Shown piece after piece: positions 1 through 64,000 of a DNA stretch of 64,000 bases. Source of the stretch: Promethearchaeota archaeon (GTDB taxonomy: Archaea; Asgardarchaeota; Lokiarchaeia; Sigyniarchaeales; SOKP01); the NCBI GenBank assembly GCA_016839765.1, contig JAEOTP010000043.1, positions 64,001 through 128,000 of the forward strand, given 5' to 3'. The notes under the pieces were generated by a model. The model ran no database searches. It was given only the letters and a program-made list of their open reading frames with translations, and was not told where the DNA came from. How positions within the stretch are numbered: position 1 is the stretch's first letter; the number at the start of each line of letters is the position of its first letter. Made by a program: the position numbers and the translations under genes.

Positions 1-1
1 T

Positions 2-421
2 GTAGATCCGGGATTATATAAAATTGGAGAACCTGATGATATGGCACCTATTTTTGTCACTAGTAACTATCGGATGACGAAAATTCCTGTCGAACAAGAT
101 TTACAAGGCGCAAATCTCAATTGTTGGTTGCTAGTAGCTGATACAGAAGGTATAGGAATTGAGAGTGCTGTAGCAGGAGGTCAATTTAACGCTGGTGGTA
201 TAGCAGAAGCTGTAAAGGAGTTTAAAGCCTTTGATAATGTAAAACATAGAATATTAGTTCTTCCTGGTATGGCTGCAAGGTTAAGTGGAGCTTTAGAGGA
301 CGAAGCAGACGCTTTTGTCGTTGTGGGTCCAAGAGATTCGAGTGGTATACCAAAATTTATGGAAATTCAATGGAAACCCGAAGAATTCATGAAAGAATAC
401 GAATCCTGGTCAAAAGAATAA
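2..421 (+). CDS. C-terminal part of a CdhE/AcsC-like corrinoid Fe-S protein domain (5'-truncated by window edge)
   Basis: Open frame from base 2 (VDPGLYKIGEPDD-MAPIFVTSNY...WLLVADTEG...KHRILVLPG...VGPRDSS) matches the CdhE/AcsC cobalamin-binding C-terminal domain; lacks the HgcA NVWCAAGK cap helix. Confidence 0.7.
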   Translation, partial: VDPGLYKIGEPDDMAPIFVTSNYRMTKIPVEQDLQGANLNCWLLVADTEGIGIESAVAGGQFNAGGIAEAVKEFKAFDNVKHRILVLPGMAARLSGALEDEADAFVVVGPRDSSGIPKFMEIQWKPEEFMKEYESWSKE

Positions 422-459
422 AAATCTTTTTCCTTTTTTTATATTTTTAAAAATTATAT

Positions 460-1125
460 TTATTCTAAAAGTGAATAAATCTTTTTCAGAGTTATTTCTC
501 CTATACTATTTAGAACTAGTCCCTTTCCCTCCTTTAGTTCCTTTAATTGATTAGCTGAATGATGTCCCGTCAATACACCAATAAAGGGACAATTGAGGTT
601 ATTAGACAATAGCACATCCTTAGGGTGATCTCCAATAACAATAATGTTATATCCTGAGTATTTATCTTGTAAAATCGTTTTCAATTTTGGATCTAATTTT
701 CCTAACTCCTTTCTTTCCTCAGTTTCTCCTAAAATATAGTTAAAAAATTTCTTAATCTTTAGTATTTCAAGAATTCTTTCTGCCAATTCCTGTTTTTTAG
801 AGGTAATTATGCCCATAATAAAGTTATTTTTCTTAAGCTCCCTTAATTTCTTCTTTACACCTGGTAGAAGATGCGATTGATAAATTCCTTTAGAACCATA
901 ATATTCTCTAAAAGCAGATGATAATAGTGAGGGATCTAAGTTTGTTACCTTAGCAAACATTTCATTCAATGGTATTCCAATCATAATTTCTATTTTGGAT
1001 CGTTCTATTTCTGAAAAATTAAATTTTCTTAAAGCATAATTAAAAGAATTGGTTATACCTTCCTTATTGTTAATGAGAGTATTGTCTAAATCAAAACTTA
1101 AAATAATTTTTTCTCTTTCAATCAT
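460..1125 (-). CDS. HAD-superfamily phosphatase (phosphoglycolate phosphatase-like)
   Basis: FDLDNTL motif I, ITSK motif II, IGDHPKD motif IV. Confidence 0.85.
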   Translation of the reverse strand: MIEREKIILSFDLDNTLINNKEGITNSFNYALRKFNFSEIERSKIEIMIGIPLNEMFAKVTNLDPSLLSSAFREYYGSKGIYQSHLLPGVKKKLRELKKNNFIMGIITSKKQELAERILEILKIKKFFNYILGETEERKELGKLDPKLKTILQDKYSGYNIIVIGDHPKDVLLSNNLNCPFIGVLTGHHSANQLKELKEGKGLVLNSIGEITLKKIYSLLE

Positions 1126-1231
1126 AAAGATCTAAAGATCTCAGGTAGTATTTTTAATATTTAATAAAAAGTAAAAATTTAAAAAAAAGATATTTTAATA
1201 ATTTCAATAAACCAACGTAATTACATTGTGT

Positions 1232-2461
1232 TTATGTCATATATATTGTTAATAGCGGGTCTCCAAATATTTTCATTCCATATACTTCTTCCCAATGATG
1301 AAGTGGGATAATTTCTGGTCCATAAAACCAATCTTTAAAGGCTTCTCCGAAAATTTTTCCATTTTTAAGAGAATCATAGAATGGTTGATAGAGACTCATT
1401 CCTCCTGATCTAGCACATCCTATTACATTTAGCGCTTGACCACTAAAAAGATAATGCGTGGCGATATTATTTTGTATCATCAGATTAGCTGAAAAGCAGG
1501 AATATAAATTAAAGAATAGAGGTTGCGGTGCAGCATTATAGATATCATTATATGTTAATATACCATCATCAGCACTAGGAGAACCCCCTTGGTAAACGTT
1601 AATACCAAATTGTTGTTCAGTACCATTACAGTGAGCCATTACATGTACTAGTTCATAATTCGTAAAATTTGGATGTGTAGTGTCTGATATATTTGAAAGG
1701 AAATTTGCTGCATTGGTAGCATCATTACTAAAATAATTATAGTCAGACTCACAGGTAAGATTAGTTAATGTATACGCTGTGAAATTACTAATCCATTCAT
1801 CTCTATAACTTGCCCATTCATCATCGATATAAAGTAATGCTTTATGAGAACGGTTTGTAAGACCAATCCTTAAATTATGATCTCGAGAAAAGAAATTACT
1901 TAATGAAGTAATAGGATTAAACCCAATCTTAGATATTGTATATGGACTAATACGAGCAACCCAGATTTCTGGAAGTGCATCTGCAGTGCCGTTATTATGT
2001 TCTACATTATTGTCTGCGGCTCCAACATCGTAAAAACTATTTCCATTTACATCAGTCCAATTACCATCTAAATCCATCAAATAATAATCGCATGAGAAAT
2101 TGCGATACATAGACCAGGCCGAGTCCCAATACCTTGCTTTTGCAAATGGAAGCTTTCCTATTAAAATCGCACCTGTTAACCCATTTGTATAAGCTGTAGT
2201 TATATTATTCTTAAGTTGGCTAACATCATTAATTGACCAATTAATTACATCTGCATTATATCCTTGAGCTATAATATCTTGTTTATATTGATTGATTTCT
2301 ACAGATAAACTAGAATAAATTGTGGAATTGACATAAATATTAACTTTTAATCGAGTTTGACTTGGTTCTTCTTTAAAATATGGTAAGATAAGTGCTAAAG
2401 ATATGGCAGTGCCAAATAAGATTATTGTGGTGAGTATAATGGCTTTAACATTTTTTCTCAT
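1232..2461 (-). CDS. Membrane-anchored/secreted peptidase C25 (gingipain-like) family protein
   Basis: N-terminal hydrophobic anchor; GAILIGKLP, DYYLMDLDG, PEIWVARI, VMAH, YSC, FGDP segments typical of C25. Confidence 0.6.
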   Translation of the reverse strand: MRKNVKAIILTTIILFGTAISLALILPYFKEEPSQTRLKVNIYVNSTIYSSLSVEINQYKQDIIAQGYNADVINWSINDVSQLKNNITTAYTNGLTGAILIGKLPFAKARYWDSAWSMYRNFSCDYYLMDLDGNWTDVNGNSFYDVGAADNNVEHNNGTADALPEIWVARISPYTISKIGFNPITSLSNFFSRDHNLRIGLTNRSHKALLYIDDEWASYRDEWISNFTAYTLTNLTCESDYNYFSNDATNAANFLSNISDTTHPNFTNYELVHVMAHCNGTEQQFGINVYQGGSPSADDGILTYNDIYNAAPQPLFFNLYSCFSANLMIQNNIATHYLFSGQALNVIGCARSGGMSLYQPFYDSLKNGKIFGEAFKDWFYGPEIIPLHHWEEVYGMKIFGDPLLTIYMT

Positions 2462-2593
2462 ATTTTAAACCCTTAATTATTTTTAGATTAAAAAATCTTA
2501 ATCAAATCTAAAATTGATCTTTATAATTACATAAAGTTTGAAATATATATTTATATGGTTAAGTGATCTGTAGGTGTTAAATTTAGAATGTTG

Positions 2594-4201
2594 TTAGGTG
2601 GCAATTTTAAAACCTTTAAACAACCGTAACAAGTACATTATTTCTTCACTACCTTGAATGATTCTTTGTATTCCATATGGAAAGTCTTGGAATTCAACTT
2701 GTTTCCCTTGAGAAACCCATCCTATAATTAACTGTACCATTTCCTTATATTTTTTTACCGTATGCCCTTTGGATTCAATTTCTGAAATAATTTTTTGAGC
2801 TTTCTTTATTTTACCATTTAAAATTGAAGATATTGCTGCTAAAACGTAAGATTGTACGATATGAGAATACCTTATTTTTTTTAGATTGGCTGCCTTGTAA
2901 TAATATTTATAAAGATTATTAATCATTTCATTAAGTAAAAAATCTTTTGCTGTATCAAGTTGCTGGTAAAATTTAATGGATTCTAAAATGAGTGTAGCTG
3001 CTGTATAAAATTCTTTATTCTTTAATCCTTCTTTCGCAATTATATATAATCCCCTAACTATTTGGTTAAAAATGCCAAATCTATTAAATTCTAATCGTCC
3101 TTCGATAGCAATGTCATAAGCATAAAGATAACTCTCAGTTGAATCATTTACATTTTCTGTTTTCCAATAATCGTCACCAGCTTTAACATAATGCTTATAG
3201 GCCATTTCTAAATTATTTAGTTCTTTAAATGTTACCGCTGCATTGAAAAAATTTGTAGCTGCATCTTCATATTCTTCAATTTTTTCTAAGTAATTACCAG
3301 CTAATACAAAGCATGATGCTGATTCAATGAGATTATTATTAATTTCTTGATAACATAAAGCAGCTCCACGATAAAATCGTGCAATTTTTTGAAAATTTTC
3401 CTTACTTTTTTCTAAGTTTTCTGCAAGGTTTATATAGGCTCCAGCTTCCTTTTTTGAGTAATGAATAAATTGATCCTCATCTTCGATTGATTCATATAAT
3501 TTCTTCAAGACTTGACAAATTTGAGCTATTATAAGATTATCATTTTCTCCTTCAATACTTTCATATAATCCATTAAAATACTCAACTGCTTCTTGAAGAA
3601 TATTTTTAGATTTACCTATTTCATCCAATTCTTCATAGCAAAAAGAGATTTGTTGGTAAGAATATGATGATAAATCATAATACTGATATTCTTTTGATAT
3701 ATCTATAGCAGAATCATAATATTTTATAGCTCTCTTAAAGTCATTAATTTTAAGATATAATTCAGCAATATTCTGATAATTTTGAGCAAACTTTCTAGTT
3801 TCATCAAACTCCTTTAAAAGCTTACTTTCTTGTTTAAGAAAATCTATACTATTAATTATGTTCTTTCTTTCTAATTTAGAATCACGCAATTTTTCTGCAT
3901 ATATATCTGCTATTCTTAAATAAATTTCCGCAATTTCATGCAACCTTGCCTGTAATTTGTATGTAATTATTTGATTTTCCCATAGTTTAATTGAAAATTT
4001 ATACAGTTTATTTGAATGATTGTTATTAAAATCTTCCAATAATTCAGCTGCGGTGTATAAAAATTCACCGGCTTCAAAGTAATCTCCAGATCCAACTATT
4101 TCATTAGCATACTCAATAGAATCTTCAATTAATTCTTGAATTTTTCTATCTCTCTCTTTTTGGACTTTTAAAGACTTGATACTTGTTACAAGCTCACTCA
4201 A
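2594..4201 (-). CDS. Alpha-SNAP-like/TPR helical repeat protein
   Basis: Repeated A-x-x-[YF]-x-x-A-[AG] helices (AARFYRGAA-type, AATNFFNAA, AYKHYVKAG); reading frame stays open ~16 codons upstream of the TTG. Confidence 0.6.
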   Translation of the reverse strand: MSELVTSIKSLKVQKERDRKIQELIEDSIEYANEIVGSGDYFEAGEFLYTAAELLEDFNNNHSNKLYKFSIKLWENQIITYKLQARLHEIAEIYLRIADIYAEKLRDSKLERKNIINSIDFLKQESKLLKEFDETRKFAQNYQNIAELYLKINDFKRAIKYYDSAIDISKEYQYYDLSSYSYQQISFCYEELDEIGKSKNILQEAVEYFNGLYESIEGENDNLIIAQICQVLKKLYESIEDEDQFIHYSKKEAGAYINLAENLEKSKENFQKIARFYRGAALCYQEINNNLIESASCFVLAGNYLEKIEEYEDAATNFFNAAVTFKELNNLEMAYKHYVKAGDDYWKTENVNDSTESYLYAYDIAIEGRLEFNRFGIFNQIVRGLYIIAKEGLKNKEFYTAATLILESIKFYQQLDTAKDFLLNEMINNLYKYYYKAANLKKIRYSHIVQSYVLAAISSILNGKIKKAQKIISEIESKGHTVKKYKEMVQLIIGWVSQGKQVEFQDFPYGIQRIIQGSEEIMYLLRLFKGFKIAT

Positions 4202-4535
4202 CTTTTCTAAGTAATCTCCATAATCTATATAGCTATCTTCTCGGAGGATCTATAATCAACCCTTTAGTTTATGCCAAATTCTATGTATAAAAATTAATAT
4301 ACACATAAAAAATACATGGTTTTTTAGAAAAATTTTAAAAGACATATTTGAAATGTCAATTAGCTTATTAATCCTCATATTTCATTTAAGACTATTTTAC
4401 AATTTTGAGATAAAACACTTTTTAAATTATGGAAATAGCTTTAAATATTAAAATAGTCTTATTAATATTAATTAAAATCAAAGTATTGATATAAATAAAA
4501 AATCAAGGTGTGTTAAAATAAAGCAAGTATCAGAA

Positions 4536-4727
4536 TTGTTAGAGACAGGATTGTATGAAACATTTAAGCCTGAGAAGAGAATGGTAGTAAGAGACCTTCT
4601 TAAAGAGTTAAACCTGGAGGGAAAATTTTTTGGAATCCTAGTTAACGGAAAAAAGGCTACCGAAGACACAGTTATTAGGGAAACAGACGAAATTATCATC
4701 CTACCCCACATTGCCGGGGGAAGTTAA
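4536..4727 (+). CDS. MoaD/ThiS/SAMP-like small beta-grasp sulfur carrier
   Basis: ILVNGK...DEIIILPHIAGG-S C-terminus; true start may be ATA at 4518 after AGGTG. Confidence 0.8.
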   Translation: MLETGLYETFKPEKRMVVRDLLKELNLEGKFFGILVNGKKATEDTVIRETDEIIILPHIAGGS

Positions 4728-4808
4728 AATTTATTAATTTTTTTAGAGAATCTCTTTATTTTTAATCGAATTTAGGTTAATAAACCTTCAATTTAATTTT
4801 TAATAAAA

Positions 4809-5789
4809 TTATTTGAGATCGATTTTTAAAAGATCTTGTGCTAAAATTGTATTAGGAAAAATTTCTTGAGCGTCTTTTAACAATTTTTCAGCATCTTCTT
4901 GATATCTTGAGGAAATATGAGTTAATATTAGCCGTTTTGCGTTCATTCTCAAGGCCATATTTGCGGCATCAACCGAAGTTGAATGTTTCTTTTCTTTAGC
5001 AATGTGATCTAATTCCTTTGAAAAGGTAGCTTCATGTATCAATATGTCTGAACCCTCACCAATACCTATTAACGAATCACAAGGAACTGTATCTCCTGAA
5101 TAAGTCACTTTTCTACCTGGACGTTTAGGGCCAACAATTTTCTCCTTAAACGGGTCTATTTTTTTTCCTTTAAAATCTATAATTTCGCCTTCTTGTAATT
5201 TCTTCCAAAGGTGACTTGCTGGGATTCCTAGTTCTTGTGCTCTCTCAGGATTAAATTTACCACTACGAGGTTTTTCTATAAACGAATAAGCAAATGTTAA
5301 TACTGAATGTTCAACTAAAGTATATTTTAGTATGTATCTTTTACCTTCAAAAATAATATTATTTTCAATTTCAATTTCTTTAGAAGGCTTTTCTGAATCT
5401 AAACCTTTGAATTCAATTAATTTTTTTTGCAGATGATCAATTTCAATAATCTTAATTGGATAATCTGCTTTTAATCCAAGAATTTTTCTATGCAAATACA
5501 AATATAAGTAAAGATTTCTGGGACCATAAATGGTGAGCGGAGCAGTCCTTTCAATTAAACCAAAGCGGAATAGAAGACCCGGAAGTCCTATTATATGATC
5601 CCCATGAAAATGAGAAATTAAAATATTTAGTGGTTTGTTAAATTTTAAACCCGCTTGATTTAAACGCCGTTGAAGATCTTCACCACAATCAAAGAGGATT
5701 AATTCATTTTTATATTTAAGAGCAATTGAGGGCAAGTTCCTTTCTTTGATGGGGATTGCTGCAGAAGAACCTAAAATAATTATTTCCAT
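4809..5789 (-). CDS. rnz: Ribonuclease Z
   Basis: SHFHGDH motif, GPKRPGRKVTYSGDT, HEATF, HST, LTHISSRY. Confidence 0.95.
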   Translation of the reverse strand: MEIIILGSSAAIPIKERNLPSIALKYKNELILFDCGEDLQRRLNQAGLKFNKPLNILISHFHGDHIIGLPGLLFRFGLIERTAPLTIYGPRNLYLYLYLHRKILGLKADYPIKIIEIDHLQKKLIEFKGLDSEKPSKEIEIENNIIFEGKRYILKYTLVEHSVLTFAYSFIEKPRSGKFNPERAQELGIPASHLWKKLQEGEIIDFKGKKIDPFKEKIVGPKRPGRKVTYSGDTVPCDSLIGIGEGSDILIHEATFSKELDHIAKEKKHSTSVDAANMALRMNAKRLILTHISSRYQEDAEKLLKDAQEIFPNTILAQDLLKIDLK

Positions 5790-5795
5790 ATTTCA

Positions 5796-7115
5796 TTATA
5801 TAGTTTTTCTTAGCCGATCAATTTCTAGCCTTTGCTCAATATTCTGTTTGGTCAAGTCTTCAATAATTGTTTTTAATTCTTCAATTCTTAATATAAGCTT
5901 AGGGTTTTCAACTTCTTGGGTCTGAATATGAGTTTGGGCTGCTATGCTTAATTTATTTATATCATTCATTAATTCTGAAACTTTTTTATCCTTTAAACTT
6001 ATTTGATTTTCAAGGTCTTCATAACTTCTTTTAATCCTAATTGCTTCATTTTTTATTGTCGTAATTTCCTCATCTTTGGTCTTTAGGGCATTTTTCGCTT
6101 CATCTAATTGCTTTTGTAAAAAACTAGCCATTTCTCTCTGAATTTTTAAATTACTATCAATATTACTTTGAGGAACTGCTTCACTAGGCACTTTTTGATT
6201 TCCAGATGCCTTTAATTGTTCTTGAAGTATTGAGATTTGGGATTTAGACTTATTTAACTTAGTTTTTAACTCTTCGACAACCTGTTTAAGTGTTGGAGAT
6301 TGAGATGGGTCGTCCACTAAGCTTCTTTGTTCTCTTAATTCCTGAATTTCTGTTTCTTTATTCTCTAATTTAATTTTAAATTCCGCAATTTTATTTTCAT
6401 AGTCTTTAATTTTATTTTTAAACTTACTTTTATCTTTATAAGATTCTAATTTTTGTTTTAACTCATTATTTTCCCTTTTAGTCTTATTTAGTTTATTTTG
6501 TAGTTCTTCCAAAAGATTTTTGGAAATATTAGTACTGGTTACTGCTGCACTATCGTTGACAACTATTTCTGAAACGGATTCGTTTTTTTCGAGTTTTCGA
6601 TTTGATTCTGTCAATTGCAATTTTAAAGATTCAATTTCTTCTTCTTTTTCTCGTAAAACTTCGCTGAAATCACTGCTTCCAATATTCTTAAGTTTTAATT
6701 TCCGTATTAAAGATTCTTGTTTATTTATTTTATCCTGAAGTTCTTTTACTAAAATATTGAGGGGTGCTTTTTCTCTAAGATCCTCAACTCGAATAACAGA
6801 AGTAGATTTTTCTAGCAATTTTATATTATCAAGTTTTTTTTGGGCTTCAAGTTTATCTTTTCTTAAGAAGCCCATTCTATCCTTTAGTTCTCTAATCTCC
6901 CTATTCTTAGCATCTAATTCACTTTGTAATTTTGATTCTTTTACTTTTTTACTTTTCTTTTTAGAGGGTTCTTCTGACATAAGTTCATGCAATTTCATTA
7001 TTTCTTCTTCAAGATTGTCAATTTTATCGACATATCCTATGATTTCATTATCTTTTTTGTCAAGATCCTTCTTTAGTTCGTCAAGTTTCTTAAGTAATTT
7101 TTCTTCTTCTGTCAT
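5796..7115 (-). CDS. Long coiled-coil protein of unknown function
   Basis: Heptad-rich K/E/L composition over 439 aa, broken by short S/P linkers. Confidence 0.7.
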   Translation of the reverse strand: MTEEEKLLKKLDELKKDLDKKDNEIIGYVDKIDNLEEEIMKLHELMSEEPSKKKSKKVKESKLQSELDAKNREIRELKDRMGFLRKDKLEAQKKLDNIKLLEKSTSVIRVEDLREKAPLNILVKELQDKINKQESLIRKLKLKNIGSSDFSEVLREKEEEIESLKLQLTESNRKLEKNESVSEIVVNDSAAVTSTNISKNLLEELQNKLNKTKRENNELKQKLESYKDKSKFKNKIKDYENKIAEFKIKLENKETEIQELREQRSLVDDPSQSPTLKQVVEELKTKLNKSKSQISILQEQLKASGNQKVPSEAVPQSNIDSNLKIQREMASFLQKQLDEAKNALKTKDEEITTIKNEAIRIKRSYEDLENQISLKDKKVSELMNDINKLSIAAQTHIQTQEVENPKLILRIEELKTIIEDLTKQNIEQRLEIDRLRKTI

Positions 7116-7190
7116 AGTTAGTTCAAATTGTTTAATTAGAAATTAATCCTATATATATCATCTTGCAATATATATTTTAATCTTTTTTAT

Positions 7191-9104
7191 TCAATAGATT
7201 TCAAAATCTTTAATAGAAAAATTCTTTTTAATTTTCTTTATTACGGGAAACAGACCTAAGAAATTAAGTAAAAGAAATACACCCAATAATATACCCATTA
7301 TTATAAAAGGTATTGAGATATGTGGTAAATGAACTCTATCGAATAAAACGATGGAATTTAAGATCATTCCTATCCCTAAACTTAATATTATTGATGGTAT
7401 TAATACATACAGTGTTTCTAAGAATAGAATTCTCCTTAAGGAGCGGAATTTTGAGCCAATAGCCCTCATGATTAAGAAATCTTTTGCTTTTTCGATAACA
7501 CCTCCTTTATGATAGTTATATACTGAAAGAACAGAAATTACTGCCATAATTACGATTAAAAATGTAGGATAGAGAGAGATATTTGTAATATAAGCTAAAT
7601 TGGTATCAAATGTTAAGTCAAGATTGATGAATGTAAACTCAGACCCTAGAGTACTATTTAGAATTGTTTCTAAATTAGATTTTAACGTAATATAAGAACC
7701 AGATTCGTATTTTAGCAATAATAAATTAATGTTTTCATTACTCAAATGTAATTCGTTCCTAAATATTTCAATATCTATATATCCAGTATAACCACAATAA
7801 AAACTATCGATCACTACTCCGCATGGATGAAAAGAATGGTTTAAATCTTCTAATAACATGCTTTGATCAAGTGCATAATCAAAAAAATTATAAGCTAGCC
7901 CATCTCCAATAACCATATAAACATGGGAATCACTGTCATTAAAAAATCTACCTTCTATTTCAAAATCATGTATAAATTTTGTGGAATTTATGCCCACTAT
8001 AGGAAATTTTCCACTTCTTTGCTGGCCTACACTAATACAAGTCCCATCCTCATAACAATGAGTCCCATATAATTCTTCAGCGTCGCTAAAAAAAATTAGT
8101 CTTTCATCGATTAGATCAATTTCTGTTAAATTATATAACTCCTCAATGTCTGATGTATTAAATAAATATTCAGGTTTTAAAAAATCAATACTATTTGAAT
8201 CAACAATAATATTTGGGTTTGAGAACATATTATACATCAACGTGTAATTAGATATCACATCCTTATGGCCAATTGCAACAATATTATCACCTTGAGATTT
8301 ATTTACCCATTCTCTCGAGGACGATCCTAAAACTAGAATTCCTAATGCTAATGTGAAAATTATGAGTGTGATGGTTGAAAACACAAAAAGATATCGCTTA
8401 AATTCTCCCTTTCTTCTTAAAGTGTTAACAATAGATATTTTAAAGTTATATCCAATTTTAGATAACCATTTGGGAATAAAGGTTAACCCTTTTCTTGCAT
8501 CATAATCATAAGGAATCTCTTTAGAAAAACTTTTAATGATTTTTTGATTCCCAAATTTTCTTAACATGTAACCAGGAATGATAAAAATACCACCTAGACA
8601 TGAAATAAACAAGATAAGTGTATAGAAATAATCAAATTTAAAAAATACTGAAGCTCCAAGAGAGGACGAGATTAATGCAAAGATTCCAAAAGAGAGTAAT
8701 CCGATAATAAAACCGATTATGAATCCGATTAGAAAGATTAGATAAATTTCAGTCAAATAATATCCATATAACTTTCTAGGAATAGATCCTAAGGCTCTCA
8801 TTATAGCAATATCTCGCTTTTTAGATACAATTAAAGTACTACTAATAATAATTACAATGATAAATGCTAATCCTATCATTAAACTTACAATTAAAATGCT
8901 GTAATTAGTGTAAATAATACTAATACCACCAGAGAAGAAATATGGATTTTCGAATTCATAAATAATAAAGCTGTTTAATCCTGTAGAGGTTGTTAAATAA
9001 ATTAAAAAAGTTGTAGCTGCTATAACTAAAATAACCATAAATAAATATGGAAATGATATTTCTCTCTTCCTGTAGAAATCCTTTAGTGCAAAATCAAGGG
9101 ACAT
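7191..9104 (-). CDS. ABC transporter permease, FtsX/MacB family (two FtsX domains)
   Basis: Two RDIAIMRALG / KDFLIMRAIG motifs, multiple TM segments, large extracellular loop. Confidence 0.85.
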   Translation of the reverse strand: MSLDFALKDFYRKREISFPYLFMVILVIAATTFLIYLTTSTGLNSFIIYEFENPYFFSGGISIIYTNYSILIVSLMIGLAFIIVIIISSTLIVSKKRDIAIMRALGSIPRKLYGYYLTEIYLIFLIGFIIGFIIGLLSFGIFALISSSLGASVFFKFDYFYTLILFISCLGGIFIIPGYMLRKFGNQKIIKSFSKEIPYDYDARKGLTFIPKWLSKIGYNFKISIVNTLRRKGEFKRYLFVFSTITLIIFTLALGILVLGSSSREWVNKSQGDNIVAIGHKDVISNYTLMYNMFSNPNIIVDSNSIDFLKPEYLFNTSDIEELYNLTEIDLIDERLIFFSDAEELYGTHCYEDGTCISVGQQRSGKFPIVGINSTKFIHDFEIEGRFFNDSDSHVYMVIGDGLAYNFFDYALDQSMLLEDLNHSFHPCGVVIDSFYCGYTGYIDIEIFRNELHLSNENINLLLLKYESGSYITLKSNLETILNSTLGSEFTFINLDLTFDTNLAYITNISLYPTFLIVIMAVISVLSVYNYHKGGVIEKAKDFLIMRAIGSKFRSLRRILFLETLYVLIPSIILSLGIGMILNSIVLFDRVHLPHISIPFIIMGILLGVFLLLNFLGLFPVIKKIKKNFSIKDFEIY

Positions 9105-9128
9105 GATAAAATTCCTCTTAGTGATTGG

Positions 9129-9881
9129 TTATTTCTGATCTACTTTAATAATACTTCCTTCCTCAAATGTAATAACCTTATCAGCAAGTTCAATTAAATA
9201 ATCATCATGAGTCGCAATAATTATTGTTTTTCCCTTATTTTTCATATCCTTAAAGAGATCCCTAATAAACAAGCTAGTCTTTTGATCTAAATTTGCTGTT
9301 GGCTCGTCTGCTAGTATTATAGGAGGATTATTAGCTAATGCGCGTGCTATTGCTACCCTTTGCTGTTCACCCGCAGAAAGCTGAAAAGGAAGATGTTCTC
9401 TTCTTTCTCCTAGACCAATTCTTTTTAATAGTTCAACAGATCGTTCTCTTTGTTCTTTTAGAGTCATCCCTGCTAAATTCATAGGGAATATTACATTTTC
9501 CTCGGCAGTCAAGGTGCTAATAAGATTATAATTCTGAAAGATAAAACCGGAATTTATTAATCTAAAAGTAGCTAAAGTTTCCTCCTCCATATCAGTAATA
9601 TTTACCCCACTATTATAAATAGTTCCTGAATTTGGAGAATCTAAACCTCCAATTAAATTTAACAGCGTAGTTTTCCCAGCACCAGAGTGTCCTTTAATAA
9701 CAATAAATTCGCTCTCTTCTACATTTAAAGACACATCATTCACGGCTCTAACTACAAAATCACCAATTTCATAGTCTTTAATTAGGTTTTTGGCGATAAT
9801 TATGGTATTTCCTTTTTCTAATTCTGGTTTAAAATTAGGCTCTTCCATTCTGTGCTCGTTGACTATTATATCTTTTTCCAT
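9129..9881 (-). CDS. ABC transporter ATP-binding protein, LolD/MacB family
   Basis: GHSGAGKT Walker A, LSAGEQQRV signature, ILADEPT Walker B, ATHD. Confidence 0.93.
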   Translation of the reverse strand: MEKDIIVNEHRMEEPNFKPELEKGNTIIIAKNLIKDYEIGDFVVRAVNDVSLNVEESEFIVIKGHSGAGKTTLLNLIGGLDSPNSGTIYNSGVNITDMEEETLATFRLINSGFIFQNYNLISTLTAEENVIFPMNLAGMTLKEQRERSVELLKRIGLGERREHLPFQLSAGEQQRVAIARALANNPPIILADEPTANLDQKTSLFIRDLFKDMKNKGKTIIIATHDDYLIELADKVITFEEGSIIKVDQK

Positions 9882-10005
9882 ATCTATTATATAATTTAAT
9901 ATTTTAAAGCTATTTTTCTAATAATTCATAGCTACTTAAAAATATTAATTGAAGGTTTTTGAATACATTTCAATATTATTATGTTTTTGGATATAATAAA
10001 TAAGA

Positions 10006-10013
10006 TTTATATA
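10006..10013 (+). promoter_or_regulatory. TATA box (TTTATATA) of the putative ncRNA
   Basis: Lies ~24 nt upstream of the first base of the structured region, the usual archaeal TATA-to-TSS spacing. Confidence 0.55.
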
Positions 10014-10036
10014 TCATCTTTTCATATTTCATCATT

Positions 10037-10200
10037 AGAGGGAAGTCGTGGATAAGTGTAAAAATATATAATATCCCCTAATTTCCTAATTAAACATCCA
10101 CGCGATTCGCGTGGCAAGGGTTACATGGTAACTAAGTCTTAGGTTTTATCCCCAAACTTAACCTCCTCGGAGGTTTCCTTTTCCCGACTCCTCTCTTCTC
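10037..10200 (+). ncRNA. Putative structured non-coding RNA of unknown family
   Basis: 5' AGAGGGAAGTCG (10037-48) pairs with 3' CGACTCCTCTCT (10185-96); four internal hairpins; GC-rich relative to flanks; TATA upstream, T-tract downstream; no ORF. Confidence 0.65.
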
Positions 10201-10208
10201 CTTTTTTT
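10201..10208 (+). terminator. Oligo-T terminator after putative ncRNA
   Basis: CTTTTTTT directly after the closing stem. Confidence 0.45.
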
Positions 10209-10314
10209 AAAGCTTCGTATAAACAAACCATTTTGTTAAAATTTATACATTATTAAGATTTTTAATAGTTAAGGTATATAATTATACAACGCAATTGAAT
10301 TAGGGATAATTATT

Positions 10315-10950
10315 ATGGATTTTGAGAAATTAACCGAATTAATTATAGAGTTAGAAGTAGATGATATTGCAGATGCTGTGAAAGAAGCTTTAGAAGTAGA
10401 TGATAAGGATCCATTTGATGTATTAAATGCATTAACAAAGGGTATGGATGAAGTTGGGAGAAGATATGAGGAAAAAGAGTATTATTTAACTGAATTAGTT
10501 CTAGCTGGAGAGACGATGAAAGAAGCATTTAAAATACTTCAACCAGCTTTAGCTACGTCTGACAAATCACAGGTTAAGACTAAGATCATTTTGGCTACAG
10601 TAAAGGGAGATAACCATGATATTGGCAAAAATATCCTTGGATCCTTGCTTTTGAGCTCAGGATTTGAGATTTATGACCTTGGAATGGACGTTGACGAAGA
10701 TACTATAGTGCAAAAGGTTAAAGAAACGGGAGCAACCATTGTAGGGTTAAGTACACTTCTAACTATGACTGTAGAACACATCAAAGTCGTTCATGAGGCA
10801 TTAAAAACAGCGGGGTTACGAGAACAAGTCAAGCTCATCGTCGGTGGTGCGCCACTCAACATGGAACTTGCCAAGAAACTCGGAGCTGATGACTTTGCAG
10901 ATGATGCTGTCGAGGGTGTAAAACATATTAAAAATTTTGCTGGAATGTAA
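10315..10950 (+). CDS. Corrinoid (B12-binding) methyltransferase protein, MtbC/MttC-like
   Basis: Cap domain GMDEVGRRYE...YLTEL; GDNHDIGKNI (DxHxxG); GLSTL; IVGGAP. Confidence 0.92.
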   Translation: MDFEKLTELIIELEVDDIADAVKEALEVDDKDPFDVLNALTKGMDEVGRRYEEKEYYLTELVLAGETMKEAFKILQPALATSDKSQVKTKIILATVKGDNHDIGKNILGSLLLSSGFEIYDLGMDVDEDTIVQKVKETGATIVGLSTLLTMTVEHIKVVHEALKTAGLREQVKLIVGGAPLNMELAKKLGADDFADDAVEGVKHIKNFAGM

Positions 10951-11159
10951 AAATAAAAAAAGATATTTCTTATTCTTTTTTCTTTAGTTTTAAATTGGTA
11001 TAAGAGCAAATTTATAGATAATTTATATTTTATAAAGGTTGTTTATTAGATACATTAATTTCTGCTTATAGTCCTTGTTCTTTTCTACTAAATTATAATG
11101 TGAATATTTAATTGTGTAAGAAACTGTAAATATATTGAATTTAGTAATTAATATGTATT

Positions 11160-11420
11160 TTGAAGGTGTTATTTAATTTGACACAAGAAATAGAATATGA
11201 TGATGAGTTAGATACCAGAGGTTTATATTGCCCTGAACCTTTATTTGAAGTTAGAAATTTTTCAGAAACATTGGAGGCTGGAATGTGTTTCAAAGTATTA
11301 TCAGACGATCCAGCTGCCGAAGAGGATTTAAAGAGATGGGCAAAAAGAACTGATACTGAGTTAGTTGAATTTCATAAAGAAGGGGAAGATTTAATTTTTT
11401 ATTTCAGAAAGAAGAAATAA
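11160..11420 (+). CDS. tusA: TusA/SirA family sulfur carrier (probable start TTG at 11178)
   Basis: LDTRGLYCPEP motif, DDPAAEEDL. Confidence 0.9.
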   Translation: MKVLFNLTQEIEYDDELDTRGLYCPEPLFEVRNFSETLEAGMCFKVLSDDPAAEEDLKRWAKRTDTELVEFHKEGEDLIFYFRKKK

Positions 11421-11433
11421 GAGGTAGAAAAAA

Positions 11434-11793
11434 TTGGAAGAAAAATATATTTTATATGTTCAAACAACGGATGCTCCAGAGAGACAATACTCGCCTTTAA
11501 TTTTAGCACAAACAGCTAGGGCAATGGATATTAAAGCAACAATATATTATCTCGGAATGGGTTTAAAAATCTTAAAACCTGGCGTAGCAGAAAATATTCA
11601 AGTTGGGGAATTTCCTACAGTTAAAGAGATGATAGATAAATCACTTGATATGGGTGTTGAGATATTAGTATGCGAAGCATCAAAAAGGATGTTAGGTTGG
11701 GAAAAAGTTGATTTAATTCCTGGAGCAAAAATCGTGGGCGCAGCTACTTTAAATGATTTAGTATTAGAAGCAGATGCTACTCAATGGTTTTAA
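11434..11793 (+). CDS. DsrE family protein
   Basis: GVEILVCEAS, IVGAATL; DsrE/DsrF size and pattern; operonic with tusA. Confidence 0.8.
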   Translation: MEEKYILYVQTTDAPERQYSPLILAQTARAMDIKATIYYLGMGLKILKPGVAENIQVGEFPTVKEMIDKSLDMGVEILVCEASKRMLGWEKVDLIPGAKIVGAATLNDLVLEADATQWF

Positions 11794-11862
11794 ATATGGT
11801 GAGATCTTTTAAAACGATGTTAAATTGTTTTAAATATTAAAAAAGTTAGGAGGTTAATTAAT

Positions 11863-13053
11863 GTGAGCATATACTTGGATAACCAGGCAGCTAAACCTGT
11901 GGATGAGAGAGTTATTTCAGAAATGTTGCCATATTTTAGAGATAAATTTGCGAATCCTGCTTCTTTACATGCTGATGGTGATATAGCCACTGACATTTTA
12001 GAGAAGTCAAGGGAGATGGTGGCAGATTTTATAAATGCTCCGAATCCATCAGATATTATTTTTACTTCAGGAGCAACAGAGTCAAATAATTTAGCAATAA
12101 TCGGTGCTGCTAACTTTTATAAAAGAAAAGGAAATCATATAATTATTTCTGAGATAGAACATATTTCTATTTTGAATATTGCAAAATATTTGGAAAAGCA
12201 AGGATTTAAAATAAGTAGAATCCCCGTTGACAGATATGGTATAATACGTTTGGATAAATTAGAGAATTTGATCAATGATAGTACAATTTTAATATCTGTT
12301 GCATCAGCTAGTAATGAAGTGGGTTCTATCCAACCAATTGAAGAAATAAGTAAAATTGCAACTAAAAACAAGATTCTTTTTCATACAGATGCAATTCCTA
12401 GTGAAAGTACTTTATCAATTGATGTCCAAAGTGTTCCTATTGATATGATTACTTTATCTTCTAATGATATTTATGGACCACGTGGAGTTGGAGCCCTATA
12501 TTTGAAAAAAGGAGTGAGAGTTAATCCAATTATTATAGGAGGAGGTCAAGAAAGAGGTTTCAGATCAGGTTCTGAAAATATCCCCGGTATCGTTGGATTT
12601 GCTAAAGCTGCTGGTATTATGAAGAATGAAATGCCAAAAGAGGTCGAATATCTTAAAGGGTTAAGAGATAAATTAATCAGTGGAGTGCTTGAAATAATAC
12701 CAAATTCCCATTTAAATGGTCATCCAGAAAAACGGCTGGCCAATAATGCTCATTTTAGATTCGATTATATCGAAGGAGAATCTTTAATCTTGCAATTAAA
12801 AGAACATAATGTCGCTGCCGCTACGGGATCTGCATGTTCTTCTAAAACTTTAGAACCTTCACATACTTTAATAGCAATGGGACTACTCCATGAAGAGGCA
12901 CATGGAAGCTTGTTAGTCTCCTTAGGAAGAACAACAAAACTAACTGACATTAACAAAATAATTGAGGTATTACCCGGAGCAGTAAAAAGATTAAGAATAA
13001 TGTCTCCTTTAACTCCTCCTGAATTATTAAAAAAATATAAAGAGGTGAAATAA
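11863..13053 (+). CDS. iscS: IscS/NifS-like cysteine desulfurase homologue with Lys->Asp at the PLP site
   Basis: IYLDN, FTSGATESNN, GGGQERGFRSGSEN, GSACSS; SSND in place of SxHK. Confidence 0.9.
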   Translation: MSIYLDNQAAKPVDERVISEMLPYFRDKFANPASLHADGDIATDILEKSREMVADFINAPNPSDIIFTSGATESNNLAIIGAANFYKRKGNHIIISEIEHISILNIAKYLEKQGFKISRIPVDRYGIIRLDKLENLINDSTILISVASASNEVGSIQPIEEISKIATKNKILFHTDAIPSESTLSIDVQSVPIDMITLSSNDIYGPRGVGALYLKKGVRVNPIIIGGGQERGFRSGSENIPGIVGFAKAAGIMKNEMPKEVEYLKGLRDKLISGVLEIIPNSHLNGHPEKRLANNAHFRFDYIEGESLILQLKEHNVAAATGSACSSKTLEPSHTLIAMGLLHEEAHGSLLVSLGRTTKLTDINKIIEVLPGAVKRLRIMSPLTPPELLKKYKEVK

Positions 13054-13057
13054 AAGA

Positions 13058-13852
13058 ATGAAATCAACTCAATATTCTGAAAAAGTTCTAGACCATTTTC
13101 GTAACCCAAGAAATGTCGGAGTTATCGATAATCCAGATGGTTATGGAAAAGTTGGAAATCCAGTATGCGGGGATCTTATGGAGATTTTTATTAAAGTAAA
13201 AAAAAATGAGGCTGGAGAGGATATTATAGATGATATTAAATTTAGAACTTTTGGATGTGGTTCTGCCGTTGCTACATCTTCAATGGTAACAGAAATGGCT
13301 ATGGGTATGAAAGTTGCTGATGCCTATAAAATTACTAGAAATGATGTTGCAGATGAATTAGAAGGTTTACCACCAATTAAGATGCATTGTTCAAATTTAG
13401 CTGCTGATGCATTAAAGGCTGCAATCGATAATTATAGGCTCGGTACTACTTCTGAAGTTGAAGTTGCAACTTCCTGTAGTATACCTGATATCAAAGTTAT
13501 TCTTGGTTTAGAAGATTTTGTTGGAAAAGGTGTTTTTAAAGAAGTAGATGATTTATTTAAATTTAAAGATAAAAGAGTTTTAATATTAGACACAGGAGAT
13601 AAATCACTTGAACTTGCTCTGGAATTAATAAAATATACAGGGAGAGTCATTTTATTAACATCTGCTAAAAATACGCCTGGTTCAGAAGAATTAAAGAAAA
13701 AATTAAAGAAATCTGATGTGAAAATACTGTATGAGTCTGAATTACTTGAAGTAAAAGGAACTGACGATGTTGAAAAGGCTGTGATTCATGACTTTGATGA
13801 GGATGAGAATTATGAACTTTTTATTGATACAGTAATTTATTTAGAAAACTAA
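13058..13852 (+). CDS. iscU: IscU Fe-S scaffold fused to a degenerate TrxR-type Rossmann domain
   Basis: YSEKVLDHFRNPRNVG, GNPVCGD, FGCGSA, KMHCSNL; C-terminal ~120 aa resemble the TrxR NADPH domain. Confidence 0.88.
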   Translation: MKSTQYSEKVLDHFRNPRNVGVIDNPDGYGKVGNPVCGDLMEIFIKVKKNEAGEDIIDDIKFRTFGCGSAVATSSMVTEMAMGMKVADAYKITRNDVADELEGLPPIKMHCSNLAADALKAAIDNYRLGTTSEVEVATSCSIPDIKVILGLEDFVGKGVFKEVDDLFKFKDKRVLILDTGDKSLELALELIKYTGRVILLTSAKNTPGSEELKKKLKKSDVKILYESELLEVKGTDDVEKAVIHDFDEDENYELFIDTVIYLEN

Positions 13853-14093
13853 TAAAACTAAATTATTATTTTTCAATATTTTTTAAAATATTTTTGTAAA
13901 ATTCTATGCTTTTTCTTAATTTATTTTTTTATAATTTTTAATTCATAAATTCTAAACAAAATAAGTTTGATTATATTAGATAATATTTTAATTTGTGATA
14001 TAATTCATAAAGATGAGGTTTATATGAAACATTTAACTTGAATTATTAAGTTATGATATCAAATTACACAACCTTAAAATAGTTGAGTAAAAT

Positions 14094-16484
14094 ATGCAAA
14101 GAGTTGTAATTATTGGTGGAGTTGCTGGAGGGGCTTCGGCAGCAGCTCGTTTAAGAAGATTAAGGGAAGATTTTGAGATAATTGTTCTTGAAAAGGGCCT
14201 TTTTGTTTCATTTGCGAATTGTGGTTTACCTTATTATGTAGGAAATGTGATTAAAGCGCGTGAACAATTAGAACTGATGACTCCTGAAGATTTTTTCGAT
14301 AGATATAATATCGATGTGAGAATAAACCATGAAGCATTATCCATCAATAGAGAAGAAAAAACTGTAATTATTAAAAATCTTGAAATTGATAAAGAATATA
14401 CTTTAGAATATGATTATTTAATCCTTTCTCCTGGCGCATCTCCTATAGTTCCCCCTTTTAAAGGGTTGGAAAAAGTTCCAAGTTTTACACTTAGAACAAT
14501 ACCAGATGCTGTGAAAATAAGAGAGTTTGCCGAGAAAAATAAAGTGAAACATGTCACTATAATTGGGGGTGGATATATCGGTTTAGAAATGGCTGAAAAC
14601 TTGAAAGAAAGAGGAATAAGAGTCAAAATAGTTGAGATGCTTGATCAAGTTCTTTCACCATTAGATAAAGAGATGGCTCAATTTGTACATCAAGAATTAA
14701 TTTTAAATGGGGTATGCCTTCAATTAGGAGATGCTGTAGATTCATTTGAATGTGATAAAAATAAATGTAATTATGTGATACCAAAGAGCGGTAAAAAAGT
14801 TAAAACTGACATGATAATCTTATCTATTGGAGTTAAACCTGAAAATAAGTTAGCAAAAGATGCGGGTTTAAAACTTGGACCAAAAGGGCACATAGTAGTA
14901 GATGAAAATATGCGGACTTCAGATCCTTATATTTTTGCTGTAGGAGATGCAGTTCAGACTGTAAATTTTGTTACCAATGAACCAACAGCTATTCCTTTAG
15001 CAGGTCCTGCAAATAAACAAGGAAGAATCGCAGCTGATAACATTGCTGGAAGAACTTCTAAATATAAAGGCGTTTTAGGAGCTTCTGTTTTAAAAGTCTT
15101 TGATCTAACAGTTTCTTTTGTAGGATTAAGCGAAAAACAACTAACCAATACAGATATTAAATTTGAAAAAATATATGTGCATCCAAATAATCATGCTGGT
15201 TATTATCCTGGGGCCATTCCAATCACTTTAAAGTTGCTTTTTGAAGCTAAAAGTGGTAAAATCTTAGGAGCTCAAGCAGTTGGAGGTCCAGGGACGGAAA
15301 AACGTATAGATGTGATTTCAACTGTAATAAAGTTTGGTGGAACTGTATTTGATTTGGAAGAGTTAGAACTTACTTATGCGCCTCCGTTTGGTTCCGCAAA
15401 AGATCCTCTCAACATGGCAGGGTTTGTTGGAGCAAACATTATAAAAGGCGATCATCCCATATGGCATTGGGAAGATTTACCAGAAATACAACAAAATAAC
15501 AGTTTCCTTCTTGATGTCAGGACTCCAGAAGAATATGCAGTAGGAACTATAGAAAATGCAGTAAATATAAATGATTTAGAATTGAGAAACAGATTAAGTG
15601 AGATACCAAAAGATAAAGATATTTATGTGTTCTGTGAGGTTGGGTTTAGAGGGTATTTAACAACGAGACTATTGGTACAAAAAGGTTTCAATAATGTTTA
15701 TAACCTTACTGGGGGATATAAACTATTTAAGACTGCAGCTGCTACTACACAGGAAATTGCCGAAGCTTGTGGACCACCAGAAGAAATCATCGAAGAAATG
15801 ATTGATAGAAAGACTATTGAAACCGATGAATTTATGGAAGTTGATGCATGTGGTATTTCGTGTCCAGGTCCATTAAATGCTCTCATACAAGGGCTTGAAA
15901 GTCTGCCTCAGGGTAAAAAGCTAAAGATTTATGCTACTGACCCAGGGTTTAAATCCAGTGTAGAGGCTTATGTTAAGTTAAATGGAGGGGTAAATTTAAT
16001 AAAAATAGGTAAAGAAGAAGGTAAACTAGTTACGATATTAGAAAAGGGTGAATTAACTTCCGATGAACTAGAAGGTCCTGTTAAAGCTAATAAGAGGACA
16101 AGAGCAGAATTGAGAGCTCTAGATACTCCTTCTTTATCAATAATCAGTACTGATGAACTTTTTGAAAGAATTGATACAGAAGATTGTCCTGCAATTTTAT
16201 TAGATGTACGAACACCACAGGAATTTCATGGTATAAAAGGTCATATTAAAAATGCGAAATTAATACCATTAGGAGAGTTAATGAACCATGTGGACATGCT
16301 AAATGAGTATATAGATAAAGAAATTGTAGTAATATGTGAAGCTGGTGGCCGCTCAATGATGGCTGCTCAACTTTTAGTAAGAGCAGGCTTTAAGGATGTA
16401 CGAAATTTATCAGGCGGGATGAGAGTTTGGCACAGAAAGGGATACCCTATAGAAGGAGAATATAAATATCATTATAACATTTAA
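14094..16484 (+). CDS. CoA-disulfide/persulfide reductase (Cdr/Npsr) fused to rhodanese-TusA-rhodanese
   Basis: GGVAGG, SFANCGLPY, GGGYIG, YAPPFG; rhodanese FCEVGFRG; TusA-like DACGISCPGP; second rhodanese ICEAGGRS. Confidence 0.9.
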   Translation: MQRVVIIGGVAGGASAAARLRRLREDFEIIVLEKGLFVSFANCGLPYYVGNVIKAREQLELMTPEDFFDRYNIDVRINHEALSINREEKTVIIKNLEIDKEYTLEYDYLILSPGASPIVPPFKGLEKVPSFTLRTIPDAVKIREFAEKNKVKHVTIIGGGYIGLEMAENLKERGIRVKIVEMLDQVLSPLDKEMAQFVHQELILNGVCLQLGDAVDSFECDKNKCNYVIPKSGKKVKTDMIILSIGVKPENKLAKDAGLKLGPKGHIVVDENMRTSDPYIFAVGDAVQTVNFVTNEPTAIPLAGPANKQGRIAADNIAGRTSKYKGVLGASVLKVFDLTVSFVGLSEKQLTNTDIKFEKIYVHPNNHAGYYPGAIPITLKLLFEAKSGKILGAQAVGGPGTEKRIDVISTVIKFGGTVFDLEELELTYAPPFGSAKDPLNMAGFVGANIIKGDHPIWHWEDLPEIQQNNSFLLDVRTPEEYAVGTIENAVNINDLELRNRLSEIPKDKDIYVFCEVGFRGYLTTRLLVQKGFNNVYNLTGGYKLFKTAAATTQEIAEACGPPEEIIEEMIDRKTIETDEFMEVDACGISCPGPLNALIQGLESLPQGKKLKIYATDPGFKSSVEAYVKLNGGVNLIKIGKEEGKLVTILEKGELTSDELEGPVKANKRTRAELRALDTPSLSIISTDELFERIDTEDCPAILLDVRTPQEFHGIKGHIKNAKLIPLGELMNHVDMLNEYIDKEIVVICEAGGRSMMAAQLLVRAGFKDVRNLSGGMRVWHRKGYPIEGEYKYHYNI

Positions 16485-16643
16485 TATTTAATTTTCTTTA
16501 ACTGTTATTTTTTAAATTATTCAACTTAGTTGCGTAATATCTATAGTTTATAAGTATAAAAGTTAAAATAAGCCAAATAATTATAAACTCAACAAAATTC
16601 ATTTGTTACTAAAATTCAAAATTAAACATAAGAGGGTAGAATT

Positions 16644-17234
16644 ATGAAAGAAACTGCTAAAAAATTATTTACCGCCTATGTTGGTGAGTCTCAAGCAAGA
16701 AACAGATACACTTTCTTTTCAAAAGTTGCTAAAAAAGAAGGATATGCTTTGGTTTCTAATATATTTCAGGAAACAGCAGATCAAGAGAAGGAGCATGGAT
16801 CATGGTTTTATAAAATGCTTCAAGGCTTCAAAAAAGAAGAATCATTTGATGAAATGAAAGTATTACCTGATGCAGAATTCCCTACAACCCATGGAACCAC
16901 TGTCGATAATTTAAAATCTGCAATAGCAGGAGAGAACATGGAGTGGCAAACACTTTATCCCGATATAGCTGAAACTGCAGAAAAAGAGGGTTATCCTGAC
17001 ATTGCAAAAAGAGTACAAGCAATTATACGTGCAGAAAAGCATCATTCAGAACGATATGGAAAACTACTTAAATTAGTCGGTGACGATGCGTTCTTTAAAC
17101 GAGGCAAAAAAATCGTTTGGATCTGCATGGAATGTGGTTATGAGGTAGAAATGGATCATTTACCAGAAGATTTCAAATGTCCATCATGTGATCATCCGAG
17201 GTCATATTATAGGAAGAAATGTGAAGATTTCTAA
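16644..17234 (+). CDS. rbr: Rubrerythrin
   Basis: GESQARNRY, EKEH, EKHH, C-terminal CMEC...CPSC. Confidence 0.95.
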   Translation: MKETAKKLFTAYVGESQARNRYTFFSKVAKKEGYALVSNIFQETADQEKEHGSWFYKMLQGFKKEESFDEMKVLPDAEFPTTHGTTVDNLKSAIAGENMEWQTLYPDIAETAEKEGYPDIAKRVQAIIRAEKHHSERYGKLLKLVGDDAFFKRGKKIVWICMECGYEVEMDHLPEDFKCPSCDHPRSYYRKKCEDF

Positions 17235-17313
17235 AATAAGTATAAAATTTTTAATTTAAAATCAAAATGGTTAAATAATAAACTGAATGAGATAAGAACA
17301 ACAATTTATTAGA

Positions 17314-17718
17314 GTGAAAATTTATATGCAACAAAAGGAAATATATAAATGTGCTATTTGCGGAAAAGTTATGGAAATTCTAAATCCTGCTGCTCCAGAG
17401 ACAATCTGCTGTGGACAGCCTATGCAGTTAATGGAACCACAATGGAAAGAATGGAAAACTGAAAAACATGTTCCTAAAATTACTGTTGACGTAAACAAAG
17501 TAACTGTTGATGTCGGAATCTCAATGGGTACCCCACACCCTATGACAGAAGAACATTGGATTATGTGGATTGAAGTTATTTGTAAAGATAGTTGTTATGA
17601 GAGACGATTTTTAAATCCTGGTGATGAACCTAAAGCAACTTTTACTTTTGCTAATCCTGAGGGCCTAATAGCAAGAGAGTATTGTAATCTTCATGGACTA
17701 TGGATTTCTGAAAAATAA
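17314..17718 (+). CDS. dfx: Desulfoferrodoxin (2Fe superoxide reductase); probable start ATG 17326
   Basis: YKCAICG...CCGQPM; EKHVP, HPMTEEHWI, YCNLHGLW. Confidence 0.93.
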   Translation: MKIYMQQKEIYKCAICGKVMEILNPAAPETICCGQPMQLMEPQWKEWKTEKHVPKITVDVNKVTVDVGISMGTPHPMTEEHWIMWIEVICKDSCYERRFLNPGDEPKATFTFANPEGLIAREYCNLHGLWISEK

Positions 17719-17774
17719 TTTAAAAATTTTTCTTATTTTTTTATTTTTTATTTTTAATTTTAATTGAGTTAAAG

Positions 17775-18323
17775 ATGGTAAAGAATAAAGCAATTATTTT
17801 AGATAGAGACGGCACATTAATCGAAGATAAAAATTATGCATATAAAGTAGAAGATTTTGAAATTTTACCAGGGGTAATTGAGGGTTTAAATCAACTTAAG
17901 GAATTATTCTTGTTTTTTATAGTGACCAATCAATCTGGTATTGGAAAAGGCTACTACTCCGTTGAGGATTTTCATAATTTCAATAATCATTTATTAAATA
18001 CACTAGACAAGAATAATATAAAAATAGAAAAAACCTATTTCTGCCCCCATTTGGCAGAAGATCATTGTGAGTGCAAGAAACCTAAACCTAAATTTATACA
18101 ATTAATAGCTAAAGAACATAATATTAACCTAAAAGAATCATGGGTTATTGGAGACCATCCATCAGATATTCTTTTTGGTTTGAATGGAGGATATAAAACA
18201 GTTTACCTTCGAACAGGACATGGAGAAAAACATATAGAGGAATTAGAGCAAAAAAGTATTAAGCCTGATATTATCACTGATCATTTTTTAAAAGCTAGTC
18301 AATCAATACTTAAAAAAATCTAA
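17775..18323 (+). CDS. gmhB: HAD-IIIA phosphatase, GmhB/HisB-like
   Basis: LDRDGTL, VTNQSGI, CPH...CECKKP, IGD. Confidence 0.8.
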   Translation: MVKNKAIILDRDGTLIEDKNYAYKVEDFEILPGVIEGLNQLKELFLFFIVTNQSGIGKGYYSVEDFHNFNNHLLNTLDKNNIKIEKTYFCPHLAEDHCECKKPKPKFIQLIAKEHNINLKESWVIGDHPSDILFGLNGGYKTVYLRTGHGEKHIEELEQKSIKPDIITDHFLKASQSILKKI

Positions 18324-18419
18324 TTAACTTATTCTAAGCTTACTAATAATAACAATTTCGTAATATAATAGTTATTAAAAAATAATAAGAAAAAATAAGA
18401 ATGATTAAAAATTTACGGA

Positions 18420-19598
18420 TTATCTATCTCTTTTAAACACGCTTGGCATAGCGTGTTCATATCTTTTCATTGCAAATCTAGATATGATGATTCTTTGAAT
18501 TTCGCTTGTTCCTTCATAAATTTGATATAGTTTTGCATCTCTAAATAATTTCTCAACTGGATAAGTTCTTAAATATCCATATCCTCCATAAATTTGAACA
18601 GCTTCTGTGGTTACATTCATAGCTACATCAGAAGCAAATGCTTTCGCTATTGAAGAACTCATGTTATTATCTAAACCTTGATCTGCTTCCCAAGCGGCCT
18701 TATGCGTCAATAATCGTGCTGCTTCTATATCTTTATACATATTTGCAATCTTTTCTTGTATAACTTGATAATTTCCAATAGGTCTCCCAAAAACCTCTCT
18801 TTTTTGGGCATAATCGATTGAGTATTCCATCGCTGAACGCGCACATCCTACAGCAAAAGCTCCAATAGCAGGTCGTGTGTTCGCAAAAGTTTGCATAGCT
18901 AAAACAAAACCTCTTCCTGGTTTTGCTAAAATATTTTCTTTAGGTATTCTCACATTTTTCAAGCTTACTGCTACTGTATTTGACGATCTTTGACCAAGCT
19001 TTGGAATATGTTTCCCTAATCTTACACCCTCGGCTTTAGTATCAACAATAAACGCTGCTATCCCCTTATGTTTTTTTTCTGGATCTATAGTGGCAAATAC
19101 AGTGATATAATCTGCATAACCGCCATTTGTTATCCAAAATTTACTACCATTTAAAATATACTCATCTCCATCCTTTTCAGCCTTGCACTTCATTCCAGCA
19201 ACATCAGATCCCATAGCTGGTTCAGAAGTAGCAAATGCGATTAATTTAAACTCACTTGTTAATTCGGTTAAAATTCTTTGCTTTTGTTCGTCATTTCCTC
19301 CGATCACTATTGGTTCTGCTCCAAGATTATTATCAAATACTGATGTTGCTATACCAGGACAAGCTGATGAAATTTCTTCAACCACAATACACGAGTCTAA
19401 TAATCCATATCCAGGACCTCCATATTCTTTAGGAATTCCTAAATTAAGTAAGCCTTCTTCCCAAGCCTTTTTAATAACAGGTAAAGGAAATTCTTCTGAT
19501 TCATCATATTTTCTTGCTACAGGTAAAACCTCTCGGATTGCAAATTCTCTTGCTTTTTGTTGAAGTGCTATTTGCTCTTCAGTTAATTTAAAGTCCAT
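18420..19598 (-). CDS. Acyl-CoA dehydrogenase
   Basis: SEPAMGSD, LNGSKFWITNG, REVFGRPI, GGYGY, IYEGTSEIQR. Confidence 0.95.
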   Translation of the reverse strand: MDFKLTEEQIALQQKAREFAIREVLPVARKYDESEEFPLPVIKKAWEEGLLNLGIPKEYGGPGYGLLDSCIVVEEISSACPGIATSVFDNNLGAEPIVIGGNDEQKQRILTELTSEFKLIAFATSEPAMGSDVAGMKCKAEKDGDEYILNGSKFWITNGGYADYITVFATIDPEKKHKGIAAFIVDTKAEGVRLGKHIPKLGQRSSNTVAVSLKNVRIPKENILAKPGRGFVLAMQTFANTRPAIGAFAVGCARSAMEYSIDYAQKREVFGRPIGNYQVIQEKIANMYKDIEAARLLTHKAAWEADQGLDNNMSSSIAKAFASDVAMNVTTEAVQIYGGYGYLRTYPVEKLFRDAKLYQIYEGTSEIQRIIISRFAMKRYEHAMPSVFKRDR

Positions 19599-19613
19599 CT
19601 CAATTCACTCTTT

Positions 19614-20822
19614 TTATCCCATCTTTTCAACTAATTTGTCAATTATACTTTTAAAATCCAAATCTTCTGGTCTTGGAACAAATTTTAACTCTATTTTTTC
19701 ATCCAAAACATCAATACCGGTGGTTTTCAGTTCTTTAATTATTTCTTTAACTGCCCCTCCACCCCAACCATAAGATCCAAAAGCCATACCTATTTTATTC
19801 ATAGGTTTTAATCCTCGTTGATAGCTTAAATACTCTGCAACTAAGGGATATAGACCATTGTTTAGTGTTGGGCTTCCTACTAAAATAGCTTTAGCTTTCA
19901 TTGCCTCAGTAATAACATCAGAGTAATCTGCATTTGTTAATCTAAATCTCTTTACTGTTATGCCTCTATGGCTGATCTCTTTAAATAATTCTTTAGCAAT
20001 TTTTTCAGTACTACCCCACATTGTATCATACACAATCAAGACACTTTTTCCATCAATTTCTCCTGCCGACCATTTTTTATATGCTTCCACAATTTTGCCG
20101 ATGTGGGTTCGCCAGCAAACTCCATGGGAAGGGCAAATAATATCAATAGGTAAGGCTCCAACTTTTGGTAATACTTTTGCTATAAGTCCCGATAAATGGA
20201 GCAAAATATTGGCATAATATTTCTCTGCTTCCCACATTATTTCAGAAATATCATTTTCATCATCCCATCGCATCGATGTAGCTAAATGTTGTCCAAAAGC
20301 ATCATTTGAAAATAAAATATTTTTTCCATTTTCATCTATCATAAAAGATACCATTGAATCAGGCCAATGAATCATAGGTATTGGTACAAATGCAAATTTC
20401 TTACCGTTTCCAATATCTAATGTATCACCTTCCTTGACTGCTCTAATCTTATCAAATACTTCAGATTCTACTTCTTCATGGAAGTGAAGTCTTAAATTAT
20501 CAACTCCTCTTGTTGAAGCGATAATTTCAGCATTCGGTAAATGCTTAAGTAAAAGGGGAAAAGAACCAGAATGATCCATCTCAACATGATTTATGATTAA
20601 ATAATCGATTTCTTTTGGATCACACACATCTTTTATGTTTTTTAAGTAGTATTCAAAATAAGGACGCTTTACTGTATCAATTAAGACTGTTTTATTCCCT
20701 GATTTAACTATATACGCATTATAGGAAGAACCTTTATGTGTTGAGTATCCATGGAAATTTCTAACTTCAAAATCGATATATCCAACGAAATTTACATCTT
20801 TCATTAATTCTAAATGTGTCAT
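19614..20822 (-). CDS. fprA: Flavodiiron protein (FprA, O2/NO reductase)
   Basis: NHVEMDHSG, HWPDSM, NDAFGQH, PSHG, TMWGST, GSYGWGG. Confidence 0.95.
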   Translation of the reverse strand: MTHLELMKDVNFVGYIDFEVRNFHGYSTHKGSSYNAYIVKSGNKTVLIDTVKRPYFEYYLKNIKDVCDPKEIDYLIINHVEMDHSGSFPLLLKHLPNAEIIASTRGVDNLRLHFHEEVESEVFDKIRAVKEGDTLDIGNGKKFAFVPIPMIHWPDSMVSFMIDENGKNILFSNDAFGQHLATSMRWDDENDISEIMWEAEKYYANILLHLSGLIAKVLPKVGALPIDIICPSHGVCWRTHIGKIVEAYKKWSAGEIDGKSVLIVYDTMWGSTEKIAKELFKEISHRGITVKRFRLTNADYSDVITEAMKAKAILVGSPTLNNGLYPLVAEYLSYQRGLKPMNKIGMAFGSYGWGGGAVKEIIKELKTTGIDVLDEKIELKFVPRPEDLDFKSIIDKLVEKMG

Positions 20823-21016
20823 TATTCAATTCATCAATTTTTTAGGATTTATTTTATTATCTATGTTTAGTTTCATCACGATTATAAATTTAATTTCTAT
20901 ATCTCATAAAAAGTTTTTAAGATTGAATTATTTGGATTATAAATTAATGAATTATGTTGTTTCTAAAAAAATTCCCCCTAAAAATTAAAAAAAAGAATTA
21001 GTATTAATGTATACTT

Positions 21017-21157
21017 TTAATCTGAGATTTTTGTGAAGAAACTCTTATCTACTCCACATACAGGGCATACCCAGTCATCAGGTAAATCCTCAAATTTAGT
21101 ACCTTCGGCATCTTCATCATATACATAGCCGCAAGCACCACATTCCCATTTTGCCAT
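21017..21157 (-). CDS. Rubredoxin (46 aa; absent from ORF track)
   Basis: Manual translation [46 protein letters not shown]; GAGGTTG RBS upstream. Confidence 0.95.
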
Positions 21158-21275
21158 GGTATAAACAACCTCTTGTTATAAAAATTAATTTTAAATTGTT
21201 TGGATTTGTTAATCGAATATTTATTAAAAATATTAATTTAATATTTTATAAATACGAAACTATTCTGATTGTTGA

Positions 21276-22337
21276 ATGAGCTTAGATTCAAAAATAACTT
21301 CGAATAAAAATAAGGAAAACATAAAAGAATTCGACATTTTAAGAGGATTTGCTATAATATTTGTTGTTATAATCCATACTTTTGGTTTAGTTTATCACTA
21401 TAATGAAGGGATTGAATATCTTCTAACATATGGTATTATTTTCATTATAGCACAATCAGCTGTACCAATATTCCTTTTTATTTCTGGTTATTTTTTGCGT
21501 TTAAAATATGTAAATCAAAATTCTTTAAAATCAATTTTTAAATCTAGAGTTAAAAAAATAATTCTGCCGTATCTATTATTTTCAATAATTTATCTTTTAT
21601 ATAATAACTGGAGATTCAATCTAAATACGAATTTTTTAGAAGGGATTTATCAAATATTAACATTTTCTGTAGAATTTCATTTCTGGTTTCTTGGGTTATT
21701 AATTTCTTTTTATATATTCTTTCCGTTAATAAATAAATGTTTTGAAAAATTTAATAAGGTTAAGCTTTTAGCTGGCTCATTTATTTTACAAGTAATATGG
21801 GTTGTTCTTGAAATTAGCACATATAAACAATTTTTATTTAATCCAGATATGCAAGTATTAATTTTTTTTATTAAACACACTTTTATCTCTTATATCTTTT
21901 ATTTTATTTTAGGTATGTATTTTGCTGAGAATTATAACCAGATTGTGGATAAATTAAATAATAAGAAGAGACTTTTTATAGAAATACTAATTTTAATCCC
22001 TTCAATTTTGTTAAGCTATTATTATATCATGGATTTAGTATATTTTAAATTAATAACCTTGCCTTTAAGCATACTAGCAATATTGATTTTTTATAAAGTA
22101 AGTCTTTATTTGAAAGAAAGGAAAATAGGAAATTTACTTGGTTTTTTTGGAAGATATTCATATGGCATTTATTTAATCCACCCCTTAATCACTAGTTTGA
22201 TAGGACAAATATTTGAAATTGGAGCTCTGTTCTACTTAATATTGTTTATTAATGTATGTGTTTTTAGTTTATGCATAATTTACCTCATCAATCTTTTACC
22301 TTATAGTGAGATTTTAATAGGAAAAGTTAGGAAATAA
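21276..22337 (+). CDS. Acyltransferase-3 (OafA-like) membrane O-acyltransferase
   Basis: DILRGFAIIFVVIIH, AVPIFLFISGY, HFWFL, SYGIYLIHP; ~10 TM segments. Confidence 0.88.
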   Translation: MSLDSKITSNKNKENIKEFDILRGFAIIFVVIIHTFGLVYHYNEGIEYLLTYGIIFIIAQSAVPIFLFISGYFLRLKYVNQNSLKSIFKSRVKKIILPYLLFSIIYLLYNNWRFNLNTNFLEGIYQILTFSVEFHFWFLGLLISFYIFFPLINKCFEKFNKVKLLAGSFILQVIWVVLEISTYKQFLFNPDMQVLIFFIKHTFISYIFYFILGMYFAENYNQIVDKLNNKKRLFIEILILIPSILLSYYYIMDLVYFKLITLPLSILAILIFYKVSLYLKERKIGNLLGFFGRYSYGIYLIHPLITSLIGQIFEIGALFYLILFINVCVFSLCIIYLINLLPYSEILIGKVRK

Positions 22338-22385
22338 CTCCTTAAATCCTATTTTAAATCCTATTTTAAATAAAAATCTTATGTA

Positions 22386-22529
22386 TTATTCCAAGTCCTT
22401 TTTAATAAAAAAATTCTTAGATGAACGACACTTCGGACATCGATAATTATTTTCTAATTTTTCAAAAGGAATCTCTTTCTCTCCATTAATATATAAATAA
22501 TTGCATCTTTTACAGCGATATATTGTCAT
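22386..22529 (-). CDS. Basic rubredoxin-like protein (47 aa; absent from ORF track)
   Basis: Manual translation MTIYRCKRCNYLYINGEKEIPFEKLENNYRCPKCRSSKNFFIKKDLE; 10 bp downstream of the reductase gene. Confidence 0.8.
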   Translation of the reverse strand: MTIYRCKRCNYLYINGEKEIPFEKLENNYRCPKCRSSKNFFIKKDLE

Positions 22530-22539
22530 AATTTAAGCC

Positions 22540-23880
22540 TCAATTTTTAATAAATTCATCTTTAGAACCACCACATCCCACACATTTGAAATCAGCTGCT
22601 AAATCTTTGAACAAAACTTCCATTTCTGTCTCATCATATTCCCATCCACAACTAGGACACCTCCAAATATACAATTCAAGTAACTCTTTCATCATATCTT
22701 TATTAATTTCTTTGTTCATATTTTGACTTACAAAACTGAGATTTTTACTCTCCCCAAATAAAATCGCACCCTTTAGTTTATTATCTTTTAGTACAATCTT
22801 CTGATAACAACAATCTTTCTTATCAGCTTTTCTTAAAATTTCCCAAGCTCCGCTTTCTTCTTCAGGAGGGTTAATTTGTCCGATTGAAGTTAAATTAATT
22901 CCTACAATTTTTAGGGTATTTTTGGGAGTTGTGCCACTATACTTTATCTTTTCTTTTCCTAGAATGTAAGAAGCTAATATCTTAGATTGCTCAACACATG
23001 CGGGAATAATACCGTAGATTTGATTATTATATTCTATACAATCTCCTAATGCAAATATATCTTCCATACTAGTTTCTAGGAACTGATTTACTACTATGCC
23101 TCTATTTGTATTAATTCCCGCATCTTTAGCAATATCAATTGTTGGTCTTATGCCTGCTTGAATTAACACTATCTCACTTTTAAAAATTCTGCCATCCTTT
23201 AATTTAATTCCCTCAACTTCCCCATTTATTAAAATTTCTTCCGTTTCTGCACCTAATACAACTTTAATACCCATTTTCTCTATTTCTGCCTTAAGCATTT
23301 CTCCACATTCAGTATCTAATTGACGTGGTAAAAGGCGTGGAAAAAATTCTACAACTGTAGTATCTAAATTACAATCTTTTATTTGACGAGCTAATTCTAG
23401 TCCTAATAATCCGCCTCCTATGATAATAGCCCTTTTTACTTCGTTTCCTTTAATATATTCTCTGATATTTAAAGCATCATCAATAGATCTTAAAGTAAAG
23501 ACCCCCTTTCCAACCATACTAACAGCATTTTTAATAGAGGATGGTATGTTTGGGATACTACCCAGAGCAAGAACTAATTTATCATATGATACTGGTTCTT
23601 TTCCGCTTTCAATAATTAGTTCTTTCTCACTAGGTTTAATTTCAACGATTTTTTTTCCCAAATAAGAATCAATTCTGTTATTTGTATACCAATCCTCATT
23701 ATAAACTATTAAATCTTTTATTTTTATTTTTCCGGGAATAAGTTCTGGCGTTTTTATTCTCCAATAATAGGGATAGGGTTCTTGAGAATAAATATCAAGT
23801 TCAACTTCTTTATCTAAAGCTCTGATATTTTGAGCAGTGAAAATCCCAGCAATCCCGTTTCCAACAATGACAATTTTCAT
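22540..23880 (-). CDS. NAD(P)H:rubredoxin oxidoreductase with C-terminal rubredoxin domain
   Basis: GNGIAG, GGGLLGLE, ALGDC; C-terminal WRCPSCGWEYD...FKCVGCG. Confidence 0.88.
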   Translation of the reverse strand: MKIVIVGNGIAGIFTAQNIRALDKEVELDIYSQEPYPYYWRIKTPELIPGKIKIKDLIVYNEDWYTNNRIDSYLGKKIVEIKPSEKELIIESGKEPVSYDKLVLALGSIPNIPSSIKNAVSMVGKGVFTLRSIDDALNIREYIKGNEVKRAIIIGGGLLGLELARQIKDCNLDTTVVEFFPRLLPRQLDTECGEMLKAEIEKMGIKVVLGAETEEILINGEVEGIKLKDGRIFKSEIVLIQAGIRPTIDIAKDAGINTNRGIVVNQFLETSMEDIFALGDCIEYNNQIYGIIPACVEQSKILASYILGKEKIKYSGTTPKNTLKIVGINLTSIGQINPPEEESGAWEILRKADKKDCCYQKIVLKDNKLKGAILFGESKNLSFVSQNMNKEINKDMMKELLELYIWRCPSCGWEYDETEMEVLFKDLAADFKCVGCGGSKDEFIKN

Positions 23881-23970
23881 AGAATTAATAGGTTATTCAC
23901 CGTATTTTAAACTTATTATTATAGGTTGAAAATTCTTCATGCTTCAATTTAATTTTCAATTTTTAATTTC

Positions 23971-23990
23971 AATTAGAACATGTTCTAATT
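23971..23990. promoter_or_regulatory. Perfect 20-bp palindrome AATTAGAACATGTTCTAATT, candidate operator
   Basis: Sits between divergent reductase and cooS genes; core recurs at 26085 and 27687. Confidence 0.7.
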
Positions 23991-24091
23991 TAATTTTAAA
24001 TCAAAGCGAACATTTGTTATGTTTAGTTTATAAGAACCAAATTTATTAATTAAATTATCTTAAAAAACAAAACAAAAAGAGGTTATGAATC

Positions 24092-25996
24092 ATGGAAGGA
24101 GAAAGAATTTCTTATCATAAATCTGTTCAAAAAGTATATGAACGCATAAAAAATGATGGAATGGTTAGTATTTGGGATCGCTTTGAAGCACAAGGATTTG
24201 GAGGAAATCCTGATAAACGATGTCCATTTTGTCTAAAAGGTGCTCGCTGTGATTTATGCTCTAATGGCCCTTGTCGCGCTGATGCTTCTATTGATAAAAG
24301 GGGAGTATGTGGAATTACTGCAGATGGAATGGCCATGCGAATGATGCTTCTTAGAAATGTAATGGGAACTTCAACCTATCATTATCATACCGAAACTACT
24401 CTAAGAACATTAAAGGCTACAATTGAGGGAAAAACCCCTTTTAAAATAAGTGAACCTGAAAAGTTAAAAAATTTTGCAAATCGTCTTGGAATTGATACTT
24501 CTGGTGATATTAACCAGATTGCGTTGAGATTACATAATTTTGTTAAAGAAGATTTTAATCGCTCTTATATCGAACCAAGTAAAATTGTGGAAGCCTTAGC
24601 TCCAAAAGAAAGGCAAGAAGTATGGAGAAAATTGGGTATATTTCCGGGCGGCGTTTACGGAGAAATGATGTTTTCGACAAGCTCATGTTTAACTAACGTA
24701 GATGGTTATTATGCTAGTCTTGCCTTGAAAGCCATGCGTTTAGGAATAGCTATGGCATATCAAAGTCAAATTGTGAATGAATTCATCCAAGACATTTTAT
24801 TTAACGTTCCGAGACCCCATAAAATGCGGGTAAATCTAGGAGTGTTAGATCCTGATTATGTTAACATCTTACCTAATGGTCATGAACCATTCTTAGGATT
24901 TGCCATGGTTCAATTAGCACGTAAACCCGAATGGCAAGAAAAAGCGAAGTCTGTGGGCGCAAAAGGATTAAGAATTATAGCTAATATAGAAACTGGTCAG
25001 GAGATGATCCAAAGATGGGAAATGGATGATGTATTTTATGGTTTTACTGGAAATTGGATTATGCAGGAAGCAGTTTTTGCAAGTGGATGCATTGATGCAT
25101 TTGTTTGTGATATGAATTGTTGTATGCCTATTGATCCTCTATATGCAGAAAAGTACAAATTCAAATTAATCCCTGTATCAGAGGTGGTTGTTTTTGAGGG
25201 AGTTGATGAAAGAGTTGATTATATTCCAGAAAAAGCAGAGGAACAAGCAGCTAAATTACTTCAAATGGCAATAGATAACTTTAAAGAACGACGTGCTGAT
25301 ATTGAGCCTGTTACTGGACTCGATATCAATGAAGCTGTGGTTGGATTTTCTGCTGAAAGCATATTGGAAGCATTAGGAGGCACACTTGAACCATTATTGG
25401 ATGCTATTAAAGATGGAACAATCAGAGGGATTGCAGGATTAGTATCTTGCACAACTCTTCGTGATAATGGTCAAGATGTCCATACTATTGATATTGCAAA
25501 AGAATTAATAAAGAGAGATGTTTTAGTGTTATCAATGGGATGTGGAAACGGCGGACTCCAAGTTGCTGGTTTATGCTCACCAGAAGCAAGGGAGTTAGCA
25601 GGACCAGGACTTAAAGCTCTTTGCGAAAAACTCGGCACTCCACCAGTTTTAAGTTATGGAACTTGTACAGATACCGGTCGCGTGGCAGATCTTGTTGCAG
25701 CGGTGTCAAATGCCTTAGGAGGTGTTCCAATCCCCGATTTACCCGTTGTTGCTGTTGCACCAGAATATATGGAGCAAAAGGCTACGATTGATGCTATTTT
25801 TGCCTTAGCATTTGGACTTTACACTTATGTTAATCCGGTTCCTACAGTTACAGGAGGTCCGGACTTAGTTAAACTCTTAACTATAGATTGTAAAGATATA
25901 ACTGGCGGTATATTACACGTTGAAACTGATACGAAAGAGGCTGTTGATGCTATGTTAGAGCATATCGAATCAAATAGGAGAAAACTCGGAATTTAA
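24092..25996 (+). CDS. cooS: CooS-family (Ni-CODH/HCP superfamily) protein, CooS-V-like
   Basis: CPFC...CDLCSNGPC...VCG; NGHEP; DMNC; SCTT; MGCG; GTCTD; EQKA; IETG instead of the usual CCTG. Confidence 0.9.
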   Translation: MEGERISYHKSVQKVYERIKNDGMVSIWDRFEAQGFGGNPDKRCPFCLKGARCDLCSNGPCRADASIDKRGVCGITADGMAMRMMLLRNVMGTSTYHYHTETTLRTLKATIEGKTPFKISEPEKLKNFANRLGIDTSGDINQIALRLHNFVKEDFNRSYIEPSKIVEALAPKERQEVWRKLGIFPGGVYGEMMFSTSSCLTNVDGYYASLALKAMRLGIAMAYQSQIVNEFIQDILFNVPRPHKMRVNLGVLDPDYVNILPNGHEPFLGFAMVQLARKPEWQEKAKSVGAKGLRIIANIETGQEMIQRWEMDDVFYGFTGNWIMQEAVFASGCIDAFVCDMNCCMPIDPLYAEKYKFKLIPVSEVVVFEGVDERVDYIPEKAEEQAAKLLQMAIDNFKERRADIEPVTGLDINEAVVGFSAESILEALGGTLEPLLDAIKDGTIRGIAGLVSCTTLRDNGQDVHTIDIAKELIKRDVLVLSMGCGNGGLQVAGLCSPEARELAGPGLKALCEKLGTPPVLSYGTCTDTGRVADLVAAVSNALGGVPIPDLPVVAVAPEYMEQKATIDAIFALAFGLYTYVNPVPTVTGGPDLVKLLTIDCKDITGGILHVETDTKEAVDAMLEHIESNRRKLGI

Positions 25997-26081
25997 AATT
26001 CTTTTTTTTTATTTCTTTTTTCATTTTTATCTAATACAATAATCATTTACAAAATCATCAACTTTTTTTTGGATGTAGATT

Positions 26082-26120
26082 TTCGAATATGTTCGAATTT
26101 AGTGTTCGAATTTTTGAACA
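26082..26120. promoter_or_regulatory. Degenerate copies of the GAACATGTTC motif (TTCGAATATGTTCGAA; TGTTCGAATTTTTGAACA)
   Basis: Near-palindromes upstream of the TATA-like element of the beta-helix gene. Confidence 0.55.
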
Positions 26121-26177
26121 GAATGCGTTAAGAATAGTATTAAAAAGTAGGAAATAAAAGAATTATTTAGAGAAAAA

Positions 26178-27638
26178 ATGAAAAAGAAATCCAAAACACA
26201 TATTATAATTTTTATGACATTAATAAATCTTTTCGCTTTATCGTCTCTAATTATTAATTATAATCTCACTTTTAATGTGGGAAATGGTGGTAGTAGTTCA
26301 GAATATTACGATAAAGCTAATTTAGATAATGAAAGTTTAAAGCTCTCAAAAATATCGGGAAACATTCATATCATCAATAATTCAGGGTGGGCAGATTTCA
26401 GAAACGATGGAAATTGTACGGGTTCAGGCACGTATTCCGATCCTTATGTAATTAAAGATTTGGTAATCGATGGCGGAGGTTCGGGAAGTTGCATCTTAAT
26501 TGAGAATTCTAACGTATATTTTAGAATTGAAAATTGTACTCTTTACAATTCGGCAGGTGAATTCCCTAATGCGGGAATCCGATTATCAAATGTTGATAAT
26601 TCTCAATTAATTAATAACAATTGCTCATTTAATTACTATGGGATATATTTAAAAGAAAGTAAAAATAATCAGATTTCAGGAAACACTGCAAATAATAATG
26701 GTTATGGGATAGAAATAGCTTGGAGTAATTACAACATGGTTTCAGGAAATATAGCAAATAACAATTATGATGGGATAGGTTTAGTAATAAGGTTGAGTAA
26801 TTATAACACCATTTCGGGAAACACCGCTAAATACAACAGGACGGGGATATGGGTATTAGACAGTAATAAAAACAACATTTCAGGAAACGATGTAAATTTC
26901 AACAGCTATAATGGCATTTTTTTATATCGTAGTGATAATAACGAGATTTCAGGAAACACCGCAAATAACAATGATTATGGGATACGAATAGAATTTTGTA
27001 ATAATAATCAGATTTCGGAAAATATAGCAAGTCACAATAATGATTATGGGATATATTTAGAAAATAGTGATGATAATCAGATTTCGGGAAACAATGCAAG
27101 CTACAACGCTGATGATGGAATAAAATTAGAGCATGGTAATAATAACATCATTTCGGGAAACACCGTAAATAACGATTATGATACTGGGATACTTTTATTT
27201 TTTAGTAGCAACAACATCATTTCGGGAAACACCGCAAATAACAACGGCAAGGATGGGATATATTTATCTCTTAGCGATTATAATACGGCTTCGGAAAATA
27301 GTGTAACTAACAACACCACTGGGATATATTTATCTCTTAGCGATTATAATACGGCTTTGGAAAATAGTGTAACTAACAACACCACTGGGATATATTTAAG
27401 GGAAAGTAATAATAATATTGTTTCAGGAAATAAATTAACTGGAAATGATGAATGCATCGTAGAAGAAAATTGTCAAGGAAACAAATTTAGTGGTAATGGT
27501 GATTGCATTTATGGTCAAGGTGATGGTGAAGGATTTCCTTTAGAATTGATTATAATAATCTCGATTATCAGCGGAGGGGCAGTTATTGGCGTAGCAACCC
27601 TCCTGTTAATAAGACGCAAAAAAATTAGGAAAAAATAA
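26178..27638 (+). CDS. Surface protein with NosD/CASH right-handed parallel beta-helix repeats
   Basis: Many GIxLxxSxxNxISGNTANNN repeats; N-terminal signal/anchor; C-terminal TM plus RRKK tail. Confidence 0.88.
   Translation: MKKKSKTHIIIFMTLINLFALSSLIINYNLTFNVGNGGSSSEYYDKANLDNESLKLSKISGNIHIINNSGWADFRNDGNCTGSGTYSDPYVIKDLVIDGGGSGSCILIENSNVYFRIENCTLYNSAGEFPNAGIRLSNVDNSQLINNNCSFNYYGIYLKESKNNQISGNTANNNGYGIEIAWSNYNMVSGNIANNNYDGIGLVIRLSNYNTISGNTAKYNRTGIWVLDSNKNNISGNDVNFNSYNGIFLYRSDNNEISGNTANNNDYGIRIEFCNNNQISENIASHNNDYGIYLENSDDNQISGNNASYNADDGIKLEHGNNNIISGNTVNNDYDTGILLFFSSNNIISGNTANNNGKDGIYLSLSDYNTASENSVTNNTTGIYLSLSDYNTALENSVTNNTTGIYLRESNNNIVSGNKLTGNDECIVEENCQGNKFSGNGDCIYGQGDGEGFPLELIIIISIISGGAVIGVATLLLIRRKKIRKK
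27255..27398 (+). repeat. 66-bp tandem duplication (2 copies plus partial) in the beta-helix gene
   Basis: GIYLSLSDYNTA(S/L)ENSVTNNTT twice; copies differ at one base (TCG/TTG). Confidence 0.9.
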
Positions 27639-27684
27639 CTTTTTTTTAAAGATTGGTTGCTCATATAAGAAACTAATATATCTC

Positions 27685-27698
27685 TTGAACATGTTCGA
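27685..27698. promoter_or_regulatory. TTGAACATGTTCGA palindromic site upstream of the ferredoxin gene TATA box
   Basis: Same GAACATGTTC core as 23976-23985; core ends ~11 bp before TATATAA (27708). Confidence 0.65.
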
Positions 27699-27735
27699 AA
27701 TTAAAAATATATAATCACTTCCATTTTTTTTAAAC

Positions 27736-28521
27736 ATGACTGAAGTAAAACAACATAAATTAATAAAACGAAAAATTATCAAGATCGATGAAGATCTTTG
27801 TACAGGATGCGGTAATTGTGTCCTAGATTGTGCAGAGGGAGCTTTAAAAGTAATCGATGGAAAGGCTAGGGTTATAAATGAAGTTTTCTGTGATGGTCTG
27901 GGTGCGTGCATTTCTGGTTGTCCTGAGGGCGCGCTTGAAATAATCGAACGAGAGGCTCTGGAGTTTGATGAGGAGGCTGTTGAGAAACATTTAGAGACTA
28001 TGAAACATAACGAAAAAGTTGAAACAGACCAATTGAAAAAAATTGTTGCTGAACATGCTCATCAATGCGGTTGTCCTTCAGCTCAAACGATGGTATTCAG
28101 TGAGCCAGAAACTAACTCAGAAGTAACAGGAAAGATTTCCTCAGCTCTACGGCAATGGCCTGTTCAAATGCATTTAATCAATCCACGAGCTCCATATTAT
28201 CAAGGGGCGGATGTATTATTATCAGCGGATTGTGTTGGTTTTTCCTATGGTGATTTTCATAGAGACTTCTTAAAGCAAAAATCGATTGCGATTGCTTGCC
28301 CTAAACTTGATCAAGGTAAAGAGATTTATATTGAAAAAATTAAATCATTGATTGATGACGCTAAAATAAACACCCTTACCGTTGCGATTATGGAAGTTCC
28401 TTGTTGTTCAGGCTTATTAGCTTTAGCTCAAGAAGGTGCTAAACGAGCAACCAGAAAGGTTCCTATCAAATATATTGTTGTAGGCGTCCAAGGGGATATT
28501 TTAAAAGAAGAATGGATATAA
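27736..28521 (+). CDS. 4Fe-4S dicluster ferredoxin-domain protein with Cys-rich C-terminal domain
   Basis: CTGCGNCVLDC, CDGLGACISGCP, CGCP, QWPVQ, ADC, ACPKLD, MEVPCC. Confidence 0.88.
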   Translation: MTEVKQHKLIKRKIIKIDEDLCTGCGNCVLDCAEGALKVIDGKARVINEVFCDGLGACISGCPEGALEIIEREALEFDEEAVEKHLETMKHNEKVETDQLKKIVAEHAHQCGCPSAQTMVFSEPETNSEVTGKISSALRQWPVQMHLINPRAPYYQGADVLLSADCVGFSYGDFHRDFLKQKSIAIACPKLDQGKEIYIEKIKSLIDDAKINTLTVAIMEVPCCSGLLALAQEGAKRATRKVPIKYIVVGVQGDILKEEWI

Positions 28522-28538
28522 TTTTTCTATTATTTTTT

Positions 28539-29192
28539 TTAAGATTGAAACATAACTTTTTTTTTAATAATTTTTCTTAACATAACTGATAAAGCAGATT
28601 TTGATTTGCCCAATTTATTAGCTAGTTCTTCTAATGATATTTTTCGAGGGATTTCAAAAAACCCTAAGCTTAGAGCTTTATCCAGAATTTGGGATTCTTC
28701 CAAACTTAATTTATATCTTTCATCATCAAGATCATAAGGGGCTTTTCCAATTCTCAATAAATCATAAGAAATATTTTTTTCTTCAAAGAGCGTTAACAAT
28801 TTATCAATTCTCTCTCTGCTCGAAATTAGCCTCCAGTAAGCATATCCTTCTTTGACTCTAACTGGAAAATTAACCAGTACCCCACATTGAATTACAGCAT
28901 ATAATAAGTAGGGATCCTTTGTTTTTACATTAATTCTAACTTTGGTTTCTTCCTTTTCTAAAATACCAAATTCGAAAACTGAGGCATGATTTTTAATTTT
29001 TTCTATAATAGAGTCTATATTATAATGCATGATCTCAATTATTGCATTTCCGATTGACTTTTCAAGATCGTATGGTAAAAAATATTCAATTTCCATTCTA
29101 ACGTCCTGAAAATTATTGAAAATATCTGCGAACCACAGGTCTTTCGGAAATTTAATTTTGATTCTTGCTAAACTTGTTTTGCTTGAATCCAT
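28539..29192 (-). CDS. Bat/HTH-10 family archaeal transcriptional regulator
   Basis: C-terminal ALSLGFFEIPRKISLEELANKLGKSKSALSVMLRK. Confidence 0.85.
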   Translation of the reverse strand: MDSSKTSLARIKIKFPKDLWFADIFNNFQDVRMEIEYFLPYDLEKSIGNAIIEIMHYNIDSIIEKIKNHASVFEFGILEKEETKVRINVKTKDPYLLYAVIQCGVLVNFPVRVKEGYAYWRLISSRERIDKLLTLFEEKNISYDLLRIGKAPYDLDDERYKLSLEESQILDKALSLGFFEIPRKISLEELANKLGKSKSALSVMLRKIIKKKVMFQS

Positions 29193-29277
29193 TGAAGGTG
29201 GTAGTCTTGAAGAATTTAAAATATTTTTTAGAAATAATTGGTAATTATAAATAAGAAATAAAAATAGTAATATTATT

Positions 29278-29883
29278 ATGGAAGAAAATAAGACCCTTCT
29301 GTTAGGAATTTGTGGAAGTCCCAGAAAGCAAGGTACTGAATTTTCTGTTCAATATGCTCTAAATTATGCAGCAGAGAAATTTAATTTTGAGACCGATTTT
29401 TGGACTGTTAGAAATAAAGAGATTAAATTTTGTATTCATTGTGATTATTGCATCCGTGAAAAAAAAGGGTGTGTTCATGAGGATGATTTACAAGAATTAT
29501 ATCCTAAGTTAGAACGAGCAGAATTCTTACTTTTTGGCACTCCTGTCTTTCAAGGAAATTTGTCTGGTCAGTTAAAGACTGTGATGGATCGTTGTCGAGC
29601 ACTAGTAGCAAAAAATCCGGGTGTTTTTAAAAATAAAATTGGAATGGCATTAGCAGTTGGTGGTGATCGAACCGGCGGACAAGAGATTGCAATTAGGAGT
29701 ATTTTAGACTTTTTCCAGCAAAATCATATTATTACTGTTTCTGGAGGGGCATTTGGTGCAAATTTAGGAGCAAGCTTATGGACAAAAGATAAAGGAAAAG
29801 AAGGAATTGAACAAGATGAAGAAGGTCTAAGATCCATAAGAAAAGTCATTAAGAGATTAGCCGAATTTAAGAATAAAATCTAA
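29278..29883 (+). CDS. Iron-sulfur flavoprotein (Isf/WrbA flavodoxin family)
   Basis: GSPRK, CIHCDYC...C, GTPVF, GGQE. Confidence 0.88.
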   Translation: MEENKTLLLGICGSPRKQGTEFSVQYALNYAAEKFNFETDFWTVRNKEIKFCIHCDYCIREKKGCVHEDDLQELYPKLERAEFLLFGTPVFQGNLSGQLKTVMDRCRALVAKNPGVFKNKIGMALAVGGDRTGGQEIAIRSILDFFQQNHIITVSGGAFGANLGASLWTKDKGKEGIEQDEEGLRSIRKVIKRLAEFKNKI

Positions 29884-29957
29884 CAACTATGTTCTATAAT
29901 TAATTATATCTTACGAAAAATCTTGAAATAAAAAAAAAATAAAAAAACAATAACACT

Positions 29958-30254
29958 TTAATTAAGATCAAATAATTTTTCAGCTTCTTTTTCTCTGAGG
30001 CCAGAGATACCCCATAACTCCTTAAACCAGTATTTTCCTTTATGAATAACTACAGGAGTATTGACAATACATCCATCAGCATCACAGAACGTTGTAAGAA
30101 AGTTGTCATCGTGTAGAAGTTCATGTACAAATTCCTCGTCATTAATGTCCCTTTCAACATATTTAGCATTACGTTGATCTAACCATTCCTTTAACTCATG
30201 GCAGCGTGAACAACCTTCTTTCGTAATCAAAATAGGTATTTTCATTTCAGCCAT
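29958..30254 (-). CDS. Glutaredoxin-like protein
   Basis: TKEGCSRC; extra CDADGC before the cis-Pro (NTP). Confidence 0.75.
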   Translation of the reverse strand: MAEMKIPILITKEGCSRCHELKEWLDQRNAKYVERDINDEEFVHELLHDDNFLTTFCDADGCIVNTPVVIHKGKYWFKELWGISGLREKEAEKLFDLN

Positions 30255-30388
30255 AATCTTTTACCTTCTTAATATGAATATCATTTGATATTACTAAGAT
30301 ATCATTTAGAAATAAAAAAGGTTTATATTCTAATTTATTAATTGGAAATACAAGAATATGATAATAGAATACGAATTATGTGGAATTA

Positions 30389-31465
30389 TTATATTAATTG
30401 CTGTAATATCCATCTTAAAGCTTCAACGACTTTTTCATCTTCAGTTAAAACATTAATAGCGAAATATTTGACTAACATACCACACTCTGCTAATTCATCT
30501 AAATCAAAATTCTTATAGATAAAATTAGGATCCACTTTCTCTTTATTATAAAATTTATTTCCAATAATTACAATTGGCATGTATTCCCCTTTATCTAGGC
30601 ATCTATTTAACACTAATTGAAATATATCAATAGCGTCTTTTAAAGAATCTTCATTTGAAGCATTAAAAATAAGTATAAAGCCTTGGGCGTTATCCATACA
30701 TTCATCATAGAGTTTAGCATATTCTCCTTTACTTTCATCCTCAATACATTCGTAGGTTAAAATTTCTATATTTTCAATGATAAAATCGTAGATCTTACTG
30801 ATCATATCTCTTTTTTTATCATTGTCTTTATACTGTAAAAATTGTATGACTTCTAAATTCTTTAGCAATGTTGTTTTACCTGACTTAGGAGGTCCAAATA
30901 TGTATAGCTTTTTTAATTCTCCCTTTGCAATAATTGGTGTTGGCACAGCTATTTCTGGGGATATTATCTGATAATATTTATAAAAAATTTCTAAAAATTG
31001 ATTTTGAAATTCCTCTGAACCCAAACTCAGTAAATCCTGCTGGCTTTTTCGATTTTTCTCAGTATGAAGAATTTCAGTCAATTCTTTTAAATTACTTATT
31101 TCTTTTGCAAAATTTTCTAGTTCTGGTATTTTTGATTCTAAATATCTATATACATCTGTAATTTCATCCTTAAAATAGGCTGCTCTTATCATATATGTAA
31201 TCATTAAAAGATCCTTACCACCTCTAGCGAATTCTGAATCAATATAAAAAATATTATTGATTGTTTGGTATTTACGATAAGAAAAAATAAAACTACCTTC
31301 ATGTTCTTGAAATTCAAGGATTCTTCCTAAATCAGGATGCTCTTTAGTATCGATAGGTGAACTACAATAAAAATTGGATGGTCCAATTATTGAATCAAAA
31401 TATGATAAACACAAAATTGATTCGCTTGAAACATTTAGTGAAGAGGGAATGGACTTACTTGACAT
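30389..31465 (-). CDS. Longin/uDENN-like domain fused to a degenerate small GTPase
   Basis: N-terminal LSYFDSIIGP; GPPKSGKT P-loop; no DxxG; NKFY for NKxD. Confidence 0.65.
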   Translation of the reverse strand: MSSKSIPSSLNVSSESILCLSYFDSIIGPSNFYCSSPIDTKEHPDLGRILEFQEHEGSFIFSYRKYQTINNIFYIDSEFARGGKDLLMITYMIRAAYFKDEITDVYRYLESKIPELENFAKEISNLKELTEILHTEKNRKSQQDLLSLGSEEFQNQFLEIFYKYYQIISPEIAVPTPIIAKGELKKLYIFGPPKSGKTTLLKNLEVIQFLQYKDNDKKRDMISKIYDFIIENIEILTYECIEDESKGEYAKLYDECMDNAQGFILIFNASNEDSLKDAIDIFQLVLNRCLDKGEYMPIVIIGNKFYNKEKVDPNFIYKNFDLDELAECGMLVKYFAINVLTEDEKVVEALRWILQQLI

Positions 31466-31598
31466 TATTCTAGAAAATGATAGTGCATCAGTCTAAATTA
31501 TATAAAAGACATGGTCAATTTTATATCAAACGATTTTAGTTAAAAAAAATCTAAAATTTTATAAAACAAACTCAAATAATAATGATTCTTAATCATTC

Positions 31599-32873
31599 TC
31601 AATGGGCTTGCTGAAATAGAAATTCAGCTCTTTCCAATATTAATTGGTTAATTGATGGTATAAAGCTGTTGATTAACTTTTCGTCATATATAAGAGCGGA
31701 ACCACGATTAAACATTAAAATTACGCCAAAAGCACCTTCGTTATCTTTTTTGAAATACATATTAGAACTGAAGCCTGGAGTTGCCCCACCATGCCCTTTA
31801 AAATTTTCTGAGTAAAGGAACCATCCTAATCCATAGCCTTCCCAATTAAAACCTTCCACTGAAGTTCCAGTAAGTGATACATGATTAGAGTGTATTAATT
31901 CAACACTTTCAGGATTTAATAATTGAGTTCCATTATATTCACCTTGATTCATATAAGAAATCAAATATTTTGCCATATCTGGTATTGTACTTCTTAAACA
32001 ACCTGCTCCCGTTACGTTAATATTGTAGAGAGGATATTCAAAATTCCCATTATCCTTCCATTCATAAGGAATGGCATTTTTTTCAGCAAAATCTGCGTAT
32101 TCAAATCCACTACTCGTCATATTTAATGGATTAAAAATATTTTCTTGAATATATTCTATCCAAGTTTGATTTGTAACTTTTTCAATTAAATACCCAAGTA
32201 ATTGAAAGCCTGCATTAGAATAATGGAATTCCGATCCGGGTCGCCAATGCCAATTATAGTGATCATAATATAGACCATTAGGGTTTAAACTGCCGTTTAG
32301 AAACTCTTCTAAAGAAGGTCTATCATCCCATTTAATGATTTCCCCTCCCAAATCCAGATTCTCATTAATCCAATCAATTGTTTGATTATCAAAGTAATAC
32401 TCGAGAGACCAAAAAAGGTTGGTTTGTAAACCTGCTTTATGAGTAACAAGCATACGAGTTGTAATAGGTATATTTGGGTAATTAGGATGTCTTACCTCAA
32501 ATGGGAGATAGTTGTTGATATCACCGTCTAAATTAACCAAATTACTTTCATTTAGTTGAAGGATTGCGGTTGCTGTAAATGTTTTAGTGATGGAACCAAT
32601 CATATATACGGTATCTAAGTCAGGTTGTTCACCAAAGCCTCTTGCCCAAACTATACTATCATTAATAATGATCCCTGCTGCTAATGATGGAATTTCATAT
32701 TCTGCCATAATCTTTTGAATTTTAGACTCAAAAGATTCTTGTGGGGGTGGAAGGAAGGTTATAATGAGAATAACTGTGATTCCAGCAGAAATTACACAAG
32801 CAATTATAATTAATCCTATAATAATCTTTTTATTCATTTTCATTTTACCTTCATTTCTAATAGTTAGATTCAA
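31599..32873 (-). CDS. Membrane-anchored serine hydrolase (AmpC/beta-lactamase family)
   Basis: GSITK (SxxK), YSN, GHGG; N-terminal TM. Confidence 0.88.
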   Translation of the reverse strand: MNLTIRNEGKMKMNKKIIIGLIIIACVISAGITVILIITFLPPPQESFESKIQKIMAEYEIPSLAAGIIINDSIVWARGFGEQPDLDTVYMIGSITKTFTATAILQLNESNLVNLDGDINNYLPFEVRHPNYPNIPITTRMLVTHKAGLQTNLFWSLEYYFDNQTIDWINENLDLGGEIIKWDDRPSLEEFLNGSLNPNGLYYDHYNWHWRPGSEFHYSNAGFQLLGYLIEKVTNQTWIEYIQENIFNPLNMTSSGFEYADFAEKNAIPYEWKDNGNFEYPLYNINVTGAGCLRSTIPDMAKYLISYMNQGEYNGTQLLNPESVELIHSNHVSLTGTSVEGFNWEGYGLGWFLYSENFKGHGGATPGFSSNMYFKKDNEGAFGVILMFNRGSALIYDEKLINSFIPSINQLILERAEFLFQQAH

Positions 32874-33009
32874 CTCGAATTGGATAGAAAAAATACTGAA
32901 TAAGTTATTAATTTGATATCATAGAAAACTATTAAATCATTTTGTATTGAACTAAATTTTAATAATTTATAAAAATCAAATTTTAATGCTCCAAATATCT
33001 TAAAATTAT

Positions 33010-33459
33010 ATGGATTCTAATACACAAATCAATGAATTCAACTTTGCTATTAAAAAGCTTTTCCATGGAAGAGTAATGGAAAGAGTTACAGCCGCTAGAA
33101 CACTTGGACATCTTAAAGAGGGTCGTGCTACAAACTTACTCATTAAAGCATTAAATTCAGAAAGAGATTCAATTGTAATTAATAGAATTATTGAAGCAAT
33201 GGGAGAAATAAAAGATCCTAAAGCCACAATTCCAATAATTAACTTCTTAAAAAAAGAATTAGAAAAATCTGAAGATGAGCAAGATAAAACTCGTTTATTC
33301 TTAATAATAGAGACATTAATGAAAATAGGAGATAAAAGAGCTTTAGAACATTTAGGTATACTCTTAGAGTCATGTGATGCAGATATTAGAAAACTAACTG
33401 AGCAAGCTTTTGAGTGTATAGATCCTAGTTTTAAGGAAAATTTAAAACAAAGTAAATAA
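33010..33459 (+). CDS. HEAT-repeat protein
   Basis: AARTLGHL, IEAMGEIKDPKA, LMKIGDKRALEHL repeats. Confidence 0.8.
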   Translation: MDSNTQINEFNFAIKKLFHGRVMERVTAARTLGHLKEGRATNLLIKALNSERDSIVINRIIEAMGEIKDPKATIPIINFLKKELEKSEDEQDKTRLFLIIETLMKIGDKRALEHLGILLESCDADIRKLTEQAFECIDPSFKENLKQSK

Positions 33460-33505
33460 ATAAAAAACTAAACATTGAAATTGAAAAATTAAATCGTAAA
33501 CGAAA

Positions 33506-33832
33506 GTGAATATTATGTTTCCAGAATTTATTTCAGAGCTTTTTCAAGAAGTAAATGGCAAGAATGATAAACAAGATGTGTCCATTTTCACATTGTCGAC
33601 TTGCATGTGGTGCAAAAAGTGCAAAAGATATCTTAATGAAAAGGAAATCAAGTATAAATATATAGATGTTGATCAAATTACATCAGATCAGAAATCAAAA
33701 ATTTTACAATATTTAAGAGAAAATTACAAACCAGATAGAATCTCATATCCTTTCTTAATATGCGATGATAAATTCGTCGTAGGATATGATCCAAATAGAT
33801 ATGAAGAATTAATGAGGGAGGGTGATAATTAA
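33506..33832 (+). CDS. Glutaredoxin/NrdH-like redoxin
   Basis: TLSTCMWC, SYP, VVGY. Confidence 0.85.
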   Translation: MNIMFPEFISELFQEVNGKNDKQDVSIFTLSTCMWCKKCKRYLNEKEIKYKYIDVDQITSDQKSKILQYLRENYKPDRISYPFLICDDKFVVGYDPNRYEELMREGDN

Positions 33833-34199
33833 AGTGAATATGGAAACATATGAGGGTATGCTTGAATATATTAAACAGGTTAGTAAAAAGAATAACTGGA
33901 TTTTAAATAGTCACCAAGATACATTAAATGAATTGATTGACGGCTTAGTAGAAAATAAAAAGAAACATACATATCAATCTTGCCCATGTCGTCTTGCTTC
34001 TGGTGTAAGAGATTTAGATAGAGATATTATTTGTCCCTGTGATTATGCTCCTTTGGATATAAAGGAGTATGGAGCTTGTTATTGCAATCTATATATGCGT
34101 AAAAATTTCTACGAAATTATAGGAAAGGAATATGTTAATATCCCAGAAAGAAGACCTGTTGAAAAGGAAAAAGCAGTACTAGAATCTTTTAATAAATAG
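33822..34199 (+). CDS. Ferredoxin-thioredoxin reductase catalytic subunit
   Basis: CPCR, ICPC, CYC motifs; overlaps the glutaredoxin gene. Confidence 0.9.
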   Translation: MIIKVNMETYEGMLEYIKQVSKKNNWILNSHQDTLNELIDGLVENKKKHTYQSCPCRLASGVRDLDRDIICPCDYAPLDIKEYGACYCNLYMRKNFYEIIGKEYVNIPERRPVEKEKAVLESFNK

Positions 34200-34288
34200 T
34201 ATTTTTTGTTGTTTTTAAGAATTGAATAATTAGAAACCAATTTTTTATAAATAAAACTCTTAAATATTATTTTTTCTCTTTTTATATT

Positions 34289-34447
34289 ATGCCAGATGAA
34301 GAAATTAATGATGATGAATTAAAAGAAGAATTAGATAGGGCTTTTAAGGCTAATGAAGCAAAAAAAGACCACTGTGGAACTGCTCTACCTAGTAATAAAG
34401 AAATAGGTATTCAAAGAACGAACGTAAAATTAAAAAAAGAGGATTAA
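34289..34447 (+). CDS. Small hypothetical protein, 52 aa (absent from ORF track)
   Basis: MPDEEINDDELKEELDRAFKANEAKKDHCGTALPSNKEIGIQRTNVKLKKED; coding-like composition; T-rich tract downstream. Confidence 0.6.
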   Translation: MPDEEINDDELKEELDRAFKANEAKKDHCGTALPSNKEIGIQRTNVKLKKED

Positions 34448-34600
34448 ATTAAAATAATTTTTTTTTATATTTCTTTTCTAATTTTTTTTGATAAATAACT
34501 TCTCAACAATTATAAATAATTACTTTAAAATTCAAAAATTAATATTTTAATATAAATCATTAAATGATGTCTTTATAAGATCATATCTTATAATTGAAGA

Positions 34601-35593
34601 GTGTTTGTTATGAAAGAACGAATTAAAGGAAGAGAAAATTTTCCCACTAAAGAGATTGACCCAGATAATTTCATAGAGGATGAAGAAGTAAAAACTATGG
34701 TTGAAAATATCGATAATATCAAATTTAGTCAGGAGGATTATTATAAAATTTATAATTGTGTACATTGTGGAGAATGTGAATCAGAAGAAGAACGTATTAC
34801 CTTGAAACAAAAATTTCTAAAAGATGGGAATATGGTTGAGGGTCTTGATCAGATGATTGAATGTTTTGAAAAATATCGGACACCTTATCCAACAAATAAA
34901 ATGAGGATAAAAAAGCCGAGAGGGTTAGCAAAAAATTCTAATACCCTATTTTTCATGGGATGTCTTTCTACCATTAGAATACCACGGTATACCGAACATG
35001 CTCTTCAATATCTTATGAAACAAAAGATAGATTTTACCATTTTGGATAAAGAAATATGTTGTGGTTGGCCGTGGTTTGCTAGTGGTTCAATGCGTGAATT
35101 TGAAATTTGCCAAAAGGAAAATCTTGAAATCTTCAATAAATTTGATAAGATCATTTGCTTATGTCCAGCATGCTACTTTTTATTTAATAAGTTTTATAAA
35201 CCAGCTATGGATAAAGATATTAGATTTGAATATATAGTTGATTACCTAAAACCATCCAAAGACCAAAAGCAAGGAGCAGTTGGGGTACAACATTTATGTC
35301 AACTTATGAATAGGGGAAGAGAAGGTGTAGATAAATTTGTAGATAAAATTCTAAAAAAGTCTGGCTATAAAGTAATTGATGTCCCTCATTGGTGTTGTGG
35401 AGGGGGTTTAGGGTATATGCATCGAACTGATATAATCGAAGCTATTGCAAATAAAAGAATGATTGATTTTGATAGAGAAGATATTGATTATATTACAACT
35501 TATTGCGTTAGTTGCTGGTGGATATTAAAACGGTTTAGCAAATTAAGTAAAATAAAGCCAAAAGCTGTAGATTTTTTTGAATTAATCCTATAA
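34601..35593 (+). CDS. CCG-domain Fe-S oxidoreductase (GlpC/HdrD-like), paralogue 1
   Basis: CVHCGEC, FMGC, ICCG, CPAC, QHLC, CCGGG, YCVSC. Confidence 0.82.
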   Translation: MFVMKERIKGRENFPTKEIDPDNFIEDEEVKTMVENIDNIKFSQEDYYKIYNCVHCGECESEEERITLKQKFLKDGNMVEGLDQMIECFEKYRTPYPTNKMRIKKPRGLAKNSNTLFFMGCLSTIRIPRYTEHALQYLMKQKIDFTILDKEICCGWPWFASGSMREFEICQKENLEIFNKFDKIICLCPACYFLFNKFYKPAMDKDIRFEYIVDYLKPSKDQKQGAVGVQHLCQLMNRGREGVDKFVDKILKKSGYKVIDVPHWCCGGGLGYMHRTDIIEAIANKRMIDFDREDIDYITTYCVSCWWILKRFSKLSKIKPKAVDFFELIL

Positions 35594-35628
35594 TTAGAAT
35601 TTCCTTTAAAGATTTAATAAATAAAAAA

Positions 35629-36588
35629 ATGACTTTAAAAAGAAAATACCCCACTCAAGAAGTAAATCCAACTAATTTTTTAACTAATGAAGAAGTATTA
35701 AATCTTCTTGAAACTAAGCACACTTATAAATTTAAACAAAAAGATTTTCACAAACTTTATAATTGTGTTCATTGCAGAGAATGTGGCACCTCTGATGAAA
35801 GAATTTTATTAAAACAGAAATTTTTAAAAGATGGAAATAAAATTGAAGGTTTAGAAGAAGTAAAAAAGATTTATGAAAAATATGGAACTCCATATAAGGA
35901 TAGTAAAAACCGGATTAAATTCCCTAATGGTATCCCTACTAAAAGTGATACACTCCTTTATTTCGGGTGCTTTACAAGTGTTAAAAATCCTAGATATGGG
36001 GAAAATGTTGCGAACTACTTATTAAAACATAATGTTGAATATACCATTTTAAACAAAGAGATATGTTGTGGTTATCCCATTTTAGTCACTGGAATAATAG
36101 ATACCTATTATAAGCTTGTTGAGCGAAATAAGAAGATTTTCAAAGAAAGAGGGTTTAAAAGAATAATAACTGTTTGTCCCAGTTGTTATATGGTCTTTAA
36201 AAAACATTATAGTGATACAGGTATTAAGATAGACTATTTTACTGATTATCTAAAACCAGCTTCTAATAGGAAATCTGGAGATGTCTGTATTCAACATGCC
36301 TGTCCATTGGTATATGACTGTAAACCAGGGATAGATAAACAGATTGAAAACATTTTAAAAAAATCTGGGTATAGGGTTATTGATATTCCTTATTTTTGCT
36401 GTGGTGGCGGTGGAGGGATGCAATTAATCGAAGATACAATTGAAAAGATTGCAAAATTAAGGATGGGTGATTATAGAGGAAATTTCACCACCTACTATTG
36501 TCCTGACTGTGGATGGTTTATTAAGTTTTTCGGAAGAAAGCTAAAGATTAAACCAAAGCCAAAAGATATATGTGAACTTCTACTTTAA
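35629..36588 (+). CDS. CCG-domain Fe-S oxidoreductase, paralogue 2
   Basis: CVHCREC, YFGC, ICCG, CPSC, QHAC, CCGGG, YCPDC; collinear with paralogue 1. Confidence 0.82.
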   Translation: MTLKRKYPTQEVNPTNFLTNEEVLNLLETKHTYKFKQKDFHKLYNCVHCRECGTSDERILLKQKFLKDGNKIEGLEEVKKIYEKYGTPYKDSKNRIKFPNGIPTKSDTLLYFGCFTSVKNPRYGENVANYLLKHNVEYTILNKEICCGYPILVTGIIDTYYKLVERNKKIFKERGFKRIITVCPSCYMVFKKHYSDTGIKIDYFTDYLKPASNRKSGDVCIQHACPLVYDCKPGIDKQIENILKKSGYRVIDIPYFCCGGGGGMQLIEDTIEKIAKLRMGDYRGNFTTYYCPDCGWFIKFFGRKLKIKPKPKDICELLL

Positions 36589-36603
36589 TTGAAAATATTA
36601 GTG

Positions 36604-37671
36604 CTAAATCATAGATATTTGGTAAGAATCTTCATGATGAGTATCTATCAGCCGATAAGCTAAATTTTTGAAACAATTTTCTATATTTTCTCCTGTTAAA
36701 GCAGAAGTTTCAAAATATTCAACATTTAATGCCTTTGCTAATCGTATGGCATCCGATTGGCTCACAATTCTTTCTTTGATCAAATCGATTTTATTACCTA
36801 TTAAATAACCTTCAATTTGAGGATTCTTTACAAAATATTTATCAATATCTTGATGCCAGTTAGAGATATGAGCAAAGGATAACGGTTTCGTTACATCATA
36901 AATTAATATAAAAGCACTTGCGGCTTCATAGAACTGCTTTCTTATTGCTTCAAACTTAGTTTGTCCTCCAATATCCCATAAAACTAACTCAACAGAATCA
37001 TCTTGTACATAAAATCTCTTTTGTGTTATGTTAAGTCCCATTGTGGGAACATAAGCCCTCATAAATACATTATCTGTGAATTTTAGAACTGTAGATGTCT
37101 TACCCACTGTTGGATCGCCAAGAATTATGACTTTAAACTTTTTTAAATCTTTTTCTTCAATCTCTTCTTTAATATCATATTCCTCATTAGCTTCTATTAG
37201 GATATTACTCTTGGAACGTAAATAATCAACTGTTTCACACAAGTTATTGCATAATATGATAATTTCTTCAGATAGTTTTTCTTTATCAAGATTATTTTCT
37301 TCAAATTGAATGATTTTTTGAGTTGTCTCATTAAAATATTTATCAATATAACTCATATATCTATAAAAAATAATATCATCTTTTTCATTAAACAAGAAAG
37401 CTAAAGCTGATTTAGCAGTTCCATTCTTTTGAGAAGTAATCTCTCGTTCAAAATATTTAATTACGATTTTTATTTTTAAATGTTTAAAAGGGTAAATTAA
37501 TAATATTTCAGGGATAAATGCTTGATCTCCAGAAAGGAGATTGTTACATTTTAATTCAATAAGGTTTCTAAATTCCCCTGGAATGTCTGATGGATACCAA
37601 AAAACAGATTTTGGCTCATTTACATCATCTAGATTAATATAAAAAATAGCAGGTATGAAATTTAAACTCAT
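36604..37671 (-). CDS. Rab-like small GTPase with N-terminal longin/uDENN-like extension
   Basis: GDPTVGKT, YVPTMG, WDIGGQ, GNKID, ETSA. Confidence 0.88.
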   Translation of the reverse strand: MSLNFIPAIFYINLDDVNEPKSVFWYPSDIPGEFRNLIELKCNNLLSGDQAFIPEILLIYPFKHLKIKIVIKYFEREITSQKNGTAKSALAFLFNEKDDIIFYRYMSYIDKYFNETTQKIIQFEENNLDKEKLSEEIIILCNNLCETVDYLRSKSNILIEANEEYDIKEEIEEKDLKKFKVIILGDPTVGKTSTVLKFTDNVFMRAYVPTMGLNITQKRFYVQDDSVELVLWDIGGQTKFEAIRKQFYEAASAFILIYDVTKPLSFAHISNWHQDIDKYFVKNPQIEGYLIGNKIDLIKERIVSQSDAIRLAKALNVEYFETSALTGENIENCFKNLAYRLIDTHHEDSYQISMI

Positions 37672-37855
37672 TTTACCTAATTTTAAGATTATCTTAGTAA
37701 ATTTTTTGGTATGATAAAGAATTATTTATTATTTATATTTGATTTAGATGAATGTTATTCAGGTGATATCAGAATGATACTGAAAATGGAAATAAATATA
37801 AAATTTATTGTTATAAAGAAAGTAGATTATAGAAAAAAAAGATTTTAAGGTTTTC

Positions 37856-38338
37856 TTGGTGCCAAAGGACTTTACTATACGTTTAGCAACGATAAAAGAT
37901 GCTAAAGCAGTTCATGAGGTTTTATTAGCTGCTTTTGAAGAATATCGTTGTTTTTATTCTCCAGAAGGATTTGCAGACACTGTTTTATCAGAAGAAAAAG
38001 CAAAAGATCGTATTAAAGAAACGAAAGTATATGTAGCTGTTGATCAACACCGTAAAATAATTGGGACTATTGGTTGGCAGAAATTAAATGAAAATGAAGG
38101 ACATATTCGAGGAATGGGAGTAATACCAAGTCAGCAAGGCAGAGATAGTCCTGCAACATCGCTATTAAGACAAGTAGAAAGAGCTGCTCAGTTAGAAAGT
38201 TGTAAAATCTTGACTCTTGACACAACTGAAATTCTTAAAAGAGCTCAAAACTTTTATGAAAAAAATGGTTTTCAGAAAACTGGGAAAATTGGGGATTTCT
38301 TTGGGTCAATAATTTATGAATTTGCAAAGATATTATAA
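37856..38338 (+). CDS. GNAT family N-acetyltransferase
   Basis: IRGMGVIPSQQGR, AQNFYEKNGF. Confidence 0.85.
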   Translation: MVPKDFTIRLATIKDAKAVHEVLLAAFEEYRCFYSPEGFADTVLSEEKAKDRIKETKVYVAVDQHRKIIGTIGWQKLNENEGHIRGMGVIPSQQGRDSPATSLLRQVERAAQLESCKILTLDTTEILKRAQNFYEKNGFQKTGKIGDFFGSIIYEFAKIL

Positions 38339-38476
38339 AAAAACACCAATTTTTAAACTATTAGTTATTCATAACTTAATTTTAATTTTAACGTTAATTA
38401 GCTCAATTTAATTTATAATTTATACAAAAAAAAATTTTAAATCTAAATTCAAATATTCATAATAGATGGTGATTTA

Positions 38477-39169
38477 ATGTTATTTTCCCAAAATGAGATT
38501 GATAATATTAAAAGAGAAATGAGTAAATTGAAGAATAAGGTAATCCTGAAATTGTTTACAGACTTTAAAACTCAAGAAAATAATACGAAAGTACGTAATT
38601 GTATGGGTTGTGAGGGTACTTATGAATTATTGAATAAATTAGTAGAATTTTCAGATGGAAAGTTAATGATTGAAGAGTATTCTATTGAGGAAAACAAAGA
38701 TGAAGCTAAAAAGTACGATGTTAAAAGGATACCTGCAATTTTGTTTGTCGATGAGAATGGTAATGAAGTAATTAGATATTCAGCACACCCAACTGGAGCT
38801 GAATTTGTACCTTTTCTCAATAGCATCCAATACTTTTCAGGAGTAAGACCTTATTATGCCGATCAAATCCTTACACATCTTAAAAAGATTGATAAATCAA
38901 AAATGAAGATTTTTATTACACCTACATGTCCATATTGTCCTGCAACAGTTCCAGTTTTAACTTTGTTCGCGATTATATCCAAAGGAAAGATTTCAGCAGA
39001 AATAATTGACGTTAATTTAAATCCTGACCTTGCTATGAAATACCAAGTTCAGGGAGTCCCTCACACGGTTGTTAATGAAACTGAGAATATTTATGGAATG
39101 TTTACGCCTCAGGATTTACTAGATAAACTTACCAAAGGAAAAAGAGATTTTGGAGGAATGTATGCTTAA
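38477..39169 (+). CDS. Protein disulfide oxidoreductase (two thioredoxin folds), copy 1
   Basis: CMGC and CPYC; RIP and GVP cis-Pro motifs. Confidence 0.88.
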   Translation: MLFSQNEIDNIKREMSKLKNKVILKLFTDFKTQENNTKVRNCMGCEGTYELLNKLVEFSDGKLMIEEYSIEENKDEAKKYDVKRIPAILFVDENGNEVIRYSAHPTGAEFVPFLNSIQYFSGVRPYYADQILTHLKKIDKSKMKIFITPTCPYCPATVPVLTLFAIISKGKISAEIIDVNLNPDLAMKYQVQGVPHTVVNETENIYGMFTPQDLLDKLTKGKRDFGGMYA

Positions 39170-39180
39170 TCTGAATTAGG

Positions 39181-39873
39181 GTGTTAAGAATGTCGCAAGA
39201 TGAAAAATATAAGGAAATTATTAAAAGAGAAATGGCAAAATTAAATAGACCTGTTAAACTTAAAGTAGTTACTTCTCAATCAGCTAAACCAGACGGAACT
39301 AAAATACGAGCATGTATGGATTGTGATCAATTTTTGTCTCTTTTACGAGTATATGAAGAAAATTCAAATGGTCTATTAACTATTGAAGAATTATCAATTG
39401 ATGAAAACCCTGATTTCGCCAAACGGTATGATATTCAACGAGTTCCTACAATATTATTCATTGATGAACAAGGAAGGGAATATATTCGTTATTTAGCAGC
39501 CCCTCAAGGCGGTGAAATCCAACCATTTATCCAAGCAGTCTTTACATTTGCAGGAGCTCCCAATTATTACGAAGCCACAATAAAGAAGAATCTAGATCGC
39601 ATATCTCCCTCTACACTGAAAATCATGATAACTAATCAATGTCCCTATTGCCCTCAGGTTGTTACTATTGCAAACCAATTTGCAATTGCGTCTGAAGGAA
39701 AAGTTAGAACTGTTGTTGTAGATATTATGGCAAATCCAGATATTGGTCAGTATTATGATGCGGCAGGGGTTCCTTACACTATTATAAATGACCAAAAAAC
39801 ACTGGTTGGTATGATTGGACCCAATGAAATCCTAAGGGCATTAATTGGAGGTAATATTCGTGTTCAATATTGA
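39181..39873 (+). CDS. Protein disulfide oxidoreductase, copy 2
   Basis: CMDC and CPYC; RVP and GVP. Confidence 0.88.
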   Translation: MLRMSQDEKYKEIIKREMAKLNRPVKLKVVTSQSAKPDGTKIRACMDCDQFLSLLRVYEENSNGLLTIEELSIDENPDFAKRYDIQRVPTILFIDEQGREYIRYLAAPQGGEIQPFIQAVFTFAGAPNYYEATIKKNLDRISPSTLKIMITNQCPYCPQVVTIANQFAIASEGKVRTVVVDIMANPDIGQYYDAAGVPYTIINDQKTLVGMIGPNEILRALIGGNIRVQY

Positions 39874-39874
39874 T

Positions 39875-40804
39875 ATGGAAGGTATTGATTTAGAAAAAAT
39901 ATATGATTTAATTGTCCTAGGAGGAGGACCAACTGCAATTGGTTGCGCGATTTATGCCGCAAGATTCGCAATGGATGTTTTGATTATAGGAAAGATCTTT
40001 GGTGGCCTAATTGCGACAACCCATCTTGTGGAGAATTATCCAGGAATAACCTCAACAAGCGGTCAGGGGTTAATGGAAATGTTCAAGGATCATATGGATT
40101 CATTAAGTATACCATATATATCGGATGAGATAAGAAGTATAGAAAAAATAGACGACTATTTTGTTTTACACTCTTTTTTTCAACAGTTTAAAGCATATAC
40201 AGTTTGTATCGCAACTGGTTCAGAAAGAAAAAAGTTGGGAATTCCAGGTGAAGAAGAATTCGCTGGAAGAGGGGTATCTTACTGTGCAACTTGTGATGGC
40301 CCTTTTTATAAGGATAAAACTGTGTGTGTAATTGGTGGGAGTGATTCAGCTGCAAAAGAAGCTTTATTTTTAGCTCAGAACGTTAAGAAGGTATATATTA
40401 TTTATCGTGGCGAAGAAATTAGAGCCGAGCCAATTAATAAAAAAAGAGTGTATGAAAATGATAAAATTGAAATCATAAATAATACCAATATAGTAGAAAT
40501 TAAAGGAGATACTAAGGTTAAATCAGTTATTTTTGAAAGTGGAAAAGAATTTAAAATAGATGGTGTATTCATCGAAATTGGATCGCTTCCAAATTCAGAT
40601 TTAGCAAAAAAATTAGAAGTAGAAACAAATAAAAAAGGAGAAATTAAGATTAACCGAAAGTCTGAGACTAATGTACCTGGAATATTTGCTGCTGGAGATG
40701 TGGCAGATGCTCCCTTTAAACAAGCGATTACAGGAGTTTCTGAAGGTGTAATTGCCGCTTATTCTGCTTTTGATTACCTAAAGCAAACAAAAATAGAGTA
40801 TTGA
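39875..40804 (+). CDS. trxB: Thioredoxin reductase (start moved to in-frame ATG 39875)
   Basis: [34 protein letters not shown]. Confidence 0.93.
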   Translation: [309 protein letters not shown]

Positions 40805-41029
40805 TTTCATTTTCTGTTTATTTATTGAATTATTAACTTTAGTTTTTCATTTCGTAATATTAATTTTTGAAATCTAATTCTAAGACAGAGAAAGTAAGGA
40901 TAATAGTGGGATCATAAGTAATCTTTAACATTAAGCAATTTTATTTTGCTTTCTTTTATTTATTCTTTAAGAAGCTCTTATCTTTATTAATTCATAGTTA
41001 GCACTAAAAATTTGACAAGCTCGTTGAAC

Positions 41030-41045
41030 TTACGAAATATCGTAA
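41030..41045. promoter_or_regulatory. Palindrome TTACGA-AATA-TCGTAA, candidate DtxR/MntR operator
   Basis: Just upstream of the TATA-like element of the ZIP-DtxR gene pair. Confidence 0.55.
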
Positions 41046-41098
41046 AATTCAAATATTCTTTTATACTAATTACAATAAAAAAAAGTGAAAGTGATTAA

Positions 41099-41854
41099 AT
41101 TATTTTAGTATGGATTATTGTCTTTAGCATTTTAGGAAGCTTAGGAGCTATTTGTGCAGCAGCAATATTTATACTCTTTAATGAAAAAGTTCAAAAATTA
41201 ATGATTTCTATCCTACTTTCTTACGCTATTGGAGTTTTACTTACAGCATCTTTATTTGGTTTAATACCTGAAGCAATAGAAAGTGTAGGAGAACCTCATC
41301 TTATAATGCTATTTGTCTTAGGTGGAATATTGTTCTTTTTCATCTTAGAGAAGATCATAATTTGGCGTAATTGCCAAGATGAGGTATGTGATATACATAA
41401 CGCTGCTGGGCCTCTTGTCTTAATAGGTGATGCAGTACACAATTTTACTGATGGTGTTGTTATTGCTGCGGCTTTTTTAACCGATTTTTCAGTTGGTATT
41501 GTAGTTGGTCTTTCTATTCTGATACACGAAATCCCACAGGAGACGGGTGATTTTGGTATTTTGTTACACGGTGGTTATTCACGAAGCAAGGCATTTTTAT
41601 TAAATGCTATTTCAAGTATGGCTACAATTCCATCTGCAATTATTAGTTATTTTGTATTAGATGTGTTCTCCATAGCTGTACCTTATTTATTAGCAATTTC
41701 TGCGGCTAGTTTTATTTATATAGCTTTAACCGATCTTACTCCTCAACTTCACCAAAGGGCTAATCCCAAATACTCAATTCGCCAAATAGTTCTAATCTTA
41801 ACAGGTATAACAACTATGATACTTATCATAATGCTCACTATTCACCAACATTAA
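41099..41854 (+). CDS. ZIP family metal transporter (5' end extended beyond ATG 41201)
   Basis: LIPEA, HNFTDG, HEIPQE, FIYIA...DLTP; frame open back to 41099 and encodes TM1 (ILVWIIVFSILGSLGAICAAAIF). Confidence 0.85.
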   Translation: MILVWIIVFSILGSLGAICAAAIFILFNEKVQKLMISILLSYAIGVLLTASLFGLIPEAIESVGEPHLIMLFVLGGILFFFILEKIIIWRNCQDEVCDIHNAAGPLVLIGDAVHNFTDGVVIAAAFLTDFSVGIVVGLSILIHEIPQETGDFGILLHGGYSRSKAFLLNAISSMATIPSAIISYFVLDVFSIAVPYLLAISAASFIYIALTDLTPQLHQRANPKYSIRQIVLILTGITTMILIIMLTIHQH

Positions 41855-41897
41855 AACAACTCATTATTCTTTCATAAATTTCATTTGTGGTTGAAAA

Positions 41898-42320
41898 ATG
41901 CTTGATATTGATAGTAAAGTGTTAAAATATCTATATAAGTATCCAACACAAAAAGTGGGGGAAATTGCAAGAAAATTTGGATTAGCTCATTCCACAATAG
42001 GGAGTTCTGTTAAAAGATTGGAAAAAGAAAATTTAGTTAAATATAAAAGATATCAATTGGTTGAACTTACAGAGAAAGGCAAAGATTTAACTATTGAATT
42101 ATCTAGACACGCGCAATTACTTGAATTATTGCTTTGTAACGAATTAGGAATTACAGCAGAACACGCCCATCAAGAAAGCGAGAAGTTTAATCTGCTATTT
42201 TCATGCGAGACTATTAACAAAATTTGTGAAAAGTATAATCATCCAAAAACATGCCCCTGTGGAGATGTAATAAATAATTCTCCTAATTGTTTCTGTGAAG
42301 AATATACAAGGGAATTTTGA
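41898..42320 (+). CDS. DtxR/MntR family metal-dependent regulator
   Basis: wHTH ...VKRLEKENLVKY...VELTEKG, RHAQLLE, HPKTCPCG. Confidence 0.85.
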   Translation: MLDIDSKVLKYLYKYPTQKVGEIARKFGLAHSTIGSSVKRLEKENLVKYKRYQLVELTEKGKDLTIELSRHAQLLELLLCNELGITAEHAHQESEKFNLLFSCETINKICEKYNHPKTCPCGDVINNSPNCFCEEYTREF

Positions 42321-42396
42321 TTGTTTTAGATTAAGAACCGAATTATTATAGAATATAATCTAAATAGATAAAAATTAATTTATTTTAGCATATTTA

Positions 42397-42636
42397 ATGA
42401 GTGAAGTAAATAATCAACCTAATATTGAGAGTTATAGATTTCACCATATAGATACTAATAAATGTAAGCAGTGTAAAGATTTTTCATGTGAAGAAGCTTG
42501 TTTCAGAGGAATTTATGAGGTTATTAATAAAAAAAATCAACCAAAATGCATTGTCATTGAAGAACGGGAAGATCGATGTGTTAAATGTCATATTTGTACA
42601 ACTACTTGTAAATTAAGAGCAATTACTATAGATTAA
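42397..42636 (+). CDS. 4Fe-4S ferredoxin-like protein
   Basis: CKQCKDFSCEEAC and CVKCHICTTTC. Confidence 0.8.
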   Translation: MSEVNNQPNIESYRFHHIDTNKCKQCKDFSCEEACFRGIYEVINKKNQPKCIVIEEREDRCVKCHICTTTCKLRAITID

Positions 42637-42808
42637 TCTTTTTTACCTATTTTTAATTAGCTTGAATTTCAAAGTAGTAAAGTCATCATTTTTAAGTTAT
42701 TTTTTTCCGATACTTAACGTATTTTATGATTGAAAAATTATAAACAATAAATTACAAAAATTATTATTCAAATTATAAAATCAAAATAATTTTTAGAAGG
42801 AATAGTAT

Positions 42809-43348
42809 ATGATTTCAGAAAAATTAAAACTTGATGATATCGATCGACAAATAATTACTCTAGTACAAGAGGATCCAAATCTCACACATACTCAGATTGC
42901 TGAAAAGATCAATCGATCCCAACCTACAGTAGGTATGCGGATAAAAAAGCTTGAAAAAGAAGGAATACTTCAATTTCAACCAGGAATTAACTTTAAGAAG
43001 GTGCAGCTCCATTTAGCGACTGTTGAAATTAATACCCGTAATCCTGAAGAAGTTTTGGAAATGGGAACGTGTTGCCCATTTATGTTAAATGCTTTTAGGT
43101 TAAGTGGAGATCATAATATTTGTATACTCCTTACTAGTAGTAGTTTAAGTAAACTTGATGCTATTGTTAATTATCATTTTCGAAAAAATCCAGAAGTGAG
43201 TTCAGTATCAATGGAAATAGTTACAGATATAGCAAAAGATTTCGTATTACCTATTGATTTTGATTCTGAACATCATGAGCCTAATGATGAAGTAGGTTGT
43301 GGAGAGAAATGTAAATATAAACTAGCTAAAATGAGAGGAGACATTTAA
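42809..43348 (+). CDS. Lrp/AsnC family regulator
   Basis: LDDIDRQII...IAEKINRSQPTVGMRIKKLE; RAM domain with CCPF. Confidence 0.88.
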   Translation: MISEKLKLDDIDRQIITLVQEDPNLTHTQIAEKINRSQPTVGMRIKKLEKEGILQFQPGINFKKVQLHLATVEINTRNPEEVLEMGTCCPFMLNAFRLSGDHNICILLTSSSLSKLDAIVNYHFRKNPEVSSVSMEIVTDIAKDFVLPIDFDSEHHEPNDEVGCGEKCKYKLAKMRGDI

Positions 43349-43403
43349 TAATAAATTATTCTTAATTAACTCATTAAATTTGAATAAAAAAAAAGATTTT
43401 AGG

Positions 43404-43973
43404 CTATTTTTCTTTCTCTATTTGATCAAACTTATATTTAGGAAGATTTACATTAAGGTTGCAATTTGGTCCACAATTATCTGAATGAAAATCAAACCTT
43501 TCAATTTGAAAATCAATAGGGACAACAAAATCGTGTACAGATTCTATTAGTACATTCGTTTTTACATTAATTACATTTGGATCTTTTCTAAAGCATACAT
43601 CCACTAGTCTTTCAATTGTTTGGAGATCTGAAGCAGATATAAAACATAATAAATTAAATTCACCAGAAATTTTAAAAGCATGATTAATAAAAGGACAATT
43701 CTTAATTTTTTTAACCACCGATTCGACATCTTTAGTAGATATAAACACTATAGCCACTTTTATATCAACCTTTTTAATATTAAATCCAACTTGTTTTGTT
43801 AATAAATTTTTACGCTCTAATTTAATAATTCGAGCGCCAATTGCAGGCTGACTTTTCTCCACTTCGATAGCAATCTGGCTATGAGTAATATCTGGATCAT
43901 TTTCAATCATTTCAATGATTTTGTAATCGTCATCATCAATATTTAATAATTCCTTAAAAGTTTTCTTTATCAT
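43404..43973 (-). CDS. Lrp/AsnC family regulator (paralogue of the neighbour)
   Basis: THSQIA...SQPAIGARIIKLE; NCPF; DFVVPIDF. Confidence 0.88.
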   Translation of the reverse strand: MIKKTFKELLNIDDDDYKIIEMIENDPDITHSQIAIEVEKSQPAIGARIIKLERKNLLTKQVGFNIKKVDIKVAIVFISTKDVESVVKKIKNCPFINHAFKISGEFNLLCFISASDLQTIERLVDVCFRKDPNVINVKTNVLIESVHDFVVPIDFQIERFDFHSDNCGPNCNLNVNLPKYKFDQIEKEK

Positions 43974-44251
43974 CTTTCTAATCTTCTACCTTTTTGGATT
44001 TTGATTAATTATTAATTGATTTATTCCTTGTACCTAGAGAGGGATTTCTAATTTAAATTTTGTTTCTATGAATATAAAATTTAATTATACTTATTATTAA
44101 GAATTATGAATAGTTATGATTAAGATCTTTTATTTTATAAATTATTATCTGGAACACCTTATATTGATAAAGGTTTGTCATTTAAAAAGAGTTAAATCGG
44201 AATAATTTTTTAGCTAAAAGAGACATCTATATATTTATTATGTTTTTGACA

Positions 44252-45223
44252 TTAAAGAATACTGATGAAAAGATTTAATATTACAATGATAATAATAAAT
44301 CCAATCATTCCTATCAAAAATTTTAGAGGTTCTCCTTTTTCTTTCTCAGGAATGACTTCTCTTACAATTATATATAAGATTATTCCTGATATAAAAGAGA
44401 ATGCGATAAATAAAAGCTCAGTGTTAAGATCGATAAAGATTTTAATAATAAACCCAATAAGAATACCAGATATAGCTGAAGTTGCTAATAAATATTTCTT
44501 AATCGATCTGGTATCAATTTCCGGCTTTTCATAAATATCCAAATCAGTAAAAATGATATGGACTTCTGATCTGTTTGTTATAATTGTTCGGAACCAAGCA
44601 AATATAAAAAAGAGTATTCCATCTACAATATTAATTAATAATAATCCTACTAAAATAATACCCACTAGAAAATGATAAATATAATCAGTAAGATATCGAA
44701 ATTTTGATAAATCCTCATTTATATGGTTTTGAATTTTGATCTTATATTTTTGGATTTCATTAATCACGTCTTCTTCTTGTTGATTCAAAGTTGATAGGGT
44801 TTGAGCGATATCTCTTAAAGTATATTCATCTAAATCGCTCTTTTTTAGCTCATTAGTCAATATCTTTTCCATATTTTTTTCAACTGACTCTAAAATCTTT
44901 TCTTTTTCAAGTAATTTTCTCATTCTTTTTTGCGAACGACTCTCTACTTTTTGTAATATCAATTTTTCACTAATATGGATAAAACAAAATCCTAATAAAA
45001 CGAATAGGTATTCTAAAAATTTTAAATGAAAAGGATATTCAGGTAAATTTCCTGCTATTTCAGGTAATACAATTATAAAGAAGTACGCTACTGAAATACC
45101 AGCTATTAATGAGACATGTAATTTAAGATGTTTTTGTTCGTAAAAATCAGCGATAAAAAATAGAACACCAAATACTAAAGATAAAATTAAAACGGTTATT
45201 AAATCAACTAACATTAAATACAA
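44252..45223 (-). CDS. ZIP-like membrane protein with cytoplasmic coiled-coil insertion
   Basis: SLIAGISVAYFFIIVLPEI and SGIILYIIVREVIPE resemble ZIP TM2/TM7; ~85-aa charged insert. Confidence 0.55.
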   Translation of the reverse strand: MYLMLVDLITVLILSLVFGVLFFIADFYEQKHLKLHVSLIAGISVAYFFIIVLPEIAGNLPEYPFHLKFLEYLFVLLGFCFIHISEKLILQKVESRSQKRMRKLLEKEKILESVEKNMEKILTNELKKSDLDEYTLRDIAQTLSTLNQQEEDVINEIQKYKIKIQNHINEDLSKFRYLTDYIYHFLVGIILVGLLLINIVDGILFFIFAWFRTIITNRSEVHIIFTDLDIYEKPEIDTRSIKKYLLATSAISGILIGFIIKIFIDLNTELLFIAFSFISGIILYIIVREVIPEKEKGEPLKFLIGMIGFIIIIVILNLFISIL

Positions 45224-45322
45224 TGATTTAATTATAATTTTTTAAAGTTGTCATTATGATTTCTTTATTTGAAACGATTTAAATTATTAGCTTTAGTGAA
45301 AAATATCTACTACCTGAAAATA

Positions 45323-46225
45323 ATGGATTTTTTAATTATATTTTCTTCCAAAGATACTGCTTCAATGAATATGTATGATAAATTATTAAATTCTGAGTCC
45401 TTTTCATTTGGAAATGCCGATTTCGAATGGAATGAAAAACCAGTTTTTAAATTAGAAAAATTTTTAATAGATCAGAATAAAAATTTATATCTCAATGATA
45501 TAGGGATATATCTTGGATTAACAGATGAGAGATTAATATTTTTAGATGAATTAAAATTAAATAAATCTGTTTTTAATCCTGATTTTCTCATATTTGCCAG
45601 CCGTCATACATCTAAGACAGCAAGACCGGCTCTATTAACCCATACTACGGGAAATTGGAGTGACAATATCGAATTTGGAGGACAACCACAAGAAATTTCT
45701 AAATCTAGTGCATTACTTCATAAGGCAGGATTTTTTTCTTTAATAGAACAAGCTACAATTTGGTCTTTAGAAAATTTTGTTATAGATATCGAAGTAACTC
45801 ATCATGGTCCTACAAGTTTAGAAAAACCTTTAATATACATGGAACTTGGTAGTAGTAAAAAAGAATGGGGAGATAATAACGCAGGTGAAATTCTTGCAAA
45901 TGCAATATTAAATACAATTTTTAAATATATACAATTTAAAGAAGGGAGTCAAAATAAAATTGGATTAGGCTTTGGTGGAACTCATTATGCTCCAAATTTG
46001 AATAGATTAATTAGAACAAAAAACATAGCTATATCATTCATTTGTCCAAAATATTTCATTCAAAACTTAAATCATGAAATGATAGAAAAAATGATTCGGA
46101 ATACATTTGAAGATATTGACTTTTTCATAATAGATTGGAAGGGTACAAATTCTGATGATAAAAAACATTTAATTCCAATGTTAGAAGAATTTGAAATTCC
46201 AATAAAAAAGACAAAAGATTTCTAA
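45323..46225 (+). CDS. dtdA: Archaeal D-aminoacyl-tRNA deacylase (DTD2); start moved to ATG 45323
   Basis: ASRHTS, THTTGNW, EVTHHGPT, ELGS, GGTHYAP, IDWK. Confidence 0.9.
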   Translation: MDFLIIFSSKDTASMNMYDKLLNSESFSFGNADFEWNEKPVFKLEKFLIDQNKNLYLNDIGIYLGLTDERLIFLDELKLNKSVFNPDFLIFASRHTSKTARPALLTHTTGNWSDNIEFGGQPQEISKSSALLHKAGFFSLIEQATIWSLENFVIDIEVTHHGPTSLEKPLIYMELGSSKKEWGDNNAGEILANAILNTIFKYIQFKEGSQNKIGLGFGGTHYAPNLNRLIRTKNIAISFICPKYFIQNLNHEMIEKMIRNTFEDIDFFIIDWKGTNSDDKKHLIPMLEEFEIPIKKTKDF

Positions 46226-46248
46226 AAATAAGGTTAATAATAAGGAAG

Positions 46249-47181
46249 CTATTTCAGGTCTGCTTTTATTTTTTCGTAATATTTTACCAAATTCTTAAAT
46301 ACATAATGAGATGCAATATATCCTTGAGTCGCTGCTTTTTCTAATATCTTATTTAAGAATTCAGGATATTCAATGTTTCCTTCTACACTAACATTTAATT
46401 CTCGTATATTATAATAACTCCTCCAAAAAAGGGTAGGCCATTCAACTAAAGGACGAAGAGATTGATTGTATTTTTTATTACCAGTTTCACTCAGTTCTAA
46501 TTCCTTATCAGTTATGTAATAAATTAATTTTCTTTTCTTCGGTCTTTTAGCAACTTCACTTAATTCTGATTCCTTATCGGTGCCGTAATAAACGTATCGT
46601 ATCGTTCTTTTAATAATTCCATCCGTGATGATTTCTTTCAAAAATTTACGTAACCTTGGTAGAGTGATATCAATATTTACCTTTTTCAAATTTTCAAGAA
46701 TTTCTTTTTCTCTCAATCCATTTAACTTTATCCTTATATAACTTCTTGCAATTATATTGTATTTTAATGGTACTGAATCATGATCCAATTGATTATATTG
46801 TACTAAATCACCAAGAATCTTTTTTGCTACAATGTAATTTAAGAGTAATTGATCATGATTCGAAAAATCTTCTTTAAACTGCTTTGAATCATTAAAATAC
46901 AATTGAAATAAAGTAGTTAATAAAGATTTTATAGAATGAAACCCATCTTCAAAAGATAGTCTCACCTCATCTAATACTTTAATCCTATAATCAATATCTT
47001 GTAAAAACTTATCTTTTTCAACAGGGATTTGACGTACAAGATGGGGTTTTTTATTTAATTTTTTTAAATTTCCATCCCATTCCTTTTCAAATCGATAAGA
47101 TTGGGTTTTTGAGATTCCCGAGAGTTTGAAAACAACTTCATAAAGTTTATTTAGAAATCCTTCTTCATCAAGCTTTGTCAT
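46249..47181 (-). CDS. Hypothetical protein, possible winged-helix segment
   Basis: Long ORF with coding composition; internal 23-aa duplication. Confidence 0.55.
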   Translation of the reverse strand: MTKLDEEGFLNKLYEVVFKLSGISKTQSYRFEKEWDGNLKKLNKKPHLVRQIPVEKDKFLQDIDYRIKVLDEVRLSFEDGFHSIKSLLTTLFQLYFNDSKQFKEDFSNHDQLLLNYIVAKKILGDLVQYNQLDHDSVPLKYNIIARSYIRIKLNGLREKEILENLKKVNIDITLPRLRKFLKEIITDGIIKRTIRYVYYGTDKESELSEVAKRPKKRKLIYYITDKELELSETGNKKYNQSLRPLVEWPTLFWRSYYNIRELNVSVEGNIEYPEFLNKILEKAATQGYIASHYVFKNLVKYYEKIKADLK

Positions 47182-47423
47182 TCAATAAGAACCCTAACCT
47201 TATTCATTCAAAATTTAGTAGATTAATATTTATTAAACTCAAAAATTTTTAAATCTTCATTAGTTTATCAACAGAAAAAAATAATGTATTAATAATTAAA
47301 AACTAATTTATTTAAGGAATAGATAAAGTAATTTTCTTATTTTTATATCTAAAGTATTTTTCTTATACTAAAAGAAAAAAAAATAATAAATTTGAATAGA
47401 TTTTTATAAATTTATTAAGAACT

Positions 47424-47903
47424 TCACTTAATTTCAGTTGGTCTTCGAAATAATATAATAAGACTATATATACATATCGCAATTACAATACTATCAGCAA
47501 CTATACGCACTGGTAAGACTATACTACTATATCCTGCTATTGATAAGAAGACAACTGCCCGAATTCCAAGAATTAAAGTAAAACTTGCTAATATGAGGAC
47601 TATAATAGTGATAGCTTTACTTCTTTTAAGTACGAGTGTTAAAACACCGAAAGTTACTGAAAAAGCGAGATATATCACACCTATAATAATCATTCCTATT
47701 ACAAAAAATAGGCCAGCTAAAGCTGCCGCAATTCCAAACGCTATAGCTTCTGCGAGATTAGAGGCTGAAACGTCAATTCCAAAATTAAAAAGAACTGCTA
47801 ACGCATTAATCTCAGAAGGCATGAAAGCCATTACTAAAATAGTCATAGAACTTAAAAGTATAATGATACCAGCGACAATTTTTAGACTATCAACTACTGC
47901 CAT
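47424..47903 (-). CDS. Hypothetical four-TM membrane protein
   Basis: Four hydrophobic segments; GTGAT RBS upstream. Confidence 0.65.
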   Translation of the reverse strand: MAVVDSLKIVAGIIILLSSMTILVMAFMPSEINALAVLFNFGIDVSASNLAEAIAFGIAAALAGLFFVIGMIIIGVIYLAFSVTFGVLTLVLKRSKAITIIVLILASFTLILGIRAVVFLSIAGYSSIVLPVRIVADSIVIAICIYSLIILFRRPTEIK

Positions 47904-48117
47904 ACTAAATAATCACTTTCTTTTTATTTTGTTAAAACTTAAAAATTGAAATTTTATAAAAATAATTTAAGATACATCTTAATTTATAAATTTCTAAAAA
48001 AATGTTAAAATTAAATTTTTCTCGGGCTAGATAGAAAATAAATTGAAATAATAAATTTTTATGACATATTAAATAATTTTAGATCATAGAATCAAAACAA
48101 AATAAAAGGTTAGAATT

Positions 48118-48498
48118 TTGAGAATTGACCATATTGCCGTTGCTTCTAACTCAGAAAACTCCTCTGATAAATTCTTTATTGATTTATTAGGATTAAGAAA
48201 AGTTAGAACTTTTATAGTTAATGAAAATCTGATGGAAAAATTTTTTGGAGTTAAAAAAGAACAGGAAATAATAAGATATTCTGACGAAAAAATCGATATA
48301 GAAGTATTTATTACTAAAGATAATAGCAATGTTAAAGATATTTTCACTCATTCTTGTTTAATTATTGAAGATAGAGATAGATTAGTGTCTAAAGCAAGAT
48401 TAATGGGTTATGATGTAATTAAAGTACCACGAGAAAATAGTGATATTTACTATCTTTTCATTAAAGACTCCTATGGAAATTTATATGAAATTAAATAA
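48118..48498 (+). CDS. VOC/glyoxalase family protein
   Basis: IDHIAV, THSCL, FIKDSYGNLYEI. Confidence 0.82.
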   Translation: MRIDHIAVASNSENSSDKFFIDLLGLRKVRTFIVNENLMEKFFGVKKEQEIIRYSDEKIDIEVFITKDNSNVKDIFTHSCLIIEDRDRLVSKARLMGYDVIKVPRENSDIYYLFIKDSYGNLYEIK

Positions 48499-48583
48499 CA
48501 GTAAAACTTTTTAGTCTGAATAATTATTTGAGGAATAGGATAGGATTATTAACTTTTTGCCTTATGAATGGAGGAAACTAAAA

Positions 48584-49366
48584 ATGCCAAAATCTTACAA
48601 GCTAAAACTTATACTAGGGGGGGCTAAAGGCTCAGGAAAAACTTCATTCATAAATAACAATGTTGAAAATGATACACCAATTGGAGTTTCCTTTAAACCT
48701 ATAGAATGTTATGCAAATGAATCTGATTCCTATAAATTTGTTATTTGGGACTTAAAAGATAGAGATCGCTTCAAGTTTTTATTCCCATTATTTTGTAGAG
48801 GCGCTTGTGCAGGATTGTTATGTTTTGATATATCAAATAGAAATTCTTTCCTTGAATTGGAAAGTTGGATAAAACTTTTTAAAGAAAGTGCTGGAAATAT
48901 TCCAATTGTTTTAATTGGAACTAAAAATGATTTACAGAGACAAGTCTCAGATGAAGAAATTAAGAAAGTAATTCATCAATTTCACTTAGAAGGTGTATTT
49001 TTTACATCGATTTACGAGGAGAATGATAAAAAAATAGAGATTTTTAAGTATATTGTAGAAAAATTAGAACCTGATTATCCAATAGAAAATTTTACTTTAT
49101 TTACTCCAAAACAACTTGATTCAGAAGAATTTAAAAATTTTGTTAATTACTTTTCAAGATGTCCAATTTGTAAAAAGGAAAATCATTTTGAAAGTTTAAA
49201 GAACCTCTATTTAAGTAGAGATCCAAAAGTAATTGATTTAAAAGAACAATTAGTATATCTTCTTTGTAATTTGGAGGTTTTTAACAGAAAAAATTTAAAA
49301 AATCTATCAATTGGAATACCCTGTTGTAATTGTTATAAAAGCATTTTTGAAGAGAATTACTGTTGA
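48584..49366 (+). CDS. Degenerate Rab-like GTPase with C-terminal Cys4 zinc module (start moved to ATG 48584)
   Basis: GAKGSGKT, WDLKDR for WDxxGQ, GTKND; CPIC...PCCNC tail. Confidence 0.75.
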   Translation: MPKSYKLKLILGGAKGSGKTSFINNNVENDTPIGVSFKPIECYANESDSYKFVIWDLKDRDRFKFLFPLFCRGACAGLLCFDISNRNSFLELESWIKLFKESAGNIPIVLIGTKNDLQRQVSDEEIKKVIHQFHLEGVFFTSIYEENDKKIEIFKYIVEKLEPDYPIENFTLFTPKQLDSEEFKNFVNYFSRCPICKKENHFESLKNLYLSRDPKVIDLKEQLVYLLCNLEVFNRKNLKNLSIGIPCCNCYKSIFEENYC

Positions 49367-49778
49367 TTTTTTAGAATTCCTGAATATTTAATAATTTTAA
49401 AATGATCAAAAGCTAATTTTTTAGAATGTAACTCCTCTAATTTAACAATTTCAATAGTAGCCGCGTCATCTTTTGCGAGAGGTTTCTCGTTTTTAGATGC
49501 TGGTTCACACAAAAATGCAACTGTTACGTTATGACCCCTTGGATCTCTTTTGGGATTTGAAAAAACTCCAACTTTTTTATTTTCACTTTAATATTTGTTT
49601 CTTCATAAGCTTCTCGAATACACGCATTTTCAACTGTCTCTCCGATATTAACAAAACCACCAGGTAAAGCTAGTTCTCCTTGAAAGGGAGGATTTTTTCT
49701 ACGAATTAGAACAATTTTATCTTTCACATAAATAATCAGGGCATCAACAGTTAGGAGTGGAGTTTCTGGTTTTGGCAT
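49357..49778 (-). pseudogene. NUDIX hydrolase (ADP-ribose pyrophosphatase-like) split by a -1 frameshift
   Basis: Nudix box GGFVNIGETVENACIREAYEETN in frame 1; VGVFSNPKRDPRGHNVTVAF...DDA...LAFDH in the -1 frame ending at TAA 49357. Confidence 0.85.
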
Positions 49779-49810
49779 TAAATAAATATACCTCCCAATA
49801 TTACTGTAAT

Positions 49811-50617
49811 TTACTCATCCCATACAGGGGAGTGTAATAAATGTTCTATACGCGTGCGTCTAGGGCGTACGAATCTTGTATGACCCTCTTTGCGTTCTAA
49901 AAGAAGTGTTTTTTCTAGATTAGTCGAATTCACCATATATACTTCTAGATCTCCCTCATGAAGGAAGATATGATTAAAGCATGGAGTATCATCAGCACGG
50001 ACTTTTTTTGATGTAGAGGTACCACAATAGAGGAAAGTTGTAGGTCCTATCACATAGGCATGAGGTACATGGCGATGACCCATTAAGACCAAATCAATTT
50101 CGAATAATTGAGTAAACTCCAGTAACTCCCCCGCATCTTTAACAGTTGTGAACTTTTGACCAGACATTGGAATTGGAATTAAATGATGATGAAGTGCAAT
50201 AACTCTATTTTCTAAAACTCTGTTAAATTGGCGGCCGAGCCAGTCTAACTGTTCATCTCCGCATTCTCCATGACCGATGTCATCTCTAGCACTACAGATT
50301 CCTACTAAAAGGGTATCTTTTTCATCTAAAATGATTTTAGAGCGTCTAGGGCCAATTATTTTCTCAAAGTAAATTAATCCTGAATTCTTTGCATCATGAT
50401 TTCCTGGAACTGCCATGAATTTAGTAATCTCTTTAATTCGCTTCAAAAATGGTGAAAATGATTTAAACTGAACAGTTCTTCCCTTATGTACTATATCTCC
50501 TGTACATACTACTACATCAGGGTGAGAAATTTCTATGTATTTAATTACATTCTCCATGTATTCGGGAACAAATTCACTTCCATAATGAAGATCGGAAATG
50601 TGAATAATTTCAACCAA
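49811..50617 (-). CDS. Calcineurin-like metallophosphoesterase (Icc/CpdA-like)
   Basis: SDLH, TGD, GNHD, LHHH, GHRH. Confidence 0.9.
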   Translation of the reverse strand: MVEIIHISDLHYGSEFVPEYMENVIKYIEISHPDVVVCTGDIVHKGRTVQFKSFSPFLKRIKEITKFMAVPGNHDAKNSGLIYFEKIIGPRRSKIILDEKDTLLVGICSARDDIGHGECGDEQLDWLGRQFNRVLENRVIALHHHLIPIPMSGQKFTTVKDAGELLEFTQLFEIDLVLMGHRHVPHAYVIGPTTFLYCGTSTSKKVRADDTPCFNHIFLHEGDLEVYMVNSTNLEKTLLLERKEGHTRFVRPRRTRIEHLLHSPVWDE

Positions 50618-50765
50618 AATTTAACACCTTTATATATTTCCTCTTCAGAAAAAATAATTTTTAAGTTTTAATAACTTAAGAATTAAATAATAAGTTCTTA
50701 ATTTAAAATATTTTTAATGAGAATAATTTAGCCTTAAAAATAAATTATATAGAAATTGTTTAATT

Positions 50766-50921
50766 TCAGTTAAATTTTTTGATGGAACTTAAATCTTTTT
50801 GAGTTTGGAATATATTATTTAAAATTTTTTTATCTCTACATTCAATACACATATCATTTACTTTTAAAATTCGAATTTGTCCACATTCGGTGCAAAAGAA
50901 TTCTTGAAAGATTGGTTTCAT
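50766..50921 (-). CDS. Small zinc-finger protein, 51 aa (absent from ORF track)
   Basis: MKPIFQEFFCTECGQIRILKVNDMCIECRDKKILNNIFQTQKDLSSIKKFN; GGTGATGTA RBS directly before ATG. Confidence 0.7.
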   Translation of the reverse strand: MKPIFQEFFCTECGQIRILKVNDMCIECRDKKILNNIFQTQKDLSSIKKFN

Positions 50922-51229
50922 TACATCACCATTTTTATTATCATAATAAGTTGAAGAATTTTTTCAATTTCCATATTTCTTTGATTAATTATGTAAATAA
51001 TTGATTTTTCAAGAGGAATTTGAGAAACTTCATATTTTAATTTTAATCCTCTTTTCTAGTACTTAAAATCTCTTTATACACTTTTTATCAATTTTAATTC
51101 ATCTAAACTTATATGAATAATACATTTACAAAGATATAAGCAATTTCGCCATAAGATATAGATGCTATATATTCTACATAGAAAATATTTGATGATTAAT
51201 TATTCCTTTTTTATTATCCTTATTTATTA

Positions 51230-54220
51230 TTATCCTTTTTTATTAAAAAATAGTTTTTTAAAGAAGTGCTTTACTACTGTGTCTGTATTTGCAAATTTCT
51301 TTTCAATAAATCCTTGACCATAATCGTATTTTCCGCCCCCTTTACCTTTTAAAAAGCTAGTCTCCTCTTTTATAAAATTTCCCATATGAAAATCTGAATT
51401 TTTTGCAGCTATCGTATCAATCATCCCTGTAATAGCTGTTCCTTTATCATTTTCATTAAAGAAGAGAGTAATTACATTATCTGAATATTTTAAAATATTA
51501 GAGCTAATATTTTGAACTTCTTTTTGATCTAAATTATTGAAGGTAGCAGTTACTAACTTTGAGTTTCCAAAAGATTTAGCATTCTTAATTAGGCTTTCTA
51601 TGTAATCCGTACTTAAATATTTTTTAACTCGATTTAATTTTATCTTTGTTTCATTCCATTCAGAGTAGAATTTCTTAATTTTTGAAGATACTTTTTCTTT
51701 CCTAACATTGAGAAGTCGTGATAATTCTGTTAGTATATCTCCTTCAAAATCTTCTTTTGAAGTTAATTCTAAATCTTCTTTATTATATTTGCCAGATTGG
51801 AGAGCTTTATTTAACTTTTTCCATTTATCTATTAATTCATTTACCCGTCCTACGATACTTGTTTGAGGAACTCTTAATATAGTTTCTAATTCCTTAATAG
51901 CGCTAGCTTCAAGTTTCTTGAGTTCTTCAGTCGCTTTTCCTGCGGTAAAGGTTAATCTTACAATTCCATCTTGAATTTTTTGTGATTTGGTAATTTTTAT
52001 TTTTCCAGTTTCAGAGGTGTTATTTAAATGGGTACCTCCACATGCCTCTACATCAATTCCTGGGACTTCTACTATCCTTAAATACTTCCCAGGAACAGCA
52101 CCACCTTGATAGATTGACATACCATACTCCCGTTCAGCTTCTGATCGTGGTATAAATGATAACTTTAAATCAATTTTTTTATCAACTATTTCATTAGCTT
52201 TATTTTCTATTTCTGTAAGTTTATCATCAGGAATCTGATTATAATGAGTAATATCTAAGTGAGAATTTTTGAGTGTTTTTTTTGCTCCAGCTTGATTCAC
52301 ATGTTCTCCTAGGATTATTCTTGCTGCTGCATTGACAATATGAGTCGCTGTATGATGTTGAGAGAGTTGAGTTCTCCATCCTTTTTCTACTTCTATTTTA
52401 ACGATATCTGCTTCCTTGAATGTTGGTTCTTTTTCCATTACATGGACAATATAATTTCCTTGTTTAAAGACTCCTTTAAATGATTCTCCATTTATTGTTC
52501 CAATATCATGTAGTTGGCCTCCTGAAGTTGGATAGGCTACAGATTGATCCAATATCACATATTTATCAATAATTTTAAGTACCTTAGCTTCATTGGAAAT
52601 TTCATTATAATCATAATAGTAAAGAGATTTAGTTTCGGGAATTCCAGACAAATCTAATTCAATTTCCTTTTCAGTAGCATGGATTTGTTCCTGTTTTTCA
52701 TGCCTTTCAACAACTAGGCTATAGAAATCATCGGGTATTTTTATTGAAATTCCATAGTTCTTTGCTGACTCTTTGACCAACTCTGGACTAATACCCTTGG
52801 AGTCATATAATTCTATTAATTTTTCTGTTGATAATATTCCTTTCTTCAGTTCTTTATCTAAAATTCGTTTTGCTTCTTTCTTGTTCAAATAATACTTTTC
52901 TTTTTCGAAATCCAAGATTTCTTTAATTTCATCTAAATGTAAGGAAAGCTCTGGAAATAATTCCTTTAATTCTAACGCATGCCAAGTACAGACATCTGCC
53001 ACATCTATATTCCATTGGAACTGATCAATAAAACTTATAGCACGTCTGAAAATAACTCTTAAATTATACCCGCCTCCTACATTTGAAGGGAGTTTTCCAT
53101 CATTAATAGCAAAAAGTAAACTTCTCGCATGCTCAGCAATAGAATAAATCGCTGTCATTGGCAAAATATTGTTTTTTAAATCATTTACCTTAAACCCCAG
53201 TTCATTGGCGACTTTTTGCCATGCAGCATCCATATCCTCAACTTCATCAATATTTAAATAAGCAGAATACTTTGAAAATTCATTATATAAATCTAAGTCT
53301 AACTTAATTTTAGTAATTTCTCTTAATTTATGAATTACTTGAGGAAATGTTGCCTCATACATATTTGGAGTCCCTTGAGAAAACCAAGAAACTCTTTCTT
53401 GACCCATTCCCATATCAAGGACTTTTAGTTTTAGTTCTCGTGGGCCTTCAGGAGTTTGTTCATACATTGTGTATACTTGATTAAATAGTTCTACTCCCCG
53501 ACTAAAGAATTCTAGAGAACACCCAAATGAACCACCACCAGCCCATGAATCTTCATGAATAGTTATCTCTTCTTTAGCTAATCCTACACCTTCATAGATA
53601 AAATAATGTATATCCATAAAGAGTTCTCCTTGATTCCATTCTTCTGGTGGAACAAAGGTATGCTGACCAATCATCACGAATCCTGTACAATGACTCCCAG
53701 TAACTCCCACATTTTCTATATCATTGAACCTTAAACAGAATTGGGGTATTATCAACTTTTTAGCTGGGGGTTCAACTTCACCAGTAATTACATATGGTTG
53801 AAAAGCAGAAATTGAAGCTATTGTGAATTCAGAAGTAGGATTCCACCTTGCTACACATGGATATCTATTAATGGGCTTATAACCTCTGGGTTCCAAGATT
53901 TCCACAATTTTTTTCCATACTCCTATAAATGAAAGTTTGACTTGTGAAGGATTATCAACAACTACTTGAAAGCCACCAGAACATGTAGGATCACCGCATA
54001 CTTTTCTTTCTTTAAGTACGGTCCAGAAAAAAGTACCACAACAATCACATTGCTTTCTTATATATCCTAATGCTTGAAGTTCCTCCGTGGGAAAAAAATC
54101 ATCAGGTTTTTTAGAAGCAATTTCTTTAAAGATAGATTTTAATTGCTTGTCAGTTTGAGCTTTCTTAAGTTCTTTCTGGTCCTTATCTGATAGCATCGCA
54201 TTCAATAATGGTTTTTTCAA
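51230..54220 (-). CDS. alaS: Alanyl-tRNA synthetase, archaeal type
   Basis: N-terminal Zn knuckle, TIASISAFQP, QFCLRFND, DMGMGQER, HHTATH, EACGGTH, GKGGG. Confidence 0.95.
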   Translation of the reverse strand: MKKPLLNAMLSDKDQKELKKAQTDKQLKSIFKEIASKKPDDFFPTEELQALGYIRKQCDCCGTFFWTVLKERKVCGDPTCSGGFQVVVDNPSQVKLSFIGVWKKIVEILEPRGYKPINRYPCVARWNPTSEFTIASISAFQPYVITGEVEPPAKKLIIPQFCLRFNDIENVGVTGSHCTGFVMIGQHTFVPPEEWNQGELFMDIHYFIYEGVGLAKEEITIHEDSWAGGGSFGCSLEFFSRGVELFNQVYTMYEQTPEGPRELKLKVLDMGMGQERVSWFSQGTPNMYEATFPQVIHKLREITKIKLDLDLYNEFSKYSAYLNIDEVEDMDAAWQKVANELGFKVNDLKNNILPMTAIYSIAEHARSLLFAINDGKLPSNVGGGYNLRVIFRRAISFIDQFQWNIDVADVCTWHALELKELFPELSLHLDEIKEILDFEKEKYYLNKKEAKRILDKELKKGILSTEKLIELYDSKGISPELVKESAKNYGISIKIPDDFYSLVVERHEKQEQIHATEKEIELDLSGIPETKSLYYYDYNEISNEAKVLKIIDKYVILDQSVAYPTSGGQLHDIGTINGESFKGVFKQGNYIVHVMEKEPTFKEADIVKIEVEKGWRTQLSQHHTATHIVNAAARIILGEHVNQAGAKKTLKNSHLDITHYNQIPDDKLTEIENKANEIVDKKIDLKLSFIPRSEAEREYGMSIYQGGAVPGKYLRIVEVPGIDVEACGGTHLNNTSETGKIKITKSQKIQDGIVRLTFTAGKATEELKKLEASAIKELETILRVPQTSIVGRVNELIDKWKKLNKALQSGKYNKEDLELTSKEDFEGDILTELSRLLNVRKEKVSSKIKKFYSEWNETKIKLNRVKKYLSTDYIESLIKNAKSFGNSKLVTATFNNLDQKEVQNISSNILKYSDNVITLFFNENDKGTAITGMIDTIAAKNSDFHMGNFIKEETSFLKGKGGGKYDYGQGFIEKKFANTDTVVKHFFKKLFFNKKG

Positions 54221-54395
54221 TTTTAATTCATGTATTAAATGAATAAATATGCATTCTCCAAAAACTTTTTGTTTAATTGAATTAAATCCTTAATTTTTAT
54301 ACTTGACATTAAAGTAAAAATTTTTATTTACATAAGAATTGAATTTATTTGCAAAAAAAATTTAGTCTTGAATTAAAAATTGAGGTAGAAATCAA

Positions 54396-54698
54396 ATGGC
54401 TCATATTTTAGTTACGGCATTTAATCCCCCAAACAAGTCAAAGGAATTATTAAAAGTTTATATGTCAAAAGATAAACCTGCATACCCCGATTTCGTAAAA
54501 AAAATACATCATTGGACATCAATGTCTTCAGATGGTCGACATAAAGTCTATGCAGTATATGAATGTCCAGATGATAAAATAATGGAGACTATGAAAGCTA
54601 TATCTAGAAGATATATTATATATGCTTCAGTAGAAGGTTACAGATATTATGGCGAAATATTATTTGATGCTGAGGAAGCTATGAAACTTTTATTTTAA
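54396..54698 (+). CDS. Hypothetical protein (small alpha/beta)
   Basis: ORF with GAGGT RBS. Confidence 0.65.
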   Translation: MAHILVTAFNPPNKSKELLKVYMSKDKPAYPDFVKKIHHWTSMSSDGRHKVYAVYECPDDKIMETMKAISRRYIIYASVEGYRYYGEILFDAEEAMKLLF

Positions 54699-54723
54699 TA
54701 ATAAATTATAAATCACTTTTTTT

Positions 54724-55188
54724 TTATAATTCTAAAACTTGAAGTCTTGAATATCCATCTTTTATAAAATCATAATCAAGAAGTTCAAGTTTTTCAGGTA
54801 TTATTTTTAGGATTAATTTTCTCTTTCCTCGGACAATCTTTTGCGCTTTTTTGAATCCATCATCTCCTTCTTTTAAAAAAATTAATTTTTCTCTTCCAGA
54901 TGCTGTAATTTGCATTCCTTGTATTTTTCCTTCTGACATTGGCGTATAGATGCCAATACTAACAATTAGATTTTCTTTAATATTTTCAACTTTCTTTCCA
55001 GGAGCAGGCCCTACATATATATGAAAATTATCAGTATTTTTTTCGATATAAAAGTCCATTGGAGTTGCTCTTGGTACATTCTTTGAGCAAGTACACAATA
55101 CAAGAACCTTTCTTTTCTCTAAAAACATTCGAATCTCCTTTCTCAATTCATTTTCTGGCATTCTATTGCTCATAATAAATTCAACCAT
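54724..55188 (-). CDS. Pyridoxamine 5'-phosphate oxidase-like (split-barrel flavin-binding) protein
   Basis: LVLCT...PRATPM...KKVENIKENLIVSIGI. Confidence 0.7.
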   Translation of the reverse strand: MVEFIMSNRMPENELRKEIRMFLEKRKVLVLCTCSKNVPRATPMDFYIEKNTDNFHIYVGPAPGKKVENIKENLIVSIGIYTPMSEGKIQGMQITASGREKLIFLKEGDDGFKKAQKIVRGKRKLILKIIPEKLELLDYDFIKDGYSRLQVLEL

Positions 55189-55274
55189 TTAATTTAATGC
55201 AATTAAATTATTAATTTATAATACAAGAAAATTGAGAAATTTTTAAAAGTTTTTTAATGCTAATTGAAAAAAAG

Positions 55275-56414
55275 TTATAGGGTAGTAAAATCAGGCTGAG
55301 GAAAATCTGTTCCATTCATAGAAGCTTGGACATAGGGAGATATAGGCCCTCGTCCTAAAGCCATTATTCTAACTTTTGATTTTAAGGAGGGATCCAAAGC
55401 GGTTCCAAATTTGAGTGAAGCTTCCTCAGGAATTTCATCTGTAATAGTGGCAATTATCTTATCAATTTTAGATAAGGATAATTTATGATCACCTGATACA
55501 GAGACTATACATTTATCAACCTGCATAGGATCAGGCTCTAATAGAGGATTATGTAGCGCTAATTTCGCCTTTTTTATCAAATCTGATTCCTCTCCATAAG
55601 ATTCTGTTATTCCAATCAAACCACCGGGAAGCTCACCCTTTTTTTCAAAAATTTTCTTTACATCAGCATAATCAATATTTATCAATCCACAGTTATTAAT
55701 TAGGTTGAGAATTTCGCGAATACACCTGATTAACACTTCATCCATTATTTTAAAACCAGTTAAGATTGGTATTTTTTTATTGAATCTTAAAAGATTATCA
55801 TTAGGTATTGGGATTAAACAATCAGTGTTTTCAATAATTTCCTTTAATCCAGTTTTTGCTCTATTCCTTCTCTCTTTACCTTCAGATGTAAAAGGAATTG
55901 AACAGAATGTAACCACTGTCGCTTTGTTCTTTTTAGCTTCTCTTGCAATGATAGGAGCTGCTCCAGTTCCGGTGCCTCCACCTAAACCAAAAGCTAAAAA
56001 GACCACATCTGCTTTTAATACTTCAGAAATTCTTTCTATATCTTCCTCGGCTGCTGCAGCTCCAATACTAGGGTCATTTCCAGACCCTAAGCCATTACAT
56101 ATTTCTTTACCTATTAGAAGTTTCTTATTCGCATTGGAATAATATAAGTCGTGAGCATCAGTATTAATATTTAAGGTCTCAACGAATTTGCTTCCAATAT
56201 CTTGCATTCTCGATACAGTATTATTCCCAGCACCACCAATCCCTATTACCAAACTTTTGATTTTTAATATTTTAAGTAAGTCTGATAAATATTTATCGTC
56301 ATCTAAATTGGAGGTTTGATTTAGTTTATTTTGACGAGCTATTTCTGTAAATCTTGATCTAACTGATATTCTTGATTTCGCAATTTCAGTTAAATCAAAT
56401 TCCTTATCACTCAT
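55275..56414 (-). CDS. ftsZ: Cell division protein FtsZ
   Basis: GIGGAGNN, INTD, GLGSGNDP, GLGGGTGTGAAP, NDNL, T7 loop GLINIDYADVK. Confidence 0.92.
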   Translation of the reverse strand: MSDKEFDLTEIAKSRISVRSRFTEIARQNKLNQTSNLDDDKYLSDLLKILKIKSLVIGIGGAGNNTVSRMQDIGSKFVETLNINTDAHDLYYSNANKKLLIGKEICNGLGSGNDPSIGAAAAEEDIERISEVLKADVVFLAFGLGGGTGTGAAPIIAREAKKNKATVVTFCSIPFTSEGKERRNRAKTGLKEIIENTDCLIPIPNDNLLRFNKKIPILTGFKIMDEVLIRCIREILNLINNCGLINIDYADVKKIFEKKGELPGGLIGITESYGEESDLIKKAKLALHNPLLEPDPMQVDKCIVSVSGDHKLSLSKIDKIIATITDEIPEEASLKFGTALDPSLKSKVRIMALGRGPISPYVQASMNGTDFPQPDFTTL

Positions 56415-56806
56415 TTAACTAGCCAAGTCTAATTTATTAATATATAATATCAGTATTATATCAGAATAATATAAGAAAGTATTATTCTTGTATTATAGAA
56501 ATAATACATCAACTCTTATACACCAGGGAAATTGATTTAAATAGAATTTAAGCATGGTTACATTTTTAAACCTCTAAAGTAAATAATAATAACTTCAAAG
56601 TTTAGGACAAATAAAGATACGGACAAATAAAAGAGGATATAATAAATTTACAACTTTAAATTGATATCTTTTAAAGATAATATAATTCTTAGAAGATTTG
56701 TTAAAATATTTCAATTTGTTCATGAGAATAATAGGACAAGTTATATAAGAATTAAATTTATAAGATTAAATTTTCATGTGTAAGATAATAAGGGGTTTTA
56801 ATTAAA

Positions 56807-57049
56807 ATGGAAATTGATTACAATAAAGACAGCAGTAGACCATCCGTAGATAGCTCAGAAACTAAAGGATCACTTATAAAAGTTAGAGCTATTATAAGTT
56901 GTCCGACTTGTGGGTATATTAAGAAATTCAGAAATCAATTTCCTAGAGAACAATTAGAGTTAATGACTGTTGCTGTAAAAGTTTTTGATTGGATGGTTTG
57001 CTCTAAATGTGGAGAAATACTTAACTTAAATTTAGAGTTTAATATATAG
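56807..57049 (+). CDS. Small zinc-ribbon protein
   Basis: CPTCG and CSKCG. Confidence 0.7.
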   Translation: MEIDYNKDSSRPSVDSSETKGSLIKVRAIISCPTCGYIKKFRNQFPREQLELMTVAVKVFDWMVCSKCGEILNLNLEFNI

Positions 57050-57086
57050 TATTAACTCATTTTAGTTTTTCTCAAATATTAGATTC

Positions 57087-58397
57087 TTAAAGATCAAATT
57101 TAATTTCTCCGTAGGATCCTCCTCCGCCGGGTGTATATTGGATTTCATTATTCCTAAAAGCATTTATAACAGAAGCAATATTTTTATCAAATTTTTCGAT
57201 GCCTGTTATCGGTATATCAATTAAAATCGAAAATTCAGTGCCAAATTTTTCAATTAAACTATTATATTCATTTAATACAGTTTTACTATTAGCACTTTTA
57301 ATCCCTCTTACAGATCGAATTATGTCGATTAGAGGAATAGCGTTAATATACGGAGGGCGATGTTCTGGATGTTTTGGTTTCTCATAGGAAGAAATCGTTT
57401 CAATTCTCTCACTCACACCTAATCTAATTTTAAAATTTTTACCAACTGCTTCCTTACAGCCGGGACAAATCATTTTTTCTTTTGCTACTTGTTTAATGTA
57501 ATCTATTCTCGATTTTAAAGGATCATTTGAGAAGAATAGAATAAAATTATCAGTTATGGTATATTGAGAAAAAATCTCTGAAATACCGCTTTTACTTTTT
57601 TTAAATAAAATCCTTCTCCTACATTTATTACAAAACATATTATAATATTTTCCAAGTTTAGGATGTAATCCTACATTGAGTGTTACTTTCCTCCCTTCTT
57701 TTCTTCTCAAGGCAAGTTCAATCTCATCGAAGGAGGGATTATCGATATCTAATTGATTGAATTCTCGGCCTAAAGAACGTGGATCTTGAGAATGAGCATC
57801 ACTATTACTTAGAAATGTGACATTTTTTAAAGATTCTAAACGATCAGCCAATTCTGTATTAGCAGATAATCCTAATTCCAGAAAAGTTACTTTTTTTACA
57901 GTATCTTGGTAGCAACTTTCTAATGTATTATATTTATTTTGGCGAAATATTGCTTTAAATGGAGTAAATGCATGGGCAGGTCCAATCAAACCACCAGAGT
58001 CGGTTATTAAATCTACTAACTCTGCACCAAATAGATTCACCCTTGGACGCCCTCCCCATTCATCAAGAATATTTTTAGAGTAAGGCTTCAGTTTATTTTG
58101 TATTTGTTTAACAGAATCAAAATTAGGAAAAAGCACCACATGATGGACACTATCTTTATCTTCAATTTCAGTTTGTAAAATAAACGAGATATCCTTATAA
58201 TAATATGCTCTATCACTGTTACGCCTTAAGTTTTCTTCTAAATATTTAAGCCAGTCTGGTTGTAGAGCATCACCAGTACCCAAAATATGAAGCCCTTTCT
58301 TTTTACAGGTTTCTCTCATTGTATCTAAATTTAATGATTTAGATACTGCAATAGAATGTGGTGAATGAATATGAAGATCACAATTAAACAAATCCAT
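57087..58397 (-). CDS. PHP-domain endonuclease Q-like protein
   Basis: DLHIHS, GTGD, HH, PAHAFTP, ELGLSA, NSDAHS, LGKY, CNKC/CPGC, GGGGSYG. Confidence 0.85.
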   Translation of the reverse strand: MDLFNCDLHIHSPHSIAVSKSLNLDTMRETCKKKGLHILGTGDALQPDWLKYLEENLRRNSDRAYYYKDISFILQTEIEDKDSVHHVVLFPNFDSVKQIQNKLKPYSKNILDEWGGRPRVNLFGAELVDLITDSGGLIGPAHAFTPFKAIFRQNKYNTLESCYQDTVKKVTFLELGLSANTELADRLESLKNVTFLSNSDAHSQDPRSLGREFNQLDIDNPSFDEIELALRRKEGRKVTLNVGLHPKLGKYYNMFCNKCRRRILFKKSKSGISEIFSQYTITDNFILFFSNDPLKSRIDYIKQVAKEKMICPGCKEAVGKNFKIRLGVSERIETISSYEKPKHPEHRPPYINAIPLIDIIRSVRGIKSANSKTVLNEYNSLIEKFGTEFSILIDIPITGIEKFDKNIASVINAFRNNEIQYTPGGGGSYGEIKFDL

Positions 58398-58450
58398 TGT
58401 AATTCAATTATTTTAATAAAATAAAAAAGTTAAGAAGACTAATGATTTGT

Positions 58451-59506
58451 TCATTTAAAACTCATTTCTCTGCATTTATTAGCTTTTTCATACAGATGTA
58501 ATTTTTCATAACAAAAAGCTAAAGTTTCACAGAAATCTAAATTTTTAGGTTTCAATTTAAGAAGTTTTTCAAAATGTTGAATTGCTTTTCTATAATCTCT
58601 TTTAATATCGCAATAAATTTCTCCTAACTTCATTCTTGTAGAAGTATTATTAGGATTTTTTAGTAAAGCTTTCTTATAATAATAAACTGCTTTATCGTAA
58701 TCCTGTAATGCATAATAACTAAATCCCAAATTATCATATAATATTGGATCATCTGGTAAAATTTCTAAAGCTTCTTGAAAGCATGTTATGGCTTCTTTAT
58801 ATTTTTCTTTTACGTTATAAGATAGCCCTAAATCATTTAAAGCCTCAACACAAAACGGATCAATCTCTATTGCTCTTTTGTAATAATTTATCGCTAAATC
58901 ATAATTTTCTAATTCAAAAAGAATATCTGCTAATTCACACCATAAATCAGCATTATCAGAATCTAATTCTAATGCTTTTTTATAATAAAGAAGAGCCTTA
59001 TCATAATCTTGTTGATCGTAAGAAAGTATAGCAAGATTATTGTAAAGTAAAGAATCATCTGGATTAATTTTTAAGGCTCTTTCATAGCAATCAGTCGCCA
59101 TATGATACTGCTTCTCTCCTCTATATAATAAAGCCATATTATTTAAAACATCGGTATTACTAGGGTCATATTCTAAAGCTTTCGTGTAATATTCTAATGC
59201 GTTAGGATAATCTTCTTTATCTTCATAAGCAAAACCAATATTGTAGTATACAGTAGCATCTTCAGGTTCCAACTCAAGAGCCTTCTCATAATACTCAATC
59301 GCTTTATCTGATTCTCCTTTCATTGAAAGAGCTAATCCAATATTATTCCAAACTTCAGAAAAATAAGGATATATCTCAACAGCTCTTTGATAACACCTAA
59401 TTGCATTATCAAAATCATTTTCATTATAATAGGCATCCCCTAAATTAATCCACGCATCAGGATCGTCTGAATCTAGCTCAGTTGCCTTAATATAACGTTC
59501 AATCAT
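58451..59506 (-). CDS. Tetratricopeptide repeat protein
   Basis: About ten 34-aa TPRs (AWINLG...A..Y.KALEL.P). Confidence 0.92.
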   Translation of the reverse strand: MIERYIKATELDSDDPDAWINLGDAYYNENDFDNAIRCYQRAVEIYPYFSEVWNNIGLALSMKGESDKAIEYYEKALELEPEDATVYYNIGFAYEDKEDYPNALEYYTKALEYDPSNTDVLNNMALLYRGEKQYHMATDCYERALKINPDDSLLYNNLAILSYDQQDYDKALLYYKKALELDSDNADLWCELADILFELENYDLAINYYKRAIEIDPFCVEALNDLGLSYNVKEKYKEAITCFQEALEILPDDPILYDNLGFSYYALQDYDKAVYYYKKALLKNPNNTSTRMKLGEIYCDIKRDYRKAIQHFEKLLKLKPKNLDFCETLAFCYEKLHLYEKANKCREMSFK

Positions 59507-59575
59507 AGTTTTTGTTTCTTAATTCTATAATTTATAATGAGGGATGCCTATTATTTTTTTAGATTTTACTTAATT

Positions 59576-60616
59576 TTATTCTAAAATCATCATTTTATCT
59601 TGTTTTTGATCTGTTAATAATATTCTAAAATATTCCTTATTATTCCTAAAAATGACTTTTTCCAACTTTCCCTCAACAAGAACAGTTTCTCCTTTAATTG
59701 CATGTTCACAGAATCTTCCTCTGAAGGAATTTATCGTAATAATATCATCCAATTTAATATTTTTTGAAATGCATATATTATTGTAGGCTTTTATGCATTC
59801 TATTTTATAGGAACAAGGTGTAAAGATAGCATTGGAGTCATCAGTGATTTTTGCTTTTAATTTTATTCTTCCCATATTTTTATATGAATAATCATAGTAA
59901 GTTCCTTTCCAATCTTTAGGACTTTTTATATATCTTATAAAAAATTCAAATCTCTTATACATGCCCTGATGGAGTTTCCTTCTCTCACTTTTTAAAAAAT
60001 TTTCAAATGGTATTCCTGAACCTCCTACTCTCCATCCATAATGAGTGCGGTATTCTTCTTTGGAATATTTTCTACAATATTTATCTTTTTCCAGGATAAT
60101 AGCAAGCTTATTTTGGAAATCTCGGCTTATGTCTGTTCCATAAACAATCAAATCAATATCAGATTGATTTTTGCTTAATCCAACCATTTGTGAACCTGTT
60201 ATACCGATTGAACCATATGGGAGTAATGAATTCTCGATAAGTAATTCACAAAGCTCTTTAGAACATTTTTCAAGATGGTTAGGATTAAATTTCTGAGATA
60301 ATTCTTTATAGTATTCTCGTGGGGTATAAATTTCTTTAATATCCTCATTTTTAACACATTGTAGCTCTAAATCGAATTGTTTAGAGAAGAATAAATAATT
60401 TGGATGATTATTTCTTAGGAAGGAGAATCTTTCTTGTAAATCGTAGATCTTTTTAAATTTCTTTCCATTTTTGATTCGATCTCCATCTAGATGAGGATAA
60501 AAACGTATAAAACAAATTTTTCGATCAGAAGGGTGATGGACCCCTTTCACATCGAAAAAAAAGTTATCATTTTTAGTTTCTATATAATCTCCTTCAATTC
60601 CTTTAGGAATTTTCAT
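59576..60616 (-). CDS. Archaeal predicted nucleotidyltransferase (Pol-beta superfamily)
   Basis: GITGSQMVG...SDIDLIVYG; C-terminal OB-like region. Confidence 0.8.
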   Translation of the reverse strand: MKIPKGIEGDYIETKNDNFFFDVKGVHHPSDRKICFIRFYPHLDGDRIKNGKKFKKIYDLQERFSFLRNNHPNYLFFSKQFDLELQCVKNEDIKEIYTPREYYKELSQKFNPNHLEKCSKELCELLIENSLLPYGSIGITGSQMVGLSKNQSDIDLIVYGTDISRDFQNKLAIILEKDKYCRKYSKEEYRTHYGWRVGGSGIPFENFLKSERRKLHQGMYKRFEFFIRYIKSPKDWKGTYYDYSYKNMGRIKLKAKITDDSNAIFTPCSYKIECIKAYNNICISKNIKLDDIITINSFRGRFCEHAIKGETVLVEGKLEKVIFRNNKEYFRILLTDQKQDKMMILE

Positions 60617-60636
60617 AAATCTCCCATTAGTAATAA

Positions 60637-61740
60637 TTAATATTTTGAAGGAGTTTTAGATTTGATTTTATATTTTGGTATCTCTTGAACTTTTTTCAAT
60701 TCTTTCTCAAAATCTCTTTTTTCTCTAAGGAACCTCTCTTTATCTCTTTCTAATTTTTCTCTTTCTCTTCTAATAGCATTTTTTTCAGTGTCTATCATCG
60801 ACTTTTCTTTTACTAAATGCTTATAATCATTATTTAATCTTTTTTGTTTATCTTCCAAATCACGAATCTTGCGTTCTAATGAATAATAAGTATCTTCCGC
60901 TTTAGGAACTTTCCTATTTAGCTCTTTTAATCTTGTTTCTTGTTGTTGTTTCTTTTTTTCCAAATTTCTTACATCATTTTCAATTTTATCTCTAAAGTTT
61001 TCCAAATCTTCTTTTTTTTTATCAATTTCACGAGCTTTAAGATTTAGATCTTTTTTTTTAATACGATTTTTTTCTTTTTCATCTTTTAATTTTCTTTTTT
61101 CATCATCAATCCGGTTTTTTTCATCAAAAATGTTTTTTCTTAGATCATTGATTTCTTTATTTAAATTATCCCTTTCTTTTGAAAGATGTTTGATTTCATT
61201 TCTCAACTCCATTAATTCATTTTCTAATTTTTCAATTGTTCTCTCTAATGCATTTTCTCTTCTTTCCATTCCAGGTATTTTGGTTTTAATCTCTTTAACA
61301 CGAACTTCTGCTCTTGCTTTTTCTCTTTCTAAATATTTTTTCTCACTTTCTAAAGCGTCTTTTAGTCTATCTAACTTTTCTTGATATTTATCTAGGTCGG
61401 CATTTTTTTGATCTAACTCTCTTTCTTTTAAACTTAGATTATTTCTATGTTGCTTTATTCCATTTTTCATTCTTTCTAATTCACTTTTTAACTTTTCACG
61501 TTGGTTTAGAAGATTTTTGACTTCAAGTTCTTTCTCTTTTCTCTTTTTTTCAAGTTCTTTTATATTATCTTGATACCCTTCAAGTTTTTTAATAACCTTT
61601 TCCCAATCGCTTTTTTCTCTGTTTAACTTTATCCTTTCTTCCTTTATCTTTTTAAGTAGTCTTGTATCTTGAATAATTTCGATTTCTTCTTCTGGCGTTT
61701 TCTCTCGAATTTGATACTTAGGAATTGGTTTATCATTCAT
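60637..61740 (-). CDS. Continuous coiled-coil rod protein with matching terminal motifs
   Basis: ~320 aa of K/E/R/L heptads; IPKYQIREKTP at the N-terminus and IPKYKIKSKTP at the C-terminus. Confidence 0.75.
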   Translation of the reverse strand: MNDKPIPKYQIREKTPEEEIEIIQDTRLLKKIKEERIKLNREKSDWEKVIKKLEGYQDNIKELEKKRKEKELEVKNLLNQREKLKSELERMKNGIKQHRNNLSLKERELDQKNADLDKYQEKLDRLKDALESEKKYLEREKARAEVRVKEIKTKIPGMERRENALERTIEKLENELMELRNEIKHLSKERDNLNKEINDLRKNIFDEKNRIDDEKRKLKDEKEKNRIKKKDLNLKAREIDKKKEDLENFRDKIENDVRNLEKKKQQQETRLKELNRKVPKAEDTYYSLERKIRDLEDKQKRLNNDYKHLVKEKSMIDTEKNAIRREREKLERDKERFLREKRDFEKELKKVQEIPKYKIKSKTPSKY

Positions 61741-61944
61741 GATATTTCTTTAATTCATTTAATTTCTTAATTAAATTATATTAATATTAACTCTAAAGTG
61801 TTTGCAATTTGAAATTAGGCTCTTTTTGTATTTCTTGTAGATTCTATTTATATATTATAACTTCCATTATTTTTATTAAGAAATTACAAAAAATAATTAA
61901 AAAACTCAATAAAATTAATAATTCGAATAATTAGGTGTTTTTTT

Positions 61945-62373
61945 ATGGAGTTTGATGAAGAATTTGATGAAGAGTTTGATGATGAATTTGATGAAGAACT
62001 TGATGAAGAACTTGATGAAGAATTAGAAGAACCTTCTGCAAAAACTCCAGCGGAAGAGGTTAAAGCTAAAACTCCAGCGGAAGAGGTTAAAGCTAAAACT
62101 CCAGCAGTTAAAGCTTTTTCGGCAGGAAAAAAGATTTCAGTTTATTTTATGTCGACAATAGGTCCTGGTGAAAAAAAGCAAAAATTACTCATAAACACAG
62201 GAAACAGCGTTGGGGATATAAAAGAGACTGTTGCGAATTTATTTGGTTTAGATCCTGCTGATTTTCATTTATCTTCAGGTGGAATTACCATGGATGAGAG
62301 TTCAAATGTAAGTGAATATAACGTGAATGATGGAGAAGATATACTATTAATTCCAGCAAGTACTGCTGGTTAA
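61945..62373 (+). CDS. Ubiquitin-fold protein with acidic repeat N-terminus and C-terminal Gly
   Basis: Beta-grasp pattern (VGDIKETVANLFGL...FHLSSGGITMD...YNVNDGEDILLIP), ends ASTAG; AGGTG RBS. Confidence 0.75.
   Translation: MEFDEEFDEEFDDEFDEELDEELDEELEEPSAKTPAEEVKAKTPAEEVKAKTPAVKAFSAGKKISVYFMSTIGPGEKKQKLLINTGNSVGDIKETVANLFGLDPADFHLSSGGITMDESSNVSEYNVNDGEDILLIPASTAG
61948..62115 (+). repeat. Coding tandem repeats: 12-bp x7 (E[FL][DE][DE]) and 27-bp x2 plus partial (KTPAEEVKA)
   Basis: Directly visible: 61948-62031 and 62041-62115. Confidence 0.9.
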
Positions 62374-62390
62374 AAAAAATCATTATCCTA

Positions 62391-63200
62391 TTAGTTTTTC
62401 TTTTTTAAATTTTTTTCTTTTCTTGATGGAATCAGAGCAATTTCGTCATCATCATCAATAGCATAATCTTTTATTTGTGAGTTTTCATGCAATAATATTC
62501 CTCCAGAGGATAAAAGAAAATCTTCTAAATTATAGTCAAATAATGTTCCAATTCTTTCTTTAACACTAAATATTAATTCTGTTGTATCAATTATAATGAT
62601 TTTTGTTTTTTCACCTGGCTCAACTAATGATCTTATATAAACTCGTATCTGGTCTTCCTTTTCAATAAAATTTGTAGGAGGTGTATAAATTATCCCCTCG
62701 TCAGTCTTATCCCTGTTTTTCAACATATTTTCGATTAATATTTTTCTCTCGTGTTTATCAAAATACAACATTTCTCTGATAAACATTATTTTATCCATTT
62801 TTGATAATTCTAAAAGATTTATTTTTTCTAATTCTTCCCCACTAAACACAGAAAAAATATATTTATTAATTATTTCCATATTATCATATGATTCATTTGA
62901 TTCAACATAATCTTCTATTGAAGGCATGACATCAATATAATCCTCAATAAGATCAATAGGTTTTTTTTTAATCGATTTTTGTTTTTTGACATATTTTTTC
63001 TCGCTTTTCCTCTCATCCTCACTACTCGCAGATTGAATAATTGTATAGATAGTACTGGTGGATAGTACTGAGACACTACCGATAACTAGAAAGAGAAATA
63101 AAGGAATACTTTCTATATGGAATAAGAAAAAAGCCATATAGATAATTACAAAAATAATATAAAGGGTTATAATACTTAAAACTCTATTTTTTTTCTTCAT
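62391..63200 (-). CDS. Membrane-anchored protein with C-terminal ubiquitin-fold domain (no terminal Gly)
   Basis: Two N-terminal TMs; C-terminal domain aligns with 61945-62373 (PGEK, LSSGGI, LIP); ends KKKN. Confidence 0.72.
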   Translation of the reverse strand: MKKKNRVLSIITLYIIFVIIYMAFFLFHIESIPLFLFLVIGSVSVLSTSTIYTIIQSASSEDERKSEKKYVKKQKSIKKKPIDLIEDYIDVMPSIEDYVESNESYDNMEIINKYIFSVFSGEELEKINLLELSKMDKIMFIREMLYFDKHERKILIENMLKNRDKTDEGIIYTPPTNFIEKEDQIRVYIRSLVEPGEKTKIIIIDTTELIFSVKERIGTLFDYNLEDFLLSSGGILLHENSQIKDYAIDDDDEIALIPSRKEKNLKKKN

Positions 63201-63284
63201 GATTTTTTATTAAATTATTATCTAAATTTCTAATATATAATTTAAAATTTAAATTCCATTGGAATGAATTTGAAGTTTTTATTT

Positions 63285-63956
63285 TCATACACCTTGCATT
63301 TTTTTTCTAACTTTAGAATATTTATCTGTATCTAATTGGAATGTAATTCTTTTTTTTTCTTTTTCAATTTTTATTAATTTCAGTTTTTTTAAAACATATA
63401 AATATTTTTTAATTATATTATGATTCTTTTTTAAGTTAGTTGCTATTTCTGTAATTTTTAATGCTTTATCTTCCTTTTTCATAAAATTAATTATTTCTTG
63501 AACAATAGCCAAATTTAAATAATAATAGAGCTCGTCAAGTTCTGGATTTGAATCGTATTTATAAATAATTCTTCGATTGTTAATTTTTTTTGATCTAACA
63601 AATCGAAATTTTTCCAAACAAGATAGATGCCATAAAGCTTGATTACTTCCGATATTTAGAGCATTCATTATTTCATTAATATTTGACGGATTTTTCTTTA
63701 TGTAATTAAAGATTTCATTCCTTACTGGATGTTCAATAATATTATTTTTCATCAATTTTGTTCCAGGAATGATCATTCTCTTTTTAATAAGATTTTTAAT
63801 GGTAATTTCAATCCTAGCTTTATTGATAAAGGGATTTGATTTTACCCTATTACTAATAAATACAACAATGTTTTGTATTGAAAAGAATGGTTTTTTTTCT
63901 AAATATTCTTTTACTAATTCAAGAATAATAGATTCGACATTATTCATAGAGTTCAT
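63285..63956 (-). CDS. Double winged-helix (ArsR-like) transcriptional regulator
   Basis: RNEIFNYIKKNP...ALWHLSCLEKF; second HTH ITEIATNL...KKYLYVLKKL. Confidence 0.75.
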   Translation of the reverse strand: MNSMNNVESIILELVKEYLEKKPFFSIQNIVVFISNRVKSNPFINKARIEITIKNLIKKRMIIPGTKLMKNNIIEHPVRNEIFNYIKKNPSNINEIMNALNIGSNQALWHLSCLEKFRFVRSKKINNRRIIYKYDSNPELDELYYYLNLAIVQEIINFMKKEDKALKITEIATNLKKNHNIIKKYLYVLKKLKLIKIEKEKKRITFQLDTDKYSKVRKKMQGV

Positions 63957-64000
63957 AACCCTATACTTTTATAATGTTAAAATATTTGGATTTTGTAAAT

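Follow-up and report, generated by a model that had tools for sequence, protein, structure and literature searches.

In the AT-rich Firmicutes, sRNAs of the RsaE/RoxS type carry repeated, unpaired C/U-rich UCCC motifs; as mimics of the anti-Shine-Dalgarno sequence, these pair with the G-rich ribosome sites of several mRNAs. Among archaea, sRNA162 of Methanosarcina mazei is a trans-acting sRNA that masks ribosome-binding sites. For the Asgard archaea, a full-text literature search found no paper describing a regulatory RNA. Here we report that positions 10037–10208 (+) of the window (the whole 64,000-nt stretch of DNA that was analysed) encode a free-standing RNA of about 170 nt, whose gene has a conserved BRE/TATA box and a T-run terminator and whose ends join in a long terminal helix. 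The gene is the representative of a genuine new RNA family, which is present as a single copy per genome and is limited to one family of the Asgard archaea (Promethearchaeota). We put the probability at roughly 55% that the product is a trans-acting base-pairing sRNA that mimics the anti-Shine-Dalgarno sequence and thereby occludes ribosome-binding sites. Mechanisms of this kind are known already; what is new is the RNA, together with its architecture and the lineage of its host.

Compared from general knowledge with the RsaE/RoxS type, the Asgard RNA shares an unpaired repeated C/U-rich motif, the proposed anti-Shine-Dalgarno mimicry and an AT-rich host genome (29.7% GC), but it has no sequence or model similarity to those sRNAs and carries an archaeal BRE/TATA element and an oligo-T terminator. 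Its putative seed lies in a large loop closed by a helix of 17–20 bp, whereas RsaE/RoxS seeds are found at the 5ʹ end or in hairpin loops before the terminator hairpin, and its match to the clear predicted targets, at 18–19 nt, is far longer than the Shine-Dalgarno core. With sRNA162, again on general knowledge, it has the proposed mechanism in common, namely pairing of an archaeal sRNA from an intergenic gene with the 5ʹ UTR and start region of an mRNA from another locus. In contrast to sRNA162, to which it is unrelated in sequence and phylum, the Asgard RNA occurs family-wide with an invariant putative seed.

The gene is flanked by an ABC-transporter ATPase gene (9129–9881, −) and a gene for a B12-binding corrinoid protein (10315–10950, +), and its features are collected in Table 1. 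An earlier note on this DNA had described a new structured Asgard small RNA with its own promoter and terminator, a description that the sequence comparisons below support, and its coordinates for all the elements of the locus were correct on re-inspection. The host genome (3.32 Mb, 96% complete) contains one full-length copy of the RNA sequence, so the gene is not a MITE; many dispersed copies, which the earlier note had named as the sign of such an element, are excluded by this single copy and by one copy each in 109 genomes. The Infernal comparison with Rfam suggested there assigned the gene to no family: at gathering thresholds, Rfam 15 gave no match over the whole window, and a permissive search of 9850–10350 gave a best E-value of at least 0.8 and at most 15 bits, against thresholds of 41–61. 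A tRNA search at the locus found none, and the open reading frames are spurious (at most 31 aa), in keeping with the absence of an ORF that had been reported.

Table 1. Features of the RNA gene, in coordinates of the window
Feature	Position	Strand	Basis or remark
Archaeal promoter: BRE-like purine-rich stretch and TATA box (TTTATATA, 10006–10013)	10000–10013	+	Putative function, from sequence
P1, 5ʹ strand, and predicted 5ʹ end	10037–10048	+	Pairs with 10185–10196 (11 of 12); exceptions to Watson-Crick pairing are G-U at 10041/10192 and A·C at 10043/10190
P2, 5ʹ strand (GGAUAAG), stacked on P1 past bulged U10049	10050–10056	+	Pairs with CTTTTCC, 10178–10184 (6 of 7 positions)
G-less unpaired block: 19-mer AUAUCCCCUAAUUUCCUAA (10071–10089) plus UUAAAC	10071–10095	+	Invariant; proposed seed
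Expansion hairpin CCACGCG-AUU-CGCGUGG	10098–10114	+	Lineage-specific variable insertion
Motif AUGGUAACUAA	10125–10135	+	Sequence conserved across genera
Hairpin with loop UUAUCCCC (10146–10153)	10133–10160	+	Subclade-specific
Hairpin P5, AACCUC-CUCG-GAGGUU	10160–10175	+	Conserved
3ʹ strands of P2 (10178–10184) and P1 (10185–10196)	10178–10196	+	Pairing and covariation
Pyrimidine tail UCUCC and T7 terminator run (10202–10208)	10197–10208	+	Predicted 3ʹ end

The minimum free energy of the RNA is −47.1 kcal/mol, compared to −33.4 ± 3.5 kcal/mol in 200 dinucleotide shuffles (z −3.9), none of which was as good. When all homologues were aligned with MAFFT and folded with RNAalifold, the helices were not recovered, owing to variable insertions. 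The structure was then set by hand on six similar sequences and built into a model, R1, and realignment with Infernal recovered the helices; R1 misaligns the subclade of the window, which model R2 detects. The covariation alignment comprised 73 Infernal matches, 50 of them distinct. Among the 50 distinct sequences, 89.7% of the cells were paired over the whole structure, in an alignment that was fitted to the structure and so favours it, compared to 68% in column shuffles and 56–67% when the partners were slid by one to three columns. Both sides changed in 20 of the 21 pairs, and the covariation score of 0.51, versus 0.19, was reached by none of 500 shuffles. By helix, P1 was 90.5% paired with changes on both sides at six of seven pairs, P2 had such changes at all eight, and P5 at all five modelled pairs with 89.8% of the cells paired. 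The variety of pair types and the controls with slid partners make P1, P2 and P5 secure despite the structure-fitted alignment, and conservation and covariation, which the earlier note had proposed to look for in homologues, are both present in these three helices. In other genomes the P2 strands are swapped for GAAAUU/AAUUUC, GAAAAUU/AAUUUUC or CGGCGAGUA/UACUCCCG, and P5 is found as ACCUCAUUAUGAGGU, AAACCUGUACUUAGGUUU or CCAAAACCCUCGCGUUUUGG. Together, P1 and P2 form a rod of 17–20 bp that joins both ends of the RNA and closes a large loop.

The remaining hairpins are of narrower distribution. All four hairpins described in the earlier note are present in the window, and the one at 10161–10174 is conserved as P5, but those at 10098–10114, 10120–10132 and 10133–10160 (strands 10133–10137 and 10156–10160) are specific to the subclade of the window. 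Within this subclade the sequence of the first shifts while its pairing is kept (GAGC/GCUC, GGCG/CGCC), and it is missing from most homologues; the second is confined to the same subclade. Of 57 homologues, 40 contain the motif UAUCC; only 14 of these, eight from the subclade of the window, place it in a predicted hairpin loop, and much of the sister genus has lost it. A switch or pseudoknot between GGATAA (10050–10055) and TTATCC (10146–10151) had been suggested; the complementarity is there, but other genomes have a different P2 strand sequence and the alternative pairing is therefore not conserved. As for AUGGUAACUAA, its GUUAC partner (10120–10124) is found only in the subclade of the window, so the conservation of this motif is not owed to that hairpin.

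The paired ends invite comparison with known structured RNAs. The purine-rich GAGGGAAGUCG on the 5ʹ side and, on the 3ʹ side, CCGGCUUC (motif CGRCUYC) look like the two strands, CR-I and CR-V, of RNase P helix P4, which would make the gene a reduced RNase P/MRP paralogue. This motif resemblance is the whole case for such a paralogue. Unlike P4, the helix here is plain and continuous, with no conserved bulged U; its strands vary freely by genus (e.g., GAGGGAACUCGAGAAAA), and the other conserved regions of RNase P RNA are lacking. Further, a canonical RNase P RNA is encoded on a different contig (RF00373, 126 bits), RF00373 has no match at the locus, and the Type-T model RF02357 finds nothing, so that we regard the paralogue as refuted in practice. 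The RNase P RNA of the host (G000:C6:6091–6415; L028:1501–1825) reads GAGGAACCUCACC where the usual GAGGAAAGUCC is expected.

Two other readings of the sequence were rejected. A telomerase-like template was considered for the tandem CCUAAUUU repeat, but the genome has no arrays of it and the contig ends carry no telomere-like repeat. A small protein was also considered: the AUG in AUGGUAAC opens a frame of 24 codons in one homologue, but the frame is not conserved, being only 5 codons long in the window and about 16 in another homologue.

The most conserved part of the RNA is the block at 10071–10095. The earlier note had seen here an A/U-rich single-stranded segment of about 40 nt, which contains the invariant G-less core. 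Its 19-mer, AUAUCCCCUAAUUUCCUAA, holds two CCUAAUU repeats, and the block was identical in all of the first 18 homologues, while the helices vary. The exact 19-mer was found across several genera. A scan of 185,579 species for an exact 18-mer of the block gave 69 loci, of which 66 belong to Promethearchaeota (Asgard) MAGs; this confirms the Asgard origin guessed in the earlier note. In the minimum free energy structure the block is unpaired, save for a weak UAAUU/AAUUA hairpin. Conserved, predicted to be accessible and flanked by covarying helices, it has the properties expected of the seed of a trans-encoded sRNA. The 3ʹ end of 16S rRNA in the genus of the window, read from another genome of that genus, is GGAUCACCUCCU, and the UCCCCU and UUUCCU of the block therefore resemble an anti-Shine-Dalgarno sequence. 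In the 96%-complete host MAG, the 16S rRNA gene is missing from the assembly. The block also occurs in altered form: four genomes of the sister genus have an sRNA without the AUAUCCCCUAA half, and in further genomes a hairpin is inserted between the halves or the second half is absent. The two halves may act as separate seeds.

To define the distribution of the family, model R2 was searched against the genomes of the family and of the class. The window's own RNA scored an E-value of 8e-9 (10050–10208), and exactly one match each was obtained in 109 of the 135 genomes of the same family, in 8 of its 13 genera. A class-wide sample outside the family gave a single marginal match only (E 0.009). 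BLAST against relatives likewise gave a single homologue for each of most of the genomes in the genus. One full-length copy (159.5 bits) is on contig DATKTW010000107.1, which is filed under a MAG of the actinobacterial Nanopelagicaceae; it scores the same as the copy of one Asgard genome, so the contig is probably mis-binned. The MAGs that genome taxonomy places in the genus or family of the window bear the NCBI labels Hodarchaeota, Hermodarchaeota, Odinarchaeota, Thorarchaeota and Promethearchaeota, and with such clashing labels within one genus or family, the names on the records of this group are not to be relied on.

In the genus of the window and in the sister genus, the RNA has the divergent ABC ATPase gene on one side and the corrinoid gene on the other, and in many genomes of the two genera it is 98–124 nt upstream of the latter, which is the usual distance. 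This position would suit a cis leader or riboswitch, for cobalamin or another ligand, that controls the corrinoid gene, a role that the earlier note had considered. The start region of that gene, GAAUUAGGGAUAA (10297–10309), which is conserved in the subclade of the window and partly complementary to the block, would fit as well. However, the T7 terminator is followed by a conserved TATA-like element, GTATATAA (10274–10281), about 35 nt before the corrinoid ATG, which suggests a separate promoter for the corrinoid gene. Three genomes carry an inversion of just the RNA module with respect to the corrinoid gene, and in another genus a TusA-like or DsrE-like gene takes the downstream place. No riboswitch model matches, cobalamin included, and the corrinoid start region ranks just 72 of 2986 for pairing. 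The inverted module, the TATA-like element of the corrinoid gene and the different neighbour together rule out a leader or riboswitch; the idea is largely refuted, and we give it only the slightest chance.

The same inversion of the module on its own, and the conserved BRE/TATA box and T-run that bracket the RNA gene, suggest that the module is its own transcription unit. The promoter is kept as AAAGTTTATATAT or GTTTAAATA in homologues of several genera, about 24–25 nt ahead of a 5ʹ GAGGG, and the 3ʹ ends of the homologues conserve YUCUCC followed by 5–8 T. Termination at oligo-T is well established in archaea. The minus strand folds nearly as stably as the plus strand (z −3.6 vs −3.9), so fold stability alone gives no strand, and the counts of G-U versus A-C pairs (51 vs 39) leave the strand undecided. 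From the promoter, the terminator and the logic of the targets described below, which settle the matter, we infer that the plus strand is the one transcribed.

To find further occurrences of the block, 154 genomes of the order were searched for the 19-mer, allowing at most two mismatches. In the sister genus there were several matches per genome, often about 1.3 kb apart. The extra matches were located on the opposite strand, 1–4 nt before the ATG; the genes, which encode proteins of about 420 aa, stand in tandem and belong to MFS_1 and MFS_3 in Pfam. The start of each MFS mRNA thus reads UUAGGAAAUUAGGGGAUAU, then 1–4 nt, then AUG, and is a perfect or near-perfect complement of the block over the ribosome-binding site. 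Altogether 21 MFS sites were inspected in 11 genomes of the sister genus, and the species-wide scan contained 13 exact MFS sites. Two genomes of the window's genus also have MFS sites, and across the two genera the matches are 17–19 nt long and end 1–4 nt ahead of the start codons. Most MFS orthologues in the window's genus are without a site; all genomes with MFS sites fall within the sRNA-carrying family. The MFS paralogues are old and their N-termini divergent, and the motif is nonetheless kept. When the sRNA of a genome was paired with the MFS start regions of the same genome, the predicted duplexes were outliers, with z from −3.3 to −8.1 in the two genomes tested that have the full block. 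In a closed chromosome, the sRNA is at 1.84 Mb and the MFS targets are at 0.23 Mb, 1.6 Mb apart, so the pairing would be in trans.

The MFS arrays of the sister genus (L059:2649–6605 in G091:C24, L060, L061, L062 and L063) consist of two to four anciently diverged MFS_1/MFS_3 paralogues with the same 19-nt motif before each start codon, and the motif variant of each paralogue is conserved across species. Two M29 aminopeptidase genes adjoin the arrays in at least two genomes (Pfam-checked for one).

These observations are consistent with a mechanism in which the block, held in the loop that the terminal helix closes, would serve as a seed and base-pair in trans with the ribosome-binding region of an mRNA, and this pairing would block the initiation of translation. 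The clear predicted targets are the tandem MFS_1/MFS_3 genes of the sister genus and of two genomes of the window's genus. Both the pairing in vivo and its repressive direction are proposed here from the sequences.

The 19-mer, shared by the RNA gene and the regions upstream of the MFS genes, might alternatively be a DNA operator that is bound by a regulator, with the complementarity of the RNA as a by-product. The direct repeat (CCTAATT twice) is of a kind seen in some operators, and an operator works in either orientation, which would explain the opposite strand sense at the two kinds of locus. The MFS genes, however, often stand three in tandem with spacers of merely 25–50 nt, so that what the motif marks would be ribosome sites internal to the array, as opposed to promoters; the genes are probably co-transcribed, and 1–4 nt before the ATG is the position of a ribosome site. 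In the RNA gene, moreover, the motif is about 35 nt inside a transcribed region with covarying helices. We consider an operator very improbable.

Whether the MFS motif depends on the block can be judged from the four genomes that lack the AUAUCCCCUAA half. There the MFS motif is fully kept and the predicted pairing is at background (z about +1.3 to −1.5), indicating that something else also keeps the motif in place, most simply its own role as the ribosome-binding site. This persistence would also be expected if the RNA were an RNP scaffold, in which the block, AUGGUAACUAA and the U-rich tail are protein sites (e.g., for an Sm-like archaeal protein) and mRNA pairing is absent or secondary. Sequence invariance of unpaired segments is typical for protein sites too, AUGGUAACUAA is conserved without a pairing partner or target, and the closed ends and U tail resemble stable RNP RNAs. 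On the other hand, an exact antisense match of 18–19 nt at the start codons of one gene family is unexpected for a protein site, the Rfam models of RNP RNAs give no match, and no protein gene is specifically linked to the RNA beyond the conserved ABC/corrinoid synteny. A TROVE/Ro60 gene (PF05731) is absent from the 96%-complete genome, in a search whose positive control in Deinococcus was found. A scaffold of this kind is unlikely in our view, and neither the scaffold nor the operator accounts as well as the sRNA does for where the antisense matches are placed.

The absence of TROVE/Ro60 also bears on the likeness to Y and vault RNAs that the earlier note had drawn. Like those RNAs, the Asgard RNA has its ends paired in a terminal stem, internal loops, hairpins and a 3ʹ U tail, but its conserved element is an antisense-type single strand and not a bulged helix. 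With no Rfam match either, the likeness is limited to the paired ends. A vault-repeat search gave no match but, run with no positive control, carries no weight. The protein sites and the pairing could also be combined: the RNA would then be the guide subunit of a novel Asgard RNP, with Sm-like proteins, for example, at the U-rich AAUUU-type sites and on the U tail, and with the block selecting RNAs. We hold this to be quite improbable; if true, it would provide a prokaryotic analogue of the guide or snRNP-type particles of eukaryotes, and not a plain sRNA in the bacterial style.

For the trans-acting sRNA, targets in the window's own genome were sought by duplex-energy scans of 8,335 and 2,986 start regions and by k-mer scans, which gave no convincing target. 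The top prediction, ranked 1 of 2986, was a gene for a membrane protein of the Steroid_dh family (polyprenol-reductase-like), whose 5ʹ UTR (G000:C6, L002:1489–1530) has 17 contiguous nt perfectly complementary to the block. As a target it is unconvincing: orthologues do not conserve the complementary stretch, and a reversed-block control in the wider scan reached similar energies. A partial site at an MFS_2 gene had rank 9; this site and that of the corrinoid gene were set aside as non-specific, since start regions like AUUAGGGAUA look like a common ribosome-site context. The closest MFS_3-type homologue of the genome starts 20 nt from a contig end, and no site is present in those 20 nt.

The locus is thus a concrete candidate for a regulatory RNA: a structured RNA that is single-copy and family-wide, captured by model R2, with a defined seed and with predicted targets in tandem MFS genes. 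The placement of the putative seed in an internal loop that is closed by a long terminal helix is unlike the usual layout of bacterial sRNAs. With this candidate, post-transcriptional control becomes directly testable in the prokaryotes that are most closely related to eukaryotes.

What the first reader, a model, noticed from the sequence alone, without database searches (positions are those of the whole stretch)
11160..16484. Candidate cysteine-independent sulfur relay for Fe-S assembly: TusA-DsrE-IscS(K->D)-IscU::Rossmann plus persulfide reductase
Seen: co-oriented tusA, dsrE, iscS, iscU, then a CoA-disulfide reductase carrying rhodanese-TusA-rhodanese domains, all with persulfide-type Cys intact; IscS cannot form the normal PLP Schiff base. 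Known: TusA/DsrE/rhodanese shuttle sulfane sulfur, and Npsr-type enzymes reduce per/polysulfides. Inference: environmental polysulfide, not cysteine, is passed to the IscS loop Cys and IscU. This would be an ISC-like system running on inorganic sulfur in the lineage closest to eukaryotes.
Basis: partly seen in the sequence, partly recalled or inferred. Interest (0 to 1): 0.75.

Follow-up and report, generated by a model that had tools for sequence, protein, structure and literature searches.

The report
Sulfur carriers beside lysine-less IscS-IscU

Summary
The genes, Cys residues and IscS Lys->Asp change are confirmed. The IscS is the known Archaeoglobus fulgidus desulfurase-dead type (PDB 4EB5/4HVK). 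The real unit is tusA-(dsrE)-iscS*-iscU. Outside Asgard, 73/80 Lys-less loci have tusA or dsrE upstream, against 0/35 normal IscS loci; these counts trace to one clade. A. fulgidus and M. acetivorans (isc1) carry the same cassette.

The CoA-persulfide reductase is not part of it. It is adjacent in 14/20 own-family loci, 0/88 others, and follows a T-rich gap. The IscU 'Rossmann' tail is a degenerate thioredoxin-reductase fragment. This genome also encodes an intact IscS, SufCB and SepCysS, so it is not forced onto polysulfide. The cassette is not Asgard-specific.

Best reading (0.4): TusA/DsrE deliver inorganic sulfane sulfur for cluster assembly or repair, fitting its recurrent oxygen-defence neighbours. 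Main rival (0.25): sulfur flows outward to SepCysS/ThiI/SAMP. No sulfur transfer has been shown. A published complementation with A. fulgidus iscSU alone failed; adding tusA/dsrE is the obvious test. This scan already reported the cassette on other DNA (26 findings).

The parts
11160..11420 (+). tusA, persulfide carrier (CPxP, Cys24). The true start may be the TTG at 11178, after an SD-like gaaggtg.
   Evidence: PF01206 E 1e-17; Cys in 150/150 cassette TusAs; sequence
11434..11793 (+). dsrE-family single-Cys carrier (Cys80); dispensable in part of the cassettes
   Evidence: PF02635; nearest solved structure 3MC3; Cys in 101/101; present in 14/20 own-family and 55/80 non-Asgard loci
11863..13053 (+). 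iscS*: A. fulgidus-type desulfurase-dead IscS (K->D202, H->N201, Q->P179, R->L351); loop Cys325 and IscU-binding residues kept
   Evidence: Best PDB hit 4EB5/4HVK, E 7e-132, same motif; residue mapping; single clade, support 99
13058..13852 (+). iscU scaffold (residues 1-127, all cluster ligands) plus a degenerate TrxR/FNR-type NAD(P)H-domain tail (about 137-260)
   Evidence: TIGR03419 over cut-off and TIGR01292 partial; ligands 99-100% conserved; full IscU-TrxR-like fusions in L067, L069, L117, L123, L187
13853..14093 (.). 241-bp gap starting with T-rich tracts: probable terminator of the four-gene operon
   Evidence: Sequence; T-tracts after the iscU stop in most relatives inspected; inferred
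14094..16484 (+). CoA-disulfide/persulfide reductase (CoADR-RHD/Npsr type) with extra TusA and rhodanese domains; family-specific neighbour, not a core member
   Evidence: PDB hits 3ICR E 2e-181, 3NTA, 8A56; four catalytic Cys in 113/113 homologues; four-domain form in 18/25 own-family genomes and in no other Asgard family searched
16644..17234 (+). rubrerythrin (context: oxygen-defence cluster)
   Evidence: PF02915
17314..17718 (+). desulfoferrodoxin/superoxide reductase (context)
   Evidence: PF01880, PF06397
19614..20822 (-). flavodiiron protein FprA (context)
   Evidence: ODP plus flavodoxin domains

Best explanation
tusA-dsrE-iscS*-iscU is one operon encoding a minimal IscS/IscU (MIS-type) scaffold complex. 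IscS* no longer cleaves cysteine but docks IscU and offers its loop Cys325 as a cluster ligand or persulfide site. Shown for the A. fulgidus orthologue: no desulfurase activity, and Cys ligation of a [2Fe-2S] cluster. Inferred: TusA (core), helped by DsrE (optional), picks up sulfane sulfur of inorganic origin (polysulfide, thiosulfate, or sulfur oxidised off O2-damaged clusters) as a Cys persulfide and passes it to IscS* Cys325 or directly to IscU. There it is reduced and built into clusters. This would complement the sulfide-using SufCB and the cysteine-using IscS in the same genome, most usefully when oxidants turn sulfide into sulfane sulfur. The neighbouring CoA-persulfide reductase is a separate, family-specific enzyme that reduces persulfides to sulfide; it shares the theme but is not needed.
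For: Linkage: 73/80 non-Asgard, 31/35 other-Asgard, 20/20 own-family and 16/16 Archaeoglobi Lys-less loci have tusA or dsrE upstream, against 0/35 canonical IscS loci. Every carrier Cys, IscS C325 and every IscU ligand is 99-100% conserved while PLP and substrate residues are lost. Five complete Archaeoglobi genomes keep the cassette with no canonical desulfurase found. TrxR/FNR-like flavoprotein fusions or neighbours recur, as expected if S0 must be reduced. FprA, rubrerythrin, SOR, peroxiredoxin or ferritin lie within 3.5 kb of 21/101 non-Asgard Lys-less loci, against 1/40 canonical loci, and that one adjoins a cassette. A. fulgidus iscS2U2 without tusA/dsrE failed to complement E. coli even with sulfide (10.1101/2024.03.20.586028), which fits a missing component.
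Against: No sulfur transfer is shown for any member. All Lys-less IscS form one clade, so the linkage is one origin retained, not many independent events. The E. coli IscS-TusA interface is not plainly conserved (IscS W45 and E49 variable; TusA R31->D/E, F58->R). In E. coli, TusA is an acceptor from IscS and cannot bind together with IscU. At least 42/50 cassette genomes, and this one, also have a Lys-containing desulfurase. SufCB already gives cysteine-independent assembly from sulfide. A canonical M. thermoacetophila iscSU also failed the same complementation, so that failure is not specific. Oxygen-defence neighbours were seen at 0/36 loci of other Asgard families.
Confidence: 0.4

Rival explanations
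1. Outbound relay ('reverse ISC'). The IscS*-IscU cluster captures sulfide and yields a persulfide on Cys325. It leaves in the textbook direction IscS->TusA->DsrE to supply SepCysS (cysteine synthesis), ThiI and SAMP/E1 thiocarboxylation.
For: In three Archaeoglobi the order is sepCysS-x-thiI-tusA-iscS*-iscU, beside a divergent sulfite/nitrite-reductase-like gene; A. fulgidus has SepCysS four ORFs downstream. This genome has SepCysS (44% identity, E 3e-117) and no CysK/M over cut-off. Its second, 80%-identical dsrE lies by MoaD/SAMP, TusA and E1. IscS->TusA is the established direction.
Against: SepCysS was next to the cassette only in Archaeoglobi, and in none of 101 other non-Asgard loci. 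IscU keeps a full de novo scaffold ligand set. An oxidant for sulfide is needed and not identified.
Confidence: 0.25
2. Cysteine-dependent in trans: the canonical IscS elsewhere in the genome persulfidates TusA, which feeds IscS*-IscU.
For: Intact IscS on C96 with all catalytic motifs. At least 42/50 cassette genomes have an HK-type desulfurase. Two of 40 canonical genes adjoin a cassette (L340, L359).
Against: Archaeoglobi keep the cassette with no canonical desulfurase found. About half of the canonical IscS genes (19/36) have their own iscU, so a detour is not needed.
Confidence: 0.13
3. IscS*-IscU uses free sulfide, as proposed for A. fulgidus. TusA/DsrE act as thiol-redox, iron-handling or regulatory partners, or only detoxify persulfide.
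For: Sulfide was proposed as the source for A. fulgidus (PMC8918507). Oxygen-defence context. The E. coli-type docking surface is not conserved.
Against: Single invariant Cys at the persulfide positions in both carriers. iscS2U2 plus sulfide did not complement.
Confidence: 0.15
4. One reading: the CoA-persulfide reductase is the obligatory entry point that loads or reduces polysulfide for the relay.
For: Adjacent in 14/20 own-family loci; all four catalytic Cys invariant; it contains its own TusA and rhodanese domains.
Against: 0/88 loci outside the family. Not found in six own-family cassette genomes of 91-100% completeness. T-rich gap, with insertions between the genes in five loci. Npsr/CoAPR enzymes consume persulfide and release sulfide (established knowledge).
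Confidence: 0.07

Closest known systems
Archaeoglobus fulgidus IscS1/IscS2-IscU (PDB 4EB5, 4EB7, 4HVK; D199K 4R5F)
   Same: Identical SSNDIYGP motif, loop Cys and loss of Q and R; same clade. The genome I identify as A. fulgidus (2,178,400 bp, IscS start nearly identical to 4EB5) has tusA-dsrE-iscS1-iscU1 and dsrE-iscS2-iscU2.
   Different: IscU here has a TrxR-derived tail. This genome also has a canonical IscS. In the papers I read, the A. fulgidus pair is treated without TusA/DsrE.
Methanosarcina acetivorans isc1 cluster (MA0807-MA0810; PMC7585200)
   Same: Lys-less IscS1, extended IscU1 (24 kDa), DsrE (MA0809) and SirA/TusA-like (MA0810) genes drawn in Fig. S1; co-exists with an active IscS2.
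   Different: Left uncharacterised ('genes of unknown function'); no relay was proposed in the passages read. I did not fetch this locus myself.
MIS (minimal iron-sulfur) system MisS/MisU
   Same: Type I IscS fold plus IscU with the full ligand set; no Fdx/Hsc/IscA genes in the locus.
   Different: MIS is defined with a cysteine desulfurase and no extra components; here the desulfurase is dead and two carriers are added.
E. coli IscS-TusA-TusBCD relay; DsrE3A-TusA of Metallosphaera and sHdr systems
   Same: Same carrier families with the persulfide Cys conserved.
   Different: Those relays run from an active IscS outwards, or serve sulfur oxidation. The E. coli docking residues are only partly kept. 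No TusE/MnmA or sHdr gene in this locus.
CoADR-RHD / Npsr / CoAPR (PDB 3ICR, 3NTA, 8A56, 6PFZ)
   Same: Residues 1-550 align end to end, with the SFANCGLPY Cys and the rhodanese Cys.
   Different: Extra TusA and second rhodanese domains; this form was found only in the window's family among the Asgard genomes searched.

Membership tests
A. fulgidus-type inactive IscS | Asp in place of the PLP lysine, loop Cys kept | tested here: met
   D202, C325
A. fulgidus-type inactive IscS | Same clade as A. fulgidus IscS | tested here: met
   76 Lys-less rows form one group, SH-aLRT 99, quick tree; the window protein was represented by its 98%-identical orthologue L032
A. fulgidus-type inactive IscS | No desulfurase activity; Cys ligates [2Fe-2S] on IscU | not testable with these tools
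   Shown only for A. fulgidus
Canonical IscS/NifS desulfurase | H-K motif, Q183 and R354 equivalents | tested here: not met
   N201, D202, P179, L351; below the NCBIfam IscS/NifS cut-offs
MIS system | Adjacent type I IscS plus IscU with C/D/C/H/C ligands | tested here: met
MIS system | Active cysteine desulfurase as sulfur source | tested here: not met
   Catalytic lysine absent
E. coli IscS-TusA relay | Docking residues IscS W45/E49/D52/R55 and TusA R27/R31/F58 | tested here: inconclusive
   R55, D52->E, TusA R27/D45/D51 kept; W45, E49, R31, F58 not kept
CoADR-RHD/Npsr persulfide reductase | CDR domain with SFxxC Cys plus C-terminal rhodanese Cys | tested here: met
   C43 and C514; E 2e-181 to 3ICR; just under the TIGR03385 cut-off
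CoADR-RHD/Npsr persulfide reductase | NAD(P)H- and CoA-dependent per/polysulfide reduction | not testable with these tools
   Needs an enzyme assay
Thioredoxin reductase / FNR (IscU tail) | FAD domain, GxGxxA motif, CxxC | tested here: not met
   No FAD domain; 0/56 tails have CxxC or GxGxxA

The most novel reading that the evidence does not exclude
The cassette is an undescribed, desulfurase-free sulfur hub of anaerobes. It interconverts inorganic sulfane sulfur on TusA/DsrE and Fe-S clusters on IscS*-IscU, inward for assembly or repair and possibly outward to supply SepCysS/ThiI. That would be a route distinct from ISC, SUF, NIF, MIS and SMS.
Probability: 0.35. Interest if true: 0.75.

Novelty: new variant of a known kind. 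Interest (0 to 1): 0.5.

Why it matters
How the desulfurase-dead IscS-IscU of A. fulgidus works is an open question stated in reviews, and a 2024 complementation attempt failed and asked what was missing. The conserved tusA/dsrE genes are the obvious candidates, so the question becomes testable by adding two small genes. If true, many sediment archaea and anaerobic bacteria have a further route between inorganic sulfur and Fe-S clusters or thio-cofactors. It has no special bearing on eukaryote origins: the cassette is not Asgard-specific, and mitochondrial ISC is of bacterial origin (established knowledge).

Tried and rejected
1. Complex prediction of IscS* dimer + TusA gave 'no answer' (score 0.00). 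It is not used as evidence either way.
2. RNA runs held only 0.05-0.13 of the words. There is therefore no expression or co-transcription evidence.
3. The sigma-70 promoter scan was at chance level (44 found vs 43 expected).
4. Aligning upstream regions of tusA, the reductase and rubrerythrin in the family showed TATA-like AT-rich blocks but no shared operator.
5. Literature searches for TusA+DsrE+IscS+IscU in archaea, for Asgard MIS, for AF0186-0188 and for CoA persulfide reductase + TusA found no paper interpreting the cassette. The library is incomplete, so this does not prove absence.
6. The DsrE classification preprint does not mention IscS.
7. A separate gene for the FAD half missing from the IscU tail was not evident; only full-length TrxR-like paralogues were hit.
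8. Rejected: a sequencing artefact or recent pseudogenisation. Unbiased protein searches gave N-D in 52 of 56 Asgard orthologues, N-S in 3 and N-E in 1.
9. Caveats: the DNA-pattern scan preselects N-D and stopped at 120 hits. Fisher values overstate because loci are related.
Full report
Observation. The first four are 13, 69 and 4 bp apart; SD-like motifs precede tusA, dsrE and iscS. The fifth follows a 241-bp gap that starts with T-rich tracts, as in relatives. The genome is a 96%-complete member of a Promethearchaeota family.

The IscS is a known type. Its best solved relative is A. fulgidus IscS (4EB5/4HVK, E 7e-132), with the same SSNDIYGP motif. That protein has Asp for the PLP lysine, binds PMP, has no desulfurase activity and lends a Cys ligand to a [2Fe-2S] cluster on IscU; sulfide was proposed as its sulfur source and the question is called open (PMC8918507). 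Mapped on E. coli IscS, 163 Lys-less proteins have lost K206 (D 97%), H205 (N 100%), Q183 and the substrate-binding R354. They keep C328 (100%) and the IscU-contact residues E309/E311 (100%). In a quick tree they form one clade (support 99) that includes Archaeoglobi, Bathyarchaeia, Thermoplasmata, methanogens, Asgard and several bacteria.

The conserved unit has four genes. tusA or dsrE lies directly upstream in 73/80 non-Asgard, 31/35 other-Asgard, 20/20 own-family and 16/16 Archaeoglobi loci, and in 0/35 canonical HK-type loci. TusA is the more constant partner (69/80 vs 55/80). TusA C24, DsrE C80 and the IscU ligands are 99-100% conserved. Because the Lys-less proteins are one clade, this shows long retention of one linkage, not repeated origins. 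One IscS outside the clade with K->Q also has tusA upstream (L291). The genome I identify as A. fulgidus has tusA-dsrE-iscS1-iscU1 and dsrE-iscS2-iscU2. M. acetivorans isc1 has SirA/TusA-like MA0810 and DsrE MA0809 next to Lys-less IscS1, drawn but not interpreted in PMC7585200.

The reductase is a neighbour. Residues 1-550 match CoADR-RHD, Npsr and CoAPR, and C43, C514, C590 and C748 are invariant in 113 homologues, so it is probably an active persulfide reductase. But it is adjacent in 14/20 own-family loci and 0/88 others. The four-domain form occurs in 18/25 genomes of the family and in no other Asgard family searched, and six family genomes with the cassette (91-100% complete) lack a match. 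It sits at the head of a rubrerythrin/SOR/FprA cluster. Enzymes of this type remove sulfane sulfur and release sulfide (established knowledge).

The IscU tail is the NAD(P)H domain of a TrxR-like flavoprotein, without CxxC or GxGxxA in 56/56 cases. Full-length IscU-TrxR-like fusions that keep the FAD motif but lack CxxC occur in another Asgard family and in Methanosarcinales, and stand-alone TrxR-like genes precede tusA in two loci. This hints that the cassette needs electrons. The window's own tail cannot supply them.

Genome context limits the 'cysteine-independent' claim. Contig C96 carries an IscS with all catalytic motifs and a sufCB pair whose SufB keeps the Cys/His/Glu residues. Archaeal SufB*C builds clusters from sulfide in vivo. 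At least 42/50 non-Asgard cassette genomes have an HK-type desulfurase. Five complete Archaeoglobi have only the Lys-less type as strong hits, plus SufB; their weaker class-V hits were not fully characterised, though one inspected homologue lacks the desulfurase motifs. So the cassette can persist without a desulfurase, but in this organism it is one of three systems.

Neighbours point two ways. Oxygen-defence genes lie within 3.5 kb of 21/101 non-Asgard Lys-less loci and 1/40 canonical loci, across several phyla, which fits cluster assembly or repair from oxidised sulfur. In Archaeoglobi the cassette adjoins SepCysS and ThiI. This genome has SepCysS without CysK/M and a second, 80%-identical dsrE beside MoaD/SAMP, TusA and E1. 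That fits outward supply of persulfide. The E. coli IscS-TusA interface is only partly kept, and in E. coli TusA and IscU exclude each other on IscS, so the docking route is open.

Verdict. Shown: a real, widespread four-gene cassette built on the published dead-IscS/IscU pair, with invariant carrier cysteines. I found no paper interpreting the linkage in the library searched. A published complementation with iscS2U2 alone failed, which makes the carriers directly testable. The scan has reported this cassette on other DNA 26 times; those notes are unchecked and are not counted as support. New variant of a known kind; interest 0.5.

Noticed in passing
L213 (G000:C79:6803-10987): A second dsrE, 80% identical to the cassette's, lies near MoaD/SAMP, another tusA and an E1/MoeB-like gene: a possible thiocarboxylate branch.
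   Followed up: partly
L212 (G000:C96:146737-152001 and 160100-160150): sufCB and the canonical iscS lie 2.3 kb apart; the start of another iscU is cut by the contig end 8 kb further on.
   Followed up: partly
L067:1335-2681, L069:8010-9356, L117:372-1703, L123:4258-5592, L187:4494-5828: Full-length IscU fused to a CxxC-less TrxR/FNR-like flavoprotein (443-448 aa): a candidate built-in electron donor.
   Followed up: partly
L075:7322-8905: IscU of 527 aa with an apparent intein inserted at the first cluster-ligand Cys.
   Followed up: no
L226-L229: A second Lys-less IscS group (H-R, H-V, H-H in place of H-K) with iscU in one Asgard family, outside the K->D clade and without tusA.
   Followed up: partly
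L291: Archaeoglobi IscS with K->Q, outside the K->D clade, with tusA upstream and iscU downstream: a possible independent pairing of lysine loss with TusA.
   Followed up: partly
L298:7453-13506, L300, L301: sepCysS-unknown-thiI-tusA-iscS*-iscU next to a divergent sulfite/nitrite-reductase-like gene and a second tusA in Archaeoglobi.
   Followed up: partly
L123 and L187, just upstream of iscS: A short ORF matching the rubrerythrin model (probably its rubredoxin part) stands between dsrE and iscS*, and no tusA was seen there.
   Followed up: no
window 10315-10950: A corrinoid-binding protein precedes tusA in most own-family loci, 209 bp away.
   Followed up: no
G000:C4, C45, C46, C58: Four more tusA loci: with dsrEFH-like genes and an HdrC-like gene, with a dsrE-like gene, with a yeeE-like gene and hydrogenase genes, and with an FrhB-like gene (labels read from sequence only).
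   Followed up: no

Follow-up and report, generated by a model that had tools for sequence, protein, structure and literature searches.

The genes for Ubl1 and TM-Ubl, which are convergent (tail to tail) with stop codons 17 bp apart, encode paralogues within an Asgard ubiquitin-type family whose modifiers end in Ala-Gly. Most likely, Ubl1 is a genuine tag capable of conjugation, as is Ubl2, the product of a nearby gene; TM-Ubl is, with high likelihood, a membrane-anchored copy that cannot be conjugated. Both genes lie in a 64,000-nt stretch of DNA from a Promethearchaeota archaeon (GCA_016839765.1, contig JAEOTP010000043.1, positions 64,001-128,000), which we refer to as the window (Table 1). 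The best explanation overall, which we regard as evenly balanced between right and wrong, is that a paralogous tag is accompanied here by a membrane anti-regulator for which a decoy Ubl domain would serve as the input.

Table 1. Features of the Ubl1/TM-Ubl locus, in coordinates of the window
Feature	Position	Strand	Description
Coiled-coil (CC) protein	60637..61740	-	367 aa; divergent from Ubl1; conserved cluster flank
Ubl1	61945..62373	+	ORF, 142 aa; ubiquitin-type modifier, Ala-Gly then stop
Ubl1 acidic arm, residues 1-29	61945..62031	+	(F/L)-D-E-E repeats; 12-bp tandem repeat x 6.2
Ubl1 Lys-Thr-Pro arm, residues 30-60	62032..62124	+	27-bp x 2.4 repeat, 100% matches
Ubl1 beta-grasp core, residues 61-137	62125..62355	+	AF2 pLDDT 83-93
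Ubl1 flexible tail A-S-T-A-G	62356..62370	+	ends at the ubiquitin G76 position
TM-Ubl	62391..63200	-	ORF, 269 aa; membrane-anchored Ubl protein, very probably non-conjugatable
TM-Ubl basic tail SRKEKNLKKKN	62394..62426	-	from the ORF; charge +5, without Gly
TM-Ubl beta-grasp domain, residues 184-258	62427..62651	-	pLDDT 71-90
TM-Ubl MID domain, residues 85-165	62706..62948	-	helical, 17 invariant positions
TM-Ubl TM hairpin, residues 8-56	63033..63179	-	predicted N-in/C-in
31-nt element	63250..63280	.	palindrome TTCCATTGGAA; upstream of TM-Ubl
wHTH gene	63285..63956	-	tandem winged-helix, 223 aa; directly upstream of TM-Ubl, same direction

A first-pass annotation of this DNA, whose ORFs and quoted peptide strings are present as it described them, had proposed that the two genes form a paralogous pair of beta-grasp proteins. 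BLASTP aligned Ubl1 and TM-Ubl over 100 ungapped residues with 34% identity and 56% positives (E 3e-18), a similarity far beyond chance, and despite this modest overall identity TM-Ubl and the modifiers have in common a PGEK loop, an SSGG turn and an LIP strand. Some of these shared motifs consist of core residues, which do not by themselves imply a common partner. The predicted fold was borne out for both domains by structure models and by Foldseek and VIA searches. The Ubl1 core is modeled in the order strand-strand-helix-strand-short helix-strand; its top Foldseek matches were Caldiarchaeum ubiquitin (6fno, 6fnn and 6fj7), with a probability of 1.00 for both Caldiarchaeum Ub and ubiquitin, and VIA returned Z scores of 14.0-11.1 against ISG15, ubiquitin, Dsk2 and SUMO. 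For the TM-Ubl domain, VIA matched the UBLs of ISG15, ubiquitin, SUMO, Dsk2 and Herpud2 with Z scores of 13.3-11.4, the compact matches superimposing with an rmsd of 1.4-1.8 A over 73-77 residues. Against the Pfam ubiquitin model (PF00240; cut-off 25.4 bits), Ubl1 scored 24.2 bits, TM-Ubl 21.0 and Ubl2 28.2, and all 25 Ubl1-family members searched matched the model, the best with an E value of 6.6e-6. In a tree of the family, TM-Ubl formed one long-branched clade (100/100); since this tree is unrooted and was built from 83 columns, it does not name Ubl1 or Ubl2 as the donor of TM-Ubl.

The C terminus of Ubl1 has the properties expected of a tag. Its homologues (818, at 60-98% identity) conserve the motif IPAS(T/V/I)AG, in which the third-from-last residue is the sole variable position and the other four residues of the five-residue tail never change. 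Downstream of K93, Ubl1 is free of Lys and Arg, so that a tryptic remnant of the tag would be 49 residues long. The terminal Gly was present in 25/25 aligned homologues and in every modifier read from those of the 24 fetched loci that carry one, and several relatives' modifiers extend 1-4 residues beyond it, as in pro-ubiquitins. HMMER aligned Ubl1 without gaps to ubiquitin residues 14-65, and extension of this alignment by eye to residue 76 places the exposed, conserved Gly of Ubl1 in the register of ubiquitin G76, a feature that TM-Ubl does not have. The distinction drawn in the first-pass annotation between a copy that looks conjugatable, by its invariant Ala-Gly, and a twin with a Gly-less basic tail that does not was thus upheld, as was its description of a disordered acidic and repeat-rich arm on Ubl1. 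The arm (residues 1-60) was modeled with a pLDDT of 42-57, about 50 in the acidic part, and consists of tandem repeats. Residues 1-29 carry a net charge of -21, and the arm was acidic in 25/25 homologues (net charge -9 to -28). The 27-bp repeat of the Lys-Thr-Pro segment is a recent duplication, present as a single unit in homologues, and K51 and P53 of the arm are invariant in the aligned homologues. Together with the enzymes encoded nearby, we infer that Ubl1 would be made mature or nearly so, that its Gly142 would be activated by a canonical Uba1/2/3-like E1 and then passed to a UBC-type E2, that a membrane protein with a RING-like finger would handle the tag, and that a JAMM protease would remove or process it.

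These enzymes are encoded 0.2-4.5 kb beyond the edge of the window, where Ubl2 is followed by genes for an E1, an E2, a JAMM protein and, last, a multi-pass membrane protein that ends in a Cys-rich, RING-like zinc finger and is conserved in the cluster across families. The E1 and E2 genes of this cluster are at a distance of 2.3-4 kb. The E1 matched ThiF (203 bits) and had Uba1, SAE2 and UBA3 as its best PDB relatives (1e-38), the UBA3 match spanning residues 36-334, vs. only about 7e-16 for Uba5. The E2 matched UQ_con (90 bits), as did all three E2-like genes of the genome, and is a canonical UBC in which HPN...Cys can be read from the sequence; the JAMM protein carries the HxHx7Sx2D motif. 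The proximity of Ubl2, E1, E2, JAMM and a membrane RING-like protein sustains the reading of the locus as a membrane-linked Ub-like system. A second E1/E2 pair, on contig 23, was considered as the one that might serve Ubl1; because its E1 paralogue also occurs in single-modifier genomes and in the genus g11, it shows no correlation with Ubl1.

The likeness to Ufm1 that the first-pass annotation had seen did not survive. Its sign of Ufm1, the IP-x4-G spacing, is identical to V70-L71-x4-G76 of ubiquitin and so does not discriminate between the two, and instead of the Uba5- and Ufc1-like enzymes that it had proposed to look for, the cluster encodes a Uba1/SAE2/UBA3-like E1 and a ubiquitin-type E2. 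We found no match to Pfam Ufm1 (PF03671) in this genome (E<=1) or in 400 Asgard genomes (E<=0.001), none among the 25 Ubl1-family members even at E<=10, and no UFC1 (PF08694) in the genome (E<=1). A PDB profile search with Ubl1 matched ubiquitin and Caldiarchaeum Ub and not Ufm1, which was likewise missing from the best 50 structural matches in both Foldseek and VIA, although a family placed lower than these 50 is not thereby excluded. On the evidence of the models, the PDB profile and the relatives of the E1 and E2, a Ufm1 identity for Ubl1 and TM-Ubl is rejected at the sequence and enzyme level, and a tempting mislabel is thereby corrected. The Ufm1/Uba5/Ufc1 pathway does resemble the present system in its beta-grasp modifier, single C-terminal Gly and membrane link; it differs in that Ubl1 matches no Ufm1 or UFC1 model and has a tail in the register of ubiquitin, and in that the cluster has a ubiquitin/SUMO/NEDD8-type E1 and E2. 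Structure-based 'Ufm1 homologues' were reported in nine Asgard clades in 2026, the proteins being unnamed (PMC12962969). These may be members of the Ubl1 family, with which the published claim needs to be compared.

TM-Ubl has 410 homologues, mostly of 264 aa, and in a genome search its full-length matches were confined to four genera of one family. The names given by submitters to Ubl1 and TM-Ubl homologues (Hod-, Thor-, Heimdall- and Hermodarchaeota) conflict with this one-family range of full-length TM-Ubl. The two TM segments and the basic tail noted in the first-pass annotation were recovered: the model has hydrophobic helices at residues 2-26 and 32-57, Kyte-Doolittle hydropathy exceeds 1.6 over residues 4-55, and the tail has a charge of +5. 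The charges flanking the hairpin segments (+4, -1 and +5) were used to predict its topology, and TM2 is the most conserved segment of the protein (top-residue frequency 0.89). Homologues have basic tails that run 3-11 residues past LIP and vary in length and sequence; none ends in Ala-Gly, and where one of 23 ends in ...DRG, this Gly does not fall in the register of the modifier terminus. The tail does not carry a C-terminal Cys of the kind that would provide a CAAX prenylation anchor, the anchor being the N-terminal TM hairpin. We conclude that TM-Ubl is very probably a non-conjugatable protein that is anchored by its hairpin with both ends in the cytoplasm, and in which a basic linker and the helical MID domain lead to a modifier-like beta-grasp domain and a Gly-less basic tail.

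Two features of TM-Ubl, its MID domain and its gene neighbor, together point to a regulatory role. The MID domain, whose helices fall within residues 109-162 and were modeled with moderate confidence (pLDDT 51-84), had no match in Pfam (E<=5), a PDB profile search (E<=10) or the ESM Atlas. An exhaustive search of 1.8 billion representatives returned relatives in 28 clusters, several of which are the C-terminal tails of beta-propeller, NosD/beta-helix or laminin-G proteins with one internal TM helix. Its fixed partner is the wHTH protein, which matches Pfam HTH_5 and further wHTH families in two separate stretches. In 87/87 genomes (this genome and the 86 others with coordinates for both genes), the gene directly upstream of TM-Ubl, in the same orientation, is the wHTH orthologue, whose phyletic range is the same as that of TM-Ubl. 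The pairing also recurs outside TM-Ubl: at five loci in five genomes, a MID membrane protein lies beside a wHTH paralogue or in one same-strand cluster with it (in one case 5 kb apart), although these loci were chosen where both match lists named one contig and are therefore a biased sample. The adjacency of regulator and membrane protein is thus both conserved and repeated in paralogous pairs.

The wider cluster is less fixed than this pair. We compared 17 loci from four genera. The full gene order here is NTase<CC< Ubl1> <TM-Ubl<wHTH Ubl2>E1>E2>JAMM>RING, which was complete or nearly so in 10/16 of the other fetched loci (11/17 with this genome), whereas wHTH>TM-Ubl was retained in 17/17. 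Outside the TM-Ubl clade, in other families, the cluster has the form CC< Ubl>E1>E2>JAMM>RING with a single modifier, which indicates that Ubl1, TM-Ubl and wHTH are a lineage-specific addition. In the genus g11 the E1, E2 and JAMM genes are located elsewhere in the genome, and there is no Ubl1 in the fetched stretch around TM-Ubl; the adjacency of Ubl1 and TM-Ubl is thus not obligatory. The g11 RING protein has lost its TM part, and TM-Ubl is kept there.

We therefore consider a membrane anti-regulator the leading candidate for the job of TM-Ubl, with a probability at or slightly under even. In this role, MID would keep the tandem winged-helix protein, whose gene is co-transcribed, tethered to the membrane. 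Input would come through the decoy Ubl domain: because it retains the PGEK loop, the SSGG turn and the LIP strand, it could be recognized by the E1, E2, JAMM or unfoldase-type partners that also read the free tags. The state of the tagging system may in this way feed back on transcription of the cluster. Membrane anti-sigma/ECF sigma pairs such as RseA-sigmaE and RsgI-SigI offer a parallel. They too are two-gene units of a regulator and a membrane protein with a presumed holding cytoplasmic domain, and they too occur as paralogous pairs with varied sensor domains. In contrast, the regulator here is a tandem winged-helix protein and not a sigma factor, MID has no detectable similarity to anti-sigma domains, and the presumed sensor of TM-Ubl (the decoy Ubl) is cytoplasmic, whereas that of the anti-sigma proteins is extracellular. 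In eukaryotes, Spt23/Mga2 and Nrf1 exemplify ubiquitin-dependent release of membrane-bound transcription factors.

The most serious alternative, though an unlikely one, is that TM-Ubl has no regulator role and is an adaptor of the MUB/UBL3 kind, whose anchored decoy Ubl docks E2 (at its backside) or E1 at the membrane, so that charged E2 would be concentrated near the membrane RING-like protein or E2 charging would be blocked. This is the 'recruits or competes' idea of the first-pass annotation minus the Ufm1 label. A non-conjugatable, membrane-anchored Ubl inside an E1-E2-RING cluster fits such an adaptor, as do the motifs common to TM-Ubl and the modifiers. There is precedent in plant MUB, which engages the backside of E2, prevents E1 from reaching it and holds E2s at the plasma membrane (PMC4996978), and in UBL3, which the membrane RING E3 MARCH1 requires (PMC9001657). 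The g11 genomes could be read in the same way, since with a RING protein that lacks a TM part, TM-Ubl could provide the membrane link; however, TM-Ubl is kept in g11 even though E1 and E2 are encoded elsewhere. An adaptor also leaves unexplained the strongly conserved MID domain, the wHTH gene that precedes TM-Ubl in every one of the genomes counted, and the occurrence of MID on unrelated membrane proteins beside wHTH paralogues. Like MUB and UBL3, which act on conjugation enzymes or a membrane RING E3, TM-Ubl is predicted to be a ubiquitin fold that is never conjugated and sits at the cytoplasmic face of the membrane, and as an adaptor it would act on the same kinds of partner; homology to them is seen only in the shared fold. 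MUB is anchored by C-terminal prenylation and TM-Ubl by an N-terminal two-helix hairpin, with no terminal Cys. TM-Ubl also has MID as an additional domain, and its partner is a protein of DNA-binding type.

Distinctly less likely is a scaffold resembling HERP/Usa1, in which the Ubl would bring a proteasome, a Cdc48-type unfoldase or the JAMM protein to the RING-like protein, so that membrane proteins could be extracted and degraded. HERP/HERPUD and yeast Usa1 carry a UBL on a hairpin-anchored membrane protein that works with a multi-pass RING E3, and TM-Ubl has the Herpud2 UBL among its structural matches; its fold is tied with UBLs that function in ERAD or in binding to proteasome receptors (Dsk2, Rad23, Herpud2, BAT3 and UBL4A). 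The conservation of the multi-pass RING-like protein would also suit a scaffold. Against it, clusters outside the clade have the membrane RING-like protein and no TM-Ubl, which argues that TM-Ubl is not core to that machine, inspection of the genes around this locus showed no unfoldase or proteasome gene in the cluster, and the wHTH linkage is unexplained. The UBL of HERP and Usa1 is, in addition, N-terminal, and these proteins have no MID and no link to a transcription regulator.

It is less probable again that TM-Ubl is a substrate or chain primer whose Lys-rich linker and tail are tagged by Ubl1 or Ubl2, giving anchored chains or turnover. The linker residues K68, K69 and K75 and the tail residues R260 and K261 are conserved and ligase genes are close by, but the tails vary in length and sequence and nothing marks out these lysines; tagging of this kind is also compatible with the anti-regulator as its release step and is thus no true alternative. 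A true Ufm1-type pathway, with Ubl1 as archaeal Ufm1 and TM-Ubl as its anchored partner, draws on the single terminal Gly and the published structure-based claim and is very improbable given the profile, structural and enzyme results above, in which every Ubl1-family member searched matched ubiquitin and none matched Ufm1.

The closest known systems are archaeal ubiquitin operons. The Ub-E1-E2-small RING-Rpn11 cluster of Caldiarchaeum subterraneum (PMC5654768, PMC6043591), whose Ub ranked first among the Foldseek matches of Ubl1, likewise groups a Ubl with a ThiF-type E1, a UBC E2, a JAMM/MPN protein and a RING-type protein, and the Helarchaeial E1-E2-RING cascade (bioRxiv 10.1101/2023.07.25.550441) is of the same operon type. 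Short C-terminal extensions on some modifiers, as in pro-ubiquitin, are a further likeness. The present system differs in that its tag ends in Ala-Gly where theirs end in Gly-Gly, in the 40-60 residue acidic and Lys-Thr-Pro arm, and in a RING-like protein that is a multi-pass membrane protein; those operons also lack the second modifier and the wHTH/TM-Ubl cassette of this clade. We found no description of an archaeal membrane-anchored Ubl paralogue or MID domain in the literature on archaeal Ub-like systems, the coverage of which was limited, so that this is not proof of absence.

Thus, in one Lokiarchaeial lineage, a basic cluster of tag, E1, E2, JAMM and membrane RING-like protein gained a second tag and, in the same lineage, a very probably non-conjugatable, membrane-anchored copy of the tag coupled to a DNA-binding-type protein. 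Among eukaryotes, decoy or adaptor Ubl domains (MUB/UBL3, HERP and UBL-UBA shuttles) are late elaborations, and so are membrane-bound transcription factors under Ub control. A simple two-gene archaeal version would be a tractable model; the proteins are small and expressible for direct tests. The pairing of MID and wHTH, if confirmed, would constitute a new type of archaeal transmembrane signaling module. The broadest form of this proposal, that an archaeal Ub-like system controls itself through a decoy-tag anti-regulator and that MID defines a wider, so far undescribed Asgard family of transmembrane signaling pairs (sensor-TM-MID with tandem wHTH), is speculative and on balance doubtful. In it, a reader or enzyme with no genuine tag bound would take hold of the decoy and so set the winged-helix regulator free, a prokaryotic counterpart of the eukaryotic ubiquitin-dependent release of membrane-bound transcription factors.

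A scan for promoters and terminators gave fewer sites than in shuffles and is uninformative, since the models are bacterial and the host is an archaeon. Past the end of the window, upstream of Ubl2, we found a 94% inverted copy of the 31-nt element that precedes TM-Ubl. The two copies were identified as an inverted repeat at 3250-3280 and 4121-4151 of the extracted locus L001 (to whose positions 60000 is added to give those of the window), together with a palindrome search. Its position 5' of both TM-Ubl and Ubl2 makes this element a candidate shared control element for the two genes.

The first-pass annotation had described two convergent, alignable ORFs in the analyzed stretch (G000 contig 17, 64001-128000; ~29% G+C), and both were present exactly as described. 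Their stop codons lie 17 bp apart, and BLASTP aligned the soluble modifier Ubl1 with the membrane-anchored TM-Ubl at 34% identity over 100 residues without gaps (E 3e-18), bearing out the proposed paralogy. Both modelled domains are beta-grasp folds. The suggested split between them also held: Ubl1 ends at a conserved Gly and TM-Ubl has a tail without Gly. The interest of the system is that it is small, conserved, and directly testable.

Coordinates of features at the Ubl1/TM-Ubl locus and related loci (L001 is a stretch reaching past the window end; window coordinate = L001 coordinate + 60000)
Feature	Location	Strand	Length	Remarks
Ubl1 ORF	window 61945-62373	+	142 aa	
TM-Ubl ORF	window 62391-63200	-	269 aa	
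TM-Ubl TM2	window 63033-63101			
31-nt inverted repeat, arm one	window 63250-63280			between wHTH stop and TM-Ubl start
31-nt inverted repeat, arm two	L001 4121-4151			75-105 bp upstream of Ubl2
Partial CTTCCATT	L001 1861-1868			upstream of Ubl1
Ubl2	L001, first in series		108 aa	also ends Ala-Gly
E1	L001, after Ubl2		411 aa	ThiF 203 bits
E2	L001, after E1		175 aa	UQ_con 90 bits
JAMM/MPN protease	L001, after E2		268 aa	
Multi-pass membrane protein	L001, after JAMM/MPN		383 aa	Cys-rich end
Third Ub-like operon	L027 (G000 contig 33, 157000-167000) 3628-5904			
Second E2	L026 (G000 contig 23, 5000-18000) 5000-5509		169 aa	
Second E1	L026 7455-9029		524 aa	
g11 RING-like protein	L010 (G170) 12134-12802		222 aa	
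Partial E1	L005 (G189) 11920-12201			matches residues 2-95 of cluster E1
Double-MID protein	L058 (G223 contig 89) 2159-4189		677 aa	MID copies 523-592 and 602-673

Pfam ubiquitin matched 25/25 members of the Ubl1 family, and Pfam Ufm1 matched none of the 25, even at E<=10. The genome, 96% complete, yielded neither Ufm1 nor UFC1 at E<=1 when searched in six frames, and Ufm1 was detected in 0/400 Asgard genomes at E<=0.001. Against PDB sequences, a Ubl1-family profile retrieved ubiquitin, designed ubiquitins, Caldiarchaeum ubiquitin, Hub1, and NEDD8; Ufm1 was absent from these matches. The best Foldseek match of Ubl1 was likewise Caldiarchaeum ubiquitin, and a Foldseek-independent aligner matched ISG15, Dsk2, ubiquitin, Hub1, SUMO, FAT10, and Rad23 (Z 14.0-11.1). 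HMMER aligned Ubl1 to ubiquitin without gaps over ubiquitin residues 14-65 and, by eye, the alignment is gapless to the end, which places Ubl1 Gly142 at ubiquitin Gly76. The 'IP-x4-G' spacing that had been read as Ufm1-like is simply the V70-L71-x4-G76 of ubiquitin. We therefore rejected a Ufm1 identity for Ubl1 at both the sequence level (Pfam, PDB profile, no Ufm1 or UFC1 match, ubiquitin-register tail) and the enzyme level (ubiquitin-type E1/E2 relatives). Structure-based 'Ufm1 homologues' have been reported from nine Asgard clades in a 2026 paper whose text does not name the proteins and which may mean the Ubl1 family (PMC12962969).

A search among 5.8 billion proteins returned 818 Ubl1 relatives, 60-98% identical among the matches listed and, where sources give names, called ubiquitin-like domain proteins of Asgard archaea. 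The 25-sequence alignment ends in an IPAS(T/V/I)AG motif, in which the third-from-last residue alone is variable; Gly is the last residue in most members, and three of the 25 carry four extra residues. Modifiers at 24 further loci, including four other families, all end in Ala-Gly or Ala-Gly plus 1-3 residues, so the terminal Gly is indeed conserved. AlphaFold2 predicted a confident beta-grasp for Ubl1 residues 61-137 (pLDDT 83-93), with residues 1-60 unstructured. Two repeats build this arm, one of 12 bp (F/L-D-E-E) and one of 27 bp; the copies of the latter are identical, a sign of recent duplication. All Ubl1 homologues have a strongly negative net arm charge, in agreement with the disordered acidic/repeat arm originally noted.

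TM-Ubl has 410 relatives, nearly all ~264 aa long and, where named, "hypothetical" or "ubiquitin-like protein." Their alignment runs from a conserved hairpin through a basic linker, a strongly conserved helical stretch (MID), and the Ubl domain to a basic tail of the SRKEK type without Gly. In the model, helices 2-26 and 32-57 are followed by a disordered linker, further helices at 109-162, and a beta-grasp (184-258) that matches the UBLs of ISG15, ubiquitin, SUMO, Dsk2, and Herpud2 (Z 13.3-11.4); two TMs and a basic tail had been anticipated. The tails are 3-11 residues long, and the only Gly end (1/23) is out of register. The charge is +4 ahead of TM1 and +5 behind TM2, with -1 in the loop of five residues between them, from which the positive-inside rule predicts a cytoplasmic location for both ends. 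Of all TM-Ubl segments, TM2 is the best conserved (top-residue frequency 0.89), and it is Ser/Thr-rich (GSVxVLSTSTIYT), which hints at a specific intramembrane contact or a cleavage site.

Just past the window end lie, in order, the second modifier Ubl2, an E1, an E2, a JAMM/MPN protease, and a multi-pass membrane protein, and this adjacent series supports the membrane-linked Ub-like system that the first-pass annotation had envisaged. The nearest solved relatives of the E1 are Uba1, SAE2, and UBA3 (~1e-38), with Uba5 at 7e-16; those of the E2 are canonical UBCs. Catalytic motifs could be read in the translations of the E2 (HPN...Cys) and the protease (HxHx7Sx2D), and the Cys-rich end of the membrane protein gave only sub-threshold zinc-ribbon and RING matches. 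The genome encodes three PF00240-type domains, all within this locus, and two further E1/E2 sets.

Among the 400 Asgard genomes, full-length TM-Ubl occurs in four genera (g1, g12, g11, and g5) of one family only; the modifier family is present across the whole phylum. The order across 17 compared loci, with arrowheads giving gene direction, is <NTase <CC Ubl1> <TM-Ubl <wHTH Ubl2> E1> E2> JAMM> RING, where CC is a coiled-coil protein and wHTH a tandem winged-helix protein. This order is complete or nearly so in 11/17, one of which (L011) has a first modifier with a better match to Ubl2 than to Ubl1; in the remaining six it is split or interrupted, or runs into a contig end. All 17 loci have the wHTH>TM-Ubl pair. 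Ubl1/TM-Ubl adjacency is looser: two g11 loci and one g12 locus have no adjoining Ubl1, and two g1 loci carry inserted DNA (1.8 kb and ~9 kb) between the genes. A sister genus and two other families have <CC Ubl> E1> E2> JAMM> RING, with one modifier and neither wHTH nor TM-Ubl; the Ubl1/TM-Ubl pair thus arose by a lineage-specific tag duplication together with the insertion of a wHTH/TM-Ubl cassette. A domain tree separates TM-Ubl, as a single clade on a long branch (100/100), from all the modifiers, among which there is hardly any divergence; the tree, unrooted and short, does not identify the donor copy. A 31-nt inverted repeat (arms 94% complementary), containing the perfect palindrome TTCCATTGGAA, lies upstream of both TM-Ubl and Ubl2, which would fit common control; Ubl1 is preceded by a partial CTTCCATT only. 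In the g11 locus, the RING-like protein is soluble, consisting of a basic Thr/Arg/Ser-rich low-complexity region and a zinc finger without the multi-pass part; E1, E2, and JAMM are absent from the fetched stretch, the E1 being on another contig. In one closed genome (G189), the E1 match is partial with nothing further within 7.7 kb; the gene could be broken, or interrupted by an insertion or an intein-like element.

In the source genome and in 86/86 others listing both, TM-Ubl is preceded at ~90-130 bp by the same-strand wHTH orthologue (56-100% identical, same four-genus range); weaker wHTH paralogues are widespread. When the TM-Ubl middle part (96 residues) was searched exhaustively against 1.8 billion representatives, no more than 28 clusters matched. 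Besides TM-Ubl, the only MID protein of the source genome, matches were the extreme C-termini of proteins with beta-propeller, NosD/beta-helix, or laminin-G domains, each with one internal TM helix N-terminal to the match, the arrangement of a surface sensor whose tail is cytoplasmic. Crossing a genome search with one such protein as query with the wHTH match list gave five contigs carrying both, which we annotated. A wHTH paralogue directly adjoins the MID protein on the same strand in four, and in the fifth both belong to a cluster of four same-strand genes. Choosing contigs named in both lists biases the sample, but immediate adjacency on 29-790 kb contigs is not expected by chance. Several MID proteins (P0256, P0262, P0265, P0266, and P0267) have a conserved Cys-rich zinc-finger-like module (C...CPxC...YCxRC...CWxC) between TM helix and MID. 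The double-MID membrane protein adjoins a wHTH paralogue. P0252 is probably an assembly chimera, its front half being that of a TM-Ubl and its end resembling bacterial sigma-70 region 4.

In the simplest reading, MID would tether the cognate tandem wHTH protein to the membrane, much as anti-sigma factors hold sigma factors; we infer the binding, its release, and the direction of feedback. The occurrence of MID on other proteins and its pairing with wHTH paralogues are a partial test of this anti-regulator reading. The input would be the extracellular domain in the MID paralogues and, since TM-Ubl has no extracellular part, the cytoplasmic decoy Ubl domain in TM-Ubl. At 34% overall identity, this domain retains the PGEK loop, SSGG turn, and LIP strand (the Leu8 loop, Ile44-Gly47, and Val70-Leu71 of ubiquitin), so it could be read by whatever reads free tags, an argument that is weak because some of these positions are core residues. 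TM-Ubl may also be an adaptor of the MUB/UBL3 type (PMC4996978, PMC9001657) or a scaffold of the HERP/Usa1 type, and both possibilities are compatible with the anti-regulator reading.

Other Ub-like genes were also seen. The compact contig 33 operon encodes a JAMM (163 aa), an E1 (291 aa), and an E2-like protein (186 aa; UQ_con 41.6 bits), with a convergent 87-aa ORF ending ...IGG then YSY that looks like a Gly-Gly pro-Ubl and gave no Pfam ubiquitin match. The contig 23 E2 is 38% identical to the cluster E2, and the contig 23 E1, also kept in single-modifier genomes, is 47% identical to the cluster E1 over the first 152 aligned adenylation-domain residues; both lie beside a 1270-aa repeat-rich coiled-coil protein, with no Ubl gene seen nearby. 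In two other genomes (L024, G128 contig 10; L025, G307 contig 4), Ala-Gly-ended Ubl domains form the C-termini of larger proteins, one of 229 aa with an unknown N-terminal domain and the other, at least 583 aa long, containing a P-loop region (GASGSGKT); either the Ubl would be cut off or the whole proteins would be conjugated.
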